Below are positions 1-64,000 of a stretch of 64,000 bases of DNA, in pieces. The translations under genes were made by a program, and so were the position numbers. Source of the DNA: Flavobacteriaceae bacterium (lineage in GTDB: Bacteria; Bacteroidota; Bacteroidia; Flavobacteriales; Flavobacteriaceae); contig JAFMLE010000007.1 in assembly GCA_017852395.1 (NCBI GenBank), positions 16,101 to 80,100 on the forward strand, read 5' to 3'. How positions within the stretch are numbered: the stretch's first letter is position 1; every line of letters starts with the position of its first letter. The notes beneath the pieces are model-generated. The model saw only the letters and a list, made by a program, of their open reading frames with translations. It was not told where the DNA came from and ran no database searches.

Positions 1-384
1 TCCGCCTATAGAGCCACCAATAAGGGCATAGAGCTCCGAAATTCCAAGTTGGTCTAATCCCAATTTAAACAAAGTGGCAATATCACCAGCATGGAAATCT
101 TCGGGATGCTCAAAGGTTTGGTTGTAAAATCCATTGCCTGGAATGTTAAAGGCCAGAATCGCAAATTTGTTGGTGTCAATCGTCAGCCCTGGACCAATAA
201 CTTCATTCCACCAACCTGAAGGGCCACAAACATTAGAATCTCCGGTGAGCGAATGGTTGACTAAAATGACGGGGGCCTTGTCCCATTGCATTCCAAAATG
301 TTGGAAGTGTAAATCAATGGATTTGTAGGATGCACCATTATGGGTTACAAAATTAAGTATCGAAATGGTTTGAGCCCCTTGCAT
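1..384 (-). CDS. metX: homoserine O-acetyltransferase, N-terminal 128 codons (gene runs off the window start)
   Basis: Not in the ORF track because it is open at the window edge. Hand translation from the ATG at 384: MQGAQTISILNFVTHNGASYKSIDLHFQHFGMQWDKAPVILVNHSLTGDSNVCGPSGWWNEVIGPGLTIDTNKFAILAFNIPGNG... This is the typical MetX N-terminus (HxLTG, GWW..IGPG..DT). The start lies 2 nt after the metY stop. Confidence 0.8.
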   Translation of the reverse strand, partial: MQGAQTISILNFVTHNGASYKSIDLHFQHFGMQWDKAPVILVNHSLTGDSNVCGPSGWWNEVIGPGLTIDTNKFAILAFNIPGNGFYNQTFEHPEDFHAGDIATLFKLGLDQLGISELYALIGGSIGG

Positions 385-386
385 TG

Positions 387-1658
387 TTATAACTTTGAAA
401 AAGCGTTTTCTAAATCGGCTTTCAAATCTTCTATAGCTTCCAATCCTACTGATAGACGAATCAAATCTTGCGTAACTCCCGTAGTTTTTTGGGCAGCTTC
501 ATCAAGCTGCTGGTGGGTTGTACTAGCAGGATGTATGATGAGTGATTTTGTGTCTCCAATATTGGCCAATAAGGAGAATAGTTGGGTTTGATCAGCGACA
601 ATTTTTCCTCCCTCAAAGCCTTTTTTGAGCCCAAAAGTTACGATTCCACTTTGACCGTTCGGCAAATATTTTTGAGCCAATGCATGGTATTTGGAGGTTT
701 CTAAGCCAGGGTAGTTTACCCAAGCTACTGCCTTGTGCTGTGCAAGCCATTGCGCCAATTGAAGGGCATTTTCCGAATGCTTTTTCATACGGATTTCTAG
801 GGTTTCAATTCCTTGAATGGTCTGAAAACTGTTAAAGGGGCTCGGGGCACTTCCCAAATCACGTAAACCCTCAATGCGCACTTTTGCAATGAAAGCAATG
901 GCACCCAAGGCTTCGTGGTAATTGAGACCGTGATAACTGGGGTTGGGTGTTGTAAATTCTGGGAAATTGCCGTTGCTCCAATCAAAAGTCCCTGCATCGA
1001 TTATGACCCCGCCCAAAGCGGTTCCATTTCCTGTCAAATATTTGGTCAATGAATGGATAACGATATTGGCGCCATGCTCGATTGGATTGAGCAATGCAGG
1101 GCTGGCAACGGTGTTATCAACAATAAAGGGGACTTTGGCAATTTTTGCCTTATTGGCTATGGCCTTTAGATCGAGGACGTCTAATTTTGGGTTGCCTAGA
1201 GACTCTGCAAAAAAGGCACGGGTGTTCTTTTGCACGGCCTCTGAAAAATTATCTGGATTATCCGGATCTACAAATGTGGTCGTAATGCCAAAACGTGGCA
1301 ACGTATTGGCTAAAAGATTATACGTGCCACCATACAAACTATTGGAAGCAACGATATGATCGCCGGTTTTTAAAATAACCATCAAGGTTGTGGCAATTGC
1401 AGCCGTTCCGGATGCAGTAGCTACGGCAGCTACACCTCCTTCGAGAGCGGCTAAGCGCTGTTCTAGAACGTCGTTGGTTGGATTGTTTAGACGGGTGTAA
1501 ATATATCCCGATTCTGCCAAAGAAAAAAGATTGGCAGCGTGATCAGAATCTTTGAAGACATAAGAGGTTGTCTGATATATCGGAACCGCTTGTGTTCCTT
1601 GGGTATTGGCCGGGTCATGCCCAGCGTGAAGCGCTAGTGTAGATTTTTTGATGTTCAT
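387..1658 (-). CDS. metY: O-acetylhomoserine sulfhydrylase (PLP-dependent Cys/Met metabolism family)
   Basis: 423 aa. It carries the SLTKYLTGNG PLP-lysine motif and shows full-length resemblance to MetY/MetZ-type enzymes. The start overlaps the metK stop (ATGA at 1655-1658). Confidence 0.9.
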   Translation of the reverse strand: MNIKKSTLALHAGHDPANTQGTQAVPIYQTTSYVFKDSDHAANLFSLAESGYIYTRLNNPTNDVLEQRLAALEGGVAAVATASGTAAIATTLMVILKTGDHIVASNSLYGGTYNLLANTLPRFGITTTFVDPDNPDNFSEAVQKNTRAFFAESLGNPKLDVLDLKAIANKAKIAKVPFIVDNTVASPALLNPIEHGANIVIHSLTKYLTGNGTALGGVIIDAGTFDWSNGNFPEFTTPNPSYHGLNYHEALGAIAFIAKVRIEGLRDLGSAPSPFNSFQTIQGIETLEIRMKKHSENALQLAQWLAQHKAVAWVNYPGLETSKYHALAQKYLPNGQSGIVTFGLKKGFEGGKIVADQTQLFSLLANIGDTKSLIIHPASTTHQQLDEAAQKTTGVTQDLIRLSVGLEAIEDLKADLENAFSKL

Positions 1659-2911
1659 AATTTAAAGGTGTTTTTGATTTGGTTGATATGATCTAGTTTT
1701 TCCCAAGTGAAAAGCTCTACTTCTTTGGTGACTTTTCCGTTGTAGGGCGATTCGAAGGTCTTGGTTACGATACGAGGCTGACGCCCCATATGCCCATAAG
1801 AAGCGGTTTCGAGGTAAATTGGATTTCGCAATTTTAAACGGGTTTCGATTGCATAGGGGCTAAGGTCAAATATTGAGGTGATTTTATCTGCAATTGCACT
1901 ATCAGAAAGATCGACGTTTGCAGTTCCATAGGTATTTACAAAAACAGAGGTGGGTTGAGCTACACCAATCGCATAACTTAGCTGTACTAAAACTTCATCA
2001 GCAACACCGGCAGCAACAAGATTTTTGGCAATATGACGCGCAGCATACGCAGCGCTTCGGTCCACTTTACTCGGATCTTTGCCACTAAATGCACCTCCCC
2101 CATGTGCGCCTTTGCCTCCATAGGTATCCACAATAATTTTTCGACCGGTCAAGCCCGTGTCTCCATGCGGTCCCCCAATCACAAATTTTCCGGTGGGATT
2201 GATGTGGTAGGTGATCTGATCGTCAAACAGTTGTTGGATCGCTTGTGGCAACTGGGCCTTAACACGCGGTATCAGAATATGAATAATATCGGATTTGATT
2301 TTTTTGAGCATGGCATCGTCATCGGCATCAAAAGGATCGTGTTGCGTAGAAACAACAATCGTATCGATACGTATGGGTTGGTGTTGGTCGTTATACGCAA
2401 TTGTGACTTGCGATTTCGCGTCGGGCCTTAAGTAGGTGATAGCGTTGTTTTCTCTTCTAAGTTTGGCAAGTTCGGTAAGTATAAGATGCGACAAATCTAG
2501 GGCTAGTGGCATATAATTTTCGGTCTCATTGGTGGCATAGCCAAACATAAGCCCTTGGTCACCGGCACCTTGACTTTTTTTGTCTTGACGATCTACCCCT
2601 TGGTTGATGTCTTGCGATTGCTCGTGAATCAACGATATAACTCCACAAGAATCGCCACTAAACTGATAGGCTCCTTTTGTATAACCGATTGTATTGATGG
2701 TCTGTCGGGCAATATCTTGCACGTCGAGATACGTAGCACTTTTTACTTCTCCAGCCAAAACTACTTGGCCGGTAGTTACTAAAGTTTCGCAAGCCACCTT
2801 GCTTTCAGGGTCAAAAGCTAAAAAATGATCTAAAAGCGCATCACTAATTTGATCAGCGACTTTGTCTGGATGTCCTTCACTGACAGATTCTGAGGTAAAT
2901 AGATATGACAT
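1655..2911 (-). CDS. metK: S-adenosylmethionine synthase
   Basis: 418 aa. MetK signatures are present: ESVSEGHPDKVADQISD, GAGDQGLMFGYA, GGGAFSGKD. Confidence 0.97.
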   Translation of the reverse strand: MSYLFTSESVSEGHPDKVADQISDALLDHFLAFDPESKVACETLVTTGQVVLAGEVKSATYLDVQDIARQTINTIGYTKGAYQFSGDSCGVISLIHEQSQDINQGVDRQDKKSQGAGDQGLMFGYATNETENYMPLALDLSHLILTELAKLRRENNAITYLRPDAKSQVTIAYNDQHQPIRIDTIVVSTQHDPFDADDDAMLKKIKSDIIHILIPRVKAQLPQAIQQLFDDQITYHINPTGKFVIGGPHGDTGLTGRKIIVDTYGGKGAHGGGAFSGKDPSKVDRSAAYAARHIAKNLVAAGVADEVLVQLSYAIGVAQPTSVFVNTYGTANVDLSDSAIADKITSIFDLSPYAIETRLKLRNPIYLETASYGHMGRQPRIVTKTFESPYNGKVTKEVELFTWEKLDHINQIKNTFKL

Positions 2912-3014
2912 TATAAATTGCTTTGTGGTCGGATTTGACGAAGAACGGTCTCAAAGCAATACTGCTTTAGCATTTTTTATCGAGGTTGCAATCAGTCAAA
3001 TCCTTCCTCGTTGA
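2912..3014 (-). promoter_or_regulatory. structured 5' leader of metK-metY-metX, candidate SAM-responsive riboswitch (class unresolved)
   Basis: The leader is about 100 nt, running from the -7 box to the metK AUG. On the minus strand, CGAGG (3010-3006) pairs with CCUCG (2985-2981). GGAUUUGAC in the enclosed loop (3003-2995) is perfectly complementary to GUCAAAUCC (2939-2931), which lies 20 nt upstream of the AUG, so the topology is an H-type pseudoknot. There is also a hairpin AAAGCA-GUAU-UGCUUU (2968-2953). The motifs AUCAACGAGG, GCAACC and UGCUAAA recall conserved SAM-I elements, but there is no full match by eye. Confidence 0.35.
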
Positions 3015-3020
3015 TGGGTA

Positions 3021-3028
3021 CAAATATA
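3021..3028 (-). promoter_or_regulatory. Bacteroidota-type -7 promoter box TATATTTG for metK operon
   Basis: Exact match to TAnnTTTG on the minus strand, about 110 nt upstream of the metK ATG. Confidence 0.4.
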
Positions 3029-3162
3029 TAGATTCTTTTCTTATATGAAAAAATTTTCACCTTGGATCAATAATCTGAAAAGACTCCTTTTATCTTTAAA
3101 AAAATCCTATTACTTTGCAGGGACGTGAAAATCGTATATTTAAACATACACAAATCAGTCTA

Positions 3163-3777
3163 ATGCACATTGCTATTGCAGGAAATATAGGGTCCGGAAA
3201 GACCAGTCTAACCAACTTGCTTGCCAAACATTATAAATGGGAAGCCCATTTTGAAGACGTCATCGACAATCCCTATTTGGATGATTTTTATAATCATATG
3301 GAACGTTGGTCTTTTAACCTTCAGGTTTACTTTCTCAAAAGCCGATTTAAGCAACTCATTCAAATTCGTGAAAACGACCAGAATGTGATTCAAGATCGAA
3401 CCATCTATGAGGATTCAAATATTTTTGCACCCAACCTACATGCAATGGGATTGATGACCCGTAGGGATTTTGACAACTATCTTTCTCTTTTTGAATTGAT
3501 GGAAAATCTCATTAAAGGGCCTGACCTGTTGATTTATTTGCGATCAAGTATCCCAAATTTGGTAAACAAAATCCATAAGCGCGGACGGAGTTATGAAAAT
3601 ACGATTAGCATCGATTATCTAAGCCGTCTCAATGAGCGCTATGAGGCATGGATCTCTAGTTATGATAAGAGTCCTTTGCTTATTATTGATGTGGATGAAA
3701 TTGATTTTGTAGAAAATCCTGAAGATTTGGGGGCTATCATCCAACGGGTGGATGGAGCCACAAATGGTCTTTTTTAA
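3163..3777 (+). CDS. deoxynucleoside kinase (dAK/dGK/dCK family)
   Basis: P-loop IAIAGNIGSGKTS directly after the internal ATG at 3163; the track ORF starts at a TTG at 3115. ERS/DR motifs (QDRTIYED) are present. Length 204 aa. Confidence 0.85.
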   Translation: MHIAIAGNIGSGKTSLTNLLAKHYKWEAHFEDVIDNPYLDDFYNHMERWSFNLQVYFLKSRFKQLIQIRENDQNVIQDRTIYEDSNIFAPNLHAMGLMTRRDFDNYLSLFELMENLIKGPDLLIYLRSSIPNLVNKIHKRGRSYENTISIDYLSRLNERYEAWISSYDKSPLLIIDVDEIDFVENPEDLGAIIQRVDGATNGLF

Positions 3778-3781
3778 ATAA

Positions 3782-3810
3782 AAAAAGCGGCGCCAACAGT
3801 GCCGCTTTTT
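3782..3810. terminator. bidirectional intrinsic terminator between the kinase gene and hppA
   Basis: AAAAAGCGGC-gccaacagt-GCCGCTTTTT: a 10-bp perfect stem with an A-run on one side and a T-run on the other. Confidence 0.75.
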
Positions 3811-3830
3811 ACTTTTATCCCTTTGATAAA

Positions 3831-6209
3831 TTATTCTTTGATGATGGTCACTTGTGCATCGGCAACTTGATCCAATTTTGCAACCACCTCTTCTTCGGTA
3901 CCTTCAATAACGACCTCTGTATTGGTCGTTACGCCATCTTTAGAAGTTTCTGTAGTTGTTACTACGGCTTTCATCATACCTTCTTGAGCTGTAGCATCTA
4001 CCTCAACTGAAATTTGTTTATGATTGGCATGCATGGCATCACCGGTATCATGGTGACCGCCTAAAATCGGTGCAATTACCAAACCAACCAAACAGGTAAG
4101 TTTTATTAAAATATTCATTGACGGGCCAGAAGTATCTTTGAATGGATCTCCTACGGTGTCTCCAGTTACGGCTGCTTTATGTGCATCAGAACCTTTGTAG
4201 GTCATTTCGCCATTGATTTCTACACCAGCCTCAAAGGATTTTTTTGCATTGTCCCATGCTCCGCCAGCGTTGTTTTGAAAGATTGCCCATATAACTCCAG
4301 AAACGGTAACACCAGCCATATAACTTCCTAGCGCCTCTGCACCCATTACAAATCCAATGATCACAGGGGTAATGATGGTAATCAATCCTGGGACGATCAT
4401 TTCTTTTAATGCCGCTTTGGTAGAAATATCGACACATTTTCCATACTCAGGAGTACCTTCTCCTTCCATAATGCCCTTGATTTCTCTAAATTGACGGCGT
4501 ACTTCTTCAACCATTTCCATCGCAGCACGGCCAACAGCCTTCATTGCCAAAGCCGAAAAAACGACAGGAATCATTCCTCCAATAAAAAGAGCAGCGAGTA
4601 CATCGGCTTTAAAAATATTGATGCCATCAATACCAGTAAATGTCACATAGGCTGCAAAAAGTGCTAGTGCTGTTAGTGCCGCAGAAGCAATTGCAAATCC
4701 TTTACCCACCGCGGCGGTTGTATTACCTACCGAGTCTAAAATATCAGTGCGTTCACGGACTTCGTCTGGCAATTCACTCATTTCAGCGACACCACCTGCA
4801 TTGTCAGCAATGGGGCCAAAGGCATCGATTGCCAATTGCATGGCTGTAGTGGCCATCATGGCAGAAGCAGCAATAGCTACCCCATAGAATCCCGCCAAGG
4901 TATATGAACCCCAAATGGCAACCGCAAAAAGAATAATTGAACTTGCCGTAGAAATCATCCCAGTTGCTAGACCGGCAATAATGTTGGTTGCTGCACCTGT
5001 TGAAGAATTTTTAACAATATCTAAAACCGGTTTTTTACCTAAAGCAGTATAGTATTCTGTAAAATAAGAAATCAAATAGCCCACAGAAAGCCCAACGAGT
5101 GTTGCATAGAAAACATTTAATGAACTGATGTCGTGGGTTCCTTCACCAAAAAATCGCATTCCTACAATGGTTTCAGGAAGCATCCATTGGATTAAAAAGT
5201 ATCCAGCGACTGCCGTAATAAGAATAGAAGTAATATTTCCCGTATTTAGTGCACGTTGCACCTCCGCTTCTTTAGCATTATTATCAGATATACGAATCAA
5301 AAATGTGCCGATAATCGATGCGATAATTCCTACACCTGCTATGATCAGCGGTAAAAGAATGGGCCCCATGCCATTGAACGCATCCGAAAATTGGGTGCCC
5401 GTTGCGTCGGTCATGTCTTTGATGATATAATTACCCAATACCATAGAAGCCAAAACAGTAGCTACATAACTACCAAAAAGATCGGCTCCCATACCTGCAA
5501 CATCACCTACATTGTCTCCTACGTTGTCTGCAATAGTAGCAGGGTTGCGTGGATCGTCTTCAGGAATTCCTGCTTCTACCTTTCCGACCAAATCAGCACC
5601 TACATCAGCTGCCTTGGTGTAGATACCCCCACCAACGCGTGCAAAAAGTGCAATAGATTCGGCTCCTAAAGAAAAGCCTGCGAGGGCTTCAAGAACAATT
5701 GTCATGTTGTTGTAAAAGCTTCCGCTTTCGACCATAAACATGTTGATGAAAAGCAAAAAGAATAAGGAAAGTCCCAATACTGCAAGACCTGCAACACCGA
5801 GTCCCATAACTGTTCCGCCACCAAAAGAAACTTGAAGTGCTTTTGGAAGACTCTCACGAGCTGCTTGGGTTGTTCTTGAGTTAGATTCTGTTGCGATGCG
5901 CATTCCGATATTTCCAGCTAACGCAGAAAAAATAGCTCCAACAACAAAAGCTGGTATAATCATGATGCTGGTTGTTTCAACGGCATTTGCGATTAGAAAT
6001 AAAGCTACTGATGCCAATACGACAAATACGACCAACAGTCGGTATTCGGCATTGAGAAAAGCTAGTGCACCTTCTTTGATGCTTTTGGAGATGCTTTGCA
6101 TTTTTTCATTTCCTGCATCTTGCTTTCTTACCCAGCTGGCACGTATTAGCATATATACCAGTCCAATAATGGACAGTGCAATAGGGATCATTATAATATT
6201 CGCTTCCAT
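3831..6209 (-). CDS. hppA: membrane-integral (K+-dependent type) cation-translocating pyrophosphatase with a 76-aa C-terminal tail
   Basis: 792 aa. Contains [18 protein letters not shown] and [13 protein letters not shown]; the Ala in GNTTAA is the K+-dependent signature. It is multi-TM throughout. Confidence 0.95.
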
Positions 6210-6281
6210 AAAGAGATTTTAAATTTTTGCGGCGTAAAAGTAATCAAACACCGAAGATTAGAAAAATAGTTGTTGTTTCGA

Positions 6282-7265
6282 TTATGAATTTCGATAGGTT
6301 ACTTTTTTTACTGCTTTGATCACGTCATCGCTATTGGGCAACCATTCTTTGAGAAGAACGGGTGAATAGGGTGCGGGGGTATCGGCAGTATTTATCTTTT
6401 CTACAGGGGCATCTAGATAATCAAACAGGGTGTTTTGAACCTGATAGGTGATTTCTGTTGATACATTTCCAAATGGCCATGCCTCTTCTAAGATTACCAA
6501 ACGGTTGGTTTTTTTGACCGATTCATAGATGGTGTTATAGTCCAAAGGCCGTACAGTTCTTAGGTCGATAATTTCACATTCGATTCCTTCTTTTGCCAAT
6601 TGCTCTGCAGCAATGAAGGCTTCTTTGATGATTTTTCCAAAAGAAACGATGGTTACATCATCTCCTTTTCTTTTGATATCTGCTACCCCAATGGGCAAGG
6701 TATATTCGCCTTCTGGCACTTCGCCTTTGTCGCCATACATTTGCTCAGATTCCATAAAAATCACTGGGTCATTGTCTCTAATGGCGGATTTTAGGAGCCC
6801 TTTAGCATCGTAGGGATTTGATGGAACAATCACTTTAAGTCCGGGGCAGTTGGCATACCAACTTTCAAACGCTTGGGAGTGTGTTGCTGCCAATTGACCG
6901 GCAGAGCCCGTTGGTCCACGAAAGACAATGGGACAAGGAAATTGTCCTCCGGACATTTGTCGAATTTTTGCTGCATTATTGATGATTTGATCGATACCGA
7001 CCAAGGCAAAGTTAAAGGTCATAAATTCGATAATTGGACGGTTGCCAGTCATGGTAGAACCTACGCCTATACCTGCAAAACCCAATTCTGAAATAGGGGT
7101 GTCTAAAACACGATCGGGACCAAACTCATCGAGCATTCCTTTGGACGCTTTATAAGCACCATTGTATTCTGCCACTTCCTCACCCATAAGATAGATGGAG
7201 GCATCGCGACGCATTTCTTCGGACATGGCTTCTGCAATGGCTTCTCTAAATTGAATTGTTTTCAT
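6282..7265 (-). CDS. pyruvate/2-oxoacid dehydrogenase E1 component beta subunit
   Basis: 327 aa. Matches the E1-beta pattern (MGEEVAEYNGAYKASKGMLDEFGPDRVLDTPISE) and has a transketolase-like C-terminal domain. Confidence 0.85.
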   Translation of the reverse strand: MKTIQFREAIAEAMSEEMRRDASIYLMGEEVAEYNGAYKASKGMLDEFGPDRVLDTPISELGFAGIGVGSTMTGNRPIIEFMTFNFALVGIDQIINNAAKIRQMSGGQFPCPIVFRGPTGSAGQLAATHSQAFESWYANCPGLKVIVPSNPYDAKGLLKSAIRDNDPVIFMESEQMYGDKGEVPEGEYTLPIGVADIKRKGDDVTIVSFGKIIKEAFIAAEQLAKEGIECEIIDLRTVRPLDYNTIYESVKKTNRLVILEEAWPFGNVSTEITYQVQNTLFDYLDAPVEKINTADTPAPYSPVLLKEWLPNSDDVIKAVKKVTYRNS

Positions 7266-7285
7266 CTACTAAGTCAAATTGTGTG

Positions 7286-7293
7286 CAAATTTA
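7286..7293 (-). promoter_or_regulatory. -7 promoter box TAAATTTG for the E1-beta gene
   Basis: Exact TAnnTTTG on the minus strand, 21 nt upstream of the ATG at 7265. Confidence 0.4.
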
Positions 7294-7416
7294 ACCATTT
7301 ATCCCATAAATTAAGCATCTTTGACAAGAGGTTTTACACATTGCCAAACCTTTCTTTTGTAAATTGCCACGCACTAATACGCTGTTTATTGCGTTATTAA
7401 AGTCTAATCAACAACC

Positions 7417-8037
7417 ATGAAGCTAATTCAGCTCGACATCAAAGGAATCTCTTACAGTGAAACACAGTCGGGCACCTATGCTCTTATTTTAAATGAAACA
7501 AAAGGCGATCGCAAACTACCAATTGTAATTGGAGGGTTTGAGGCTCAAGCAATCGCGATCGCATTAGATAAAGACATCAAACCTTCAAGACCACTGACAC
7601 ATGATTTGTTTAAATCTTTTGCGCTGCGCTTTGAAATCATTGTCAAACAGGTAATAATTCACAAACTGGTGGACGGCGTTTTCTATTCGAGTCTGATTTG
7701 CGAACACAACAAAATTGAGGAAATAATTGATGCCCGAACATCCGATGCCATTGCTATGGCGCTTCGGTTTGATGCGCCAATATACACCTATGACTCCATA
7801 CTAACACGGGCGGGCTTTACCTCTACCGTACCTCCCGAAGAAGATGCTAAAGAAACCGGTGAAAACTGGACCAAAGAATGGAGCGCATCCAACATCAAAA
7901 AAAATGAATTGCCCAACAGTCTCAAGCACGTATCGGTCAGTAAATTGAAAAACCTGCTGAAAAAATTTGTAGCAGCAGAAGATTACGAAAAAGCAGCCAT
8001 AATTAGAGACGAAATATCCCGCAGGAAAGACGCCTAG
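7417..8037 (+). CDS. bifunctional nuclease family (DUF151) protein with C-terminal UVR motif
   Basis: Contains LPIVIGGFEAQAIAIAL and RPLTHDL motifs. The C-terminal AAEDYEKAAIIRDEISRRK resembles the UvrB/UvrC UVR domain. Confidence 0.75.
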   Translation: MKLIQLDIKGISYSETQSGTYALILNETKGDRKLPIVIGGFEAQAIAIALDKDIKPSRPLTHDLFKSFALRFEIIVKQVIIHKLVDGVFYSSLICEHNKIEEIIDARTSDAIAMALRFDAPIYTYDSILTRAGFTSTVPPEEDAKETGENWTKEWSASNIKKNELPNSLKHVSVSKLKNLLKKFVAAEDYEKAAIIRDEISRRKDA

Positions 8038-8122
8038 ACTGTTAATCTTTTCTTGAAAACTATTCAGGAAATTGTGTTGTGAAAATCTCCGTTCATGGTA
8101 TTTTAGAACTTCAAATTGAAGT

Positions 8123-8947
8123 ATGAAACAATACCTAGACCTTATTAAGCATATTCAAGAAAATGGCACCCTCAAAACCGACCGAACAGGAACGGGTACT
8201 AAAAGTGTTTTTGGCTATCAAATGCGTTTTGACCTGCGTGATGGATTTCCATTGGTGACCACCAAAAAAATTCATGTTAAATCTGTGATTCATGAGTTAC
8301 TCTGGTTTATAAAAGGAGATACAAACATTGGATACTTACAAGAAAATGGGGTGCGGATTTGGAACGAGTGGGCAGACGACCAGGGCAACCTAGGGCCTGT
8401 ATACGGGCACCAGTGGCGCAACTGGAACAGCGATGGGATTGATCAGATTGAAGAAGTTATACAGACCCTAAAAACCAATCCTGACAGTCGACGCATGCTC
8501 GTCTCAGCGTGGAATCCTGGGGTATTGCCCGACACATCCAAAAGTTTTGCTGCCAATGTTGCAAACAACAAAGCTGCACTACCACCTTGCCATGCTTTTT
8601 TTCAATTTTATGTAGCAGACAACAAACTGTCTTGTCAACTCTATCAGAGAAGTGCCGATGTTTTTCTAGGAGTACCCTTCAATATTGCCTCCTATGCCCT
8701 ACTCACTATGATGGTTGCCCAAGTTTGTGGATACCAAGCTGGAGATTTTGTTCATACTTTTGGCGATGCACATATCTATGCCAACCATGAGGAGCAAATT
8801 GCAACGCAGCTGACTCGAAAACCCAAACCACTTCCTGTGATGAAGCTCAATCCAAACATCACATCCATTTTTGACTTTACATACGAAGATTTTACACTCG
8901 AAAACTACGACCCTCACCCTTTAATCAAAGGTAAGGTGGCGGTCTAA
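8123..8947 (+). CDS. thyA: thymidylate synthase
   Basis: 274 aa. Contains DRTGTGT, the active-site [12 protein letters not shown], and [18 protein letters not shown]. Confidence 0.97.
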
Positions 8948-9993
8948 AGCAGTTCTAAAAATCGATCGACTTCTTCTTTGGTATTATAATAATGTACCGA
9001 TACACGAATTCCGTTACCCCTCAATGAACAGCGTACCCCGTGTGCTTGCAACGCATCAAAATCATTCTGGTTGCCTCTAATGTTGAAGATTGAGGAGTGG
9101 TGTGTTCGCTCTTTTATAAGCGGCAGCAAAACGGCTCGTTTCTGAAGTTGATCCTTGAGATAAAGGGCCAGCTGATCCTTCTGTTTCAACAATTCTGAAA
9201 AACCCCATTGCTGCAACTGATTTACTGCAAATGCAATTGAGGCTGTTCCTAAGAAATTGAAATGACCTGCATAAATTTTATCCCAAAAATAGTTGTAGTC
9301 GGTTTTTGTTTTTTCAAAAAATAAAGATGATACACAGGCAAAACCAGAATTGAATCCCGCCAATAACCATTTATAACCACTGCCAACCACAAGATCTATG
9401 GGCGCATTGCGAAACGAAAAAGCCACCGTACCCATCCATTGGGTAGCATCTACAATAATTAACAACTCGGGATGCGCTTTTTTAATCGCACGAAGTGCTT
9501 CCATATCAAACAACAAACCACTGGTGTATTGCACCATGCTCAATGCCAAAACATCGTAGTTTTTTTGTCCTAATCGTTCTTGAACGTTTGCTTCTACATG
9601 TGCATCGATCGCCACATAATCTATATCAAAAACGTTTTCTGAAAACGCATCTACCAAAGAAGGATAGTCTTCTTTCAGCAAAAGGACCTTAGATGTAGGT
9701 GGCAATTGTTGCAAAAAGTAACGAATACCCGTGGTAAAATTAGAAACCAAGTAGGTTTGAGAAATCGAGGCTCCCAGAAAATCAGCTACCGTTTGTGTAT
9801 TGTTTTGCAATTGATCGTACGCCTCGATTTTAAAAAGATCAGCCTTTTCAAAATAGTCCTGCTCCAAGGTTTTTCTATACTCGAGTAGTGGTCGCGATAG
9901 TGGTCCTACATAAGCAGTGTTTAGATAAATAGATTGCTCTAAAACAGGGAAAAATTGTCTCATTTGTGGTAGAAAGGGTATATTTGGCGTCAA
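8944..9993 (-). CDS. aminotransferase class V-fold PLP-dependent enzyme
   Basis: 349 aa. SGYKWL is a candidate PLP-lysine motif, and the overall pattern is cysteine desulfurase/isopenicillin-N epimerase-like. Its stop codon overlaps the thyA stop (CTAA at 8944-8947). Confidence 0.7.
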
Positions 9994-10112
9994 AAATACT
10001 CCAATTCAAAAAGAGAAAACGAAAAACGTTGTTAAAATTCCTGATTGAAACCCCTTTGGAACATCAAACACTCAATAAAAATCTTTTAGAAGCGGCAGAC
10101 GAAGTAGCACTT

Positions 10113-10631
10113 ATGCCCAAAAGCACGATCAAACAATCACCCAATGTCACCATCATTGCCGCAGCGGCAGAAAATGAAGCTCTGGGTAAAGACAATGATT
10201 TGCTATGGCACATTCGTGAGGACCTACAACGTTTTAAGAATCTGACTTGTGGGCACGCCATCATTATGGGTCGTAAAACCTTTGAATCGCTGCCAAAGGC
10301 CTTGCCCAACCGAACCAACATTGTGGTGTCACGTAATCAAAATTATGCAGCTCCAGGCATCATTTTATGTCCAAGCATAGAAGCCGCTCTTGAATATGCA
10401 AAAGAAGATTCTCAACCTTTTGTTATTGGCGGTGGTCAAATCTACAAACAAGCACTGGCCTATGCCCAAACGATAGAATTGACTCGTGTACACCAATCTT
10501 TTGAAGCAGATACTTTTTTTCCAAAAATAGATTCATCACAATGGGAAGAAGTCCATAGAGAGGCCCATCCCAAAACCCCAGAACAACCCTTAGCCTACAC
10601 CTATATCACGTATAAAAAAATTCCTTTTTAA
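10113..10631 (+). CDS. folA: dihydrofolate reductase
   Basis: I use the internal ATG at 10113; the track ORF starts at 9966. Contains IIAAAAENEALGKDNDLLWHIREDLQRFKNLTCGHAIIMGRKTFESL. Length 172 aa. Confidence 0.9.
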   Translation: MPKSTIKQSPNVTIIAAAAENEALGKDNDLLWHIREDLQRFKNLTCGHAIIMGRKTFESLPKALPNRTNIVVSRNQNYAAPGIILCPSIEAALEYAKEDSQPFVIGGGQIYKQALAYAQTIELTRVHQSFEADTFFPKIDSSQWEEVHREAHPKTPEQPLAYTYITYKKIPF

Positions 10632-11512
10632 TGAAAGCATATATATTCCCCGGTCAAGGCTCCCAATTTCCTGGTATGGGAAAAGAACTTTACGAAAACT
10701 TTTCTTCAGCCAAAAAACGTTTCAATCAAGCCAACAAAATGCTAGGTTTTGACATTTCTACCATCATGTTTGAGGGCAGCAAAGAAGATTTGCAGCAAAC
10801 CAAGGTCACACAACCTGCGTTGTTTCTTCATGCAGTGATTACTAGCGAAATTATGGGTGATCAATTTCAACCCAAGATGGTTGCAGGTCACTCATTGGGA
10901 GAGTTTTCGGCACTGACAGCTGCAGGGGCGATGAGCTTTGAAGACGGATTACAATTGGTAAGCAAACGTGCACTAGCAATGCAAAAAGCCTGTGATCAAG
11001 CTCCAGGAACCATGGCTGCTGTATTGGGATTGGAAGATAAAATTGTTGAACGTATTTGTGAGGCTACACCGGGCACAGTCGTTGCTGCAAATTATAATTG
11101 TCCTGGACAATTGGTGATTTCTGGAGAACGTATTGCTGTAGAAGCCGCTTGTGAAGCACTCAAAGAAGCGGGAGCCAAACGCGCACTTGTGCTACCTGTA
11201 GGCGGGGCATTTCACTCACCGCTTATGGAACCGGCGCGTCAAGAATTGGCAGAAGCCATTCAAAATACAACTTTCTTTGATCCCGTTTGCCGAATCTATC
11301 AAAATGTAACGGGTCAGGCTGTTATGGAAAAAGAAATTATAAAAAACAACCTCATCTCCCAGCTTACTTCACCAGTACGATGGACGCAAAGCATCCAACA
11401 AATGATTTATGACGGAGCACTTGCTTTTGAAGAAGTGGGTCCCGGAAAGGTATTGCAAGGACTGGTTCGCAAAATCAACGGTGAAGTTACAGTATCTTCA
11501 GCCGAAGTCTAG
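10631..11512 (+). CDS. fabD: ACP S-malonyltransferase
   Basis: 293 aa. Contains FPGQGSQ and the active-site GHSLGEFSAL. The start overlaps the folA stop (TAATG). Confidence 0.95.
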   Translation: MKAYIFPGQGSQFPGMGKELYENFSSAKKRFNQANKMLGFDISTIMFEGSKEDLQQTKVTQPALFLHAVITSEIMGDQFQPKMVAGHSLGEFSALTAAGAMSFEDGLQLVSKRALAMQKACDQAPGTMAAVLGLEDKIVERICEATPGTVVAANYNCPGQLVISGERIAVEAACEALKEAGAKRALVLPVGGAFHSPLMEPARQELAEAIQNTTFFDPVCRIYQNVTGQAVMEKEIIKNNLISQLTSPVRWTQSIQQMIYDGALAFEEVGPGKVLQGLVRKINGEVTVSSAEV

Positions 11513-12798
11513 TTGTTTTTATATACCTGACCTTCTTTCATCACAAAAGAGACGTTTTGCAAGGTCGTAATATCGTCCAATGGATTTTGCCCAACGGCAA
11601 TTATATCAGCCGTATAACCCGGCAATAGCTGTCCCAGCTCATCGGCTACACCCAGTAGTTTTGCATTGGTAATCATGGCGTGTTGCAGGGCCTCATGTTC
11701 GGGCATTCCTGCTTCGACCATATAAACAAACTCTTGGGCATTTTCTCCATGTGGAAAGACACCAGCGTCGGTACCGAAGGCAATTGGCACTCCTGTTTTA
11801 TAGGCTCTGCCAAAAGTTGCCTGAATTTGCGGCCCAATTGCGATGGCTTTGGGCACGATTATTTCGGGGAAAAAGCCTTTGATTTTGGCCATTTTTGCCA
11901 CGTGCTTGCCGGCTGAGATGGTAGCGACAAGATAGGTTTGTTTTTCTTTCATCAATTCCATGGTTCGCTCGGACACCAAGGTACCGTGCTCTATAGTTTT
12001 GACACCTGCCAAAACCGCTCGATACATCCCTTCGTCTCCGTGGGCATGTGCGGCAACGTGCATTCCATAGTCCGTGGCGGTATCCACAATGGCTTTTATT
12101 TCTTCGTAAGTAAATTGGGGGTTTTGCCCATTTTTGGCCACACTAGTAACGCCCCCAGTAGCCGTAATTTTGATGCAATCTGCCCCATTTTTGTATCGGT
12201 GTCTAACCGCTTCTCTTGCTTCGTCGGGAGAATTAATCACCCCATCTCGGGGTCCGGGGTCTCCCATCAATTCTTTTCTTGATCCGTTGGTTGGATCGGC
12301 ATGACCTCCGGTTGTTCCAATGGCTTTTTCTGCAGAAAAAATTCTGGGTCCAGGCACTTTGCCCTGTGCTATGGCATCGCGCAAGGCGATGTTTACACCG
12401 GTGCCTCCCATATCCCGAACTGTGGTAAACCCAGCCATAAGGGTGCGTTGGGCGTTTTGAGCTGCATCAAAAGCACGGTCTGCATCGTCATCTTTGTACT
12501 TTCCCATATAGGCTTGAGGGGTATATTCGCTTTCGATGTGGACGTGCATGTCGATGAGCCCCGGCAATACCGTTTTGGTTTTTAAATCTAGGGTGTTGTC
12601 CGTTGGATTTTCGGCAGCTACCCATCCATCTAAAACATTGGTGATTTTTTTACCTTCGATAACCAATGTCTTGTTTTTTATCATTTTCCCTTTTGCAGCA
12701 TCAAAAATCTGACCTGCATGGATGTAGGTCTTTTGTGCTAAAACGGGTAGGGAAATAAAAAGGGCCACAAAGAGCGGCAAGTGGGATTTAAATTTCAT
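11509..12798 (-). CDS. secreted amidohydrolase family metallo-hydrolase
   Basis: 429 aa. Has an N-terminal signal peptide (LFVALFISLPVLAQ), an HxH metal motif (DMHVHIE), and a later HAHG/GTD pattern. Confidence 0.8.
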   Translation of the reverse strand: MKFKSHLPLFVALFISLPVLAQKTYIHAGQIFDAAKGKMIKNKTLVIEGKKITNVLDGWVAAENPTDNTLDLKTKTVLPGLIDMHVHIESEYTPQAYMGKYKDDDADRAFDAAQNAQRTLMAGFTTVRDMGGTGVNIALRDAIAQGKVPGPRIFSAEKAIGTTGGHADPTNGSRKELMGDPGPRDGVINSPDEAREAVRHRYKNGADCIKITATGGVTSVAKNGQNPQFTYEEIKAIVDTATDYGMHVAAHAHGDEGMYRAVLAGVKTIEHGTLVSERTMELMKEKQTYLVATISAGKHVAKMAKIKGFFPEIIVPKAIAIGPQIQATFGRAYKTGVPIAFGTDAGVFPHGENAQEFVYMVEAGMPEHEALQHAMITNAKLLGVADELGQLLPGYTADIIAVGQNPLDDITTLQNVSFVMKEGQVYKNN

Positions 12799-12801
12799 TT
12801 A

Positions 12802-13935
12802 TTAAGCATTTAGAAATTGAAGAATATGTTTGCAGATATAGTCGATTTGTGCATCCGTCAGTTCTGTATGCATGGGCAAAGAAATAACTTGTTCAACCAA
12901 TGCGTTGGTGATTTCAAAGTCATGTTCTTTATAGCGAGCGTCGCGATATGCTTTTTGTGCATGTAGCGGTATGGGATAGTAAACCCCTGTAGGTATTCCC
13001 TGCTCATTTAGGTAAGCCACCAGTGCATCCCGATCGGCCTCTTTAATTTTTAAGGTATATTGATGAAAAACATGGGAGTTGCAGTCGGCTTCACGGTGAG
13101 GCGTGGTTATTTTGGGGTGGTTTTGTAAGCGTTCGGTATATTTGATTGCGGCTGCTTTTCGTGCTTCGTTGTAGGCATCTAAATAGGGTAATTTGACATT
13201 TAGAATTGCTGCTTGTAGCGCATCCAATCTTGAATTGACGCCTACCACATCGTGATGGTATCTTTGATACATTCCGTGATTTACGATTCCTCTAAGGGTA
13301 TGTGCCAGTTGGTCGTCATTGGTAAATAATGCGCCTCCATCTCCATAGGCACCTAGATTTTTGGAAGGAAAAAAAGAGGTGGTGGCCACATGGCCAATAG
13401 TACCTGTTTTGGCTTGTCTTCCATCAGCAAAAGTATAGGTAGCTCCAATCCCTTGCGCATTGTCTTCAACAACAAAAATATTGTGTTTTTTGGCCAAGGC
13501 CATTAGCGGCTCCATGGGGGCTGCCTGTCCAAACAAATGCACAGGAATTATCGCTTTTGTTTTGGGAGAAATAGCGGCTTCAACGGCAGCTACATCAATA
13601 TTGAACGTATCGGGATCGACATCGACCAAAACGGGAGTTAGTTGCAACAGCGCAATGACTTCTACCGTTGCTGCAAAGGTAAAATCTGCAGTAATCACCT
13701 CATCTCCGGGCTTTAGACCCAACCCCATCAGTGCAATCTGAAGTGCATCTGTACCGTTTGCACAAGGAATCACATGTTTGACACCAAGATAGGTTTCTAA
13801 ATTTTTTTGAAAATTGTGGACCGCCGGACCATTGATAAATGAAGTGTCTAAAAGCACCTCTTGTAGGGCTTGATTTATTTGTGTTTCGATTTTAGCATAT
13901 TGACCTTGGAGGTCGACCATTCGTATCGTTTCCAT
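12802..13935 (-). CDS. DegT/DnrJ/EryC1/StrS family sugar aminotransferase
   Basis: 377 aa. Contains NGTDALQIAL and SFFPSKNLGAYGDGGA (PLP lysine). Confidence 0.85.
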   Translation of the reverse strand: METIRMVDLQGQYAKIETQINQALQEVLLDTSFINGPAVHNFQKNLETYLGVKHVIPCANGTDALQIALMGLGLKPGDEVITADFTFAATVEVIALLQLTPVLVDVDPDTFNIDVAAVEAAISPKTKAIIPVHLFGQAAPMEPLMALAKKHNIFVVEDNAQGIGATYTFADGRQAKTGTIGHVATTSFFPSKNLGAYGDGGALFTNDDQLAHTLRGIVNHGMYQRYHHDVVGVNSRLDALQAAILNVKLPYLDAYNEARKAAAIKYTERLQNHPKITTPHREADCNSHVFHQYTLKIKEADRDALVAYLNEQGIPTGVYYPIPLHAQKAYRDARYKEHDFEITNALVEQVISLPMHTELTDAQIDYICKHILQFLNA

Positions 13936-14181
13936 AGCATTGTAAAATCCAAATTTAAAAAAACGAACGTAGCTTTAGTATTTCTTACATAAAAAGTATT
14001 TTTGAATAAAATTCTTGTTTAACACGCATCTGTTGTATTGTCTTTCTGTAAACCAAAGCTATATTGCCTGACAATCCGTATTTTTTAAGAAAGATAGCCG
14101 TCAATTATATTAAAATAAAGCGTTGAAGAATCACTTGAGAAGCTTAAAAAAGAAAAATGGTACTATTAAAAACCGCTTAGA

Positions 14182-15096
14182 ATGGAAATCGATCTTGTTT
14201 ATTTATGGGTAAATGGAAATGACCCAAAATGGTTGCAGAAAAAAGAACACTACCTAAATCAAAAAATTGATATCAGGGGTCGCTATGAAGACAACCAAGA
14301 ACTAAAATATGCGCTTCGATCGGTTGACAAGCACTTACCTTGGATTAGAAAGATATTTATTTTAACAGACAATCAAGTCCCCCATTTTTTAAACACCAAC
14401 CATCCGAAAATCAAAATTGTGGATCATACTGAAGTAATGCCTAAAGAAATACTCCCCAATTTTAATTCGAGTGTTATTGAAAATTTTATCTATAAAATCC
14501 CGGGGCTTTCAGAACACTATCTTTATTCTAATGACGATATGTTTGTGCATGCTGATCTTGACCCCTCTTTCTTCTTTAGGGATGGATTACCGATAAAGAG
14601 AATGGTTTATGATCCCTTGACCAAACAAAAAATAAACTTAAAACGGTTTTTTAACTTCAACATAAACACCCACAGGCTTTCGATTGAAAATGCCTATACG
14701 TTATTTAAAAAACACTTCAACCACTATTATCCGATCAAACCACACCACAATATTGATGCTTTTCTAAAAAGTGACTATAAAGCGGTAGTAGAAGAGGTAT
14801 TTAAAAGTGAAATAAAGCCCACGTTTATGAATCGTTTTAGACACAAATCTGATATACAACGAATATTGGTAGATTATTATGCCCTTGCAAAAAAAAGAGG
14901 AATTCTAACCTATCCAAATCGGAGTGAATCTTGCCGGCTAAAGGTTCACAAAACCAACTATCAACGTAAGATAGACCGTTACAAACCTAAACTCTTTTGT
15001 TTAAATGATTCAGAACACGCCACTGATCAGCACCGCGCTCAAATTGAACCATTTTTAAAAAATTTGTTTCCTGAAAAAGCTGAATTTGAATTATAA
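14182..15096 (+). CDS. Stealth-family (hexose-1-phosphoryl transferase-like) protein
   Basis: 304 aa. Has a CR1-like N-terminus (MEIDLVYLWVNGNDPKW), a CR2-like region (ELKYALRSVDKHLPWIRKIFILTDNQVP), and YSNDDMF. GC content is low. Confidence 0.7.
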   Translation: MEIDLVYLWVNGNDPKWLQKKEHYLNQKIDIRGRYEDNQELKYALRSVDKHLPWIRKIFILTDNQVPHFLNTNHPKIKIVDHTEVMPKEILPNFNSSVIENFIYKIPGLSEHYLYSNDDMFVHADLDPSFFFRDGLPIKRMVYDPLTKQKINLKRFFNFNINTHRLSIENAYTLFKKHFNHYYPIKPHHNIDAFLKSDYKAVVEEVFKSEIKPTFMNRFRHKSDIQRILVDYYALAKKRGILTYPNRSESCRLKVHKTNYQRKIDRYKPKLFCLNDSEHATDQHRAQIEPFLKNLFPEKAEFEL

Positions 15097-15122
15097 ACAG
15101 CTCTATTTTTAGAACAATAGTC

Positions 15123-16115
15123 TTAGAGTTCAAAGGATGATTTCTCGGGCAAGATTGCGTCAAACGAGCTTTTGATGTTTTCCATTGTTTTTTTATAATT
15201 TCTGATATAAATGCTGTCGTTTAAACAAACCAGCGAATAGGTTTGTTGCCGAACCGCTTGGATTGCTTTTTTAGATTTTAGCATCAAAGGAAACATTTTA
15301 GTGTCTTGATAGGTGTTGTAGGGATTAAAATTTGAGCTGCATATTTGCCACGTTTTAAAGAGTTCTGGGGTAAGATCGTTACTGCTTCGAAACCGGTGGC
15401 TTGACATCGCCACTAGTTCATTTTCACAGTGTTTCCATACCTCTTCAAAGGTCTGCTTCAAGAATGGTTGGGCATTGTGGGGTGTGCGTAAGGTGACAAA
15501 TTTATCGTAGTATTTGAGCAAATGATTTACCCGACCTCTTTTTCCATACGAAGGGTGATACCATTTCCAGGCGTCCTTTTTAAAAACCTCTTTTTTATCA
15601 AAATGCTTATTGATCAATCGGATGTTGTTTTTGAGCATTTTTTCAAACTGTGAAAACCCTGTGTTGTGTCTAAAAGCAGCTATATCGTTGGGCAATTCAT
15701 TCACAAAAAAGCGATCTGGACTAAGGTGGTTGGTGATAAAAAAGTCATCATTGAAATAGACAAATTTTTCGGACAGATTGGGGATTTTGTGCATATAAAT
15801 CTCAATGAGATTGGAATTAAAAACGGGCAAATACTTTTGCGGAATGTAGTCTTTATGGCTGACCATATTGAGCTTAGGATGGTTTGTGTCGAGCCAATCT
15901 GGCTTTTGACCAGAAGTCACAAAATGAACTTTTCTAACCCATGGGGCAAACTTTTCGACCCCCCGAAACCAATACTTTAAAAATCCATAGTCCCGAAAAC
16001 GCGCTTCGGAAAGCTCATTGACACTATTGTCAATTTTTCCAGAGTAGCGATAAAATTCTTCCTTCCATTTGGGGTCATCCATATCAACCCAAGTAACAAT
16101 AAAATCTATATCCAT
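15123..16115 (-). CDS. Stealth-family protein, paralog of 14182..15096
   Basis: 330 aa. Contains MDIDFIVTWVDMDDPKW, FLKYWFRGVEKFAPWVRKVHFVTSGQKP and YFNDDFF. The C-terminus PEKSSFEL mirrors PEKAEFEL of its neighbour. Confidence 0.7.
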   Translation of the reverse strand: MDIDFIVTWVDMDDPKWKEEFYRYSGKIDNSVNELSEARFRDYGFLKYWFRGVEKFAPWVRKVHFVTSGQKPDWLDTNHPKLNMVSHKDYIPQKYLPVFNSNLIEIYMHKIPNLSEKFVYFNDDFFITNHLSPDRFFVNELPNDIAAFRHNTGFSQFEKMLKNNIRLINKHFDKKEVFKKDAWKWYHPSYGKRGRVNHLLKYYDKFVTLRTPHNAQPFLKQTFEEVWKHCENELVAMSSHRFRSSNDLTPELFKTWQICSSNFNPYNTYQDTKMFPLMLKSKKAIQAVRQQTYSLVCLNDSIYIRNYKKTMENIKSSFDAILPEKSSFEL

Positions 16116-16467
16116 TTATATGGCCTTATACGATTGAAAAATAACGCGGTTTAACGTTATGCAGTGCTATTTGGGATTTTTATTTGCTAATCACAAATGT
16201 GCGACTCTTCAAAATTAGATAAAAAGATTCAATTGGAAACGGGTTGGGGTTTCACTAGTGCTGACAACTAAGCATCTTTTGATCCTGTTCAAATACTCCA
16301 AGAGTTTTAGGTCTAGTACGTGTGCGATAATACATGATTATTTATGAAACGTATTTGCACAAAAAAGTACAAATTAGACTGGCTAAAAATTCCACACATA
16401 TCCAAAAGCATGTCATGTTATGACCACATATTTATTACATTTACAAATATTTTGAAGAAAAATTAAC

Positions 16468-17517
16468 ATGAAAAAATTAGTATTTGTAGGACTATTCCTA
16501 TTTCAATTTACAGCCCTTACTGCCCAAGACCAGAACAGCCCAAACATTATTTTGATGATCGGTGATGGAATGGGGTTAAGTCAAATTACAGCCGGGATGT
16601 ATTCTATTGGCAACACAACTGCCTTAGAAGAATTTGAAACAATCGGACTTGCCAAAACACATGCCCATGAACAATTTGTAACGGATTCTGCTGCCAGTGG
16701 TACCGCAATCGCTTGCGGTGAAAAAACCTACAATGGCGTGTTGGGTATCGACCCAAAAAATCAATATTTGGAGTCGATTTTAGAATATTCGCAAACCCAA
16801 GGTTATCTCACTGCACTATTGGCTACCTCTTCTATAGTACATGCTACACCTGCTGCTTTTTATGCCAATGTTGATTCTAGAAAAAAATACCAAGACATTG
16901 CGCTTCAATTGAGTGAAAGCAATGTTGATTATTTTATTGGAGGCGGCAGAAAACATTTTGTAACTCGAGACGACAAACGCAATCTTGTCAAAGAAATGAG
17001 CGCTTATGAAATGGTCAATACCTTGAATAAATTTGAAAAGTCTCAATCCAAAAAGATTGGTTTTTTCACCGATGACGATGAGCCCAAGCGACTGTCAGAA
17101 GGGCGCTATCCCGATTTGGACAAATTGGTTGTTGCCACACTTGATAAGTTAGCAACCCGAAAAAAACCTTTCTTTATGATGGTCGAAGGGTCACAAATCG
17201 ATTGGGGAGGACACGCCAACGAACTCAATTATGTCTTGTCCGAATTTGAAGAATTCAATAACGCGATTGCCGCCGCAGTGGCTTTTGCCAAAAAACAAGG
17301 AAATACAATCGTCATTGTTACCGCTGATCATGAAACCGGAGGGTTATCACTTCTAAAAGGAGATGTCGCTCGAAATACTGTAAGTGGAAGATTTTCTACC
17401 GAGGGACACACCGCTGCAATGGTACCTGTTTTTGCCTTTGGACCCGGAGCTTCTTCTTTTTCAGGCATCTATGAAAATACCTCCATCTTTAAAAAGATGA
17501 AGGTATTGGTTCAATAA
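16468..17517 (+). CDS. secreted alkaline phosphatase (PhoA family)
   Basis: 349 aa. Has a signal peptide, DGMG, the active-site TDSAASGTA, and later DWGGH and DHETGG motifs. Confidence 0.85.
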   Translation: MKKLVFVGLFLFQFTALTAQDQNSPNIILMIGDGMGLSQITAGMYSIGNTTALEEFETIGLAKTHAHEQFVTDSAASGTAIACGEKTYNGVLGIDPKNQYLESILEYSQTQGYLTALLATSSIVHATPAAFYANVDSRKKYQDIALQLSESNVDYFIGGGRKHFVTRDDKRNLVKEMSAYEMVNTLNKFEKSQSKKIGFFTDDDEPKRLSEGRYPDLDKLVVATLDKLATRKKPFFMMVEGSQIDWGGHANELNYVLSEFEEFNNAIAAAVAFAKKQGNTIVIVTADHETGGLSLLKGDVARNTVSGRFSTEGHTAAMVPVFAFGPGASSFSGIYENTSIFKKMKVLVQ

Positions 17518-17529
17518 TTTACTAAAGAT

Positions 17530-18549
17530 TTACTTGGTTCTTACCTGGCTGACAATACTGGCCTGAAAGTCTTTGTCGTTTTCAAGAATGTCATAGAAAC
17601 TCTCAATATACTTCTGGGTTTCTTTAAATTCTTTTTCACTTTCAAAATCTCCAGCCATAGCGGCTACGATGTCCATCAGTTTTTGTTTGTTTGTCAAAAA
17701 CTGACTCCGCACACCATTGAGCACCTCATCATCTCTTTTGAAGCCTCTATATTTTCGGTCTTTTACGGAGGTGATCCCCAAGGTAGTGTTGACGGTAGCA
17801 TAGCTTGCGTCGACCAATCCTGACATGTCAAAATCATAAGGAAGCGGAATAATTTTTTTGTCGATATAGAGCAATTTTCCGTTGTGCTGATAGGCCGTAG
17901 AAAAATCGGTATTGCCAATCATAAATTGAAAAAAAGCATTCTGAGCAGAACTCTCCGCATCCATTGCCAAAGGATGAATAAAGCGTTCGAGCACCTGACC
18001 TTCAAAGCGGTCAGCAACTAAGTCATCGTCTTCAATAAGAAATCCTTCGAGGCTGTGTTCCTTTATTTTTTTGCCCTTTTCTTCTTCGAAGGTAATTTTG
18101 ACCCTACGCGTTTTAAAATGGTAGGGCGAGATTACCTCATATAACTTGTAGGCCATATATTCTTGTAGAATATTATCATTATTGTTGGATTCTATTTTAC
18201 AAGGCAAAACCAATTTCAAGCTCTTATTACCTTCAAAAAGGGTGTTTTTGGCATTGGATTTTTTAACTTTCATTTTCACAGGTGGAAAATAACATTCGGC
18301 ACGACGAAAGTTACCTCGTGCTCGCAGCGAAACAGGAAGCACCTCCCAGTTGCCGTTGTATTTGTACTGCATTTCAGTATCTATAAAAGTACTGTCATTC
18401 GTGTCTTTTCGCAATTCTTTGTTTGAATAGCTTAGCTTGATTTCAAGTGGCGTCATGTCTTGAAACAATAAACTAACTTTTTGGTCTCCCTGTGCCTGGG
18501 TCTGAAAACCAAACAAAAGAAGGAATAGAAAGATTACTTGTTTTTTCAT
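17530..18549 (-). CDS. secreted protein, CotH-like (atypical kinase fold) candidate
   Basis: 339 aa with a signal peptide. RARGNFRR and QHNGKLLYIDKKIIPLPYDFDMSG resemble the CotH RGNSS and HNYYLY...PWDxDxSFG motifs. Recognised by eye only. Confidence 0.4.
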   Translation of the reverse strand: MKKQVIFLFLLLFGFQTQAQGDQKVSLLFQDMTPLEIKLSYSNKELRKDTNDSTFIDTEMQYKYNGNWEVLPVSLRARGNFRRAECYFPPVKMKVKKSNAKNTLFEGNKSLKLVLPCKIESNNNDNILQEYMAYKLYEVISPYHFKTRRVKITFEEEKGKKIKEHSLEGFLIEDDDLVADRFEGQVLERFIHPLAMDAESSAQNAFFQFMIGNTDFSTAYQHNGKLLYIDKKIIPLPYDFDMSGLVDASYATVNTTLGITSVKDRKYRGFKRDDEVLNGVRSQFLTNKQKLMDIVAAMAGDFESEKEFKETQKYIESFYDILENDKDFQASIVSQVRTK

Positions 18550-18592
18550 AATATAGTTAATAGATTTACATGTCTAATTTAAGAAAAAAAAC

Positions 18593-19345
18593 TTGAAAAG
18601 TTATTTCTCCATAATCAACCAACGTACGCTAATTACACTAATTATTTCAGTGATTGTGCCGTTTGTGTTTTACGAATTCGAGATTATTTACAACGTAGAT
18701 CTCACTCTCATTAGTATTGCGATAATATTTCCTTTGGTATTTACCATCAGGGGGGCTTTTCGACGTCGCGAAAAAGGGATGGAACATTTGAGCAGATTGC
18801 GCAGCGGCCTAAAAGTCATTCATTATTTGCTCAATGACGGCAATAAAATGAGCGACGATTTAAAAGCGGAGGGCAACAAGATCCTCGAAAGCATTTGCGA
18901 CAATTTTATGGACTATTTGAAAAGTCCACACGAAGATACCCGCCAAATTGATGCTGATTTAAATGACTTTTATGAATACATCCAACGAAATGTAGAATAT
19001 TTATCGGGTGGAACCCGTCAAAAAATATATCGCTTTTTGAGAGACGTACATGAAGGGCAGGAAAACTTGATTGCTATTCATACCCACAGAACCCCAATAA
19101 GCCTCAAGGCCTATTGTTTGATTTTCATTTATATTTTTCCATTAATCTACACTCCAACACTGATCAACAAAATTGGATTTGAAAAATCTGAAAGTGAATG
19201 GATCACATTCTTTGTAGTGATTATTAGCGAATTTATATTGATTTCCTTATATAACATTCAGGACCATATGGAACATCCGTTTGATGAAGAAGGCTTGGAT
19301 GATATCAAACTCAGTAATTTCAAAATCAATCGAACAGGTATATAA
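18593..19345 (+). CDS. bestrophin/UPF0187-like membrane protein (short form)
   Basis: 250 aa from a TTG start. PLVFTIRGAFRRRE follows TM2 and EHPFDEEGLDDI lies near the C-terminus, resembling bacterial bestrophin homologs. The start codon is uncertain. Confidence 0.4.
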   Translation: MKSYFSIINQRTLITLIISVIVPFVFYEFEIIYNVDLTLISIAIIFPLVFTIRGAFRRREKGMEHLSRLRSGLKVIHYLLNDGNKMSDDLKAEGNKILESICDNFMDYLKSPHEDTRQIDADLNDFYEYIQRNVEYLSGGTRQKIYRFLRDVHEGQENLIAIHTHRTPISLKAYCLIFIYIFPLIYTPTLINKIGFEKSESEWITFFVVIISEFILISLYNIQDHMEHPFDEEGLDDIKLSNFKINRTGI

Positions 19346-19383
19346 ATATTGAAACAAATTTTGTTTTTTAATATTTCTAAAAC

Positions 19384-19391
19384 TACATTTG
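19384..19391 (+). promoter_or_regulatory. -7 promoter box TACATTTG for the pheA leader
   Basis: Exact TAnnTTTG, 8 nt upstream of the leader-peptide ATG. This implies a nearly leaderless transcript. Confidence 0.4.
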
Positions 19392-19399
19392 CTTTTATT

Positions 19400-19474
19400 A
19401 TGAATCAGATAACATTGTTTTACGATCGTTTTTTCTACTTCTATTATCCAATAGAGGCAGTCAGGACTTTGTAG
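19400..19474 (+). CDS. Phe/Tyr-rich leader peptide MNQITLFYDRFFYFYYPIEAVRTL (24 aa)
   Basis: Hand translation: ATG AAT CAG ATA ACA TTG TTT TAC GAT CGT TTT TTC TAC TTC TAT TAT CCA ATA GAG GCA GTC AGG ACT TTG TAG. Eight of ten consecutive codons (7-16) encode Phe or Tyr. It lies directly upstream of the terminator and pheA. Confidence 0.65.
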   Translation: MNQITLFYDRFFYFYYPIEAVRTL

Positions 19475-19498
19475 AACAACTACGTATAATATAAAATG

Positions 19499-19525
19499 GT
19501 CCTGATTTATCAGGACTTTTTTTTT
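19499..19525 (+). terminator. attenuator terminator upstream of pheA (competing antiterminator arm at 19461-19467)
   Basis: GTCCTGA-TTTA-TCAGGAC followed by nine T, ending 3 nt before the pheA ATG. An identical TCAGGAC at 19461-19467 can pair with the same GTCCTGA arm instead. Confidence 0.7.
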
Positions 19526-19528
19526 GAA

Positions 19529-20350
19529 ATGAAAAAAATAGGAATTCAGGGTATAAAAGGATCTTTTCATGATCAGGTGGCACAATCGGTGTTTGATATG
19601 GCTAGCCATCAGATTGTGGAGTATATGTCCTTCGATAGCCTCACAAAAGGGTTGATCCGAGAGGATATTGATCTAGCAATAATGGCCATTGAAAACTCCA
19701 TCGCGGGCTCAATCTTGCCCAACTATGCGCTTCTTGACCGAAATAATCTTTCGATTATCAAAGAACATTTTCTTCAAATCAATCACCATTTGATGGCGCT
19801 ACCAGGACAAAGTTTGACGGCTATACGAGAAGTCCATTCGCACCCTATGGCCCTACTCCAGTGTGCACAATTTTTTGATGCCTATCCAGAAATTAGACTG
19901 GTAGAAGCTGAAGACACGGCCTTGGTTGCTCAAAAAATCCAGACGGAAAAACTTTCTGGGATCGCTGCTATCGCAGGAAAAGGTGCGGCTGAGATATACC
20001 AACTCGATGTATTGGCCCCGCAAATACAAACCATTAAAAACAACGTAACCCGTTTTGTGATTGTCTCAAAAAAACCGGTGCCTTTAGCCCCCGAATTCAA
20101 TAAAGCAGCACTAAAATTTACCTTAGACCATCAAAGGGGCAGTTTGGCCACCGTACTCAATGTAATGAGTGATTGCCAATTGAACCTTACCAAAATACAA
20201 TCCCTACCCGTTATCGAAACTCCAGGCAAATACGCCTTTTTTGTCGATGTCACTTTTGAAAATATAGAGCAGTACAAAAAGGCTAAATCGATCCTCGAGA
20301 TTATGGCACAACAGTTTAAAGTATTGGGCGTTTACCAAAAAGAAAACTAA
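19529..20350 (+). CDS. pheA: prephenate dehydratase
   Basis: I use the internal ATG at 19529; the track starts at 19496, inside the attenuator. Contains IQGIKGSFH, TRFVIVS and a C-terminal ACT-like domain. Length 273 aa. Confidence 0.9.
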   Translation: MKKIGIQGIKGSFHDQVAQSVFDMASHQIVEYMSFDSLTKGLIREDIDLAIMAIENSIAGSILPNYALLDRNNLSIIKEHFLQINHHLMALPGQSLTAIREVHSHPMALLQCAQFFDAYPEIRLVEAEDTALVAQKIQTEKLSGIAAIAGKGAAEIYQLDVLAPQIQTIKNNVTRFVIVSKKPVPLAPEFNKAALKFTLDHQRGSLATVLNVMSDCQLNLTKIQSLPVIETPGKYAFFVDVTFENIEQYKKAKSILEIMAQQFKVLGVYQKEN

Positions 20351-21501
20351 TGAATCTTCAAATCGCCAATAGGTTACAAACCGTAGAAGAATACTACTTT
20401 TCTAAAAAGTTACGAGAGGTAGGACAACGCATTGCATCTGGACAACCCATTATCAATATGGGCATTGGCAGTCCTGATTTGGCGCCAGACCGTGAAGTAC
20501 TCAATGCACTTACATCGAGTTTAACACATCCCAAGGCCCACCAATACCAAAGCTACCAAGGGCTCCCAGAACTTCGTGAAGGCATCGCAGATTTTTACCA
20601 TACCCACTATGGTGTGACGCTAAATCCCAAAGATGAGATTTTGCCACTTATGGGATCTAAGGAGGGTATTATGCACATTTCTATGGCGTTTCTCAACCCA
20701 GGCGACCAGGTTTTGATTCCAAATCCAGGATACCCCACCTACAGCGCAGTAACGCGCTTGGTTTCGGCAGAAGCCGTTTATTATAAACTTGAGGAATCTA
20801 CAGGTTGGCTACCCGACCGCCATTTTCTCGAACAACTCGACACCTCAAAAATCAAACTCATGTGGCTCAACTACCCCCATATGCCAACGGGGGCGGCTGC
20901 ATCTAAGGAACTCTTTATCGCGCTGGTACAATGGGCCAAACAAAACAATATTCTATTGGTCAATGACAATCCGTATAGCTTTGTCCTTAACCAAAACCCC
21001 ACCTCTTTGTTAGCCACTCCAGGTGCAAAAGAAGTGGCACTCGAACTCAACTCATTGAGTAAAACGTTCAATATGGCCGGTTGGCGCGTTGGAATGGTTT
21101 TGGGTAATGCCGCATTGATCAATCCCGTTTTAAAAGTCAAAAGCAATATGGACTCGGGTATGTTTTATGGTTTGCAAAAAGGAGCCATCGCCGCTTTACA
21201 ATCCTCAGAAAACTGGTACCAATCAATGAATGAAATCTATGCCAATCGAAAAAAACGCATGCTCCAGCTCATTGATCAATTAGAACTCACCTATAACCCG
21301 GATCAAACAGGCATGTTTGTTTGGGCCAAATTGCCAAAACAATACACCTCCTCCGAGGCCTATGTAGATAATCTTCTCAACGAAAAACACCTATTTATTG
21401 CTCCAGGAACCATTTTTGGATCTCAAGGTGAAGGCTATGTGCGTTTTTCATTATGTGTAGAAGAAGAAATGATTATTAAAGCAATAGAACGATTTGTATG
21501 A
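20350..21501 (+). CDS. class I/II PLP aminotransferase (aromatic/prephenate aminotransferase candidate)
   Basis: 383 aa. Contains NSLSKTFNMAGWRVG (PLP lysine). Sits between pheA and tyrA. Confidence 0.85.
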   Translation: MNLQIANRLQTVEEYYFSKKLREVGQRIASGQPIINMGIGSPDLAPDREVLNALTSSLTHPKAHQYQSYQGLPELREGIADFYHTHYGVTLNPKDEILPLMGSKEGIMHISMAFLNPGDQVLIPNPGYPTYSAVTRLVSAEAVYYKLEESTGWLPDRHFLEQLDTSKIKLMWLNYPHMPTGAAASKELFIALVQWAKQNNILLVNDNPYSFVLNQNPTSLLATPGAKEVALELNSLSKTFNMAGWRVGMVLGNAALINPVLKVKSNMDSGMFYGLQKGAIAALQSSENWYQSMNEIYANRKKRMLQLIDQLELTYNPDQTGMFVWAKLPKQYTSSEAYVDNLLNEKHLFIAPGTIFGSQGEGYVRFSLCVEEEMIIKAIERFV

Positions 21502-22370
21502 AAATAGGTGTTGTCGGTTTGGGATTAATAGGGGGTTCGTTTGCAATTCATGCGCGAAAACACTTTGCCAATGCACAACTTTTGGGAAGTGACCATAACA
21601 AAACCCATCAAGAGCAAGCCCTATCTCTTGGTCTTATTGATGGCGTTCTGTCGTCTGAAGATTATAACGATCTAGAACTGCTGTTATTGGCCATACCGGT
21701 AGATGCCATAGAACAGCACCTGACACAGTTTTTAGACCAAATTGGTCCTAAGGGACTAATTATCGATTTTGGCTCGACCAAAGCAGCCATCTGTCAGCAA
21801 GTTGCCAACCATCCAAAGCGGAAGCAGTTTCTTGCTACACACCCCATTGCCGGAACCGAGTTTTCGGGGCCAACTGCTGCCTTTGAAAGCCTATATTTCA
21901 AAAAAACTCAGATCCTTTGTGAGACTGAAAAAACAAATCCAGAATTGTTATTGCTTGCCAAAACATGGTTTGAAGCCATGCAAATGGAATTGCGCGAAAT
22001 GGATCCTGTTGAACACGACAGACACATTGCTTATGTTTCACATCTGTCACACATCAGCTCCTTTATGCTCGGCAAAACCGTTTTGGAAAAAGAAAAAGAT
22101 CAATCTACCATTTTTGACATGGCAGGTAGTGGATTCGAATCCACCGTTCGACTGGCCAAAAGCTCGCCAGATATGTGGACACCAATCTTTAAAATCAACA
22201 AGAACTTTGTATTAGAAAGCCTAAACGACTACATTCGCAACCTCAAAATATTTAAAGCTGCAATGGAGCGTGATGATTTTGAAGTTCTTTATCAAGAGAT
22301 GAAACAAATCAACCGAATAAAAACCATACTAAAAGGAATTACCGATAAAAACAATACTTATGGAAAATAA
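21498..22370 (+). CDS. tyrA: prephenate dehydrogenase
   Basis: 290 aa. Has an N-terminal GVVGLGLIGGSFA dinucleotide fold and HPIAGTE. The start overlaps the upstream stop. Confidence 0.9.
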   Translation: MKIGVVGLGLIGGSFAIHARKHFANAQLLGSDHNKTHQEQALSLGLIDGVLSSEDYNDLELLLLAIPVDAIEQHLTQFLDQIGPKGLIIDFGSTKAAICQQVANHPKRKQFLATHPIAGTEFSGPTAAFESLYFKKTQILCETEKTNPELLLLAKTWFEAMQMELREMDPVEHDRHIAYVSHLSHISSFMLGKTVLEKEKDQSTIFDMAGSGFESTVRLAKSSPDMWTPIFKINKNFVLESLNDYIRNLKIFKAAMERDDFEVLYQEMKQINRIKTILKGITDKNNTYGK

Positions 22371-23442
22371 CAAAGAAATGCGCCAGTGGCTCGATGCTTT
22401 TGGTCTTAGCCATCCGCTGGTCATTGCAGGACCTTGCAGCGCAGAAACCGAAGAACAAGTACTCAAAATTGCGCACGAACTCAAGGACACCGATGTCACA
22501 GTATATCGTGCCGGAATCTGGAAACCCCGTACACGACCCGGAATGTTCGAAGGGGTTGGAGCCATAGGCCTTAAATGGTTGCAACGGGTCAAGAAAGAAA
22601 CCGGGCTGCTTACTGCCACAGAAGTCGCCAACAAGGATCATGTCAAATTAGCTTTGGACCACGATATAGACATTCTATGGATCGGCGCCCGATCAACGGT
22701 AAGTCCATTTATCGTTCAAGAAATTGCAGATGCCCTAGAAGGAACCGACAAAATTGTTTTGGTTAAAAACCCCGTAAACCCCGATGTTGCACTTTGGCTC
22801 GGAGGCGTTGAGCGATTATATTCTGCCAACATCAAAAAACTGGGATTGATACACCGAGGGTTTTCTACCTACGAAAAGTCAAAATACCGCAATAACCCAG
22901 AATGGCAAATTGCTGTAGAGGTGCAAAATCGTTTCCCCGATCTACCCCTAATTTGTGACCCTTCGCACATTACCGGAAACCGATCAATGATTTTTGATAC
23001 CTGTCAGATGGCATTGGATCTAAATTTTGATGGCCTTATGGTAGAAAGTCATTGGGACCCGGACAATGCATGGAGTGATGCCGCTCAACAGGTAACCCCT
23101 TCCAATTTGGTACAAATCATGAAAGATCTAAAAATTAGAAAAACCACTACCGAAGAAGAAAGCTATCAAGCAGAACTGCAAAATCTTCGAACCCAAATCG
23201 ACGTCGCTGACCAAACGATTTTAGATACTTTGGGCAAAAGAATGAAAGTCTCCGAAGCCATCGGTAGACTTAAGAAAGAGAACAATGTGGCTGTCTTGCA
23301 AAGCAAACGTTGGAATGAAATTTTGGGAAGAATGGTTCTCGAAGGTGAAGAACGTGGATTATCTGAAGAGTTTATCCTACGTCTGTTTAAAGCCATTCAC
23401 CAAGAATCCATTAACCATCAAGAACAGATCGTTAACAAGTAA
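22360..23442 (+). CDS. bifunctional 3-deoxy-7-phosphoheptulonate synthase (type I-beta) / chorismate mutase
   Basis: 360 aa. Contains AGPCSAE, IGARS and CDPSH motifs, plus a C-terminal chorismate mutase helix bundle (LRTQIDVADQTILDTLGKRMKVSEAIGRLK). Confidence 0.9.
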   Translation: MENNKEMRQWLDAFGLSHPLVIAGPCSAETEEQVLKIAHELKDTDVTVYRAGIWKPRTRPGMFEGVGAIGLKWLQRVKKETGLLTATEVANKDHVKLALDHDIDILWIGARSTVSPFIVQEIADALEGTDKIVLVKNPVNPDVALWLGGVERLYSANIKKLGLIHRGFSTYEKSKYRNNPEWQIAVEVQNRFPDLPLICDPSHITGNRSMIFDTCQMALDLNFDGLMVESHWDPDNAWSDAAQQVTPSNLVQIMKDLKIRKTTTEEESYQAELQNLRTQIDVADQTILDTLGKRMKVSEAIGRLKKENNVAVLQSKRWNEILGRMVLEGEERGLSEEFILRLFKAIHQESINHQEQIVNK

Positions 23443-23445
23443 AAA

Positions 23446-23475
23446 TAAAAAAACCGGCCAAGGCCGGTTTTTTTA
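23446..23475. terminator. bidirectional intrinsic terminator
   Basis: AAAAACCGG-CCAAGG-CCGGTTTTT between convergent genes. Confidence 0.75.
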
Positions 23476-23491
23476 TAGGATATTGCTTCAT

Positions 23492-24676
23492 TTATTGTAG
23501 CGCTTTTGCCATTCTACCCAGAGCCTCTTTAATTTGAGCTTCTGAGGCAGCATATGAGATTCTTAAGCAATCTGGTGCTCCAAAAGCAACACCACTTACC
23601 GTTGCTACGTGCGCTTGTTCGAGTAAAAATAAAGCAAAGTCGTCCGCATCTTTTATTGTGTGCTCTTGAATTGTTTTTCCAAAATAATAAGACACATCTG
23701 GAAAAACATAAAAGGCTCCCATCGGTTCATTGACTTTTAGCCCAGGAATTTGACGTAGCAAACCAATAATAAGTGTGCGTCTTTTTTCAAACTCATCCAC
23801 CATATACTGGATCGCACTTACTGGTGCTTCTAAAGCGGCGATGGTCGCGCGTTGTGCAATACAATTTGCGCCACTGGTGATTTGCCCCTGCATTTTATTG
23901 CAAGCTTTTGCGATCCATTGTGGTGCTCCGATATAACCAATTCGCCAGCCGGTCATTGCAAAAGCTTTGGCCACACCATTTACAGTAATGGTACGGTCGT
24001 ACATGCTTTCTATGGCAGCAAAACTAAACGGTTTTTCTCCATAATTGATATGTTCGTAGATTTCGTCAGAAAGTATGAATATGTCTGGATACTTTTCTAA
24101 AACAGCGGCAAGCGCTCGAAATTCGGCCTCGGTATAGATCGTACCGCTGGGATTGTTTGGCGAATTGAACATGACCAATTTGGTCTTGGGCGTGATGGCG
24201 GCCTCCAACTGTTCAGGTGTGATTTTAAAGTCGTTTTCGATCGTAGAGGGAATGATGATCGCGTTGGCCTCGGCCAAGGTTGCTATTGCAGAATAGCTGA
24301 CCCAATAGGGTGCAGGTAACAATACCTCATCGCCTGGATTAAGCAATACCATAGCAACATTGGCAATCGATTGCTTGGCTCCCGTAGAAACAACAATCTG
24401 ATTGGGCTGGTAAGACAGGTTATTGTCTCGTTTAAATTTGGTACAAATAGCTTGTTTCAACTCGACATATCCATCAACTGGGGTATAGGAGTTATAATTA
24501 TCTTCAATCGCTTGTATGGCTGCCGCTTTGATAAATTCGGGAGTATTAAAATCAGGCTCTCCCAAACTCAATCCAATAACGTCGACTCCTTGGTCTTTGA
24601 GTTCTCTTGCTTTGGCAGCCATTGCCAAGGTGGCAGAAATGGGCAAGCTGTTAATTCGATCAGATAAGTGTTCCAT
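23492..24676 (-). CDS. aspartate/aromatic class I aminotransferase
   Basis: 394 aa. Contains NGVAKAFAMTGWRIGY (PLP lysine) and NNPSGT. Confidence 0.85.
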   Translation of the reverse strand: MEHLSDRINSLPISATLAMAAKARELKDQGVDVIGLSLGEPDFNTPEFIKAAAIQAIEDNYNSYTPVDGYVELKQAICTKFKRDNNLSYQPNQIVVSTGAKQSIANVAMVLLNPGDEVLLPAPYWVSYSAIATLAEANAIIIPSTIENDFKITPEQLEAAITPKTKLVMFNSPNNPSGTIYTEAEFRALAAVLEKYPDIFILSDEIYEHINYGEKPFSFAAIESMYDRTITVNGVAKAFAMTGWRIGYIGAPQWIAKACNKMQGQITSGANCIAQRATIAALEAPVSAIQYMVDEFEKRRTLIIGLLRQIPGLKVNEPMGAFYVFPDVSYYFGKTIQEHTIKDADDFALFLLEQAHVATVSGVAFGAPDCLRISYAASEAQIKEALGRMAKALQ

Positions 24677-24678
24677 AA

Positions 24679-25791
24679 TTAAGAATTCGCATAAACGGGC
24701 TGCATTCCCATTTTCTTTAAAAATTTAAAATGCGAAAGTAAGGCACTTCGAGTAGATTTGTACTCATTGTAAGGTAAATTAAATTCCTTTGTGGTCTTTT
24801 TAACAATTTCACCAATTTTTGTGTAATGTATATGGCTTATATGTGGAAATATATGATGCTCTATTTGGTGATTTAGTCCACCCGTAAACCAATTTACCAA
24901 TCTGTTTTTTCGTGCAAAATTGACCGTTGTCAAAAGCTGATGAATGGCCCAGGTATTTTTGACCGTCCCCGTTTCTGGATCCGGCAAAGGCATGGCAGCA
25001 TCTTCCATAACATGTGCCAGTTGAAAAACCAAGCTCAAAATCAAACCCGCAGTATAATGCATGGCAAAAAAGCCAAGCAACACTTTCCACCATACGATAC
25101 CAAAGACCCCTATGGGGACCACTATCCATATGGAGAAATAAATGATTTTTGAAACCACCAAGCCGATCCATTGTCTGGTTGGGCTGGCACAGTTGGCATA
25201 TTTGAGATTTCGCTTTTGATAACGACGCATTTGAAAAAAGTCGGTAAATATTGCCCAATTGATGGTCAACAAACCGTAGAGTATTACAGAATAATAGTGT
25301 TGTAATCTGTGGTATGGAAACCATTGTGCATGCTTTGAGAAGCGCAAAATTCTACCTGCTTCCAGATCTTCATCGTGCCCGTGAATGTTGGTGTAGGTGT
25401 GATGAAGTACATTGTGTTGTACTTTCCAATTGAAAACATTGCCTGCAAGTATATAGATACTGCTGCCCATCAATTTATTAATCCACGGATATTTGGAGAA
25501 TGAACCGTGGTTGCCATCGTGCATTACATTCATGCCTACCCCAGCCATACCAAGTCCTAAGACTACTGCCAACAATAATTTATACCAATCACTAATGTCC
25601 AACATCATGATCAAGACATAGGGCACAATCAATAGTGAAAACATGACGAGGGATTTTAGATAAATTCGCCATCCACCGGTCTTGGCGATATTATTGGATT
25701 TAAAATAATCGTTGACGCGTTTGTTCAATGTTTTAAAAAAATCTTTTGGATCATTGCGTTCGAACCGGAGCGTGGTCGGTTGATTTTTCAT
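24679..25791 (-). CDS. membrane fatty acid desaturase
   Basis: Three His boxes: HDGNHGS, HNVLHH, HQIEHH. I use the ATG at 25791 (MKNQPTT...) rather than the TTG at 25827. Confidence 0.85.
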   Translation of the reverse strand: MKNQPTTLRFERNDPKDFFKTLNKRVNDYFKSNNIAKTGGWRIYLKSLVMFSLLIVPYVLIMMLDISDWYKLLLAVVLGLGMAGVGMNVMHDGNHGSFSKYPWINKLMGSSIYILAGNVFNWKVQHNVLHHTYTNIHGHDEDLEAGRILRFSKHAQWFPYHRLQHYYSVILYGLLTINWAIFTDFFQMRRYQKRNLKYANCASPTRQWIGLVVSKIIYFSIWIVVPIGVFGIVWWKVLLGFFAMHYTAGLILSLVFQLAHVMEDAAMPLPDPETGTVKNTWAIHQLLTTVNFARKNRLVNWFTGGLNHQIEHHIFPHISHIHYTKIGEIVKKTTKEFNLPYNEYKSTRSALLSHFKFLKKMGMQPVYANS

Positions 25792-25843
25792 ATACTTTTG
25801 TAAAAAACATAAATTTACCTTTCTCAAAGTTAAAATTCAACAT

Positions 25844-26461
25844 TTGGAGGCACTCTTTTTATATTTTGACAATTTAACCCCAAAACAAAAAGGACAATTC
25901 GAAGCTTTGGAGGACTTATACCAATATTGGAACTCCAGAATCAATGTGGTTTCCCGAAAGGATATGAGCCAATTTGTAGTACGTCACCTATTGCACAGCC
26001 TTGCAATTGCCAAAGTGCAAGCTTTTTTGCCAGGTGCCAAAATCATTGATGTAGGAACCGGCGGTGGATTTCCGGGGGTTCCCTTGGCAATTCTTTTTCC
26101 AGAAACTCAGTTTATTTTGGTAGACAGCATTGGAAAAAAAATAAAAGTGGTTGATGCTGTAGTAGAAGCACTACAAATCGACAACGTGGTCACCCACCAC
26201 AGCCGCATCGAAGGGGTTGATGAACAAGCAGATTTTATTGTCAGTCGTGCCGTAACTGCAATGAATCATTTTGTTCCTTGGGTGCGTCCCAAAATCAAAA
26301 AGAAGGGTATGCATCATCGAAAAAATGGGATTCTCTATCTCAAGGGTGGTGATTTGTCCGAAGAACTTCGCGATTTTCCAAAGGCAGAACAATTTGCGCT
26401 ATCAGACCATTTTGATGATCCTTTTTTTGAAACCAAAAAGGTGGTCTATCTTCCTCTTTAG
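25844..26461 (+). CDS. rsmG: 16S rRNA (guanine527-N7)-methyltransferase
   Basis: 205 aa. Contains DVGTGGGFPGVPLAI. The apparent start is TTG. Confidence 0.88.
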   Translation: MEALFLYFDNLTPKQKGQFEALEDLYQYWNSRINVVSRKDMSQFVVRHLLHSLAIAKVQAFLPGAKIIDVGTGGGFPGVPLAILFPETQFILVDSIGKKIKVVDAVVEALQIDNVVTHHSRIEGVDEQADFIVSRAVTAMNHFVPWVRPKIKKKGMHHRKNGILYLKGGDLSEELRDFPKAEQFALSDHFDDPFFETKKVVYLPL

Positions 26462-26484
26462 AACCAACACATCTAAAAAAATAT

Positions 26485-26973
26485 TTACTCTTTTTTGAGC
26501 CGTCGATTGATTTTTTCTATTTGTTCGGAAAGCATTTTGATTTGCTTTTCGAGTGCTGTAATCTTTTTTTGATACTGATTGCTTCTATATCCATAGTGTA
26601 TTGGTAACTCCATATCCATAAAACTCCCAAGATAATCGGTGTCGCTTATTAACAATTTTGAGGCTTCAAAGTGCAATGAATCTCCCAAAATAATAGGCCC
26701 AGAAACAAATTCGGCAATTTTTACAGGGTCTTTTCTGTTTTTTAGTAGTTCTTTGATACTATCAATCCTAATTTTTTTATCAATAATAAACGTATTGCCA
26801 GAAGCACTTTTACCAATTTTTGGTGATCCGCGATGATTTACAAATAGGGTATCATTTTGCGTCAATACGCCATCTTTGTCATAGCTTTTGACGATATGAT
26901 AGGTTACTTCTTGTCCCAATAGCGAGGGTGCAAAAAAAAGAATGACTGCTGCTGTTTGTAGAATTTTGAACAT
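26485..26973 (-). CDS. hypothetical secreted protein with C-terminal coiled-coil
   Basis: 162 aa. It has a signal peptide but no recognisable family. Confidence 0.5.
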   Translation of the reverse strand: MFKILQTAAVILFFAPSLLGQEVTYHIVKSYDKDGVLTQNDTLFVNHRGSPKIGKSASGNTFIIDKKIRIDSIKELLKNRKDPVKIAEFVSGPIILGDSLHFEASKLLISDTDYLGSFMDMELPIHYGYRSNQYQKKITALEKQIKMLSEQIEKINRRLKKE

Positions 26974-27053
26974 TATTAAGTAGGATTTGGATTTTACTTA
27001 ATAACGTAAAAATCACACATTTAGTACAAAAAAAATGTTAAAATCAAGAAACG

Positions 27054-28679
27054 CTATGTACTCAGAAACGGATACCGATAATCGGTAGGCGGCACAAAGG
27101 TTTCTTTGATTAGCCTTGGTGACACCCAACGCAACAAATTGAGCGCAGAGCCCGCTTTGTCATTGGTTCCAGATGCGCGAGCACCTCCAAAGGGTTGTTG
27201 CCCAACCACCGCTCCTGTGGGTTTGTCATTGATGTAGAAATTTCCGGCCGCGTTTTCGAGTTGTTCTATCGCTTGTTGCAATGCATAGCGGTCTTGTGAA
27301 AACACCGCTCCGGTCAAGGCATAAATCGATGTTTGGTCAACAAGTTTCAACGTTGCCTCCCATTGGGCATCGTCATAACGGTAAACGGTAACCAGTGGGC
27401 CAAACAATTCGGTTTCCATCGTATAGTAGTGGGGATCGGTAACTTCAACAAGGGTTGGGGCAACAAAATAGCCTTTGCGATCGTCATAGGTCCCTCCTTT
27501 GAGGAGGTTTGCCTCTGGGTCCTTTTTTACTTTTTCTATGGCATTAACCAGACGATCATAGGCACCGCGATGGATCACCGCTGTTACAAAATTTTCAAAA
27601 TCTTCGGGCGATCCCATTTTGATGGTGTCCATGTCTTCTTTAACATACGAAAGCACGGCATCTGCAATTGAATTGGGCAAATAAACCCGTGATGCCGCAG
27701 AACACTTTTGCCCTTGAAACTCAAAAGCCCCTCGAATTATAGCAGTCGCTACTTCTTGTGGTTTTGCACTAGGATGTGCCAAAATAAAATCTTTACCCCC
27801 GGTCTCACCTACGATACGCGGATAGGACTTATAAGTGTTGATGTTTTGACCTATTTTGGTCCATAGCATTTTAAAGATTTCGGTAGAACCCGTGTAATGT
27901 ATCCCTGCAAAATCAGCATGCGTCAAGATCTTGTCGGTAATCATTTGTGGATCGCCAAAAATCACATTGATTACGCCATCTGGAAGACCCGCTTCTTTGA
28001 AAATATCAATTATGATTTTGGCAGAAAAAACCTGATGATCACTGGGTTTCCAAACCACGACATTGCCCATCATCGCTGCACTAGCAGGCAGATTTCCGGA
28101 TATGGCTGTAAAATTGAATGGAGTCACTGCGTATACAAATCCTTCTAGGGGTCTGTATGACAACCGATTCCAGATACCACTATCCGAATCGGGTTGTTGT
28201 TGATAGATCTCTTGCATGTAGGCCACATTAAATCGCAGAAAGTCAATAAATTCACATGCGGCATCAATCTCCGCTTGATGAATGGTTTTTGACTGCGCCA
28301 ACATCGTAGCCGCATTGATTTTGGCACGGTAAGGGCCTGCAATCAAATCGGCGGCTTTTAAAAATATTGCTGCTCGGGATTCCCAAGGCATTTTGCTCCA
28401 TTTTTTACGCGCTTCTAGTGCTGTTTCTATAGCAAGATCTACATGTTCTGGAGCCGCTTTGTGGTAATGGCCCAATAGGTGTTGATGATCGTGCGGGGGG
28501 GACATCGGTGCTGTATCTCCTGTTTTTATTTGCTTTCCATTGATTTCTAACGGAACTTCTATCGCTTCTTGAAACATTTTTTTGTAGGCCGCCAGTACTG
28601 CTTCTTTTTCGGCAGTTCCGGGTGCATACGACAAGATGGGCTCGTTTTGAGGATAGGGTACTTGAACAGTGCTATTCAT
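27054..28679 (-). CDS. pruA: L-glutamate gamma-semialdehyde (1-pyrroline-5-carboxylate) dehydrogenase
   Basis: 541 aa. Aldehyde dehydrogenase motifs VGETGGKD and FEFQGQKCSAASR (catalytic Cys) are present. Confidence 0.88.
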   Translation of the reverse strand: MNSTVQVPYPQNEPILSYAPGTAEKEAVLAAYKKMFQEAIEVPLEINGKQIKTGDTAPMSPPHDHQHLLGHYHKAAPEHVDLAIETALEARKKWSKMPWESRAAIFLKAADLIAGPYRAKINAATMLAQSKTIHQAEIDAACEFIDFLRFNVAYMQEIYQQQPDSDSGIWNRLSYRPLEGFVYAVTPFNFTAISGNLPASAAMMGNVVVWKPSDHQVFSAKIIIDIFKEAGLPDGVINVIFGDPQMITDKILTHADFAGIHYTGSTEIFKMLWTKIGQNINTYKSYPRIVGETGGKDFILAHPSAKPQEVATAIIRGAFEFQGQKCSAASRVYLPNSIADAVLSYVKEDMDTIKMGSPEDFENFVTAVIHRGAYDRLVNAIEKVKKDPEANLLKGGTYDDRKGYFVAPTLVEVTDPHYYTMETELFGPLVTVYRYDDAQWEATLKLVDQTSIYALTGAVFSQDRYALQQAIEQLENAAGNFYINDKPTGAVVGQQPFGGARASGTNDKAGSALNLLRWVSPRLIKETFVPPTDYRYPFLST

Positions 28680-28740
28680 ATCAATATTTTAAGGCGTAAT
28701 TCTTTTTTTCAAAAGTAAAAAAATAAGTAGGGGAAAAAAA

Positions 28741-29127
28741 TCAATTCAAGATAAAGGGGGCAGCCAAATTGAGAATGGGCACCTGAACTTGAAATTTTTG
28801 AGCAGTACTAAAATTGATCATTACAAAAACACCCTTCATTGCCCCGACAGGAGACGACAACAAACAATTTGAAGAATAATGGTGGCTCTCACCGGGATTG
28901 AGTACCGGCTTATTGCCTACTACGCCTTCTCCATTGACATATTGCGTCTGGTCTAGTGACTCGATGATTTTCCAATGGCGGGTGAGCAGCTGTACCGCAT
29001 CTTTGCTTTGATTTTCAATTTTGATGTGATATAAAAAGGCATATTGGAACGCATTCTGATGACGTACCGCACCATTGAACTCAATAGTGGCAGAAATTCG
29101 TATCCCTTTGGTTATTTGTTGTAACAT
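28741..29127 (-). CDS. apaG: ApaG (DUF525) protein
   Basis: 128 aa. Contains ITKGIRISA...YAFLYHIKIENQS...RHWKI...GEGVVG..PVL.PGE, the typical ApaG pattern. Confidence 0.85.
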   Translation of the reverse strand: MLQQITKGIRISATIEFNGAVRHQNAFQYAFLYHIKIENQSKDAVQLLTRHWKIIESLDQTQYVNGEGVVGNKPVLNPGESHHYSSNCLLSSPVGAMKGVFVMINFSTAQKFQVQVPILNLAAPFILN

Positions 29128-29202
29128 ATTTGTTAAGAATACCTTTTAACTCAGAAAGTTACGAAAACTAAACGAATATTAACTCCTTTGAAAAATCTAT
29201 TT

Positions 29203-30459
29203 TTAATTTAAAATTTCAAAAGAAGAAGCCACACCCACCCCTACTAGCGTGTCATGAAGACTTCCAAAGTTTCGGTAATAAACCAAGACCATATATTGGT
29301 TTTCGGTAGCAGCATGATTGCCACTTATGGCATGATGCAAAATTTGATTCTCAGTTTGTATTACGTAACGGTAATTATAAAACCCTTGCTTGAGCAATAA
29401 GGCTACCTCATAGCCGTCTAAGGACGCATTGTAGCGCATTTGATTTTCGGGTGAAGGCTCATAATTGTTAAATTTTCCGATGACATGCACTGTACCTTGC
29501 TCGAGGGCATAAGGTGCTGACAGGCTAAAGTGCACCCAACTATAATCTGCCTCTACAGCATCGTCCTGGGTGCCTTGCAGTGTTCGTATCTGAAAATCAC
29601 CATTGATGTCTGGTCCATAGGTGTAGGGATATGTATTTCGGATTGCATCGGTGTACAAAAACGACTGATAACGATCGCCCAGCCTGACATAACTCACATT
29701 GGGAGAAGATACCCTGATGTCTTTGGTGTCAAAAAATAAAAACTCATTTCCCCCTTCATATCGGGCAGCCTCATCATAACGGTATTCTAAAACTTGACCA
29801 TTGTTATATTGAGGTTTAAGTCCGGTTACAGCCCGATCCCATTGGCCGTTTTGTAAAACCACAACTTTTACAAGTGCTTCGGGATTGCGAAAGGGTTCCC
29901 GAGTGGGTTGGACAGAAAATTGAATACTTTGGTGGGTCTGATAATAGGCCAAATCACGGGCGCGAAAAACTCCAGCAGCCACTACCGCCTCCGAACTGTT
30001 GATGACAAAACGCCTTGAAAAAACCAACTGATCGGCGCTGTCGTAGATCGATAGCATATAGTTTCCAGAAAGTAGAAAACGTGTGTCGTCATTAGGCAGC
30101 TCCAAACGATAGTGGGTATAAGGCTGTAAGGTGTTAAAAGAACTCCTAAAATTTTCAATCCTAAGATTGTCCATCCCCGCCATGTATTCGTTTTTAAAAA
30201 GTGTAGAGGGTGTCCAGTCAAAGTTATAATAGGAGATTCGATAATAATAATCGGTTGCCGTTGACGTCAAATCATCAAAAGTCAGATAAAATGGTGTATT
30301 GGGTCCAACCACCGGAAATTGATGCGGTTGGTCATACGATTTGAAAACGATTGATTTTATGAACTCTGGTGGTGCGGTTTCATAAACCACTTGTGCTTGT
30401 AGGGCCCACCAACAATTATAAAACAATAAAAACCCGATAAACCGACCTTTTAACTTCAT
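29203..30459 (-). CDS. secreted beta-rich protein of unknown function (possibly DUF5103 / T9SS plug-like)
   Basis: 418 aa with a signal peptide. The family assignment is from memory of synteny with apaG in flavobacteria and is not verified. Confidence 0.4.
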   Translation of the reverse strand: MKLKGRFIGFLLFYNCWWALQAQVVYETAPPEFIKSIVFKSYDQPHQFPVVGPNTPFYLTFDDLTSTATDYYYRISYYNFDWTPSTLFKNEYMAGMDNLRIENFRSSFNTLQPYTHYRLELPNDDTRFLLSGNYMLSIYDSADQLVFSRRFVINSSEAVVAAGVFRARDLAYYQTHQSIQFSVQPTREPFRNPEALVKVVVLQNGQWDRAVTGLKPQYNNGQVLEYRYDEAARYEGGNEFLFFDTKDIRVSSPNVSYVRLGDRYQSFLYTDAIRNTYPYTYGPDINGDFQIRTLQGTQDDAVEADYSWVHFSLSAPYALEQGTVHVIGKFNNYEPSPENQMRYNASLDGYEVALLLKQGFYNYRYVIQTENQILHHAISGNHAATENQYMVLVYYRNFGSLHDTLVGVGVASSFEILN

Positions 30460-30594
30460 AAATCAAAAGTACTAAAATTAGAACTACAGCGCTTGAAGCC
30501 ACCGAAATTTAGGCCGCCTACAGAAAAATAAATCTTTTGATAAACTGTCGATATTTTTTAACGATTCTCGTTTTTTTTACCGCTCTATTATATG

Positions 30595-30602
30595 TAAATT
30601 TG
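30595..30602 (+). promoter_or_regulatory. -7 promoter box TAAATTTG for nqr operon
   Basis: Exact TAnnTTTG, 28 nt upstream of the nqrA ATG. Confidence 0.4.
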
Positions 30603-30630
30603 CACGGTTTTAGAATGTAACTTGAACGAA

Positions 30631-31977
30631 ATGTCAAAAGGCTTACGCATCCGCAGAGGTGCCACAATCAATCTAAAAGGAAAAGCTGAGAAAATCATCC
30701 AAGAAAGTGCTCCATCGAGTACCTACGCACTACTTCCTGACGACTTTTTTGCGCTGACCCCCAAAATGCATCTCAAAGAAGGTGCTAAAGTACAAGCGGG
30801 AACGCCCGTTTTCTATTCAAAAAGCAATCCCCGCATTCAATTTGTATCTCCAGTTTCTGGAACACTCAAAGCGATCGTCCGAGGTGCCAAACGAAAAATT
30901 TTGGAAGTGATCATCGAAGCCAATGGCACCGATGCAATAACCCACAAAGTAGGAAATCCCCAAAGCATGAAGCGTGAAGAAATTGTTGCGCTTTTGCTGG
31001 AGAGCGGCTGTTGGCCTTTTATCCGTCAACGTCCCTACAACGTCATTGCTGATCCTGAGGTAACACCCAAAGCCATTTATATTTCTACCTATGCCACAGC
31101 ACCCTTGGACGTTGATTTTGAGTTTTTCTTAAAAGATCAACTCGAACAATTTCAAAAAGGGATTGATGTGCTAAATCAATTGACTTCTACGATCTATTTG
31201 GCAACCGATCAAAATTATAGAGATGGTTTTGCCAAAATCGAAAATGTCAATCAAATTGCCGTTTCTGGGCCCCACCCTGCAGGCAATGAGAGTATAATCA
31301 TCCACCACACCAACCCGCTTGCAATGCATGAAAAAGTGTGGACCATCCGCCCCGAAGATGTTGTCAACATAGGACTCCTTTTCGAAACAGGGCAATATGC
31401 CGCACAACGTACCATCGCAGTAGCAGGTTCGCCCGTGGGCAAACCCCATTATATCAAAACCAAAATTGGCGCTCAAATTGCACCACTTTGCGAGATGACA
31501 CAAGTCGATACCCAAAAAAATCTTCGTTATATAAACGGTGATGTTTTGACTGGTAGACAAACACAACCGCAAAGTCATATTGGTTTTTACAACAACCTAT
31601 TGAGCATCATCCCCGAAGGAAACCAATACCGTATGTTTGGTTGGATGCCTTTTAAAGACAGTAACATTCCTAGTTTGTCAAAAACTTCATTTTCTTGGTT
31701 GTTTAATAGCGCAAAAGAAGTGGACACCAATCTAAATGGAGAAGAGCGCGCGCTGGTTGTTACTGGAGAAATGGAAAAAGTATTTCCGATGGACATCTAT
31801 CCTATGCAATTGCTCAAAGCATGCATGACTGGAGATATTGAAAAAATGGAATTCCTTGGTATCTACGAAGTAATTCCTGAAGATTTTGGATTGATTGATT
31901 TTGCCAATACTTCAAAAATTGAAGCACAAGAAATCATCAAAAATGCCATGTACCTCATGTTAAAAGAAGTTGGATAA
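30631..31977 (+). CDS. nqrA: Na+-translocating NADH:quinone reductase subunit A
   Basis: I use the ATG at 30631 (MSKGLRIRRG...). First gene of a colinear nqrABCDEF set. Confidence 0.92.
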   Translation: MSKGLRIRRGATINLKGKAEKIIQESAPSSTYALLPDDFFALTPKMHLKEGAKVQAGTPVFYSKSNPRIQFVSPVSGTLKAIVRGAKRKILEVIIEANGTDAITHKVGNPQSMKREEIVALLLESGCWPFIRQRPYNVIADPEVTPKAIYISTYATAPLDVDFEFFLKDQLEQFQKGIDVLNQLTSTIYLATDQNYRDGFAKIENVNQIAVSGPHPAGNESIIIHHTNPLAMHEKVWTIRPEDVVNIGLLFETGQYAAQRTIAVAGSPVGKPHYIKTKIGAQIAPLCEMTQVDTQKNLRYINGDVLTGRQTQPQSHIGFYNNLLSIIPEGNQYRMFGWMPFKDSNIPSLSKTSFSWLFNSAKEVDTNLNGEERALVVTGEMEKVFPMDIYPMQLLKACMTGDIEKMEFLGIYEVIPEDFGLIDFANTSKIEAQEIIKNAMYLMLKEVG

Positions 31978-31988
31978 AGAGAGCACGT

Positions 31989-33146
31989 ATGAGTTTTATT
32001 AGAAAAAAATTAGATGAAATCAGAAGGCCTTTTGAAAAAGGCCAAAAATGGGAAAAGTTTGCTCCGGCAATCAACGCCTTTGACACTTTTCTATTTGTCC
32101 CCAACCACACCACGCACAAAGGGGCACACGTCCGTGATGCCGTAGATCTAAAACGAACCATGATCACAGTGGTCCTCGCATTGATGCCCGCTTTGGTTTA
32201 TGGAATTTACAACACCGGCTATCAGCATTTCATTCAATTGGGGGGTGTATTTACGTTTATGGATGCCTTTCTTCATGGAGCAATGAAAGTTGTGCCGATG
32301 ATTATTGTATCCTATGTTGTCGGGTTATCGATCGAATTTGCTTTTGCGGTTTACCGTGGTCACGAAGTAAACGAAGGCTATTTGGTAACCGGTTTGCTCA
32401 TTCCGATGATCATGCCGGTCGATATTCCGCTTTGGATGGTTGCCATCTCTGTAGCTTTTGCAGTACTGATCGCCAAAGAAGCTTTTGGGGGTACCGGAAT
32501 GAATATATTGAACCCTGCCTTGACGGCTAGAGCTTTTGCTTTTTTTGCCTATCCTACTTATATGTCGGGAAACAAAGTATGGGTCTCTGAAGCCACTACA
32601 CTAGATGGTGTTTCTGGCGAAACCATTTTGGGATCACTTGCAGCAGGCCAAGAGGTAAGCTATACCACAATGGATATGTTTCAAGGAGGAATCCCAGGTT
32701 CTATTGCAGAAACTTCAGCCCTATGGATTGTTGTCGGAGCATTGATGCTTATTGCAACAGGAGTTGCCAGCTGGCGTATCATGGTTGGTGGTGTTATTGG
32801 AGCCAGTATCATGGGCTTTTTATTCAACTTATGGGGTGCCAACGCATTGATGCAGTTTGACTGGTTCAACCACTTGGTCGTAGGGGGCTTTGCTTTTGGT
32901 ATCGTATTTATGGCTACAGATCCTGTCTCAGCCGCTCAAACAGAAAAAGGAAAATGGGTTTATGGAATTTTGGTGGGAATCTTCTGCATCATGATTCGGG
33001 TGTTTAACCCCGCTTACCCCGAGGGGGTCATGCTCGCCATTTTATTGATGAACGTATTTGCACCTACAATCGACCACTACGTAGTAGAAGCCAATATCAA
33101 CCGAAGAAAAAAACGTTGGGCAAAAGCGCAACTAAAAACTGCTTAA
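31989..33146 (+). CDS. nqrB: Na+-NQR subunit B
   Basis: 385 aa, polytopic. Has the SGET flavinylation-type motif (LDGVSGETILG). Confidence 0.95.
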   Translation: MSFIRKKLDEIRRPFEKGQKWEKFAPAINAFDTFLFVPNHTTHKGAHVRDAVDLKRTMITVVLALMPALVYGIYNTGYQHFIQLGGVFTFMDAFLHGAMKVVPMIIVSYVVGLSIEFAFAVYRGHEVNEGYLVTGLLIPMIMPVDIPLWMVAISVAFAVLIAKEAFGGTGMNILNPALTARAFAFFAYPTYMSGNKVWVSEATTLDGVSGETILGSLAAGQEVSYTTMDMFQGGIPGSIAETSALWIVVGALMLIATGVASWRIMVGGVIGASIMGFLFNLWGANALMQFDWFNHLVVGGFAFGIVFMATDPVSAAQTEKGKWVYGILVGIFCIMIRVFNPAYPEGVMLAILLMNVFAPTIDHYVVEANINRRKKRWAKAQLKTA

Positions 33147-33148
33147 TT

Positions 33149-33880
33149 ATGAATCGAGACAGTAACGGATATACCTTTTTGTTTGCAACGCTTATGGTTT
33201 TGGTCGTGGCCTCGGCTTTGGCCTTTACAGCCTCTTCTCTTAAAGGGCTGCAAGCAGAAAATGTGCGTAAAGAAAAAATGCAAAATATCCTGGCCACCAT
33301 TGGTATCGAAACCGATCGGGACCAGGCCGAAGGCCTTTACAAAAAATACATCGTTGAAGAGTTGGCTTTGACGCACACAGGTGCTGTGGATACCCAATCA
33401 GAAGCCTTCAAAATTCAGCTCAACGGTGAGTTAAAAAAGCCTGTAGAAGCACAGCGATTTCCACTTTATGTCGCTGATGTAGAAGGAAAAAAATACTATG
33501 TTGTACCACTCCGTGGTGCAGGACTTTGGGATGCCATCTGGGGATACCTTGCACTCAAAGAAGACAAAAACACCATACAAGGTGCTGTTTTTGATCACAA
33601 AGGAGAAACTGCAGGACTGGGTGCAGAAATTACACAAAAGTGGTTTCAAGAACGTTTTGTCGATGAAAAAATCATGGATCAAAATGGTCAATTGGTTGGA
33701 ATCAACGTTTCAAAAACCAACAATGACCCAACCAATAGTGATAAAGACGACCATGAAATCGATGCCATATCTGGCGCCACGATTACTGGAGATGGAGTAA
33801 CGGCAATGATTGCTGAGCGATTGGCGCATTACCTTCCTTATTTCTCAAAAGAAGAAACCCCTTTAGCATTGAATAACTAG
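33149..33880 (+). CDS. nqrC: Na+-NQR subunit C
   Basis: I use the internal ATG at 33149 (MNRDSNGY...). Has a single TM helix and the SGATITG FMN attachment motif. Confidence 0.93.
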   Translation: MNRDSNGYTFLFATLMVLVVASALAFTASSLKGLQAENVRKEKMQNILATIGIETDRDQAEGLYKKYIVEELALTHTGAVDTQSEAFKIQLNGELKKPVEAQRFPLYVADVEGKKYYVVPLRGAGLWDAIWGYLALKEDKNTIQGAVFDHKGETAGLGAEITQKWFQERFVDEKIMDQNGQLVGINVSKTNNDPTNSDKDDHEIDAISGATITGDGVTAMIAERLAHYLPYFSKEETPLALNN

Positions 33881-33886
33881 ACTACA

Positions 33887-34576
33887 ATGACCTCTAAAAA
33901 ATCAAACAACAAACCCCTCTTTTTCTTTGTCAATAAAGAAAAGGAACCTTTGTTTTCTAAAAAAAATCGAGCACTACTCACCGATCCACTCGATGACAAC
34001 AACCCGATTACCGTACAAGTATTAGGCATCTGTTCTGCACTCGCCATTACGGTGCAACTCAAACCCGCCATAGTAATGAGTATATCGGTAATGGCCGTTA
34101 TGGCAGCAAGCAACGTGATCATTTCGCTTTTGCGCAATTTGATCCCCAACCGAATTCGAATTATCGTTCAATTGGTGGTTGTGGCTTCAATGGTAATTTT
34201 GGTAGATCAGGTCTTGCGAGCTTATGCTTATGATGTCAGCAAAGAACTCTCCATTTTTATTGGTTTGATCATTACCAATTGTATCGTAATGGGACGTCTA
34301 GAAGCCTTTGCTTTAGGCAACGGTGTTTGGAAATCATTTTTGGATGGTATAGGAAACGCTGCGGGCTATGGCGTACTCTTGATTGCGGTCGCATTTTTTA
34401 GAGAATTGCTCGGCTCGGGAAAATTATTTGGTATTCAAGTGATTCCCGATGCCTTCTATGAAATGGGCTATGTTAACAACGGACTTATGTTGCTCTCCCC
34501 TATGGCGTTGATCACTGTAGGAATCATTATCTGGCTGCAAAGAGCACGCAACCGCAAACTCATCGAAAAAAACTAA
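33887..34576 (+). CDS. nqrD: Na+-NQR subunit D
   Basis: 229 aa. Polytopic NqrD/RnfE-like protein. Confidence 0.93.
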   Translation: MTSKKSNNKPLFFFVNKEKEPLFSKKNRALLTDPLDDNNPITVQVLGICSALAITVQLKPAIVMSISVMAVMAASNVIISLLRNLIPNRIRIIVQLVVVASMVILVDQVLRAYAYDVSKELSIFIGLIITNCIVMGRLEAFALGNGVWKSFLDGIGNAAGYGVLLIAVAFFRELLGSGKLFGIQVIPDAFYEMGYVNNGLMLLSPMALITVGIIIWLQRARNRKLIEKN

Positions 34577-34582
34577 AGCAAC

Positions 34583-35200
34583 ATGGAAGCGTATTTTAAC
34601 CTTTTTGTAAAAAGTATTTTTATCGAGAACATGATCTTCGCCTATTTCTTAGGAATGTGTTCTTATTTGGCTGTATCAAAAACAGTAAAAACAGCTGTTG
34701 GACTTGGGTTAGCTGTTATTTTTGTACTCGCGATCACTGTACCCATCAACTTTTTGTTGGACACCTATTTGCTTCGACCAGGGGCACTCGCCTGGTTGGG
34801 CAATGACTATGCCAGCATAGACCTCAGCTTTTTGAGTTTTATCATGTTTATCGCCGTAATTGCCTCCATGGTACAATTGGTAGAAATGATTGTAGAAAAA
34901 TTTGCTCCTGCGCTCTATGGTGCGCTGGGTATATTTTTACCCTTAATTGCGGTAAACTGTGCTATTTTGGGAGGTTCGTTGTTTATGCAACAAAAAGATT
35001 TTTCGGGGGTTGCCGAATCGGCAGTTTATGGTTTGGGATCAGGAATTGGTTGGTTGTTGGCCATTTTAGCCATCGCAGCTATACGCGAAAAAATCACCTA
35101 CTCCAACGTACCCGCACCACTAAGAGGACTGGGAATCACCTTTATCATCACTGGATTGATGGCATTAGGATTTATGAGTTTTATGGGAATTAAATTATAA
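34583..35200 (+). CDS. nqrE: Na+-NQR subunit E
   Basis: 205 aa. Polytopic NqrE/RnfA-like protein. Confidence 0.93.
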
Positions 35201-35207
35201 GAGTTAC

Positions 35208-36503
35208 ATGGATATCACCGTAATCATTGCAAGTATTGTTGTTTTTTTAACCATCACATTTTTGTTGGTGGGAATGTTATTGGGCGCTAAAGCAAAACTT
35301 TTACCCTCAGGACCCGTCACCTTACATATTAACGGAGAAAATGATCTTCAGGTCTCATCGGGTAGCACCTTGTTGACCACATTAGGTAATAACAAAATCT
35401 TTTTACCCTCTGCCTGTGGTGGCGGTGGTACTTGTATCCAATGCAAATGCCAAGTCATCGAGGGTGGCGGTGAAATTTTGCCTACAGAAGCACCCCATTT
35501 TACTCGAAAAGAAATCGCCGAAGGCTGGCGTTTGGGCTGTCAGGTAAAAGTCAAGCAAGACATGGTCATCACCGTCCCCGAAGAAGTCTTTGGAATCAAA
35601 AAATGGGAAGCCAAAGTGGTACGTAACTACAACGTAGCATCTTTTATCAAAGAATTTGTAGTCGAACTGCCAGAGGCAATGGACTACAAAGCCGGAGGAT
35701 ACATACAGATTGAAATCCCCAAATGTGAGGTAAACTACCAGGACATGGACATCACCGCTCATCCTAACGAACATCCTGGGGAGCCCGATAAATTTAAATT
35801 GGAATGGGATAAATTTAACTTATGGCCACTGGTGATGAAAAATCCAGAAACCGTAGAGCGTGCCTACTCGATGGCCTCTTATCCTGCCGAAGGTAAAGAA
35901 GTAATGCTCAACGTACGTATTGCAACCCCGCCATGGGATCGCAATAAAAACGGATGGATGGATGTCAATCCAGGAGTGGCTTCCTCCTATATCTTTTCTA
36001 AAAAAGCTGGAGATACAGTAACAATCTCTGGGCCTTATGGAGAATTTTTCATCAACGAATCAGAAGCCGAAATGCTCTATGTTGGAGGTGGTGCTGGTAT
36101 GGCACCCATGCGTTCGCACCTCTACGAACTTTTTAGAACCCTAAAAACTGGACGAAAAGTAACGTTCTGGTACGGCGGACGTTCGAAGCGAGAGTTATTC
36201 TATGTCGATCACTTTAAAGCCTTAGAAAAAGACTTTCCAAATTTTAGATTTTACATTGCACTTTCAGAACCTTTAGAAGAAGACAACTGGAAGGTAAAAG
36301 ATGGTTTGGATGGTGCAGGAGATGGTTTTAAAGGTTTTGTTCACCAAGTGGTGATTGACAACTATCTTTCTAAACACGAAAACCCCGAAGATATCGAAGT
36401 CTATTTCTGTGGACCCCCATTGATGAATCAAGCCGTCGAAAAAATGGCCGACGATTTTGGTATTCCACCAGAAAATGTTCGTTTTGACGACTTTGGAGGA
36501 TAA
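35208..36503 (+). CDS. nqrF: Na+-NQR subunit F
   Basis: 431 aa. Has an N-terminal TM helix, the 2Fe-2S motif [12 protein letters not shown], and an FAD/NADH domain ([15 protein letters not shown]). Confidence 0.95.
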
Positions 36504-36515
36504 TATTAAATTTAC

Positions 36516-36544
36516 AACCTCGGAGTTTATTCCGAGGTTTTTTT
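36516..36544 (+). terminator. intrinsic terminator after nqrF
   Basis: AACCTCGGA-gtttat-TCCGAGGTT followed by a T-run. The T-run ends at the ATG of the next ORF. Confidence 0.7.
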
Positions 36545-36898
36545 ATGCTCACAGAAAAAGAAATACATCAGCTCGCCATGAATGTGGTTGGAGAAGCCTT
36601 AGAAGCTGCAGGTTTCGAATTTTTGGCAGTAAATTCGAAACCCAAAAAAGACCCACAGTTTGTTTGTCTAAAAGACAAAAAACTCCATTTTGTCGTAGTC
36701 AAAGGCTGTTGTTATCCCCAAAACCCCAAAATCTATGACGCGGTATTGCTCCAAAAAGTCAAAAACCATGCCTCAAATTACAACGCCCGCACCTACTTTG
36801 CTGGAGTTGGCTTTGCACACGCTGACGACTACACCCTGCCTCTGGACAAAAAGGCGCCTTATGTAATTAATTATGATGGATTGCAAGAAATTAATTAG
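36545..36898 (+). CDS. hypothetical 117-aa protein between nqrF and apbE
   Basis: Clean ORF with no TM helix. GEALEAAGFEFLAVN...DPQFVCL...LHFVVVKG loosely recalls a YraN-like PD-(D/E)xK layout, with the acidic residue replaced by Val. It overlaps the apbE start by 26 nt. Confidence 0.5.
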   Translation: MLTEKEIHQLAMNVVGEALEAAGFEFLAVNSKPKKDPQFVCLKDKKLHFVVVKGCCYPQNPKIYDAVLLQKVKNHASNYNARTYFAGVGFAHADDYTLPLDKKAPYVINYDGLQEIN

Positions 36899-37874
36899 TC
36901 TTTCACTACTCCTAATTTTTGGTTGTACTCAACCGTCAACTGTAGTCGTCACTCAGGGATTTGCTTTGGGTACCAGCTATTCGATCAAAGTAGAAAGCCA
37001 GCACTGGACGGCTGAAGCGATTGAAGCAAAACTCGACTCGTTGTTCTATATCGCCAATAAGTCCATGTCAACATACATCCCCCAATCTGACATTTCAAAA
37101 ATCAATCAAGGCATGACAGATGTCATCGTCGATGAGCACTTTAGAGCGGTCTTTGATAAAGCTACGGAAGTATGGGAAGCCACTGACGGGTTGTTTGACC
37201 CAACGGTAGGCAGTTTGGTTAATGCTTATGGGTTTGGCCCCGAAGCAGGATTTGCAAATTTGTCCCAAGCGCAGATTGACAGCCTCTTGGACTTTACAGG
37301 CTGGCAAAACCTTGAACTAACCCCTAAAGGAAATCTAATCAAAAAAGACCTCCGCACCTATTTGGACTTCAACGCTTTGGCCAAAGGCTATACCATTGAT
37401 ATGATCGGTCGGTATTTTGAAAGCCAGCAAATCAACAATTATTTGATTGAAGTTGGTGGAGAACTTCGAGCCAAAGGCCAAAATCCTACTACACAAAAAA
37501 CCTGGCGTATTGCCATCGATCATCCCAATCAAGAGCAAGGGCGCAACCTGATCCGAAGCCTACCCCTATCCAACCAATCCTTGGCTACATCGGGCAACTA
37601 CCGCAAATTTCGAATTGACCCCCGAACTGGGGAAAAATATGTGCACAGTATCAACCCCAAATTGGGCCTACCGGTACAATCTTCAATCTTAAGCGCATCG
37701 GTCCTTGCCCCCGATTGCATGACTGCCGATGCCTGGGCCACAGCGCTGATGGTAATGCCCCTGGAGCAAGGGCAACAGCTCATCGCGCAGCATAGTGATC
37801 TCGAAGCCTATTGGATTGTCGCCAAGGGCGATCAACTTCTAGAGTATTTTTCGGTCGGCTGGCCCAAAGAATAA
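36873..37874 (+). CDS. apbE: FAD:protein FMN transferase (lipoprotein)
   Basis: 333 aa. Has a lipobox (LLLIFGC), the ALAKGYTID motif and a SGNYRKF-type pattern. It is in the expected position after nqrF. Confidence 0.9.
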   Translation: MMDCKKLISLSLLLIFGCTQPSTVVVTQGFALGTSYSIKVESQHWTAEAIEAKLDSLFYIANKSMSTYIPQSDISKINQGMTDVIVDEHFRAVFDKATEVWEATDGLFDPTVGSLVNAYGFGPEAGFANLSQAQIDSLLDFTGWQNLELTPKGNLIKKDLRTYLDFNALAKGYTIDMIGRYFESQQINNYLIEVGGELRAKGQNPTTQKTWRIAIDHPNQEQGRNLIRSLPLSNQSLATSGNYRKFRIDPRTGEKYVHSINPKLGLPVQSSILSASVLAPDCMTADAWATALMVMPLEQGQQLIAQHSDLEAYWIVAKGDQLLEYFSVGWPKE

Positions 37875-37924
37875 CGGTTTGTATATCCATTCTTTTTGTA
37901 CCTTGTAGATACTATCTATTGGTT

Positions 37925-39526
37925 ATGAGAAAAATAATTATGCTACTCGGTGCACTCTTTTTAGGTGCTTGTACTGCCCCCCAATGTGATTTGCTTATTG
38001 TCAATGGACAACTCTATGACGGAACGGGCGCTCCCGCTCAAGCAGGAGTTATCGCCATCAACGCAGATACTATAGCGTATATTGGACCTGCAAAACCCTT
38101 TAAAGCAACCAAAACCATCGATGCCCAAGGCATGGCCGTCAGTCCTGGTTTTATCAATATGCTTAGTTGGGGGTATAGCAGTCTGATGGAAGACGGGCGA
38201 TCCTTGAGTGACTTAAAACAAGGGGTAACCCTTGAAGTTTTTGGAGAGGGAACCTCACCAGGACCCAGAGGCAGTACTGCTGATGGGGATTATGTCGGTT
38301 TTGGCGAAGCTATGAAAGCCCTGGAACAAAATGGAGTTTCAACCAATATTGCCTCGTATTTAGGCGCCGCATCGGTACGTATCCAAACGGTAGGTTATGC
38401 CAATCGCAAAGCCACTACTGAAGAACAAAAACAAATGGAAGCTATTGTGGCTGAAGCCATGCAAGAAGGCGCAATGGGCATTGGCTCATCTTTAATCTAT
38501 GCTCCAGGTGACTATGCCGATACCAAAGAACTTATTTTGCTCAACAAAGTCGCAGCCGCTTATCAAGGCAAATACATCTCCCATATGCGCAATGAAGACG
38601 ATAAGGTACTGGCCGCGCTGGAGGAACTCATCACCATCTCAAAAGAAGCTGGGGTGCCTGCAGAAATTTATCACCTCAAGGCCTCTCGAAAACCCAACTG
38701 GCACCTTTTGGACAGCATCATCGCACGGGTAGAGGCGGCACGTAAAGAAGGGCTTCCGATTACTGCCGATATGTACACCTACAATGCCAGTTCAACGGGC
38801 TTGACCGGTGTCATTCCCACTTGGGTGCAGGAGGGCGGACACCGCGCATGGATTGAACGTATGAAAGACCCCAAAGTACGAAAACGCCTTATTAAAGACA
38901 TCGAAAAAGAACTGAACCAACAGCCCCCCTCGGGCATATTGATGGTCGGTTTTAATACTGAGGCCATGGCCGAAAAATACCGTGGTAAAACCATTGAAGA
39001 AGCCGCTCAAATGCGCAAGCAAAAACCGGCCGAAGCCATCATCGATATGATCATCGAAGACGATAGTCGCATCCAATGCATTTATTTTAGTATGTCAGAA
39101 GAAAACATCCGAAAAAAAGTGCAACTCCCCTGGGTCTCCTTTTGTTCTGATGCGGGGTCCTACTCGGACATCACCAAAGACTTTAGAACTCATCCGCGTG
39201 CTTTTGGAAGTTTTATTCGTGTATTGGGCAAGTTTAGCCGAGACGAAAAGCTGCTTACCTTAGAACAAGCCGTCCACAAACTCAGTGGCCTGCCTGCTGC
39301 CAATCTGGGCCTCACAAAACGCGGTACCCTACAGACGGGCAACTTTGCTGATATCGTCATTTTTAATCCCGAAACCGTTGATGACCACGCTACTTTTGAT
39401 GCTCCCCTTCAATATGCAACTGGAGTAAATCACGTATTGGTCAATGGCATACCGGTATTGGAAAATGGTGCGCATACCGGAGCATTCTCCGGGCGTTTTG
39501 TCAAAGGCCCTGGAGCAACCCGATAA
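37925..39526 (+). CDS. D-aminoacylase / amidohydrolase-3 family lipoprotein
   Basis: I use the internal ATG at 37925 (MRKIIMLLGALFLGAC, a lipobox). The C-terminal ATFDAPLQYATGVNHVLVNG...G.FSGRFV is typical of N-acyl-D-amino-acid deacylases. The N-terminal HxH is not obvious (PGFINMLSW). Confidence 0.7.
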   Translation: MRKIIMLLGALFLGACTAPQCDLLIVNGQLYDGTGAPAQAGVIAINADTIAYIGPAKPFKATKTIDAQGMAVSPGFINMLSWGYSSLMEDGRSLSDLKQGVTLEVFGEGTSPGPRGSTADGDYVGFGEAMKALEQNGVSTNIASYLGAASVRIQTVGYANRKATTEEQKQMEAIVAEAMQEGAMGIGSSLIYAPGDYADTKELILLNKVAAAYQGKYISHMRNEDDKVLAALEELITISKEAGVPAEIYHLKASRKPNWHLLDSIIARVEAARKEGLPITADMYTYNASSTGLTGVIPTWVQEGGHRAWIERMKDPKVRKRLIKDIEKELNQQPPSGILMVGFNTEAMAEKYRGKTIEEAAQMRKQKPAEAIIDMIIEDDSRIQCIYFSMSEENIRKKVQLPWVSFCSDAGSYSDITKDFRTHPRAFGSFIRVLGKFSRDEKLLTLEQAVHKLSGLPAANLGLTKRGTLQTGNFADIVIFNPETVDDHATFDAPLQYATGVNHVLVNGIPVLENGAHTGAFSGRFVKGPGATR

Positions 39527-39577
39527 ATCATTAATCGATTTATACATTTTGTGAGGAAAACAAAACTTAAACCCATA

Positions 39578-39608
39578 AAAAAACCCTTGCCAAATGGTAA
39601 GGGTTTTT
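39578..39608. terminator. bidirectional intrinsic terminator
   Basis: AAACCCTTgCC-AAAT-GGtAAGGGTTT, flanked by an A-run and a T-run. It lies between the deacylase gene and the 3' end of tRNA-Leu. Confidence 0.7.
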
Positions 39609-39612
39609 GAGG

Positions 39613-39694
39613 TGCGGGTGAAGGGACTCGAACCCCCACGCCGTGAAGCACTAGATCCTAAGTCTAGCGTGTCTACCAATTTCACCACACCCGC
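39613..39694 (-). tRNA. tRNA-Leu (anticodon UAG), type II with long variable arm
   Basis: Reverse complement: GCGGGTGTGGTGAAATTGGTAGACACGCTAGACTTAGGATCTAGTGCTTCACGGCGTGGGGGTTCGAGTCCCTTCACCCGCA. Acceptor stem is GCGGGTG/CACCCGC. Anticodon stem is CTAGA/TCTAG with loop CTTAGGA. T-loop is TTCGAGT. Confidence 0.9.
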
Positions 39695-39802
39695 AGATTT
39701 ATTGGTGGGGCAAATATAAATAAGTTTTTCCTATTCTAAGAACTCTTTTAGAATTAGATGCCGGTGAATTTGTTATTTTTAGGGACGCAAAAACCACAAC
39801 CT

Positions 39803-41191
39803 ATGATGACGCTGACCACACAACAACAACAGCAACTCGATGAACTGATTGCCTTACTAAAAATCCCCTCCATCAGTGCAGACTCCAACTACAAAGTAGC
39901 GGTTGCAGAAGCTGCAGATTGGGTATGTGCCGCATTGGCATCGGCAGGTTGTGAAGGGACTAAAGTAATTCCCACAGCGGGGCATCCAATTGTCTATGGC
40001 GAAAAAATCATCGATCCCAGCCTACCCATCGTTTTGGTTTATGGCCACTATGATGTGCAACCACCAGATCCCATCGAATTGTGGGACAGCCCCCCTTTTG
40101 AACCCGTAATCAAAACAACAGAGATTCACCCCCATGGAGCGATCTTTGCGCGTGGCGCTTGCGATGACAAGGGGCAGTTTTTTATGCACATCAAAGCCCT
40201 CGAAAACATGATAGCCCATAACACTCTGGCCTGTAATGTCAAGTTTATGATCGAAGGCGAAGAAGAAGTGGGCAGCGATCATTTGGAACAATTTGTAAAA
40301 GAAAATAAAGACCAACTGCGTGCAGATGTTATTTTGATTTCCGACACGGGTATTGGCAATATCAATGCTCCTGCAATTACAACCGGACTCCGAGGAATGA
40401 GCTATATGGAAGTGACCGTCACAGGGCCCAATCGCGATCTGCACTCCGGTTTGTATGGCGGTACAGTTGCCAATCCGATCAATATTTTATGTGATATGAT
40501 CTCGTCATTGCACGATGACCAGAGACGCATTACTATTCCCGGGTTTTATGATGCTGTGGTCGAATATACTCCCGAAGAACGCAAAACCATCGAACAGGCA
40601 CCAATCGATGATACGGCCTTTAAAAAAGCTTTGGATCTCGATGCGCTGATGGGCGAATCCGGGTATACGACCTTAGAACGCAAATCCCTCCGCCCTACCC
40701 TCGACGTCAATGGCATCTGGGGGGGCTATACCGGAGAAGGTTCCAAAACGGTGATCGCCAGCAAAGCACACGCCAAAATATCCATGCGATTGGTACCCAA
40801 CCAAGATTGGGTAGCAATCAGTACACTTTTTGAAAACCATTTTAAGGCCCTTGCCCCAAAGGGGGTAACCGTTTCTGTAAAAACCCACCACGGAGGCAAA
40901 CCTTACGTCACCCCACTTAACAGCATGGGGTATCAGGCGGCCTACAAAGCCTATGAAGAAAGCTTTGGAGTAGCTCCAGTCGCCCTTAGAGACGGAGGAA
41001 GTATCCCCATTGTACCGATGTTCGAAGAAGTGTTGGGGATCAAAACCATTCTAATGGGCTTTGGCTTGGATAGTGATGCGATTCACTCCCCTAATGAAAA
41101 TTATGGCTTGGTCAATTTTTTTAAAGGTATCGAAACCATTCCACTCTTTTACAAACACTTTGCAGCACTTTTTAAGCAAGGTGAAGCATAA
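39803..41191 (+). CDS. M20 family dipeptidase
   Basis: I use the internal ATG at 39803. Contains GHYDVQP, ARGACDDKGQ and EGEEEVGS motifs. Length 462 aa. Confidence 0.85.
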   Translation: MMTLTTQQQQQLDELIALLKIPSISADSNYKVAVAEAADWVCAALASAGCEGTKVIPTAGHPIVYGEKIIDPSLPIVLVYGHYDVQPPDPIELWDSPPFEPVIKTTEIHPHGAIFARGACDDKGQFFMHIKALENMIAHNTLACNVKFMIEGEEEVGSDHLEQFVKENKDQLRADVILISDTGIGNINAPAITTGLRGMSYMEVTVTGPNRDLHSGLYGGTVANPINILCDMISSLHDDQRRITIPGFYDAVVEYTPEERKTIEQAPIDDTAFKKALDLDALMGESGYTTLERKSLRPTLDVNGIWGGYTGEGSKTVIASKAHAKISMRLVPNQDWVAISTLFENHFKALAPKGVTVSVKTHHGGKPYVTPLNSMGYQAAYKAYEESFGVAPVALRDGGSIPIVPMFEEVLGIKTILMGFGLDSDAIHSPNENYGLVNFFKGIETIPLFYKHFAALFKQGEA

Positions 41192-42305
41192 ACAATTCGG
41201 CGGCGATGCCGTCAGATAAAAACCGAGCTTTAACCGGAATTCTGAGTATATCGCCATCCCAATAGAGGTAGTTTGCGGCAATCTGTTTTTCGGCTTGTTC
41301 CTCCAAATAACGAGCATAAATTGGCCCAAATTGTGTTTCGATAAAGCCTTTAGAAACGCCCCATTCGGTGCGCAAACCAATCATAATATATTCGTTATAC
41401 CGATCTTTTGGGGTTAAGGTTTCTTTTTCTAAAGGCAATCGATTTTTTTCGAGTGCTTGTATGTACTTTGCATTGTTGGCAACATTCCACGACCGTTGTG
41501 AAGCGCCATCATATGAGTGGGCTGAGGGGCCAATTCCGATATAAGGCAGCCCTTTCCAATAGTTGCTGTTGTTGACGGCATAAAACCCTTGTTTTCCAAA
41601 ATTAGAAAACTCATAATTGTGGTAGCCCTCACTTTCTAAGCGCTGCACCAAATGGTCATATTGTTGCTGCACCTGTTCGTCGTCTAATAATTGAATTTGA
41701 TCCGTTTGTACCCATCGGTGGAGAACTGTTTTGGGCTCTACCGTAAGCGCATAGGCCGATATATGAGGGGGTTGAAACGCTAGTACCCGATCTAAAGTTT
41801 TTTGCCACTCAACAAGTGAACTACCGGGCATACCATAGATAAGGTCTACGGAATAATTATCGAATATTTTAGAAACCTCATCCAATATCCGTAGAGAATC
41901 TGTGGCCCCGTGCGCACGGTTCATCAACTTCAAATCCCGGTCTAGAAAAGATTGGACTCCTATACTTAACCTGTTGATTCCCAGGTTATAAACACCTTTA
42001 AGGTATTCGGGGTGACCATCATCGGGATTCAACTCCAACGTACACTCTGCGCCATCCAAAACCCGGTAATGTATGTAAATCAAACCGATGATTTCTTCCA
42101 ATTCCGATAGGGACAATAGAGAGGGTGAGCCGCCTCCAAAGTAGATACTTTGAAGCGGGGTTTTTACTTCGCTTTTGCGAAGCACAAGTTCTTTTTTAAG
42201 CGCGGATATAAGGGCGGTCTTATTTTTAAGTCCCGTACTAAAATGAAAATTGCAATAATGACACGCCTGTTTACAAAAAGGAAAATGAAGATATAGACTT
42301 GCCAT
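41172..42305 (-). CDS. hemW: radical SAM family heme chaperone HemW / HemN-like protein
   Basis: 377 aa. Contains LYLHFPFCKQACHYCNF (CxxxCxxC), GGGSPS, and NSNYWKG...IGIGPSAHSY in the HemN C-terminal domain. Confidence 0.85.
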   Translation of the reverse strand: MASLYLHFPFCKQACHYCNFHFSTGLKNKTALISALKKELVLRKSEVKTPLQSIYFGGGSPSLLSLSELEEIIGLIYIHYRVLDGAECTLELNPDDGHPEYLKGVYNLGINRLSIGVQSFLDRDLKLMNRAHGATDSLRILDEVSKIFDNYSVDLIYGMPGSSLVEWQKTLDRVLAFQPPHISAYALTVEPKTVLHRWVQTDQIQLLDDEQVQQQYDHLVQRLESEGYHNYEFSNFGKQGFYAVNNSNYWKGLPYIGIGPSAHSYDGASQRSWNVANNAKYIQALEKNRLPLEKETLTPKDRYNEYIMIGLRTEWGVSKGFIETQFGPIYARYLEEQAEKQIAANYLYWDGDILRIPVKARFLSDGIAAELFMLHLA

Positions 42306-42339
42306 AAGCGGGTTTAGACAGCCACCAAATTAACCGAAT

Positions 42340-42444
42340 TTAATGGCATTGGCAACCTTCGCAATGGCAATTTTGACAGGTGCAGGAGGTGCAGCTTCCA
42401 TTTTGACAAGACGTGCAAGAACAGGTACAAGAAATCTTTTTCAT
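42340..42444 (-). CDS. unannotated 34-aa cysteine-rich (metallothionein-like) peptide MKKISCTCSCTSCQNGSCTSCTCQNCHCEGCQCH
   Basis: Hand reverse-complement and translation of 42444 to 42340. It has 11 Cys and 2 His, and an internal repeat (SCTSC twice, CQN twice). It fills the otherwise empty 198-nt ruvC-hemW spacer on the same strand as both genes. It is below the ORF-track length cutoff. Confidence 0.45.
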   Translation of the reverse strand: MKKISCTCSCTSCQNGSCTSCTCQNCHCEGCQCH

Positions 42445-42503
42445 GAGTAAGTAATTTTGAGTTCACTCATAAAGGTACTTTATTTTATATACTTTACCGG
42501 CCT

Positions 42504-43061
42504 TTAGCTGGCTTTATCCTGGTTTTGACGAACAAAAGAGGCCCAACCCGAATAGGTTTTCTCGGTGGTTGCTTTTCCCGAATTATAAAAATGACAAACT
42601 GCTGCGGCAAGACCATCTGTAGCATCGAGGTTTTTGGGGAGTGTTTTGATTTTGAGCAATTGCTGCAACATCTTTGCCACCTGCTCTTTGCTCGCATTTC
42701 CATTACCCGTAATGGCCATTTTTATTTTTTTTGGCGAATATTCTGTTATTGGAACTTCACGGCTCAAGCCGGCCGCCATAGCCACTCCTTGAGCGCGCCC
42801 AAGTTTTAACATCGACTGCACGTTTTTACCAAAAAAAGGGGCTTCAATAGCAATTTCGTCGGGATGATAATTGTCGATCAGTTCAATGGTTCTTTGAAAG
42901 ATATGCTTCAACTTGAGGTAATGGTTAGTATATTTTTTGAGCTGTAGCTCGTGAAGTTGCATCAATTCCATTTGCTGTCCACAAACACGTATCAATCCAA
43001 AACCCATTATGGTCGTACCCGGGTCTATACCAAGGATAATCCGTGTTGTTTGATCATTCAT
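42504..43061 (-). CDS. ruvC: crossover junction endodeoxyribonuclease
   Basis: 185 aa. Contains [14 protein letters not shown] and the later EAPFFGKN and [12 protein letters not shown] catalytic motifs. Confidence 0.95.
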
Positions 43062-43543
43062 TTTGTTATTGCCTCGATTTGTATTGGGAGTTCTATGGTT
43101 ATATTAACAAAAGTCCCCACATTGGTTTTGGTTGCCGGCAAAGCTTGCGGCAATTGCGCGACAGCCTGATTAATGGCCGGGGTCAGATCTGCAATTTTAG
43201 AAGATAAATCATCGGGGTCATCGATTTTGAGGAGTGAAATATGTCCTGCTTTGTCAACCAATAGTTGGAGTGTCAAATTTCCTTGCGTGGGAGCATCTGC
43301 CACCAATCCTTTGAATTCCAAATAATTGGTTATTGCATCACTTAAAACGGATAGAAAACAGGTTTGTTGGGCGCTAATTTCCAAATCTTCGCATTCAGCA
43401 AAAGAAGGAAATTGATCTTTGGCGGACCATTGTGTTGCTTTTTGAATCTCGGAAGCAGGCACCTTGGTTTCGAAATATTCACAACCAGAAAAAAGTAGGA
43501 GGGCTAGACTCCAAAAAACAGGGGCAAAAGGTTTCATCATCAT
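43058..43543 (-). CDS. hypothetical lipoprotein
   Basis: 161 aa. Has a lipobox (LLLFSGC). Its stop overlaps the ruvC start (ATGA). Confidence 0.55.
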
Positions 43544-43635
43544 TATGTATATTTGATGTTTAAAGTTACAACTTTTTAAGAAAACCTTTTATTAATCTCG
43601 CTGCACTTAGGTGCGCATCCCCTATCTGTCAAACT

Positions 43636-44136
43636 ATGGAAATCTTGTTATTTAGTTTAAGTTTTTTGTTTATTCTACTTGGATTGGCCGGCAGTTTTTT
43701 GCCTATTTTACCAGGTCCTCTTACGAGCTGGGTTGGTCTTTTTTTATTGCACAAAACAGAAGCCATAGAAGAAAACACCTCCTTTTTGGTGATTACATTT
43801 GTCATTGCGCTGGGGATATTTGTGTTGGATTACATCATTCCCATTTTGGGTACCAAAAAATTTGGTGGGAGTAAAAAAGGCATGTTAGGTGCTACAATTG
43901 GGGTGCTGATTGGTTTGTTGTTTTTAGGACCTTTTGGAGTACTAATTGGCCCCTTTGTAGGGGCCTACATCGGAGAGCTGGTGCAAGATCCTCAAAACAA
44001 AAAGACTGCTTTGCGTGCGGCTTTAGGGTCCATAATTGGGTTTTTGACCGGCGTATTCCTAAAATTTACCGTTGCACTGGTATATATGGGGCTTTATCTA
44101 AATATTGTTTGGAAAAACAGCGCCGCGCTTTTGTAA
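43636..44136 (+). CDS. DUF456-like membrane protein
   Basis: 166 aa with 4 TM helices. Contains GLAGSFLPILPGP, which I recognise as the DUF456 N-terminal motif. Confidence 0.65.
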   Translation: MEILLFSLSFLFILLGLAGSFLPILPGPLTSWVGLFLLHKTEAIEENTSFLVITFVIALGIFVLDYIIPILGTKKFGGSKKGMLGATIGVLIGLLFLGPFGVLIGPFVGAYIGELVQDPQNKKTALRAALGSIIGFLTGVFLKFTVALVYMGLYLNIVWKNSAALL

Positions 44137-44265
44137 ACACTTCCAAGCCACTTCCTTTTCAATTGCAATCAAACCACAACACTATATTTATTTAATGAAA
44201 ACGTTGTGTATCGTTTTCGACTTCGCCTGTTGCGATAGCCGATAATCGATTTTAGAAAAGGAAGT

Positions 44266-44730
44266 TTAGCTCATGGAAGTTTGGGGTTTTTGGGTTGACA
44301 ATGTCGGTATTGCAGCTCGGCGTATTTGTCCACTGAGACTGACTTCTATTTTTTGTGGATGATAACTAAACCATCCTGTTTTTCGTTTTCCAAAATTATT
44401 AATCCGTATGTAGTTTGGGAAATCATTGTTTCCCAACTGATTGTTGTAGGCCAGTCGAAACTCATAAAATTTGGTTGACAATTTTTGAACCCGATACACA
44501 TGACGCATCAAAAAGGATTTGGACTCTTTGCTCAGGTCTTCATCTAAGTCTTTGACGCCCATTTTGGCAAAAAGACTCGAACATGTTATGCGATAATCAT
44601 CATCACTCAAATCCCATAACTCTTGGATTGCAGCAGCTCCAAAGCCCATGGCCGTTGCTTGGAGTACTGAAAACTCCTTAGGAGTAAGGGAAACATTGAG
44701 AATGGATTTTTTTTGTACTGTTGGCTTCAT
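44266..44730 (-). CDS. hypothetical protein with LuxR/GerE-like HTH
   Basis: I use the ATG at 44730 (MKPTVQKK...). LTPKEFSVLQATAMGFGAAAIQELWDLSDDDYRITCSSLFAKMGV resembles a GerE-type HTH. The C-terminal half is unknown, and the context is AT-rich. Confidence 0.4.
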   Translation of the reverse strand: MKPTVQKKSILNVSLTPKEFSVLQATAMGFGAAAIQELWDLSDDDYRITCSSLFAKMGVKDLDEDLSKESKSFLMRHVYRVQKLSTKFYEFRLAYNNQLGNNDFPNYIRINNFGKRKTGWFSYHPQKIEVSLSGQIRRAAIPTLSTQKPQTSMS

Positions 44731-44969
44731 TAGCAAAAATATAAGATTGTACAATGAGGTATCGCGCTTTAAAAACGAATGCAAAACAAATATGCAGTCC
44801 TATTTGTGTGTTGTAGTAATTAGAGTAATAATTGGTTTTATTGAAGTGGATTTTGGTAATCCCTATTTTTTTATGGCCATTGATCAAATTGAAAATTGTA
44901 ATATATGTCCTACAATTTTCAGGGTGTTTCGCTCCTTTTAAATCCTTTATAATTGTGTACTTTTGGAGC

Positions 44970-45176
44970 ATGAAATTATTTCTACTCACTTTTGGACTTT
45001 TGGGATTGGCCTTTGCAGGGATTGCTATAAAAATATGGACCAAAAAAGATGGAAAATTTGCAGGGACCTGCGCCAGTCAAAGCCCGTTTCTCAATAAAGA
45101 CAACAAACCATGTGGGTTGTGCGGCAAAATGCCTGAAGAACAAGAGTGTCGTAACACTGCCCAACATCTAAATTAA
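44970..45176 (+). CDS. 68-aa single-TM, four-Cys protein (NqrM/DUF539-like candidate)
   Basis: Internal ATG at 44970: MKLFLLTFGLLGLAFAGIAIKIWTKKDGKFAGTCASQSPFLNKDNKPCGLCGKMPEEQECRNTAQHLN. It has one N-terminal TM helix followed by exactly four Cys, including CGLCG. A TACTTTTG -7 box lies at 44958-44965. Confidence 0.4.
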   Translation: MKLFLLTFGLLGLAFAGIAIKIWTKKDGKFAGTCASQSPFLNKDNKPCGLCGKMPEEQECRNTAQHLN

Positions 45177-45207
45177 TTTTGTAGTTTTCGGTTAGAATCC
45201 AATTGGA

Positions 45208-45774
45208 ATGGCTACAGAAGTGTTGCATGAGATCATTGTCGCGGCTCAAAATAACGATCAAAAAGCATTTAATGCCCTGTTTGATCATTATTGGTCTTTG
45301 GTTTTCAATTTTCAACTCAAAAACACCAAAAACGACCATACCGCAGAAGAATTGAGCATCCAAACCCTGGCAAAAGCGTTTGATAAAATCGATACCTATA
45401 ATCCAGAATATGCGTTTAGCACTTGGCTGCTCACCATTTCAAAAAACCTTCAAATTGATCAAATCCGTAAAAGTCAAAGACGCCTAACAGGTCCCACAGC
45501 CAAAGAGGAAGCGACAGAAACCATCAGCACTACGACCCCTTCCCCAGAAGAGTTGATGATTGCTTCTCAAAGCCTAGAGCAGGTTCTAAAAGCCCTAAAA
45601 ATTTTAAAACCCGAATACCGCAAGCTGATCCAATTGCGGTTTTTTGAAGAACACAGTTATAAAGAACTGAGCATTGCGCTGGATCAACCGATAAATACTA
45701 TAAAAGTTAAACTATTGCGGGCCAAAAAAGTGCTCGCAGAACACATTAATTTTAATGATTACAACACTACGTAA
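45208..45774 (+). CDS. ECF-type RNA polymerase sigma-70 factor
   Basis: 188 aa. Region 2 (FNALFDHYWSLVFNF...AEELSIQTLAKAF) and region 4 (YRKLIQLRFFEEHSYKELSIAL...TIKVKLLRAKKVL) are both recognisable. Confidence 0.85.
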   Translation: MATEVLHEIIVAAQNNDQKAFNALFDHYWSLVFNFQLKNTKNDHTAEELSIQTLAKAFDKIDTYNPEYAFSTWLLTISKNLQIDQIRKSQRRLTGPTAKEEATETISTTTPSPEELMIASQSLEQVLKALKILKPEYRKLIQLRFFEEHSYKELSIALDQPINTIKVKLLRAKKVLAEHINFNDYNTT

Positions 45775-46966
45775 ACTTGGCCCAGGCCTCTTGTTTGCAG
45801 GAGCTGCCATTGGCGTTTCGCACTTGGTACAATCAACCCGCGCAGGGGCCGACTTTGGATGGGGGCTACTTTGGGCCCTGTTGCTTGTCAATCTCTTTAA
45901 ATACCCCTTTTTCCAATATGGACCACGTTATGCGTTGGCAACTGGAGAAAGTCTTTTAGATGGCTATTACCGATTGGGAAAAGGATATCTATGGGGCTAT
46001 TTTATATTAAATTTTGCCACCATGTTTACCATCCAAACCGCCGTTACCGTGGTAACTGCAGGAATTGCAACCGAACTTTTTGGCATGACCAATGCGGTCA
46101 ATTGGAGCATCATTCTAACTGCAATATGTTTTGCCATTTTGTTGATTGGCAAATACCACCTCTTAGACCGATTTATCAAAATCATCATACTTACGCTTGC
46201 GCTAAGCAGCATTTTGGCCGTCTTGATTGCCTTTTCAAATTCTGAGCAAGCAGTGCCGATAACTCAAGTATTTCCCAAAGGGTCGGGCATGTTGTTTTTG
46301 ATTGCTTTTATGGGTTGGATGCCTGCGCCGTTGGACATTTCAATTTGGCATTCGATTTGGTCTTTAGAAAAAAAGAAAGCCCTAGGAAAAACCCTGGATC
46401 TCAAGGGTGCCATCTTTGATTTCAATGTTGGTTATATCGCTACTGTAGTCCTGGGCTTGTGTTTTATCGGTTTAGGCGCATTGGTCATGTATGGTTCGGG
46501 GGCAAGTTTTTCGAGTCAAGGTGCTGTATTTGCTGGGCAACTCATCGATCTTTATACCACCAATCTTGGGCAAGGAGCCTATGGTCTTATTGCCATCGCG
46601 GCATTTACAACTATGTTTTCGACTACCATTACGACTTTAGACGCTTCTCCACGCTCCATGTCGCGGACAACACAACTCTTGTTTAAACACGATAAAGACC
46701 ACTATTTGCATTGGATCATCGCTTTGGCTTTGGGAACATCGCTAATCTTCTTTTTTTTACTATCAGAAATGGGCCTATTGGTTCAGATAGCGACGGTCTT
46801 ATCCTTTATTACAGCACCGCTATATGCGTTCTTAAATTATCGCTTAGTCATCAGCCAGCATATGCCCCAAAAAGACCAACCCAAAAAAGGATTACGCCTA
46901 TTAAGCATCGTGAGTCTTTTGTTACTCTCTGGATTTACCCTTGGGTATTTGGTCAGTCTATTTTAG
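45755..46966 (+). CDS. NRAMP-family divalent metal transporter
   Basis: 403 aa. Contains LGPGLLFAGAAIGVSHLVQSTRAGA... and is polytopic. The start overlaps the sigma factor gene by 20 nt. Confidence 0.8.
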   Translation: MITTLRKLGPGLLFAGAAIGVSHLVQSTRAGADFGWGLLWALLLVNLFKYPFFQYGPRYALATGESLLDGYYRLGKGYLWGYFILNFATMFTIQTAVTVVTAGIATELFGMTNAVNWSIILTAICFAILLIGKYHLLDRFIKIIILTLALSSILAVLIAFSNSEQAVPITQVFPKGSGMLFLIAFMGWMPAPLDISIWHSIWSLEKKKALGKTLDLKGAIFDFNVGYIATVVLGLCFIGLGALVMYGSGASFSSQGAVFAGQLIDLYTTNLGQGAYGLIAIAAFTTMFSTTITTLDASPRSMSRTTQLLFKHDKDHYLHWIIALALGTSLIFFFLLSEMGLLVQIATVLSFITAPLYAFLNYRLVISQHMPQKDQPKKGLRLLSIVSLLLLSGFTLGYLVSLF

Positions 46967-46991
46967 CGGAACTTAGTATCTTTGAAAAAAA

Positions 46992-47870
46992 ATGGAACGC
47001 GTGGCAGTTGTAGCAGAAAAAAAATCAAAAATTGGCAAACCCGAATGGATTCGAGTAAAGCTTCCTACTGGGAAAAAATATACCGAGCTTAGGGGTCTTG
47101 TGGACAAGTACAAATTACACACCATATGCACCTCGGGCAGTTGCCCCAATATGGGCGAATGTTGGGGAGAAGGAACGGCCACCTTTATGATTTTGGGTAA
47201 TATCTGCACCCGTTCATGTGGATTTTGTGGTGTAAAAACAGGGCGACCTGATACCGTAGATTGGGCAGAACCCGAAAAAGTAGCCCGTTCCATCAAATTG
47301 ATGAACATCAAACATGCCGTGATCACCTCTGTTGACCGAGATGATCTCAAAGATATGGGATCCATCATTTGGGCAGAAACCATACTCGCCATCCGACGGC
47401 TCAACCCACAAACCACTCTAGAAACCTTAATCCCCGATTTTCAAGGAAACACAACCAATTTAGATCGGATTATAGCCGTTGCTCCAGAGGTTGTTTCGCA
47501 CAATATCGAAACCGTAAGAAGACTGACCCGCCAAGTTAGAATCCAAGCAAAATACGACCAAAGCCTCGAAGTACTTCGCTACCTAAAAGCGCAAGGCATT
47601 CACCGTACAAAATCTGGAATCATGCTCGGTCTTGGTGAAACTGAAGAAGAAGTATTCGAAAGCCTCCACGACCTTCGTAAATCCAATGTCGATGTAGTCA
47701 CAATTGGACAATATTTGCAACCCACCAAAAAACACCTACCGGTTTCACGATTTGTAAACCCAGAAGAATTTGGTCGCTACGAAGCCTTTGCCAAAGACCT
47801 TGGGTTTAGACACGTAGAAAGTGGCCCCCTTGTAAGATCAAGCTATAAAGCCCATAAACACATCCAATAA
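46992..47870 (+). CDS. lipA: lipoyl synthase
   Basis: 292 aa. Contains CTSGSCPNMGECW and the radical SAM motif CTRSCGFCGV. Confidence 0.97.
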   Translation: MERVAVVAEKKSKIGKPEWIRVKLPTGKKYTELRGLVDKYKLHTICTSGSCPNMGECWGEGTATFMILGNICTRSCGFCGVKTGRPDTVDWAEPEKVARSIKLMNIKHAVITSVDRDDLKDMGSIIWAETILAIRRLNPQTTLETLIPDFQGNTTNLDRIIAVAPEVVSHNIETVRRLTRQVRIQAKYDQSLEVLRYLKAQGIHRTKSGIMLGLGETEEEVFESLHDLRKSNVDVVTIGQYLQPTKKHLPVSRFVNPEEFGRYEAFAKDLGFRHVESGPLVRSSYKAHKHIQ

Positions 47871-47871
47871 T

Positions 47872-48885
47872 CTAGGTGTTTAGCCAGCCGTTAAATGCTT
47901 TTTGTTGTGCTTCTGTCACAAAACCCAAGTCAATAGGCCAATAATATAAGTGGTCGATATTGGAGAGTTTGGGTGCCAAACGGCCGTAGTCTTTTTCGGT
48001 AGTCAACACAATTTTTTGCGCAGCCGTAGTTTCGATTTTTTGAATATCCGCGGCCGTAAACTCGTGATGATCGGGAAAAGAAAGGTGTGTAAAAATGAGG
48101 TTTAATTGCGCTAACTGATCCAAAAGTGATTGGGGGTTAGCAATACCTGTAATCAATAGAATGTCTTGCAACTTGAGATCCTGCACCTTTAGCATTCGCT
48201 TTTTTCCATGGCAAAATGTTGCGTATTTGATGGTACAGAAAAATAGTTTTTGATGGGGTTGTAGCTGCAGTCGCTTGGCAAAATCGTTTTGCACTTCTGG
48301 CGATAGGTTTTCGGGGCATTTGGTGACCAAAATCACATCGGCACGCCGACAGCCTTTTTGCAACTCACGAAGGCGCCCAACAGGAAGCACAAAATCCAAA
48401 AAATAAGGATTTTGATACGTGGTTGTCAAAATCATTTTTTGAGGTTTTATCCAACGATGTTGCAAGCAATCATCAAAAATAAGCCGCGTGAGCCCCGGAT
48501 CCGAAACCCCTAAATTTTGAACTGCCAAACTGCGGCTTTCAGAAACAACCAGTCGTATTGTGGGATGTTTTTGTAAAAATTGAAAAGGTTCGTCCCCAAT
48601 TTGATCGGCAGTGCTTTTAGGATTCGCAATCAAATAGCCACGTGTTTTACGGCCATACCCCCGGCTGATTACGCCCAAATTGTGAGAGGTTTTCAACTGG
48701 GCAATCAGATAATCAACAACCACAGATTTGCCCGTCCCCCCTACAGACAAATTGCCCACGCCTATACTTGATGTAGGAGGGATCAATGCACTAAAAATCC
48801 CCAGGTCAAACAACCGATTGCGAATTTCCATCACTAGTGCATAAAGCCCTGCAAAAGGAGCCAAGAACCACAAGCGCTTTTTCAT
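47872..48885 (-). CDS. lpxK: tetraacyldisaccharide 4'-kinase
   Basis: I use the ATG at 48885 (MKKRLWFLAPFAGLY...). P-loop VGNLSVGGTGKS is present. Confidence 0.9.
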   Translation of the reverse strand: MKKRLWFLAPFAGLYALVMEIRNRLFDLGIFSALIPPTSSIGVGNLSVGGTGKSVVVDYLIAQLKTSHNLGVISRGYGRKTRGYLIANPKSTADQIGDEPFQFLQKHPTIRLVVSESRSLAVQNLGVSDPGLTRLIFDDCLQHRWIKPQKMILTTTYQNPYFLDFVLPVGRLRELQKGCRRADVILVTKCPENLSPEVQNDFAKRLQLQPHQKLFFCTIKYATFCHGKKRMLKVQDLKLQDILLITGIANPQSLLDQLAQLNLIFTHLSFPDHHEFTAADIQKIETTAAQKIVLTTEKDYGRLAPKLSNIDHLYYWPIDLGFVTEAQQKAFNGWLNT

Positions 48886-48927
48886 GCCCAAAAAGATAAT
48901 ATTATATTTGTAATCATTGACCAATTA

Positions 48928-50019
48928 ATGAAAATTCAAGAAATACTTAACATACTCGAAGCTTGGGCCCCAAAAGCCTATGCCGAGGATTTTGACAATA
49001 CGGGCTTGCTGGTTGGCAATGCACACCAAAAATGTACTGGGGCATTGATCACACTCGATACCCTTCCTGAAACAATTTTAGAAGCAAAATCCAAAAACTG
49101 CAACCTGATTATAAGCTTTCATCCTATTATATTCAAAGGGCTAAAGCGCCTAACTGGCAGTGATTATGTCGAGCAAACCGTCCTCGAAGCAATTAAAAAT
49201 GACATCTGCATCTATGCGCTTCACACGGCACTTGACAATCACATCGAGGGGGTTAGTTTTGGTATTGCCCGACAATTGGGCTTAAAAAATCGGCAACTGT
49301 TGCTTCCCAAAAAAAACACCATAAAAAAACTCACAACCTATGTGCCACAGCAGCACGCAGAAACACTTTTAGAATCCCTGCATGCAGCGGGTGCTGGACA
49401 AATCGGCAGCTATGATCGATGTAGTTTTAGCAATACGGGTACGGGTGCATTTCGGGGCGATCAAAGCAGTAACCCCACCCTAGGTAAAGCAGGTCAAGAT
49501 GAAAAAGTTAGCGAAGTACAACTCCATTTGGTCTATAAGAAACACTTGGAAGCAGATGTCCTTAAAGCCCTATTTGCCTCCCATCCGTACGAAGAAATTG
49601 CCTATGAGATCACGCCTCTAGACAATGTCAATCAAAAAATTGGTATGGGAATGGTCGGCCAACTAGAAGCTCCTCTAACTCCAGAAGATTTTCTCGCCTT
49701 TGTCCATCAAAAAATGCTTACGGGACCTTTGAGACACTCGCGCTTGCCGAAAAAAAATATCAAAAAAGTGGCCGTTTTAGGTGGCTCGGGCAGCTTTGCT
49801 ATCGCACAAGCCAAAGCCCAAGGAGCTGACGCCTATGTGACGGCAGACCTTAAATATCACGACTTTTTCCAAGGCGACACCACCTTCTTATTGGTCGATA
49901 TAGGACATTATGAAAGTGAGCAGTTTACAAAAAATTTAATCCTTGATTTTCTTAACAAAAAAATACCTAATTTTGCGTTCGCTTTAGCGCAATCAACAAA
50001 TCCAGTTAACTATTTCTAA
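48928..50019 (+). CDS. Nif3-like dinuclear metal center protein
   Basis: 363 aa. Contains AEDFDNTGLLVG, ISFHPIIFKGLKRL and a C-terminal GHYESE. Confidence 0.88.
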   Translation: MKIQEILNILEAWAPKAYAEDFDNTGLLVGNAHQKCTGALITLDTLPETILEAKSKNCNLIISFHPIIFKGLKRLTGSDYVEQTVLEAIKNDICIYALHTALDNHIEGVSFGIARQLGLKNRQLLLPKKNTIKKLTTYVPQQHAETLLESLHAAGAGQIGSYDRCSFSNTGTGAFRGDQSSNPTLGKAGQDEKVSEVQLHLVYKKHLEADVLKALFASHPYEEIAYEITPLDNVNQKIGMGMVGQLEAPLTPEDFLAFVHQKMLTGPLRHSRLPKKNIKKVAVLGGSGSFAIAQAKAQGADAYVTADLKYHDFFQGDTTFLLVDIGHYESEQFTKNLILDFLNKKIPNFAFALAQSTNPVNYF

Positions 50020-50021
50020 CT

Positions 50022-50801
50022 ATGGCCAAGAAAAAAGAAATAACAGTAGAAGAAAAACTTCGAGCACTCTACGATTTACAATTGATCGATACACGTATTG
50101 ACGAAATTAGAAACGTACGTGGAGAACTCCCTCTTGAGGTTGAAGACCTCGAAAACGAAGTTGAAGGACTCAACAAGCGCTTGGAAAAGTTTACTGACGA
50201 AATCAGCGAACACAACACGCAAATAAAAACGTTGAAAAACAACATTGAAGTGGCTAAAGAAACTGCAAAAAAGTATGAAGCCAATCTCAAAAATGTTCGA
50301 AATAACCGAGAGTATAACTCTATTGTGAAAGAACAAGAGTACCAAGAGTTAGAAATTCAACTTTCTGAAAAGCGCATCAAAGAGTTTCAAGCCAAAATAG
50401 AACAGACCAACCTGACCATCGAAGAACTTCAAGAAAAGATTGCGGGCCGTCAAGCACACCTAGACAGCAAAAAGAAAGAACTCAACGATATCTTATCTGA
50501 AACACAAAAAGAAGAAGAAGCCCTTCTTAAAAAATCTGAAGAGTTCGAAAAAAATATCGAAAAACATTTGATCGATGCCTACAAACGCATCCGTGGAAAT
50601 GTAAAAAATGGTCTCGCTGTTGTAGCTGTAGATCGTGGGGCCTCAGGTGGATCGTATTTTACGATTCCGCCACAAACGCAAATGGAAATCGCTTCACGCG
50701 CCAAAATCATCACCGATGAACACAGTGGTAGAATTCTTGTAGATGCCCAATTGGCAGATGAAGAAAAAGAAAAAATGGACAAGCTGTTCCATACCGCCTA
50801 A
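50022..50801 (+). CDS. coiled-coil DUF164-type protein (zinc-ribbon region without cysteines)
   Basis: 259 aa. Has a long coiled coil and sits in the conserved position after the Nif3-like gene. C-terminal GASGGSYFTIPPQ...DEHSGRILV aligns by eye with the CxxC...CxxC ribbon of homologs. Confidence 0.65.
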   Translation: MAKKKEITVEEKLRALYDLQLIDTRIDEIRNVRGELPLEVEDLENEVEGLNKRLEKFTDEISEHNTQIKTLKNNIEVAKETAKKYEANLKNVRNNREYNSIVKEQEYQELEIQLSEKRIKEFQAKIEQTNLTIEELQEKIAGRQAHLDSKKKELNDILSETQKEEEALLKKSEEFEKNIEKHLIDAYKRIRGNVKNGLAVVAVDRGASGGSYFTIPPQTQMEIASRAKIITDEHSGRILVDAQLADEEKEKMDKLFHTA

Positions 50802-50823
50802 ATAAAAATAATTTTTGTTTTGC

Positions 50824-50851
50824 AAAAGCCCGAACCATGTTCGGGCTTTTT
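50824..50851 (+). terminator. intrinsic terminator
   Basis: AAAAGCCCGAAC-cat-GTTCGGGCTTTT followed by T-rich sequence. Confidence 0.75.
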
Positions 50852-50943
50852 ATTTCTTAAAAGATTTTTACATTATTTTGTAACCTTTACGTGTCATATT
50901 GAAAAAAATTGTTGCGTTTGCGTTACAATTAAACAAGAAAATC

Positions 50944-51333
50944 ATGGAAATTTTAATCCCCCTTTTCGGAATGGCCACTGGAGTTATAATCCCGATTGCC
51001 GTATTCATATGGCAGTATCATGAAAATAAAGGCAAGCGCGAAGCTGCAATCGAAATCTCGAAGCATTTAGACGATGCCTCAAAAATTGACGAGCTTATTG
51101 CCATTTTCGACGCCCGCAAAAAAGAGCCCATAGACTATCGAAGAAATGGGGTAATTACATTTTTTGTAGGCCTCGGCCTTTACTTATTCGGCTATGTTTG
51201 GCTAGGAATCGTATTTGAAGGCATCGGATTATTGGTCGGTACCATAGGCATTGGTACGCTGATTGCTGGTTACCTATACCCCAACACCGGCAAAGAGTTG
51301 ACAGACGCAGTCGAAAAATTTGAAAAAAGGTAG
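50944..51333 (+). CDS. small membrane protein (3 predicted TM helices)
   Basis: I use the ATG at 50944 (MEILIPLFGMATGVIIPIAVFIW...). Hydrophobic segments are visible, but no family was recognised. Confidence 0.5.
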   Translation: MEILIPLFGMATGVIIPIAVFIWQYHENKGKREAAIEISKHLDDASKIDELIAIFDARKKEPIDYRRNGVITFFVGLGLYLFGYVWLGIVFEGIGLLVGTIGIGTLIAGYLYPNTGKELTDAVEKFEKR

Positions 51334-51335
51334 TT

Positions 51336-51548
51336 TTGGGAAAAGACCACAAAAAACTATTAAACCAACTTGAAGCCTTTCGTAAATCTGCAGGTCTAAC
51401 ACAACAAGAGCTTTCAGAACATGCCGAGGTCTCCAGAAAAAGCATTAACGCAATCGAAAACGGCATGTACGTCCCATCAACCGTTTTGGCCCTAAAGATT
51501 GCAAAAACCCTCAACTGTACGGTCGAGGATCTTTTTCAACTACCTTAA
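51336..51548 (+). CDS. XRE-family helix-turn-helix transcriptional regulator (70 aa)
   Basis: Contains LTQQELSEHAEVSRKSINAIENGMYVPSTVLALKIAKTLNCTVEDLF. The apparent start is TTG, 3 nt after the upstream stop. Confidence 0.75.
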   Translation: MGKDHKKLLNQLEAFRKSAGLTQQELSEHAEVSRKSINAIENGMYVPSTVLALKIAKTLNCTVEDLFQLP

Positions 51549-51562
51549 AATAATTCAAAAAA

Positions 51563-51590
51563 AAATCCTGATGAATAAGCATCAGGATTT
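51563..51590 (-). terminator. intrinsic terminator downstream of tRNA-Val (also ends the + strand XRE gene)
   Basis: AAATCCTGATG-aataag-CATCAGGATTT. On the minus strand it is followed by nine T. Confidence 0.7.
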
Positions 51591-51599
51591 GTCTTGCTG

Positions 51600-51674
51600 T
51601 GGGCGCGAAGGGATTCGAACCCCTGACCCCCTGGGTGTAAACCAGGTGCTCTGAACCAACTGAGCTACGCGCCC
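51600..51674 (-). tRNA. tRNA-Val (anticodon UAC)
   Basis: Reverse complement: GGGCGCGTAGCTCAGTTGGTTCAGAGCACCTGGTTTACACCCAGGGGGTCAGGGGTTCGAATCCCTTCGCGCCCA. Acceptor stem is GGGCGCG/CGCGCCC. Anticodon loop is TTTACAC. T-loop is TTCGAAT. Confidence 0.92.
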
Positions 51675-51874
51675 GTAGTTAGGAACAAAGAATTTTAAAA
51701 GCAACTGTAAACTTTAAATTCTTTGCGAGGGCAAATATAGGACTACTCGATTAAATATCTCATAAATTAATCTAATTTTTTTGACGAATCAAAGGGGAGT
51801 AGAATTTCTATAAAAAAAAACTTCCATTGGCCGGTTGGCCTACTGTTTATTGGTGGGCTTCCAAACCCACAGCT

Positions 51875-53104
51875 TTATAGGATTTCGGCAACCACAAAGG
51901 TGCTTCCCGTAATCAAAATCAGATCCTGTTTTTCAGCATGGTGTTTAGCACTTTCCAAAGCTGCCGCAACACTGAGATGTGTTGAATGTCGAAGGGTGGT
52001 TTCTTTAAAAATAGCTTCCAAATCAAAAACACCCAACGATCTGGGAACATTTGCCTGTGTAAGATAATAGGAGGCCTCTTGGGGTAGAAAAGAAAGGATG
52101 TTTTTTAGGTCTTTGTCTTTTACAAAACCAATAATCACGTGCAATTTGTTGAAATTCTCCCCTTTTAGCTGTGCTTTTAAAAAGCCAAATCCTGCTTCAT
52201 TATGACTGACATCTGCGATGATCTTAGGTGCTGAAGATATCGTTTGCCAACGCCCCATTAGTCCGGTGGTTTTGGCCACTTGCGTTAATCCATTTTCGAG
52301 GGCATCTGAAGCGATTTCGAATCCTTCGAGTTGTTGCAAAGCAGTACATGTGGTTTGAAGGTTTTTATATTGATAAATCCCCTTCAGATCGGTTTGTAAT
52401 GGTTTTGGAAGCTCAAAATCCTCGGCATAAAAAATTGGGGCGCATACGGCTTGGGCTTTGGACTCAAAAACAGCGGCGGTTTCGGGGTCTTTTTCTCCAA
52501 TAATAACGGGGGTATGGGGCTTAATGATTCCGGCTTTTTCTTTTGCAATTTGTGCACGATCCGTCCCCAAATATTGGGTGTGATCCAGACTGATGTTTGT
52601 GATTATAGAAAGAAGTGGGTCTATAATATTGGTTGCGTCCAATCGGCCACCCATACCCACTTCGATCACAGCGATATCAACTTTTTCTATTTTAAAAATT
52701 TCAAACGCCATCGCAACGGTAAGTTCAAAAAAAGTTGGGTGTTGTTCTTGAAAAAATAAAAAATGCAGCTGAATAAAATCAACTACTTGTGATTTGGCAA
52801 TCTGCTGGCCATTGATTTTGATCCGTTCTCTAAAATCTTTAAGGTGTGGGGATGTGTACAAACCTACTCGATAGCCTGCTTTTTGCAATACCGCAGCCAG
52901 CATATGTGAAGTCGATCCTTTGCCGTTAGTGCCTCCAATATGAAGGGTTGGATATTGCTTTTGTGGATCTCCAAGGTATTGGGTCAAGCGGGTGATTTTT
53001 TCTAAACCAGGTCGAAATGCTGCAGCTCCATGGGTCTGAAATTGGGGCAACTGCTGATAAAGCCAATCGATGACCTCATCATAATTTTTTGGGGGCTTAT
53101 TCAC
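51875..53104 (-). CDS. folC: bifunctional folylpolyglutamate synthase / dihydrofolate synthase
   Basis: 409 aa. Contains HIGGTNGKGST (P-loop) and has the Mur ligase family layout. Confidence 0.9.
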   Translation of the reverse strand: MNKPPKNYDEVIDWLYQQLPQFQTHGAAAFRPGLEKITRLTQYLGDPQKQYPTLHIGGTNGKGSTSHMLAAVLQKAGYRVGLYTSPHLKDFRERIKINGQQIAKSQVVDFIQLHFLFFQEQHPTFFELTVAMAFEIFKIEKVDIAVIEVGMGGRLDATNIIDPLLSIITNISLDHTQYLGTDRAQIAKEKAGIIKPHTPVIIGEKDPETAAVFESKAQAVCAPIFYAEDFELPKPLQTDLKGIYQYKNLQTTCTALQQLEGFEIASDALENGLTQVAKTTGLMGRWQTISSAPKIIADVSHNEAGFGFLKAQLKGENFNKLHVIIGFVKDKDLKNILSFLPQEASYYLTQANVPRSLGVFDLEAIFKETTLRHSTHLSVAAALESAKHHAEKQDLILITGSTFVVAEIL

Positions 53105-53945
53105 GTAATTTGAACTGGATTACAATAAAACCGATTTGTTTGTTTGGCGCTTTGGCGTCTGGATTCCAGCGGTGCAACAGCGCCGTTTCTTTGGCCGGCG
53201 TCAACAAACAGGGGTGTGAATTTGTGGTGCCTTTGACTCCGGGTTGTGCCTCTACTACGTTGCCATTATTATCAACCGTTATACGGACTACAACAATTCC
53301 TTCTTGGTTGCAATCCTGAGCTACTTTTCCACTGGTTTGCAAATTTCTTCCGTTTAGTCCATAGCCAGTACCCGATCCACCAGGGCCCGCTGTGTTATAA
53401 TAACTGTTGGCGTAAGGATTGCCATCTTCTTTTCCTTTATCTCCAGCTTGGGTATCGTCTCCTTCACCGGTTTGGGTTTGGGTATTTTGTTGTTGTCCTT
53501 GAATCAGATTTTTTAAAACATTTTTTGTCGCTTCAGAAACTTGAGGCTGGGGTGGTGTAGCTTCGGTGGGAGGCGCTTCAGTTTCTTTGACCTCTTGAAT
53601 TTGGGGGGCCGGTTTCTCTTTTTTTTCTTCCGGGATGCTCACCGTACTTTCTTCTTGTGTAAGAACTTCTTTTGGGCTTGTTTGGGGTTGTGCTTTTGGG
53701 GTGCTGGTAGTGGGCTTTGGTGTCGGTTGTACGGGCTTCGTTTTGGGCTGTGTAGCTACCGCTGATTGGGGCTGCTCGGGTCCACTACCCCGATTGGAAG
53801 TGCCAAAATTGACCTCAACACCATAGGCAACCGGTGGATCATAGTACGTAAGTCCTAAAACAAAAAACAACAACATCAGAAGCAAGGCAATTAGTGTTGT
53901 TATTACCGCAGATTTTTTTTCGTGTTGCGTTTCTAAAAATTTCAT
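53097..53945 (-). CDS. tonB: energy transducer TonB
   Basis: I use the ATG at 53945 (MKFLETQ...). Has an N-terminal TM helix, a Pro/Lys/Thr-rich spacer, and a C-terminal TonB domain (GIVVVRITVDNNGNV). Confidence 0.8.
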   Translation of the reverse strand: MKFLETQHEKKSAVITTLIALLLMLLFFVLGLTYYDPPVAYGVEVNFGTSNRGSGPEQPQSAVATQPKTKPVQPTPKPTTSTPKAQPQTSPKEVLTQEESTVSIPEEKKEKPAPQIQEVKETEAPPTEATPPQPQVSEATKNVLKNLIQGQQQNTQTQTGEGDDTQAGDKGKEDGNPYANSYYNTAGPGGSGTGYGLNGRNLQTSGKVAQDCNQEGIVVVRITVDNNGNVVEAQPGVKGTTNSHPCLLTPAKETALLHRWNPDAKAPNKQIGFIVIQFKLRE

Positions 53946-53946
53946 T

Positions 53947-54342
53947 TTATTGCGTGTCAACTGCTAAAACAACCTTAATCCCATTTTGATTGGCAAGATC
54001 CATAACATAAACAACTTGATCTATCGCTACATTTTTAGCTGCGCGTAATACGATTGAAGGTGTGCTAAGCCGACTTACTTTTTGTAGTAGGGTACTCCGC
54101 AATGCTCCTTTAGAAACCGATAATTCATCTACATAAAATTGATTATTGGCACTGATCGTGACCGCTACGGTATTGCGGTTTTCGGTTTTTCCTTTAGCCT
54201 CGGGTAGCTGCACCTCAATGGTGTTGAGCTGCTTGGCCAAAGTCGAAGCAATCATGAAAAAAATCAATAGCAAGAACACCACGTCGGTCATGGAGGACAT
54301 GTTGAATTCTGGAGTGATTTTATTTCGCCCTCTTAAATTCAT
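53947..54342 (-). CDS. exbD: ExbD/TolR biopolymer transport protein
   Basis: 131 aa. Contains MSSMTDVVFLLLIFFM. Confidence 0.9.
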   Translation of the reverse strand: MNLRGRNKITPEFNMSSMTDVVFLLLIFFMIASTLAKQLNTIEVQLPEAKGKTENRNTVAVTISANNQFYVDELSVSKGALRSTLLQKVSRLSTPSIVLRAAKNVAIDQVVYVMDLANQNGIKVVLAVDTQ

Positions 54343-54345
54343 GAC

Positions 54346-55020
54346 TTAAGCGGGTTCATTTAGCAAATCCAAAAAATCCAGCGCGCTGGATTCCATTTGA
54401 TAAACCACTTTATTGGTTTTTACAACCAAATGATTGTAGGTGATATAACCAATGATTCCAACAATAAGACCCGCAACCGTAGTGGTCATGGCCGTGTACA
54501 AACCATCCGATAGCAGTTTCATGTCTATATTGCCTCCTGCATTAGAAATTTCAAAGATGGAAAGAATCATCCCAATAACGGTTCCTAAAAACCCAATCAT
54601 TGGTGCGGCTCCAGCTATGGTAGCGAGGACGCTGACGTTTTTTTCCAATTTATATACTTCTAATCTCCCGGCATTTTCGATTGCGGTATTGATGTCTTCT
54701 AAGGGGCGCCCAATCCGAGAAATACCTTTAGATATCATACGTGCCACGGGTTTGTTTTGATTCATACACAAAGCCTGTGCGCCTTCAATTTTTCCACCAA
54801 TGACATAGGTTCGTATTTGTGGCATAAAGTTGGCGTCAAATCGGGATGCCGATCGAATTGCAAACAACCGTTCAAAATAGATGTAAATTACAATAAGCAA
54901 TAGCACAAAAAGCACCCCAATGATTAGTTGCCCACCAAGGCCACCATTTTGAATCAATTCGATAAGCGAAAGGGTTTTTTCTTCTTGTATAGGGAGTCCT
55001 GAGTCTTGAATACCTGTCAT
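54346..55020 (-). CDS. exbB: MotA/TolQ/ExbB proton channel protein
   Basis: 224 aa. Contains ATIAGAAPMIGFLGTVIGMI. Confidence 0.9.
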   Translation of the reverse strand: MTGIQDSGLPIQEEKTLSLIELIQNGGLGGQLIIGVLFVLLLIVIYIYFERLFAIRSASRFDANFMPQIRTYVIGGKIEGAQALCMNQNKPVARMISKGISRIGRPLEDINTAIENAGRLEVYKLEKNVSVLATIAGAAPMIGFLGTVIGMILSIFEISNAGGNIDMKLLSDGLYTAMTTTVAGLIVGIIGYITYNHLVVKTNKVVYQMESSALDFLDLLNEPA

Positions 55021-55067
55021 GTTTTTAATGATGGATTATATCATTAAACGCGTTTTTTTAAAATTAA

Positions 55068-56399
55068 TTATACAAAGATAAAATCGCGTAAAAGAATAAA
55101 GGTTATTGCTCCGGTTGCAAAGCCAATAAAGGCCAATCCGGATATTTTTTTCAGATACCAGAAAAAGTCAATTTTTTCCATACCCATTGCCACAACACCT
55201 GCTGCTGAACCTATAATCAGCATGCTACCACCTGTTCCTGCCGAGAAGGCAATAAAGTGCCAAAGTGGATTGTCTGTAGGTTCTGAAAACATTCCCATAC
55301 TTGCAGCTACCAAAGGCACATTGTCAATGACAGCAGAGCCCACGCCCAACAAGGCAATAACGATATCTGTATTGGGTATGGCTTGGTTGAGTGAACCGGC
55401 AAAACCAAACAACAATCCCAAAGACTCTAGAGCAGCCACCGCCATGAGTATCCCTAAGAAAAAGAGAATGCTGGGCAACTCAATTTTTGATAACGAACTG
55501 TGCACAGGGCTATGGTTTGCATGTTGCGTATGTTCTTCATCGATGGAAGTGATGTTGATTTTTGCATTGCTAAAAATCTCAGCAAATGTAGCAACAACGG
55601 CCAGCGAGAGCATCATACCTACATAGGGTGGAAGATGGGTAAGGGTTTTGAAAATAGGCACAAATACGATCGCCGAGAGGCCCAAATAAAGCATGGTTGC
55701 TCCATGCTTGTGTTCGGTTCCGACCTCATCATTCTCAACCGTTTGCAATTCTCCTCGAAAAGCAGGTAAATAAGACGCGATCAATACAGGAACCACAAGA
55801 CAAACAAAAGATGGTAGCAACAAATAACTAATCAATTTTATGGTAGTAACCTTCTTGCCAATCCACAACATTGTGGTGGTAACGTCTCCTATTGGAGACC
55901 AGGCTCCTCCAGCGTTTGCAGCAATAATAATCAGTCCTGCAAACCAAATTCTTTGATCGCGTTGTTTGATCACTTTTTGCAAAATAGTAATCAATACAAT
56001 GGTAGCGGTCAGGTTATCAATTATGGCAGAAAGTATAAAGGCTAGCAAGGTAAAAATCCAGAGTAGGCTTTTTAGTTTTTTGGTTTTTATAAATGATTTT
56101 ATGGTCGCAAATCCATTAAAATAATCAATGATTTCTACAATGGTCATGGCGCCTAATAAGAAAATCAGAATCTCTGCGGTTTTCCCCAAATGATGCAATA
56201 AAATTTCATCGAGATGGGTCGGTTTCAATTCTTTAAGGGCAGTATCCACTTCAAAAACAGGGAGGTGGGTCACTGCCACAATCGCCCACAACAGGGCCAT
56301 CATTGCCAAGGCAGGAATCAGTTTATCAATTTTTAGCGTATGCTCGAGTGTAATCGCTAGATATCCAGTTACAAAGATTGCAATTAGAAGAAGTTCCAT
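55068..56399 (-). CDS. nhaD: NhaD/ArsB-superfamily Na+/H+ antiporter
   Basis: 443 aa, polytopic. SAIIDNLTAT and SAVIDNVPLV form a repeated motif typical of NhaD-type antiporters. Confidence 0.8.
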   Translation of the reverse strand: MELLLIAIFVTGYLAITLEHTLKIDKLIPALAMMALLWAIVAVTHLPVFEVDTALKELKPTHLDEILLHHLGKTAEILIFLLGAMTIVEIIDYFNGFATIKSFIKTKKLKSLLWIFTLLAFILSAIIDNLTATIVLITILQKVIKQRDQRIWFAGLIIIAANAGGAWSPIGDVTTTMLWIGKKVTTIKLISYLLLPSFVCLVVPVLIASYLPAFRGELQTVENDEVGTEHKHGATMLYLGLSAIVFVPIFKTLTHLPPYVGMMLSLAVVATFAEIFSNAKINITSIDEEHTQHANHSPVHSSLSKIELPSILFFLGILMAVAALESLGLLFGFAGSLNQAIPNTDIVIALLGVGSAVIDNVPLVAASMGMFSEPTDNPLWHFIAFSAGTGGSMLIIGSAAGVVAMGMEKIDFFWYLKKISGLAFIGFATGAITFILLRDFIFV

Positions 56400-56485
56400 G
56401 TATGATTGTATTTCTGAAAGTTATCCATAAACAAACTTTCCATATGTCGGAACTAAAGTAAACATTATTCAGTCATAAAAAAGTG

Positions 56486-57547
56486 TTAGGGAAAAAATAT
56501 CTGTCCAGAACTGTGGTCTTTTTGAGCTCCAGTAACACCCGCAAGGCAATTTGTTTCATTCCTTAGCTTTAAGACTCCAAGAAAACCAAAAATCAACGCC
56601 TCTTTATAGGCTACAATACCCGCTTCCGGAACCACAATTTGGGATTGGGTTTGTTCTTGAATCCTTTGAATCAAGAACCGATTGAAAGCACCACCACCCG
56701 TTATCAAAATCCTACCTTGTTGAGGAAGCTGATTTGCAATTTGAAGTGCTATATGTTGGGTATAGGTATGCAGCAAATCTTCTACTGAGGCCGTTTGAAA
56801 ATCTGAAAAAATTGGCACTATATGCTCCGACACCCATTCTACCCCCAAAGACTTTGGAGCCGCTTGACGATAAAAATCTAACCCCTGAAGCCGATCAAAA
56901 AGAGAAACAATCATCTGCCCTTTTCGGGCCCATTTACCATCCTCATCATAGGGCCTGTTTAGCCGAGATGCCAAGCGATTTAGAACCGTATTTACCGCAC
57001 AGATATCATAGGCTTTGTATGCCCCTTGATGGGTGGTAGAAATATTGGCAAAACCACCAAGATTCACACATGCATCGTAGGTAGAAAACAACAACTGGTC
57101 CCCTATTGGTACCAAAGGCGCCCCTTGCCCCCCAAGCGCAACATCCTGTGATCTAAAATCACAAACAACGGTGCGTTGTGTATGGCTTGCCAAAGCAGGC
57201 AAATTTCCCAATTGGTACGTAATACCTCGTTGTGGCTGGTGTAGGGCCGTATGCCCGTGCGAGGATAAAAAAACTTCTTTGGGTAGCTGGTGCTCGTGAC
57301 AAAATCTATTGACGCAATCTCCCAAATAACGCGTAAACTCATGATCCAAATCTGCTAAATCAGCTCGTGAATAAGAGGTCAAATTCGCCAACTTCTGATA
57401 CCAATAATCGGGATAGGGATACGTAGCACAAACGCCCATGTCAAAGTGCCAGTGGTCTTTTTTTTCGAAGGTCACTTCGGCCAAATCCACACCGTCCAAA
57501 GAAGTACCGGACATCAATCCAATCACACGATAGATCGCTCTTTCCAT
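56486..57547 (-). CDS. anmK: anhydro-N-acetylmuramic acid kinase
   Basis: 353 aa. Contains GLMSGTSLDGVD and NLGGFANIS. Confidence 0.9.
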   Translation of the reverse strand: MERAIYRVIGLMSGTSLDGVDLAEVTFEKKDHWHFDMGVCATYPYPDYWYQKLANLTSYSRADLADLDHEFTRYLGDCVNRFCHEHQLPKEVFLSSHGHTALHQPQRGITYQLGNLPALASHTQRTVVCDFRSQDVALGGQGAPLVPIGDQLLFSTYDACVNLGGFANISTTHQGAYKAYDICAVNTVLNRLASRLNRPYDEDGKWARKGQMIVSLFDRLQGLDFYRQAAPKSLGVEWVSEHIVPIFSDFQTASVEDLLHTYTQHIALQIANQLPQQGRILITGGGAFNRFLIQRIQEQTQSQIVVPEAGIVAYKEALIFGFLGVLKLRNETNCLAGVTGAQKDHSSGQIFFP

Positions 57548-57725
57548 TTTTATAAAATCTTAGATTAATGTACTAAAACCATCGGAATGAAATGAGGATT
57601 AGTCAATTTATAATTTTTATAGGTCTTACATTATTATATTAATAATTTTTTGGGGTCAAAATCAGGATTCTTTCATTTTCAAAAAGGTTAAAACCGCTTG
57701 GCTCCCGTAGAAAAAAGAGAACCCG

Positions 57726-57733
57726 TATTTTTG
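57726..57733 (+). promoter_or_regulatory. -7 promoter box TATTTTTG for gltBD
   Basis: Exact TAnnTTTG, 24 nt upstream of the gltB ATG. Confidence 0.4.
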
Positions 57734-57757
57734 ATTTCTTAAAAAAACAACAACTTT

Positions 57758-60700
57758 ATGTTTCCAAAAGAACAAGGGCTTTATTCCCCAGCCAATGAGC
57801 ACGACAATTGTGGTGCTGGGTTTATTTGTAGTTTAGAAGGCAATCGCACCAACGACATCATACATAAAGCACTTGATATTCTTGTAAAACTAGAACACCG
57901 TGGTGCCGTAAGTGCCGATGGCAAAACGGGTGATGGTGCTGGAATTCTCATCGAAATCCCACATTTATTTTTAAAGAAAAATTGTGCTTTCGAACTTCCC
58001 GAGCCGCACCAATATGCAGCAGGAATGGTTTTTTTGCCCCGCAAAGAAAATCAACGTCAATATTGCATCGCTCAATTTGAAACAGAAATTGCCAATCAGG
58101 GATTAGAAGTATTGGGCTGGCGCACGGTACCTGTAGACCGCAGCACCGTTGGGACAATTGCAGCGCAAACCGAGCCTTATATCATGCAAGTCTTTGTGGG
58201 CAAAGGCAGTGAACAACTCAGCGAACACCTTTTCAACATCAAACTATTTACTGCACGCAAAATCGCAGAACATCAAATTTGGAATTCCAAACTCTCCCAA
58301 GCCAATTATTTTTACCTTCCAAGCTTGTCCACCCATACGCTGATCTACAAAGGCTTATTAGTCCCCGAAGACATCAATGTCTATTACAAAGACCTCAAAG
58401 ACCCTGAATTGGTCACCCGACTGGCATTGGTACATCAACGTTTTTCTACCAATACATTCCCAACTTGGGATTTGGCACAACCTTTTCGCTATATGTGCCA
58501 CAATGGAGAAATCAACACCTTTAGAGGCAACCTCAGCCGTATGCAAGCCCGCGAAGAACTGTTTGCAAGCGAGTGGTTTTCCAAAGAAGATCTCAAAAAA
58601 ATATGCCCCATCATCCTTCCAGGAAAATCCGACTCGGCCTCCATGGATATGGTCGTCGAGTTGCTTCTTGCCACTGGGCGTTCTTTGCCCGAAGTAATGA
58701 TGATGCTTGTCCCAGAAGCCTGGGAAAAACACAGTGCAATGAGTGATGACAAAAAAGCGTTTTATGAATACAATTCGTGCATCATGGAGCCTTGGGATGG
58801 CCCGGCATCCATTCCCTTTACAGATGGCAAGTATATCGGCGCATTGCTCGACCGCAATGGGCTCAGACCTTCGCGCTACTCTGTGACCAAAGACGGCTAT
58901 GTCATCATGTCTTCAGAAACCGGAGTCCTTGATATTGCTCCCGAAAACATCGTAAAACATGGACGCCTAGAGCCCGGCAAAATGTTCTTAGTCAATATGG
59001 ACGAAGGTCGTATTATCGGAGATGATGAAATCAAAACACAAATTGTCTCCAAACACCCCTATCGCCAATGGCTCAACAAAGAATTATTGCCCCTCAAAGA
59101 CATCTCCTACACCGGCAATCCAACACCAACCGAATCCGAAGACTTCGAAACACGGTTGCGGATTTTTGGATATACGCAAGAAGACCTAAAAACCATACTC
59201 AATCCCATGATCGTGGAGGGCAAAGAAGCTATTGGATCTATGGGAACAGACACGCCTTTGGCCGTACTATCGGATCAGCCGCAACTACTCTACAACTATT
59301 TCAAACAACTTTTTGCGCAAGTCACCAACCCACCACTTGATGGTATTCGAGAAGAAATTGTAACGGACACAAGCCTGTCGATTGGCAGCGATTACAATAT
59401 TTTTGACATCAAGGCCGACCATGCCAAAAAACTAAATATTAAAAATCCTGTTATTTCTAACGAGGACTTGGATAAGATCAAATTTTTAAAACATCCTGAT
59501 TTCAATGCCATTTCGATCAACACACTTTATGAAATCAATACAGGACTAAATGGTCTCGAAGCAGCACTCAACCGATTGGTGTCGGATACCCAAAAAGCCA
59601 TTGCACAAGGAAAAAACATCATCATTTTATCCGATCGTGGAGTCAATCCTCAATTTGCTCCAATTCCCATGCTTTTGGCCTGCTCCTATGTCCACCACTC
59701 AATCAAAGCGGCCAAACTCCGCTCCAAAATTGGCATCATTATCGAATCTGCAGAACCCCGCGAGCCACATCACTTTGCCCTACTATTTGGCTATGGAGCC
59801 AGTGCCATAAATCCATATCTGGTAAACGAAATAATTGCGCATCAAATCAAAACCGAAGAAATTACTGGCCTTACTGTCGATACTGCCATCAAAAATTTCA
59901 ACAAAGCGATTGCCAAAGGCATTGTCAAAGTCATGAACAAAATTGGGATTTCGACCTTGCACTCCTACCGTGGTGCTCAAATTTTTGAAGCCCTTGGATT
60001 GAATAAAAAATTCATTGAAAAATACTTCCGAAATACCGCCACTCGCATCGAAGGAATTGGACTCTATGAGCTAGAGCAAGAAATTGCCCGCCGTTTCAAA
60101 AAAGCCTACCAGCACAAAGATGAAAATGGCAATTCGCTCGAAATTGGCGGCGAATACCGCTGGCGTCGCTCTGGAGAAGCACATATGTTTAATCCCGCTT
60201 CGATTGCCAAATTGCAACAAGCCGTTCGTCAGAATAACTACGAAAGTTACAGTCAATTTTCTGCATTGATCAACGAGCAAAGCGAAAAATTAATGACCCT
60301 CAGAGGGCTTTTTGAATTTTCGAGCTACGATCCGATTTCGATTGACGAAGTAGAACCTTGGACCAAAATTGTCAAACGTTTCAAGACAGGAGCCATGTCG
60401 TTGGGTTCCATCAGCGCAGAAGCGCATGAAAATCTAGCAATTGCCATGAACCGTATTGGAGGCAAAAGCAACTCTGGCGAAGGAGGAGAAGATCCCAAAC
60501 GTTTTCAACCTGACCTGGGTGGCGACTGGCGCAACAGTGCCATCAAACAAGTGGCTTCGGGCCGCTTTGGGGTGTCGAGCCATTATTTGAGTTCAGCAAA
60601 AGAAATTCAAATCAAAATGGCGCAAGGAGCCAAACCCGGAGAAGGCGGGCAGCTCCCCGGTCCAAAAGTAAATCCATACATTGCATCGGTTCGAAATTCA

Positions 60701-62269
60701 ACCCCCTATGTTGGATTGATTTCACCTCCTCCACACCATGACATCTATTCTATTGAAGATTTGGCTCAGCTGATCTACGATTTAAAAAATGCCAATCGCG
60801 AAGCGCGTATCAACGTAAAATTGGTCTCCGAAGTAGGCGTAGGAACCATCGCTGCTGGAGTGGCCAAAGCCAAGGCAGATGTAATTCTGATTTCGGGTTA
60901 CGACGGCGGAACAGGCGCCTCACCGCTAACCTCATTAAAACATGCGGGCTTGCCCTGGGAATTGGGCATTGCTGAAGCACAACAGACCCTTGTACTCAAC
61001 GACTTGCGATCTCGTATCGTACTCGAATGTGACGGGCAAATGAAAACGGGAAGAGATGTTGCCATAGCGTGCCTTTTGGGCGCCGAAGAGTTTGGCTTTT
61101 CGACCGCACCCTTAGTGGCTTCCGGATGTATTATGATGCGGGCCTGCCACCTCAACACCTGCCCAGTTGGGATTGCAACTCAGGATCCCGAACTGCGCAA
61201 AAATTTCAAAGGGCAACCCGAGCACGTCATCAACTACATGTACTTTGTTGCCGAAGAATTACGTCAAATTATGGCGCAACTTGGGTTTAGAAGCATTGAC
61301 GAAATGGTGGGACAATCCCAAAAACTTAACATGAACAAAGCCATCTCCCACTACAAAGCGCAAGGCATTGATCTTAGTGCAATTTTGCACAAACCCGATG
61401 TGCCCGAAACGGTTGATTGTTATAACACTCAAATCCAAGATCATGGACTCAAAGATGTCTTGGATTTTAAAATTGTAGCGGCTGCACACCCCGCTATTTA
61501 TAGAAAAGAAGCACAGCACCTCGAATTTCCGATACGAAACACCAACCGATCTGTTGGTGCCTTGTTAAGCAATGAAATTTCTAAAATACACGGCGCTAAA
61601 GGATTGCCAGAAGACACGTTGAGCTTATTGTTTAAAGGAACTGCAGGTCAAAGCTTTGGGGCCTTTGCCACCAAAGGATTGTTTATGAAAGTTGTTGGAA
61701 CCTCTAACGACTATTTTGGAAAAGGCCTTTCGGGTGCCAAACTGATTGCCCAAGTACCTGAAGAAGCAACCTTTAAACCCGATGAAAACATCATCATTGG
61801 AAACGTGGCCCTATATGGGGCCATCAACGGAGCGGCCTATATCAATGGAATTGCTGGAGAACGCTTTTGTGTTAGAAACTCAGGAGCAACCGCTGTTGTA
61901 GAAGGCATTGGAGATCACGGCTGTGAATATATGACAGGGGGCATCGCTGTTATATTGGGTGATTTTGGTCGAAATTTTGCTGCAGGAATGAGCGGCGGTG
62001 TCGCCTACCTTTACAATGAAAAAGGAATTTTTGACGAGAAAAAATTCAATCTCGAAATGGTCGAACTCGAAGACTTGACCCAACAAGACCGCGAAACGCT
62101 TCAGAAACTACTAGAAAATCATGTTGATTATACAGGAAGCGTCAAGGCCAAAACCATTCTAGACACATGGCCCGATAGCAGCAGTTGTTTTATCAAGGTG
62201 ATGCCCACCGACTATAAACGCGCCTTAGAACTTTTGGCGCAACAAGACGAACAAGAAAAAATATCCTAA
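57758..62269 (+). CDS. gltB: glutamate synthase large subunit
   Basis: 1503 aa. Has the N-terminal amidotransferase Cys (HDNCGAGFI), FMN and 3Fe-4S domains, and a C-terminal GXGXG domain. Confidence 0.98.
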   Translation: MFPKEQGLYSPANEHDNCGAGFICSLEGNRTNDIIHKALDILVKLEHRGAVSADGKTGDGAGILIEIPHLFLKKNCAFELPEPHQYAAGMVFLPRKENQRQYCIAQFETEIANQGLEVLGWRTVPVDRSTVGTIAAQTEPYIMQVFVGKGSEQLSEHLFNIKLFTARKIAEHQIWNSKLSQANYFYLPSLSTHTLIYKGLLVPEDINVYYKDLKDPELVTRLALVHQRFSTNTFPTWDLAQPFRYMCHNGEINTFRGNLSRMQAREELFASEWFSKEDLKKICPIILPGKSDSASMDMVVELLLATGRSLPEVMMMLVPEAWEKHSAMSDDKKAFYEYNSCIMEPWDGPASIPFTDGKYIGALLDRNGLRPSRYSVTKDGYVIMSSETGVLDIAPENIVKHGRLEPGKMFLVNMDEGRIIGDDEIKTQIVSKHPYRQWLNKELLPLKDISYTGNPTPTESEDFETRLRIFGYTQEDLKTILNPMIVEGKEAIGSMGTDTPLAVLSDQPQLLYNYFKQLFAQVTNPPLDGIREEIVTDTSLSIGSDYNIFDIKADHAKKLNIKNPVISNEDLDKIKFLKHPDFNAISINTLYEINTGLNGLEAALNRLVSDTQKAIAQGKNIIILSDRGVNPQFAPIPMLLACSYVHHSIKAAKLRSKIGIIIESAEPREPHHFALLFGYGASAINPYLVNEIIAHQIKTEEITGLTVDTAIKNFNKAIAKGIVKVMNKIGISTLHSYRGAQIFEALGLNKKFIEKYFRNTATRIEGIGLYELEQEIARRFKKAYQHKDENGNSLEIGGEYRWRRSGEAHMFNPASIAKLQQAVRQNNYESYSQFSALINEQSEKLMTLRGLFEFSSYDPISIDEVEPWTKIVKRFKTGAMSLGSISAEAHENLAIAMNRIGGKSNSGEGGEDPKRFQPDLGGDWRNSAIKQVASGRFGVSSHYLSSAKEIQIKMAQGAKPGEGGQLPGPKVNPYIASVRNSTPYVGLISPPPHHDIYSIEDLAQLIYDLKNANREARINVKLVSEVGVGTIAAGVAKAKADVILISGYDGGTGASPLTSLKHAGLPWELGIAEAQQTLVLNDLRSRIVLECDGQMKTGRDVAIACLLGAEEFGFSTAPLVASGCIMMRACHLNTCPVGIATQDPELRKNFKGQPEHVINYMYFVAEELRQIMAQLGFRSIDEMVGQSQKLNMNKAISHYKAQGIDLSAILHKPDVPETVDCYNTQIQDHGLKDVLDFKIVAAAHPAIYRKEAQHLEFPIRNTNRSVGALLSNEISKIHGAKGLPEDTLSLLFKGTAGQSFGAFATKGLFMKVVGTSNDYFGKGLSGAKLIAQVPEEATFKPDENIIIGNVALYGAINGAAYINGIAGERFCVRNSGATAVVEGIGDHGCEYMTGGIAVILGDFGRNFAAGMSGGVAYLYNEKGIFDEKKFNLEMVELEDLTQQDRETLQKLLENHVDYTGSVKAKTILDTWPDSSSCFIKVMPTDYKRALELLAQQDEQEKIS

Positions 62270-62271
62270 AT

Positions 62272-63738
62272 ATGGGAAAACTAAGAGGCTTTATGGAATT
62301 TGACAGAATCAAAGAACCTGTCATCGAACCCAAAGATCGTATTCAACATTATAAGGAGTTCACCCTAGAACTCGAAACCCAAAAAGTGCAAGATCAAGGG
62401 GCACGTTGCATGGATTGTGGAGTCCCTTTTTGCCACAGCGGTTGTCCGTTGGGCAATATGATTCCAGACTTTAACGATGCGGTCTATAAAAACGAATGGC
62501 AAAAAGCCTTGCACATACTGCATTCGACCAATAATTTTCCAGAATTTACAGGGCGTCTATGTCCTGCACCTTGCGAAGAAGCCTGTGTGTTGGGCATTAT
62601 CAACCCTCCAGTATCGATAGAACTCATCGAAAAGTACATCGTTGAGCGCGGTTTTGCCGAGGGCTGGATCCAGGCCCAACCTCCCAAAACACGAACCGGA
62701 AAAACGGTCGCTATCATCGGTTCTGGGCCAGCAGGTTTGGCAGCTGCACAGCAACTTAATCGTGCTGGACACAGTGTTACCGTTTTTGAAAGAGACGCCA
62801 AAATTGGTGGTTTACTCCGCTATGGTATTCCTGATTTTAAACTCGAAAAAAAGATCATTGATCGACGTGTATCGATTTTAGAAGCCGAAGGAATCATTTT
62901 TAAGACCGGTATCGAAATCGGTAAAGACATCCCAGCTGCAACACTAGAAAACGATTTTGACGCCATCGTATTATGCACCGGTGCAACCGTAAAAAGAAAC
63001 TTACCCATACCTGGTTCCGATGCAGAAGGGGTGGTTCAGGCGATGGATTTTCTCCCGCATAACAACAAGGTCGTTGACGGCTTGACCAAAGAAGAAAACG
63101 CCCTTCATGCCAAAGGAAAACACGTGATCGTTATTGGTGGTGGGGATACCGGATCGGACTGTATTGGCACCTCCAATCGCCATGGAGCCAAAAGTGTTAC
63201 CAATTTTGAAATCATGCCCAAGCCGCAAGAAGGACGTTCTGAAGAACATCCTTGGCCTTATTGGCCTTTTAGACTCAAAACAAGCTCTTCGCATGAAGAA
63301 GGGGTGCATCGTGAGTGGAGCATCTTGACCAAAGAATTTGTAAAAGATGCCAAAGGCCATGTAAAAGGACTTAAAACCGTTGATGTACGTTGGAAAAAAA
63401 TTCCTGGCGCACGTCCTCAGATGGAAGAACGTCCCGGAAGCGAAAAAGAATGGCCTTGCGATTTGGCGCTTTTGGCCCTTGGATTTACTGGGCCAGAGCA
63501 ATCGCTGCCCGCTCAATTTGGACTGTCATTTACGGATCGGGGCAACCTTGCTACACAAAAAAGTTATCAAACCAATAAACCTCACATCTTTAGTGCTGGG
63601 GATGCCCGCCGGGGCCAATCGTTAATTGTTTGGGCCATCTCCGAAGGGCGAGAAGCTGCGCATCAAATAGATACTTTTTTGATGGGGCAATCCAAGTTGC
63701 CTCAAAAAAACAGCAAAGGTGATTTAGTCTCCGCATAA
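62272..63738 (+). CDS. gltD: glutamate synthase small subunit (NADPH)
   Basis: 488 aa. Has Cys clusters (CMDCGVPFC, CPAPCEEAC) and IIGSGPAGLAAA. Confidence 0.97.
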   Translation: MGKLRGFMEFDRIKEPVIEPKDRIQHYKEFTLELETQKVQDQGARCMDCGVPFCHSGCPLGNMIPDFNDAVYKNEWQKALHILHSTNNFPEFTGRLCPAPCEEACVLGIINPPVSIELIEKYIVERGFAEGWIQAQPPKTRTGKTVAIIGSGPAGLAAAQQLNRAGHSVTVFERDAKIGGLLRYGIPDFKLEKKIIDRRVSILEAEGIIFKTGIEIGKDIPAATLENDFDAIVLCTGATVKRNLPIPGSDAEGVVQAMDFLPHNNKVVDGLTKEENALHAKGKHVIVIGGGDTGSDCIGTSNRHGAKSVTNFEIMPKPQEGRSEEHPWPYWPFRLKTSSSHEEGVHREWSILTKEFVKDAKGHVKGLKTVDVRWKKIPGARPQMEERPGSEKEWPCDLALLALGFTGPEQSLPAQFGLSFTDRGNLATQKSYQTNKPHIFSAGDARRGQSLIVWAISEGREAAHQIDTFLMGQSKLPQKNSKGDLVSA

Positions 63739-63760
63739 CAACTCAAAATTAAATTTCAAT

Positions 63761-63786
63761 GCCCTTCTAGTGAGGGCTTTTTTTTT
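63761..63786 (+). terminator. intrinsic terminator after gltD
   Basis: GCCCT-tctagtg-AGGGC followed by nine T. Confidence 0.7.
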
Positions 63787-63836
63787 GAATTATTAAAACC
63801 CTATCTTAGCAGCGCCTTAAATCTAAATATTACTCT

Positions 63837-64000
63837 ATGTACGCCCCAAACGTACCTGCTTCTTTTGAAAAAACCTACGCCTATTATTTTCCAATTCTGT
63901 TTCGGTTTGGTCTAAAACACACTTCGGATGTGGCCCTGTCCAAGGATCTGGCTCAAGATACGCTGATCAAATTATGGGAGTCCAAAAATCAAAAAAATTG
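63837..64000 (+). CDS. ECF-type sigma-70 factor, N-terminal fragment (runs off the window end)
   Basis: Hand translation: MYAPNVPASFEKTYAYYFPILFRFGLKHTSDVALSKDLAQDTLIKLWESKNQKN. This matches the sigma-70 region 2 pattern (F..Y..Y.P.L..F....DL.QDT.IKLW). Confidence 0.55.
   Translation, partial: MYAPNVPASFEKTYAYYFPILFRFGLKHTSDVALSKDLAQDTLIKLWESKNQKN

Follow-up and report, generated by a model that had tools for sequence, protein, structure and literature searches.

A phenylalanine- and tyrosine-rich leader with the architecture of a ribosome-mediated attenuator precedes pheA in Flavobacteriaceae

Introduction

What controls the pheA operon of an uncultured Flavobacteriaceae bacterium, where a short ORF rich in phenylalanine and tyrosine codons and a hairpin followed by a run of T stand between the promoter and the first gene? 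The locus lies in a 64,000-nucleotide stretch of contig JAFMLE010000007.1 (assembly GCA_017852395.1), referred to here as the window. A first-pass annotation, made from the letters of this DNA, read the locus as a ribosome-mediated attenuator that responds to both amino acids and considered it worth documenting. The E. coli pheL and trp-type attenuators form a 1:2 helix, a 2:3 antiterminator, and a 3:4 terminator, and the choice between them is kinetic. Vitreschak and colleagues reportedly predicted attenuators in Bacteroidetes/Chlorobi in a 2004 FEMS Microbiol Lett article. Naville and Gautheret (2010) make no mention of pheA or Bacteroidetes, and a B. thetaiotaomicron transcriptome paper treats leader-like sORFs in general terms only. 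We conclude that the element is very probably a classical ribosome-mediated leader-peptide transcription attenuator of the pheA operon. Coordinates are window positions, and the features are on the forward strand unless noted.

Results

The leader ORF and its promoter

The elements of the leader were read from the DNA. A -7 box, TACATTTG (19384-19391; consensus TAnnTTTG), is spaced 8 nt from the ATG (19400) of a leader ORF of 24 codons plus UAG (19400-19474) that encodes MNQITLFYDRFFYFYYPIEAVRTL. TTTG at 19360-19363 is a candidate -33 element of a Bacteroidota sigma-A promoter by consensus match and is 20 nt upstream of the -7 box. The leader has this -33/-7 promoter type and no Shine-Dalgarno sequence. 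Codons 7-16 (19418-19447) read F Y D R F F Y F Y Y. These four Phe and four Tyr codons within ten are the putative sensor codons and the proposed stall site. The heptamer TCAGGAC is found at 19461-19467 and 19510-19516, its complement GTCCTGA is at 19499-19505, and nine T follow at 19517-19525. The first-pass annotation had placed correctly all the elements that it named, except that it put the stop codon (UAG, 19472-19474) 5 nt past the upstream TCAGGAC; the true gap is 4 nt (19468-19471).

Both strands of the window together hold 1066 ORFs that start with ATG and are 10-60 codons long. Of these the leader ORF ranks first in F+Y density (8/10 codons), the next ORF scores 6, and all others score 5 or less. 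A search across the window for a second amino-acid-rich leader ORF gave no credible other attenuator. The 135-nt leader folds with an energy of -34.5 kcal/mol compared to -19.4 ± 3.3 kcal/mol for dinucleotide shuffles (z = -4.55), and 0/200 shuffles were equally good.

The controlled operon

Pfam matches bear out the operon content given in the first-pass annotation. The first gene is pheA (19529-20350), encoding prephenate dehydratase with an ACT domain, and it is followed by genes for a class I/II aminotransferase (20350-21501), prephenate dehydrogenase (tyrA, 21498-22370), and a DAHP synthase-chorismate mutase fusion (22360-23442). Neighbouring genes overlap or abut, and their order is identical in L001, one of the closest relatives by PheA. 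Joint sensing of Phe and Tyr, through four codons each, would be in keeping with the operon's role in making Tyr and the common-pathway enzymes as well. The pheA start at 19529 agrees with the amino termini of homologues, and its ATG is 3 nt past the T-run. One metagenome annotation puts the pheA start at an ATG inside the terminator, and in practice the element corrects such gene calls. A hairpin flanked by A- and T-runs (23445-23476, no strand assigned) lies between convergent genes and is likely a bidirectional terminator at the operon end. The gene 5' of the leader (18593-19345) is on the same strand. The leader hairpin was also considered as the terminator of this upstream gene and was ruled out; a conserved promoter box and a conserved ORF intervene.

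Alternative RNA helices

Four regions of the leader RNA account for three helices. Region 1 (19415-19445), identified in the MFE and centroid folds, overlaps the aromatic codons and forms the 5' strand of a 1:2 helix. Region 2 (19450-19479), identified from the folds and covariation, forms the 3' strand and includes the leader stop codon. The core of region 2, AGUCAGGACU (19459-19468), is the antiterminator arm, defined by its pairing with region 3. Folds and covariation both delimit region 3, GGUCCUGAUU (19498-19507), which is at once the antiterminator partner of region 2 and the 5' arm of the terminator, and region 4, UCAGGACU (19510-19517), which is the terminator 3' arm. Eight base pairs make up the terminator stem (19498-19505 with 19510-19517). 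The antiterminator pairing reaches 10 bp (19459-19468 with 19498-19507), longer than the heptamer of the first-pass annotation, which also missed the classical 1:2 helix. This helix lies within 19415-19479, is part of the window MFE, and at -21.2 kcal/mol is accompanied by energies of -13.3 kcal/mol for the 2:3 helix and -10.6 kcal/mol for the terminator. In the stalled-ribosome state of the window leader, the antiterminator (-13.8 kcal/mol) and the terminator (-14.7 kcal/mol) are nearly iso-energetic, consistent with a choice made kinetically, region 4 being the last to be synthesized. As the first-pass annotation proposed, the terminator and antiterminator are mutually exclusive; the antiterminator uses the 5' arm of the terminator.

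Conservation across Flavobacteriaceae

Eighty Flavobacteriaceae genome loci were retrieved through PheA, giving n = 81 with the window. The genera sampled include Flavobacterium, Winogradskyella, Tenacibaculum, Gelidibacter, and Flagellimonas, together with marine MAGs. Metagenome contigs that carry the two closest PheA relatives (L001-L003) end inside the leader; of the close sequences, only L004 and the 3' half of L001 were usable. In 80/80 relatives a homologous leader ORF, rich in F/Y and 15-27 codons long, lies 5' of pheA, and a hairpin with a T-run lies between this ORF and pheA in the same 80/80. The T-run directly after the hairpin is at least 5 long in 81/81 loci, with U-run lengths of 5-11. 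An nhmmer profile built from 77 relatives, with the window excluded, matches 19415-19524 (E = 1.6e-8) as the only significant match in the 64 kb, and it matches the published Flavobacterium psychrophilum pheA leader with E = 5.7e-14. The F. johnsoniae pheA leader ORF is of the MASNRFYFSNNFYFFFSRS type.

Family-wide, F makes up 21.8% and Y 14.9% of the leader-peptide residues, and 30 of the 81 leaders also have a Trp codon. The aromatic cluster is kept across the family and the other residues, the carboxy terminus, and the length (15-27 aa) vary, which points to the codons rather than the peptide as the signal. The ORF shows synonymous and compensatory variation across the 81 loci. The position of its stop codon shifts by >30 nt, the extremes being just ahead of region 2 and 27 nt beyond the region 2 start. 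The geometry is consistent with a stalled ribosome that leaves region 2 exposed: in all loci region 2 begins 8-15 nt past the last aromatic codon, just beyond the ribosome footprint.

Covariation and ribosome-constrained folds

Of the alignment cells, 98.9% pair in the terminator, where 5/8 base pairs have compensatory changes on both sides. Its covariation score is 0.384 compared to 0.04-0.16 when the partners are slid. The antiterminator was less clear by MAFFT columns. Some clades have region 2 aligned out of register, which holds the paired share at 57.5% of cells, about the same as at slides of -1 and -2; on this alignment the covariation score alone peaks at slide 0. Alignment-free duplex energies and a cross-class matrix were used in place of the column-based test. 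Region 2 paired with its own region 3 has a mean duplex energy of -11.6 kcal/mol; a region 3 from another terminator class gives -6.7 ± 2.7 kcal/mol, and shuffled sequences give -5.2 ± 2.0 kcal/mol. In a 5 x 5 matrix of terminator classes, each row minimum is on the diagonal; these classes track clades, and the independent compensatory events are few, about 5. Matched region 3/region 2 classes include GTCCTG/AGGAC, GTCTCG/CGAGAC, ATCCTG/AGGATTGT, GTCCCG/CGGGAC, and ATCCCG/GGGATTG. Both the 3:4 and the 2:3 pairings covary.

Folding was constrained by placing the ribosome at two positions, an approach that had been proposed with the first-pass annotation together with an alignment of pheA upstream regions. 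With the ribosome at the last F/Y codon, the 2:3 antiterminator forms in 80/81 sequences. Moving the ribosome to the stop codon leaves region 3 without a partner, free for the terminator, in 79/81. Both states gave the predicted outcomes, and the ORF, terminator, and antiterminator are present in 81/81 loci. The terminator is present in the full-length MFE of 81/81 sequences. RNAalifold on the MAFFT alignment recovered the terminator and not the 1:2 or 2:3 helices. The 1:2 helix, though strong in the window, is in the MFE of only 33/81 sequences, and thus conservation may not extend to the anti-antiterminator step.

A described homologue in Flavobacterium psychrophilum

This element is known from earlier work: a homologous pheA leader-peptide attenuation element, THC0290_N_0195, was reported in F. 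psychrophilum by Guerin et al. (2021, ISME Commun, PMC9723704, Table S7 and SI Appendix D9). They mapped its transcription start, described terminator and antiterminator hairpins, and found that its 5' region is transcribed as a separate 171-nt segment whose expression profile differs from that of pheA (PMC9723704). Read-through is condition-specific, operon expression is maximal in minimal-nutrient media, and the element is kept in other Flavobacteriaceae genera and has no Rfam family (PMC9723704). The element that the first-pass annotation rated as worth documenting is real and not new: its homologue had been published by Guerin et al. Partial experimental support for the mechanism comes from this homologue only.

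The F. psychrophilum element is likewise located 5' of pheA and an aminotransferase gene and has an aromatic-rich short ORF (MNTNNTFYSNNSFYFYWNIGRDCYMVI), region 2 (GGGATTGT), region 3 (ACAATCCCG), and region 4 with a U-run. The window leader differs in having 24 aa and no Trp codon, a stop codon just after region 2 rather than 16-24 nt beyond it, and a predicted 5' UTR of ~4 nt rather than 20 nt. In the window the pheA AUG is 3 nt past the T-run, and tyrA and DAHP synthase-chorismate mutase can be seen to belong to the operon, in a single string of overlapping genes.

Proposed mechanism

The conservation in 81/81 loci, the covariation of antiterminator and terminator, and the ribosome-constrained folds support the ribosome-mediated attenuation first proposed for this locus. 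For the window organism we infer where transcription starts, that it terminates early, that ribosomes stall, and that amino-acid supply sets the outcome, as follows. Transcription would begin ~4 nt 5' of the leader AUG, and a ribosome would translate the 24-codon leader as RNA polymerase moves on. When Phe and Tyr are plentiful, charged tRNA-Phe and tRNA-Tyr would be abundant and the ribosome would reach the UAG at 19472-19474. There it would cover the region 2 arm (19459-19468) and leave region 3 (19498-19507) free for region 4 (19510-19517), and the 3:4 hairpin with its nine U would end transcription 3 nt before pheA. When Phe or Tyr is scarce, a ribosome stalled within 19418-19447 would melt the 1:2 helix and stop short of 19459. 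Region 2 would then pair with region 3 once region 3 emerges, the terminator would not form, and transcription would read through into the operon. If the leader were not translated, the 1:2 helix (-21 kcal/mol) would sequester region 2 and the terminator would form.

Alternative explanations

The hairpin might instead act mainly on translation by blocking the A/U-rich pheA start region, with the leader ribosome toggling access to it in place of, or besides, termination. Bacteroidota ribosomes that work without Shine-Dalgarno sequences need an unstructured A/U-rich start region. The pheA AUG is 0-5 nt past the T-run in the window and in several relatives (for example, L006, L041, and L063), and region 4 is single-stranded in the antiterminated conformation. 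However, across the family the PheA match begins anywhere from 2 to ~105 nt past the T-run, and with such variable spacing occlusion of the start site cannot be what is conserved. Intrinsic termination has as its hallmark a stem followed by 5-11 U, found here in 81/81 loci, and the F. psychrophilum 5' region is a separate transcribed segment with a profile unlike that of pheA. These data make control of translation improbable as the main function.

That separate segment in F. psychrophilum (Guerin et al.) would also suit a terminated leader RNA or short ORF product that acts in trans as a small RNA or small protein, the F/Y richness then reflecting peptide function. PMC6614838 and PMC7298713 provide a precedent in peTrpL and rnTrpL of Sinorhizobium. 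However, the peptide sequence outside the aromatic cluster is unconserved, as are the peptide length (15-27 aa) and carboxy terminus, and the stop codon shifts by >30 nt; what is conserved is the codon content, the spacing to region 2, and the RNA pairings. We therefore regard action in trans as very improbable. Even less credence is due to an assembly of unrelated parts, either the upstream gene's terminator combined with an accidental ORF in AT-rich DNA or a riboswitch that binds a ligand or protein. T-rich codons are common where G+C is low (~30% in the leader region, taken over the Rfam-match stretch, versus 42% in the whole window), and the upstream gene at 18593-19345 does read in the same direction. 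Against these points, the -7 box lies between that gene and the ORF, and the ORF is extreme among 1066 small ORFs and kept in 81/81 loci. Apart from the sub-threshold Phe_leader match, no riboswitch, T-box, or other Rfam 15 family gave anything credible in 18800-20000 at E up to 10, and the leaders of 7 relatives matched no family at E up to 0.1. Conservation has effectively refuted a chance origin already.

The predicted transcription start

The transcription start is predicted at 19396 from the position of the box in F. psychrophilum, where the -7 box sits at -12 to -5 (Guerin et al. 2021, PMC9723704). This geometry predicts a 5' UTR of ~4 nt for the window transcript, and the "nearly leaderless" description in the first-pass annotation plausibly fits such a length. 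The very short predicted 5' UTR is the sole unusual feature of the element. A TAnnTT[TAC]G box lies 5-32 nt 5' of the leader ATG in nearly all of the 81 loci, and in ~10/81 genomes, including the marine uncultured MED-G11 and AG-912 SAGs, the -7 box is only 5-9 nt from the leader AUG. These distances suggest, tentatively and with the balance tipped slightly against it, that the sensing ORF is leaderless or nearly so (5' UTR of 0-4 nt) in the window lineage and in these ~10/81 genomes, as the first such case in Bacteroidota, and that the family acts as an aromatic OR-gate.

Discussion

The element reveals no new mechanism. It resembles the E. coli pheA leader (pheL) in its short ORF rich in the regulated amino acid, its alternative antiterminator and terminator helices (in the window leader also a predicted 1:2 helix), and a stop codon at which a terminating ribosome would cover region 2. 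It differs in that the window element would sense Phe and Tyr together, uses a Bacteroidota -33/-7 promoter, and has no Shine-Dalgarno sequence. The Rfam model of the gammaproteobacterial pheL, Phe_leader (RF01859), scores 28.5 bits (E = 0.024) in the window, below its gathering score of 55, and this score is driven by the AUG region and the terminator; it has no match in the leaders of 7 relatives at E up to 0.1. The Bacteroid-trp leader (RF01692; Weinberg et al. 2010, PMC2864571) is also a leader-peptide cis-regulator of an aromatic operon in Bacteroidota, but it belongs to the trpE operon, uses Trp codons, and is a separate RNA family; the Rfam scan found no match to it in the window pheA leader. 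A scan of the whole window at gathering thresholds returned SAM-II and two tRNAs only, all elsewhere in the window. No Rfam family covers the element.

The leaderless polycysteine sORFs of mycobacteria are described as attenuators of operonic gene expression (bioRxiv 10.1101/834739). Their sensing ORF is at or next to the transcript 5' end, as is predicted for the one in the window; the phylum and the amino acid are different, and the leaderless state in the window is a prediction.

These results make classical leader-peptide attenuation of aromatic amino-acid biosynthesis very probable throughout the Flavobacteriaceae. The family comprises abundant marine and freshwater heterotrophs that do not use Shine-Dalgarno initiation. 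The 81-genome set, with its three-way covariation of regions 2, 3, and 4, could seed an Rfam family. Across the set the same sensor ORF is preceded by a natural series of 5' UTR lengths, from ~0 to ~27 nt as deduced from box positions, and this series could be used to study ribosome loading in Bacteroidota on very short leaders. If the family is an OR-gate, two or three aromatic amino acids would be sensed, Phe and Tyr and also Trp in 30/81. If the near-leaderless reading is true, the 5' end of the transcript would itself govern ribosome loading, and the pioneer ribosome would be tightly coupled to RNA polymerase in a phylum that lacks Shine-Dalgarno initiation.

Leader, promoter, and operon organization

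The pheA leader was read on the forward strand between 19100 and 19700. A Bacteroidota-type −7 box, TACATTTG (19384–19391), has TTTG 20 nt upstream (19360–19363), and a 24-codon leader ORF, MNQITLFYDRFFYFYYPIEAVRTL, runs from ATG 19400 to a stop codon at 19472–19474. Codons 7–16 (19418–19447) contain four Phe and four Tyr. TCAGGAC is present in two copies (19461–19467 and 19510–19516), GTCCTGA is at 19499–19505, and nine T (19517–19525) precede the pheA ATG at 19529. The box, ORF, Phe/Tyr codons, heptamers, and T-run listed by the first-pass annotation are thus present, and an independent scan recovered its terminator before pheA as an 8-bp stem (19498–19517, +) with the T-run after it.

The leader is followed by overlapping genes that Pfam identifies as prephenate dehydratase with an ACT domain, class I/II aminotransferase, prephenate dehydrogenase, and DAHP synthase fused to chorismate mutase. 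The terminator scan also found a 14-bp hairpin at the operon end (23445–23476), with an A-run on one side and a T-run on the other. It lies between the convergent DAHP synthase-chorismate mutase gene and an aminotransferase gene (23492–24676, −), and is probably a bidirectional terminator. The metagenome gene call for pheA, P0001 (284 aa; 19496–20350, +), starts at ATG 19496 just upstream of the leader terminator, so its reading frame crosses the hairpin. The N-termini of homologues (consensus xxKxIAIQG) point to 19529 as the true start (273 aa). Two ORFs directly upstream of the leader, 18593–19345 (+; 250 aa) and 17530–18549 (−; 339 aa), had no Pfam or NCBIfam match.

The sigma-A box of Flavobacterium psychrophilum, TAnnTTTG, is located at −12 to −5 (Guerin et al. 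2021, PMC9723704), and the pheA promoter sequence and TSS in that study are consistent with this placement. By analogy, +1 in the window is predicted at about 19396, which would leave about 4 nt of 5′ UTR and make the leader ORF nearly leaderless. The box-to-AUG spacing is 5–32 nt across 81 loci (80 relatives and the window), and very short spacing is common to about ten, mostly from uncultured marine lineages. In F. psychrophilum a minority of mRNAs, 5.5%, are leaderless (PMC9723704), and a preprint on mycobacteria documents sensing ORFs of this type there (bioRxiv 10.1101/834739).

Alternative structures of the leader

The leader ORF has the highest Phe+Tyr density (8/10) of 1066 ATG-started ORFs of 10–60 codons on both strands of the window; the second has 6 and all others ≤5. 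The MFE of the 135-nt leader is −34.5 kcal/mol compared to −19.4 ± 3.3 kcal/mol for dinucleotide shuffles (z = −4.55). The leader features are not due to chance.

The MFE and centroid folds contain, alongside the terminator, a long helix between the aromatic codons (region 1, 19415–19445) and region 2 (19450–19479), which alone is worth −21.2 kcal/mol. Both the leader stop codon and the antiterminator arm lie in its 3′ strand, and in these models the helix corresponds to the 1:2 helix of a classical attenuator. The antiterminator pairs AGUCAGGACU (19459–19468) with region 3, GGUCCUGAUU (19498–19507), over 10 bp counting G-U pairs; region 3 alternatively pairs with region 4 (19510–19517) in the terminator. 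The first-pass annotation had the terminator and antiterminator right, missed the 1:2 helix, and confined the antiterminator to a heptamer, which is too short. As closed structures, the antiterminator and terminator have energies of −13.3 and −10.6 kcal/mol. When a ribosome covers the RNA as far as 19457, the two states are nearly iso-energetic (−13.8 and −14.7 kcal/mol), as would be expected if the switch is decided kinetically, region 4 being the last to be transcribed. When the nascent leader is folded with no ribosome on it, its 5′ end, UGAAUCAG (19401–19408), pairs with CUGAUUUA (19502–19509), the end of region 3 and the loop; this pairing could link the start-codon region with the terminator arm.

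Conservation among Flavobacteriaceae

Homologues of PheA number in the thousands. Among those with a name, the nearest are from Flavobacteriaceae (about 65% identity), which assigns the window to an uncultured member of the family. One genome per species was scanned with a PheA alignment, yielding 80 Flavobacteriaceae loci. All 80 have a leader ORF of 15–27 codons upstream of pheA, with 4–9 (usually 7–8) Phe/Tyr per 10-codon window, and a terminator hairpin (−9 to −16 kcal/mol) with 5–11 T after it. Representative leader ORFs are those of Flavobacterium (MSNNRFYFSNTYYFFFRK), Winogradskyella (MNTSKTYYNWFYFFYNKRNEA), and Flagellimonas (MTKTYFWNGFYFYFFFKRVTGLF). A Trp codon lies inside the aromatic cluster at 30 of the 81 loci (L010, L012, L022, L025, L051, L055, and others; e.g. 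YYNWFYFFF and YFWNGFYFYFFF) and is absent from the window's leader. These sequences suggest sensing of all three aromatic amino acids in some lineages.

Metagenome contigs L002–L004 come from essentially the same organism as the window (PheA 99% identical). Their leader has one difference, C to T at 19438. The codon (TAC to TAT) still encodes Tyr, and in the inner 1:2 hairpin U-G replaces a C-G pair, so that both coding and pairing are preserved. The 79%-identical relative L001 keeps AGGCAGGACTTTGTAA ... GAGTCCTGA-TGCA-TCAGGAC-T9, and its operon has the same four genes. Three independent contigs with the closest PheA end inside the leader (L001 1–73, L002 1–62, L003 1–63; window about 19434–19460), L002 and L003 within or beside the Phe/Tyr codon run and L001 at region 2. 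These breaks may arise from low complexity or from polymorphism among strains, of which TAC/TAT at 19438 is an example.

Region 2 starts 8–15 nt past the last aromatic codon in all genomes. The position of the stop codon varies, from shortly ahead of region 2 to as much as 27 nt beyond its start, and neither peptide length nor the residues outside the aromatic cluster are conserved. Codon content and spacing, rather than the peptide, are therefore what is constrained. Nascent transcripts up to the terminator loop were folded with a ribosome placed on the leader (81 sequences). The 2:3 pairing forms in 80/81 with the ribosome at the last Phe/Tyr codon, and region 3 is unpaired in 79/81 with the ribosome on the stop codon. 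The terminator is in the full-length MFE of 81/81 and the 1:2 helix in only 33/81; the 1:2 step is thus shown for the window, not established for the family.

Covariation of regions 2, 3, and 4

In a MAFFT alignment of 78 distinct sequences, terminator positions pair in 98.9% of cells, both sides have changed in five of the eight pairs, and the covariation score (0.384) is well over every slid control. Because region 2 is partly out of register in this alignment, its column count for the antiterminator is blurred, and an alignment-free test was used: the best duplex between the 5′ arm of a genome's terminator and the stretch that follows the last aromatic codon in the same genome. The mean duplex energy was −11.6 kcal/mol with the genome's own region 3, compared to −6.7 ± 2.7 kcal/mol with region 3 of genomes having another terminator core and −5.2 ± 2.0 kcal/mol with shuffled region 2. 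Fewer than 5% of foreign partners match the own partner's energy in 67/81 genomes. Genomes were grouped by terminator core (GTCCTG, GTCTCG, ATCCTG, GTCCCG, and ATCCCG). The diagonal of the 5 × 5 energy matrix holds each row minimum, and the region 2 cores, in the same order, are AGGAC, CGAGAC/CGAGGC, AGGATTGT, CGGGAC, and GGGATTG. These data show that regions 2, 3, and 4 change together. The classes largely follow clades, indicating a handful of independent events rather than dozens. Judged from these sequences, region 2 would have no reason to track the terminator other than 2:3 pairing.

Relation to described elements

Guerin et al. (2021, ISME Commun, PMC9723704) mapped TSSs and transcribed regions in F. 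psychrophilum, and their SI Appendix D9 gives putative terminator/anti-terminator hairpins for the pheA leader element. The same appendix reports that read-through occurs in particular conditions and that expression peaks in minimal-nutrient media. With the window left out, 77 relatives gave an nhmmer profile that matches that published sequence (E = 5.7e-14) and window 19415–19524 (E = 1.6e-8), its only significant match in 64 kb. The window element thus belongs to a family that had been described before. No Rfam 15 model covers this family: the leader gave only the gammaproteobacterial Phe_leader at 28.5 bits, under the 55-bit threshold, and seven relatives' leaders gave no match at E up to 0.1. 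The trp operon of Bacteroidota is also under leader-peptide control (Bacteroid-trp, RF01692).

Elsewhere in the window, a SAM-II riboswitch (RF01726, 75.8 bits; 2957–3015, −) lies immediately upstream of metK (SAM synthetase; 1655–2911, −), followed by a Cys/Met-metabolism PLP enzyme gene (387–1658, −); F. psychrophilum has the same riboswitch-metK pairing (Guerin et al., PMC9723704). Rfam also found two tRNA genes (39613–39694, −; 51600–51674, −). In L036, a Flavobacterium sp. locus, a Flavo-1 RNA motif (RF01705, 75.6 bits; 5120–5197, +) about 2 kb 3′ of pheA is unrelated to the leader.

Interpretation

The element is very probably a classical 1:2/2:3/3:4 leader-peptide transcription attenuator sensing Phe and Tyr. 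The first-pass annotation had proposed ribosome-mediated attenuation with the upstream pairing as antiterminator and had called for alignment of relatives' pheA upstream regions; that alignment, the 2:3/3:4 covariation, and the geometry of the constrained folds all support its reading. The hairpin might also hinder pheA initiation on read-through transcripts, since the AUG is only 3 nt past the T-run in the window, but this spacing is not conserved across loci, and such translational control is ranked as a minor rival to attenuation. Little here is new, because the element joins a family described in 2021. Its value rests on the family-wide covariation evidence, the absence of an Rfam model, and a sensor ORF that may be leaderless.

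What the first reader, a model, noticed from the sequence alone, without database searches (positions are those of the whole stretch)
42340..42444. Hidden 34-codon ORF for an 11-cysteine peptide between ruvC and the radical-SAM gene hemW
**What the sequence shows.** The minus strand from 42444 to 42340 reads ATG AAA AAG ATT TCT TGT ACC TGT TCT TGC ACG TCT TGT CAA AAT GGA AGC TGC ACC TCC TGC ACC TGT CAA AAT TGC CAT TGC GAA GGT TGC CAA TGC CAT TAA, which gives MKKISCTCSCTSCQNGSCTSCTCQNCHCEGCQCH.
- One third of the residues are Cys, in CxC/CxxC spacing, with two His near the end.
- There is an internal duplication: SCTSC twice and CQN twice, mirrored by TGTCAAAAT twice in the DNA.
- It is too short for the ORF track.
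- It sits on the same strand as its neighbours, inside the only sizeable gap (198 nt) of the tight lipoprotein-ruvC-hemW string. It starts 59 nt after the ruvC stop and ends 34 nt before the hemW ATG, and I see no terminator hairpin between them.

**Interpretation (inference).**
- It may be a metallothionein-like metal or Fe-S binding peptide, possibly functionally tied to the radical SAM heme chaperone HemW.
- Less likely, it is a Cys-rich RiPP-like substrate. Its composition recalls SCIFF-type peptides, but it has no leader region and HemW has no SPASM domain.

I do not know of a described family with this sequence.
Basis: partly seen in the sequence, partly recalled or inferred. Interest (0 to 1): 0.75.

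Follow-up and report, generated by a model that had tools for sequence, protein, structure and literature searches.

The report
Hidden 11-cysteine miniprotein gene, phage-shared
A never-annotated 34-codon gene between ruvC and hemW in an uncultured marine flavobacterium encodes a real, conserved 11-cysteine miniprotein, most likely a metal-binding peptide, and the same cysteine pattern recurs as a small module in many uncultivated phage proteins.

Summary
The ORF (window 42444..42340, minus strand) is a real protein-coding gene.

- **Conservation.** Four other lineages carry a 31–35-codon ORF in the same ruvC–hemW spacer (HemW 57–68% identical). All 11 Cys are in register (CxCxCxxCxxxxCxxCxCxxCxCxxCxC).
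- **Selection on the protein.** Cys-codon positions 1 and 2 never vary. The synonymous third position varies in 9 of 11. Nearly every other codon changes.
- **Rivals excluded.** No conserved RNA structure, no terminator and no consistently open antisense frame.
- **Unannotated.** No Pfam, NCBIfam, PHROG, Rfam or PDB match. None of the 31–37-aa peptides exists among 15 billion predicted proteins.
- **Patchy distribution.** The gene is absent from about 7 equally close lineages and from 80 other Flavobacteriaceae species.
- **Phage link (new).** The same Cys11+Gly skeleton occurs in 29 IMG/VR viral contigs. It appears as stand-alone 31–46-aa ORFs, as DUF3008 fusions, and in the C-terminal linkers of S49, ClpP-like and S78 head-maturation proteases. 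Two decoy skeletons returned no genuine module.

Best reading (inferred, not shown): a metallothionein-like metal-thiolate miniprotein of an undescribed family. A specific tie to HemW is not supported, and the RiPP and leader-peptide readings are rejected. Whether the phage and bacterial versions share ancestry or converged is unresolved.

The parts
42340..42444 (-). 34-codon gene (stop included) for the Cys11 miniprotein MKKISCTCSCTSCQNGSCTSCTCQNCHCEGCQCH. The skeleton is CxCxCxxCxxxxCxxCxCxxCxCxxCxC, with Cys at residues 6, 8, 10, 13, 18, 21, 23, 26, 28, 31 and 33, and Gly16 in the loop.
   Evidence: Sequence and translation. Orthologues in the same spacer in L091, L092, L336 and L094, with all 11 Cys in register. 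Codon test. Nine of ten same-species contigs are identical and one carries K3T.
42470..42477 (-). TACCTTTA, a promoter-like element 33 nt upstream of the ATG. It matches 7 of 8 positions of the Bacteroidetes -7 box TAnnTTTG (consensus from my own knowledge). It would give the small gene, and probably hemW, its own promoter.
   Evidence: The identical octamer lies at -33, -30, -29 and -29 from the ATG in 4 of 5 carrier lineages, although synonymous sites are saturated. It is absent in L094. Function is inferred and not shown.
42321..42347 (-). Hairpin of 11 bp (2 G-U pairs, 5-nt loop) that straddles the stop codon. It is not followed by a U-run, so it is not an intrinsic terminator. Its role is uncertain.
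   Evidence: RNA fold of the spacer, z = -2.83. The core TAAATTCGnTTAATTT is shared only with L091. No consensus structure exists across the five carriers.
42504..43061 (-). Context: ruvC, the upstream neighbour on the same strand.
   Evidence: TIGR00228 at 134.5 bits; PF02075 at 1.1e-42.
41172..42305 (-). Context: hemW (radical SAM heme chaperone), the downstream neighbour starting 34 nt after the small gene. It is probably co-transcribed.
   Evidence: TIGR00539 at 245.7 bits against a cutoff of 205.4. Pfam finds Radical_SAM and HemN_C only, with no SPASM domain.

Best explanation
The ORF is a genuine, unannotated gene encoding a 34-residue cytoplasmic miniprotein. Its 11 invariant cysteines most likely wrap a metal-thiolate cluster, so it would work like a single-domain metallothionein that buffers, stores or detoxifies Zn(II), Cd(II) or Cu(I).

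**Shown.**
- It is protein-coding and under purifying selection on the Cys pattern.
- It belongs to a family defined by the skeleton CxCxCxxCxxGxCxxCxCxxCxCxxCxC.
- That skeleton also occurs in uncultivated phages as stand-alone 31-46-aa ORFs and as a module in larger proteins.

**Inferred.**
- It binds metal. The number of metal ions is unknown.
- It folds as a beta-hairpin with the conserved Gly in the turn. This would put alternate Cys side chains on one face.
- It is transcribed from its own Bacteroidetes-type promoter, probably together with hemW.
- It entered the ruvC-hemW spacer once in an ancestor of this clade and was later lost cleanly in several lineages.
For: **Coding and under selection.**
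- ORFs of 31-35 codons sit in the same spacer in four further lineages: L091, L092, L336 and L094 (HemW 57-68% identical). All 11 Cys are in register.
- At the 11 Cys codons, positions 1 and 2 vary in 0 of 11 and position 3 varies in 9 of 11. At the 17 other codons, 15, 13 and 17 vary at positions 1, 2 and 3.
- Between most lineages pS is 0.76-1.09 (saturated) while pN is 0.22-0.35. The closest pair has 3 synonymous and 2 non-synonymous changes, giving dN/dS 0.12.
- L336 has stops in all three antisense frames.
- There is no conserved RNA structure: consensus energy -1.44 kcal/mol, with an unfavourable covariation term.

**Family.**
- The skeleton pattern finds 28 clean modules among 49 viral hits, plus L326 from the first scan. 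That gives 29 loci and 21 unique sequences.
- Two decoy skeletons with the same Cys number, the same Gly and the same spacings gave no genuine module. The single 'clean' hit was a CRCSG tandem repeat.
- A profile built only from phage modules scores the flavobacterial peptides at 21-27 bits. Composition-preserving shuffles average about -10 bits, and 0 of 2000 reach the real score.

**Metallothionein-like features.**
- The peptide is 34 aa, 32% Cys, has no aromatic residues and has CxC/CxxC motifs.
- The invariant Cys count is odd, which argues against an all-disulfide fold.
- There is no signal peptide, only 5 residues before the first Cys.
- A Zn4Cys11 cluster is the known stoichiometry of the mammalian MT alpha-domain (abstract of PMC10243857).

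**Fold and promoter.**
- AF2 on the single sequence gives pLDDT 78.4 and a hairpin of strands 7-14 and 17-24, with the turn at Asn15-Gly16.
- The promoter-like TACCTTTA is conserved in 4 of 5 carriers.
Against: - Metal binding is not demonstrated. There is no expression evidence of any kind (transcript, ribosome footprint or peptide).
- No sequence or structural match exists to any characterised metallothionein.
- No metal-resistance or metal-sensing gene is adjacent. The Nramp and ECF sigma genes are about 3 kb away on the other strand.
- The gene is dispensable. About 7 equally related lineages and 80 other species lack it.
- Similarity to the phage modules in the 16 columns not imposed by my search pattern is only marginal (P = 0.02-0.46 per peptide). 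Common ancestry with the phage module is therefore not proven.
- The AF2 model comes from a single sequence without metals.
Confidence: 0.6

Rival explanations
1. The Cys11 miniprotein binds iron-sulfur cluster(s), or acts as a thiol or persulfide redox buffer or carrier. On this reading it does not act as a Zn/Cu metallothionein-like buffer.
For: Eleven conserved Cys in 28 residues could ligate Fe-S clusters. The gene sits directly upstream of a [4Fe-4S] radical SAM protein. No data distinguish between metals.
Against: The spacing does not resemble the ferredoxin-type CxxCxxCxxxCP motif (direct reading). The association with hemW is limited to this clade and absent in phage homologues. No isc or suf genes are nearby.
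Confidence: 0.15
2. It is a dedicated accessory of HemW, for example delivering Fe, S or metal to the heme chaperone or regulating it. This would explain its fixed position 34-38 nt upstream of hemW.
For: The ORF has the same position and orientation upstream of hemW in all five carrier sequences, at 34, 35, 38, 38 and 152 nt. No terminator lies between them.
Against: One insertion that was inherited vertically explains the fixed position equally well. HemW is the housekeeping orthologue with the same ruvC-hemW synteny in 73 of 80 species and about 7 close lineages that lack the ORF. The 29 phage copies occur in proteases, in DUF3008 fusions or alone, never with hemW.
Confidence: 0.07
3. It is a regulatory upstream ORF rich in Cys codons. 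Ribosome stalling under cysteine or Cys-tRNA limitation would control hemW expression, and the peptide itself would have no function.
For: Conservation of Cys codons with free variation elsewhere is also what a leader peptide would show. The ORF is a short distance from hemW.
Against: No terminator or antiterminator and no conserved RNA structure exists in the spacer. HemW is not a cysteine-metabolism gene. The exact Cys spacing is conserved, and the same skeleton sits inside large phage proteins and in stand-alone phage ORFs, which a leader peptide cannot explain.
Confidence: 0.04
4. It is a RiPP precursor (SCIFF/ranthipeptide-like, or azoline- or thioether-forming) that is modified by the neighbouring radical SAM enzyme.
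For: The window copy is rich in Cys, Ser and Thr, and it lies next to a radical SAM gene.
Against: There is no leader region, only 5 residues before the first Cys. The Ser and Thr are not conserved in orthologues. There is no TIGR03973/SCIFF hit. The neighbour is bona fide HemW without a SPASM domain and is present in non-carriers. No protease or transporter is nearby. The module is embedded in phage proteases and capsid fusions.
Confidence: 0.03
5. It is a chance ORF, or a conserved non-coding DNA or RNA element that merely happens to be open.
For: No gene caller has ever called it.
Against: The codon-position pattern at the Cys codons (0/0/9 of 11) with saturated synonymous sites is unexplainable without translation-level selection. 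There is no consensus RNA structure. No window shuffle reproduces the pattern.
Confidence: 0.02

Closest known systems
Metallothioneins in the broad operational sense, for example the mammalian MT alpha-domain (Zn4Cys11) and fungal Cu-MTs such as yeast Cup1 and N. crassa MT
   Same: Very small size. About 30% Cys in CxC and CxxC motifs. No aromatic residues. Eleven invariant Cys in about 28 residues, equal to the ligand count of the Zn4Cys11 alpha-domain cluster (abstract of PMC10243857). The N-terminal CxCxCxxC resembles the CQCQCGSC of Cup1 (from memory, a lead only).
   Different: There is no detectable sequence relationship. The module profile scores MT2A at -18.1, CUP1 at -5.0 and N. crassa MT at +2.5 bits, and no MT Pfam family matches. 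The Cys skeleton is different. The predicted fold is an ordered beta-hairpin and not a metal-dependent coil. Metal binding is untested.
Bacterial metallothioneins of the SmtA/BmtA type (Pfam PF02069; Synechococcus, Pseudomonas, Anabaena) and M. tuberculosis copper MT (MymT)
   Same: They are small, cytoplasmic, bacterial, Cys-rich metal-binding proteins, some with His ligands. The window copy has two His.
   Different: SmtA-type MTs have a GATA-like zinc-finger fold and bind 3-4 Zn (PMC10612145). The peptide has no PF02069 hit, and SmtA scores 3.0 bits against the module profile. In the paper read (PMC10612145), the bacterial MTs named are from Synechococcus, Pseudomonas, Anabaena and M. tuberculosis. 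The His residues are not conserved in orthologues.
The Cys11 module in uncultivated phage proteins. This grouping is defined here; I found no description of it. It occurs in the linkers of S49, ClpP-like and S78 head-maturation proteases, in DUF3008 fusions and as stand-alone 31-46-aa ORFs.
   Same: The 11-Cys skeleton is identical, and the Gly sits in the 4-residue loop in 4 of 5 flavobacterial lineages. The length is similar when the module stands alone. The flavobacterial peptides score 21-27 bits against a phage-only profile, and 0 of 2000 shuffles reach that score.
   Different: Phage versions are highly charged (K/D/E), whereas flavobacterial versions are polar and neutral (Q/N/S/T) with an invariant Gln after Cys4 that no phage copy has. 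Similarity in the unconstrained columns is marginal. The genomic context is unrelated.
SCIFF (six-Cys-in-forty-five) ranthipeptide precursors
   Same: They are short, Cys-rich peptides encoded next to a radical SAM gene.
   Different: There is no TIGR03973 match, no leader region and no SPASM maturase. The neighbour is housekeeping HemW.

Membership tests
Metallothionein (operational definition) | Low molecular weight, Cys content around 30%, CxC/CxxC motifs, no aromatic residues | tested here: met
   The peptides are 31-35 aa with 11-12 Cys, and none of the five orthologues has F, W or Y.
Metallothionein (operational definition) | Binds several metal ions in metal-thiolate clusters | not testable with these tools
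   This needs ICP-MS or ESI-MS on the peptide. Only the ligand count (11 invariant Cys) and the cytoplasmic location are consistent with it.
Bacterial metallothionein SmtA/BmtA (PF02069) | Match to the family profile and a Cys9His2 GATA-like zinc-finger fold | tested here: not met
   No Pfam hit at E<=1. SmtA scores 3.0 bits against the module profile. AF2 predicts a plain hairpin. No PDB hit by sequence or fold.
SCIFF / ranthipeptide precursor | TIGR03973 match, a leader peptide, and an adjacent radical SAM maturase with a SPASM domain | tested here: not met
   No NCBIfam hit. Only 5 residues precede the first Cys. The neighbour is TIGR00539 HemW with Radical_SAM and HemN_C only and is also present in non-carriers.
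Leader-peptide attenuator / regulatory uORF | Conserved alternative RNA structures (terminator and antiterminator, or start-site sequestering) coupled to the uORF | tested here: not met
   No terminator lies on the coding strand. The RNAalifold consensus is -1.44 kcal/mol with a covariation term of +0.72.
Phage Cys11 module (defined here) | Skeleton CxCxCxxCxxGxCxxCxCxxCxCxxCxC, with all 11 Cys in register | tested here: met
   Alignment A1 has 11 invariant Cys columns. There are 21 unique phage modules. Gly is present in 4 of 5 flavobacterial lineages.
Phage Cys11 module (defined here) | The skeleton is specific and not a by-product of dense Cys-rich sequence space | tested here: met
   The real skeleton gave 28 clean modules from 49 hits. 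The reversed decoy gave 1 of 24, which was a tandem repeat. The permuted decoy gave 0 of 27.
Phage Cys11 module (defined here) | Residue similarity outside the columns imposed by the search, as evidence of common ancestry | tested here: inconclusive
   A permutation test on the 16 free columns gave P = 0.083, 0.37, 0.024, 0.069 and 0.46. In the first scan, which imposed 9 Cys, the 3 genuine hits all had the 2 further Cys in register.

The most novel reading that the evidence does not exclude
The Cys11 skeleton marks a previously unrecognised, autonomous metal-cluster mini-domain that moves between genes and between phages and bacteria. In phages it was inserted independently into the capsid-targeting linkers of three different classes of head-maturation protease, into DUF3008 proteins, and into stand-alone genes. 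That would make it the first phage-borne metallothionein-like domain, possibly packaged into capsids. In a clade of marine Flavobacteriaceae a stand-alone copy has been domesticated as a hidden gene.
Probability: 0.35. Interest if true: 0.8.

Novelty: new variant of a known kind. Interest (0 to 1): 0.62.

Why it matters
- **A blind spot in annotation.** A conserved gene family has stayed invisible because its products are 31-37 aa and low in complexity. None of nine such peptides is among 15 billion predicted proteins, and word-indexed, HMMER and BLAST searches all return nothing.
- **A new metallothionein-like family.** If the peptide binds metals, it would add a metallothionein-like family with a new Cys skeleton in Bacteroidota. 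I found no report of a metallothionein from that phylum. It would also be relevant to trace-metal handling by abundant marine Flavobacteriaceae.
- **A testable phage question.** The recurrence of the same module in phage head-maturation protease linkers raises a concrete question: why would phages place a metal-cluster mini-domain inside the procapsid?

Tried and rejected
**Searches that found nothing.**
- With module alignment A1 it found 19 word candidates, none scoring.
- The exhaustive phmmer search of 1.84 billion representatives gave 0 hits at E<=1e-3. This is a weak test for a 34-aa Cys-rich query.
- Exact look-ups of the peptide found nothing.
- Pfam, NCBIfam, PHROGs and Rfam gave nothing.
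- The PDB gave nothing by sequence profile or by Foldseek.
- tblastn of the peptide against cultured phages gave nothing, because of low-complexity masking.

**Scans that went wrong or came back empty.**
The metagenome result says nothing about bacterial distribution outside this clade.
- A scan for the Gln variant in viral contigs gave one hit, an out-of-frame repeat.

**Leads that did not hold.**
- Cultured cyanophage DUF3008 homologues exist, but the S-WAM1 protein has no Cys. No cultured phage was shown to carry the module.

**Readings rejected.**
- Antisense ORF 42343-42450(+): L336 has stops in all antisense frames.
- RNA element.
- Intrinsic terminator.
- RiPP precursor.
- Cys-sensing leader peptide.

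**Uninformative.**
- Within-species polymorphism has only 1 variable site in the ORF, and polymorphism is low throughout the locus.
- Six literature searches found no description of the motif.

Full report
**1. The observation**

The minus strand of the window from 42444 to 42340 is an ATG-to-TAA ORF of 34 codons encoding MKKISCTCSCTSCQNGSCTSCTCQNCHCEGCQCH.
- 11 Cys, two His, SCTSC twice and CQN twice.
- A 198-nt spacer, with 59 nt to the ruvC stop and 34 nt to the hemW ATG.

The neighbours are RuvC (TIGR00228, 134.5 bits) and HemW (TIGR00539, 245.7 bits against a cutoff of 205.4; Pfam finds Radical_SAM and HemN_C only).

No terminator-like site lies on the coding strand of the spacer.

The ORF is not a chance feature. 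A Cys-codon skeleton pattern hits the window once and hits none of 100 shuffles. The ORF is also the most Cys-rich of 423 short ATG-ORFs in the window, at 32% against a mean of 3.6%.

**2. It is a conserved coding gene**

The window comes from an uncultured marine Flavobacteriaceae population. Its HemW and RuvC are in public collections, named only as MAG proteins.

*Within the species.* Ten contigs carry the ORF. Nine are identical and one has K3T.

*In related lineages.* The ruvC-hemW spacer holds an ORF of nearly the same length:

| Locus | HemW identity | Peptide |
|---|---|---|
| L091 | 68% | MKKPICCCSCEACQQGQCDQCSCKNCQCSDCHCA |
| L092 | 59% | MKTNTCNCDCSACQQGNCDGCTCKNCQCTNCTCCS |
| L336 | 58% | MKINTCNCDCSACQQGNCNGCTCKNCQCTNCSCCS |
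| L094 | 57% | MKNCNCSCSNCQQNQCNLCTCNPCDCSGCHC |

All 11 Cys align without gaps: CxCxCxxCxxxxCxxCxCxxCxCxxCxC.

*Codon analysis.*
- At the 11 Cys codons, positions 1 and 2 never vary. The synonymous third position (TGT/TGC) varies in 9 of 11.
- At the other 17 codons, 15, 13 and 17 are variable at positions 1, 2 and 3.
- Synonymous sites are saturated between most lineages (pS 0.76-1.09), while pN is 0.22-0.35.
- The closest pair (L092 and L336) differs by 3 synonymous and 2 non-synonymous changes, giving dN/dS 0.12.

This pattern can only come from selection on the encoded cysteines.

*Alternatives excluded.*
- Antisense coding is excluded, because L336 has stops in all three antisense frames.
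- A conserved RNA structure is excluded. The RNAalifold consensus energy is -1.44 kcal/mol and the covariation term is unfavourable.
- The window's own spacer folds somewhat better than shuffles (z = -2.83) because of a hairpin over the stop codon. That hairpin has no U-run, and its core sequence (TAAATTCGnTTAATTT) is shared only with L091.

**3. Distribution and expression signals**

The gene is patchy.
- Equally related lineages have ruvC-hemW gaps of 0-34 nt and no ORF: L093, L335, L337, L385, L386 and L387/L388.
- None of 80 Flavobacteriaceae species representatives has it. ruvC is followed by hemW in 73 of them, often only 8-12 nt apart.
- On a RuvC+HemW tree, carriers and non-carriers interleave.

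Because the site and orientation are always the same, one ancestral gain followed by clean losses is the simplest history. This is an inference.

Four of the five carrier lineages keep the octamer TACCTTTA 29-33 nt upstream of the ATG. It matches 7 of 8 positions of the Bacteroidetes -7 promoter box TAnnTTTG, a consensus I take from my own knowledge. This suggests that the small gene brought its own promoter and is read through into hemW. This too is an inference, and I have no expression data.

**4. No known family**

Searches that returned nothing:
- Pfam, NCBIfam and PHROGs give no hit for the peptide, and Rfam gives none for the spacer.
- A profile search of PDB sequences and a Foldseek search of the AF2 model return nothing.
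- An exhaustive phmmer search of 1.84 billion representatives returns nothing at E<=1e-3. This is a weak test for a query this short and this biased.
- Literature searches found no description of this motif, and none of a metallothionein in Flavobacteria or in phages.

Exact look-ups show why the family is invisible. None of the five flavobacterial peptides and none of the four 31-37-aa phage peptides exists among 15 billion predicted proteins. The 46-aa peptide is there without any name. The 97-aa fusion is there and is named only 'hypothetical protein'.

**5. The same skeleton in phages**

A first DNA-pattern scan imposed 9 of the 11 Cys. It was swamped by (TGY)n microsatellites in both the metagenome and the viral collections. 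Filtering nevertheless exposed three viral proteins with the complete 11-Cys skeleton:
- a ClpP-like head-maturation protease,
- an S78 head-maturation protease,
- an S49 head-maturation protease.

In each, the module lies C-terminal of the protease domain, in a stretch that no Pfam or PHROG model covers.

A microsatellite-proof pattern (11 Cys plus the Gly codon) then found 49 viral stretches. Of these, 28 are clean, non-repetitive, in-frame modules, and the other 21 are poly-Cys repeats. Together with L326 this gives 29 loci and 21 unique module sequences, with the consensus CxCxCxxCxxGDCxxCSCxxCxCxGCxC.

The modules occur in several architectures:
- stand-alone ORFs of 31-46 aa, for example MCKCKCVPCVRGKCEKCRCKDCKCEGCSCKK;
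- the C-terminus of DUF3008-type proteins;
- tandem pairs;
- S49 and S78 proteases;
- an S78 protease-capsid fusion.

*Specificity control.* Two decoy skeletons had the same number of Cys, the same Gly and the same spacings, one in reversed order and one permuted. They gave 24 and 27 hits, essentially all microsatellites. The only 'clean' hit was a CRCSG tandem repeat.

*Profile test.* A profile built from phage modules alone scores the flavobacterial peptides at 21-27 bits. Composition-preserving shuffles average about -10 bits, and none of 2000 reach the real score.

*Caveat.* The Cys and Gly columns were imposed by my pattern. In the 16 free columns, position-specific similarity is only marginal (P = 0.02-0.46). 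The phage versions are charged, whereas the flavobacterial ones are polar with an invariant Gln that no phage copy has. Common ancestry and convergence on one cluster geometry both remain open.

I could not show the module in any cultured phage. The DUF3008 homologue of Synechococcus phage S-WAM1 has no Cys.

**6. How it most likely works**

*Shown:* a translated, selected miniprotein of about 34 aa with 11 invariant Cys.

*Inferred:* it coordinates a metal-thiolate cluster, like a single metallothionein domain. The reasons are:
- its size, its 32% Cys and its lack of aromatic residues;
- CxC and CxxC motifs;
- no signal peptide, so the thiols would be reduced in the cytoplasm;
- an odd invariant Cys count, which is incompatible with a pure disulfide knot;
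- 11 Cys, which equals the ligand set of the Zn4Cys11 cluster of the mammalian alpha-domain (abstract of PMC10243857).

AF2 on the single sequence gives a moderately confident beta-hairpin: pLDDT 78.4, strands 7-14 and 17-24, with the turn at Asn15-Gly16. This fits the conserved Gly, and it would place alternate Cys of the CxCxC runs on one face. It is a metal-free prediction from one sequence.

Which metal is bound is unknown. Fe-S binding or a redox role is the main rival.

Other readings:
- **A dedicated HemW accessory role is not supported.** HemW keeps the same synteny without the ORF, and the phage copies are unrelated to hemW.
- **A Cys-sensing leader peptide is rejected.** There is no RNA switch, and a leader peptide does not explain the embedded phage modules.
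- **A RiPP precursor is rejected.** There is no leader region, no maturase, and the Ser and Thr are not conserved.

**7. Comparison with known systems and novelty**

It works like a metallothionein, but it is not a member of any described metallothionein family.

Bacterial MTs of the SmtA type have a GATA-like zinc-finger fold and occur in cyanobacteria and Pseudomonas. MymT of M. tuberculosis is a distinct copper MT (PMC10612145). Neither matches the peptide.

I file it as a new variant of a known kind: a metallothionein-like miniprotein family with a new skeleton, hidden from annotation. The unexpected addition is that the skeleton is a recurrent module in uncultivated phages.

**8. Limits**
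- All evidence is computational.
- There is no expression or metal-binding evidence.
- The phage contigs are IMG/VR predictions.

Noticed in passing
window 44266-45774 and beyond; L082 and L084 1-1796; L094 1-409: There is a strain-variable island beside the DUF456 gene. Some contigs of the same species (L082, L084) and L094 carry a protein of about 1140 aa with a weak HNH_4 hit, possibly Cas9-like. At the same place the window has a 172-aa ORF, a 68-aa ORF, an ECF sigma factor and then Nramp.
   Followed up: no
window ~44973-45176 (+): A 68-aa ORF lies directly upstream of the ECF sigma factor gene (45208-45774). It has one hydrophobic N-terminal segment and a Cys-bearing tail (…TCASQSPFLNKDNKPCGLCGKMPEEQEC). 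It has no NCBIfam match. It could be a small membrane-bound sensor or anti-sigma partner.
   Followed up: partly
window 41172-41191: hemW (minus strand) and the M20 dipeptidase gene (39758-41191, plus strand; NF006053, 546 bits) converge, and their 3' ends overlap by 20 nt. The same overlap is seen in same-species contigs.
   Followed up: no
window 42321-42347 (-); L091 ~2957-2985: An 11-bp hairpin straddles the small gene's stop codon. Its core, TAAATTCGnTTAATTT, is shared only with the closest carrier, L091. It has no U-run. It might affect mRNA stability or hemW translation.
   Followed up: partly
L358/L359 (97-aa protein); cluster of P0144: A DUF3008-like plus Cys11 fusion protein of 97 aa is common in public data. 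Its cluster has 31 members, seen on well over 100 contigs, and it is always named 'hypothetical protein'. DUF3008 homologues without the module occur in 103 T4-like cyanophage records, and in Synechococcus phage S-SCSM1 the homologue is annotated 'virion protein'.
   Followed up: partly
L364:4483-6546: A single 687-aa viral ORF fuses an S78 prohead protease, the Cys11 module and an HK97-type major capsid protein (PF04586 and PF05065). The module lies exactly at the protease-capsid junction.
   Followed up: no
L083 (same species), hemW region: A 100-N scaffold gap inside hemW explains why only a 219-aa HemN_C fragment was called there. It is an assembly artefact and not a biological disruption.
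   Followed up: yes
window 39611-39694 (-): A tRNA-Leu gene lies between the amidohydrolase gene and the M20 dipeptidase gene. The long 'ORFs' listed across it are spurious.
   Followed up: yes
L094:2188-2215: In the most divergent carrier, a perfect 10-bp palindrome (ATGAGATGCAGTTGCATCTCAT) follows the ruvC stop. The spacer is 313 nt, with about 150 nt of extra sequence between the small ORF and hemW. The TACCTTTA box is absent there.
   Followed up: no
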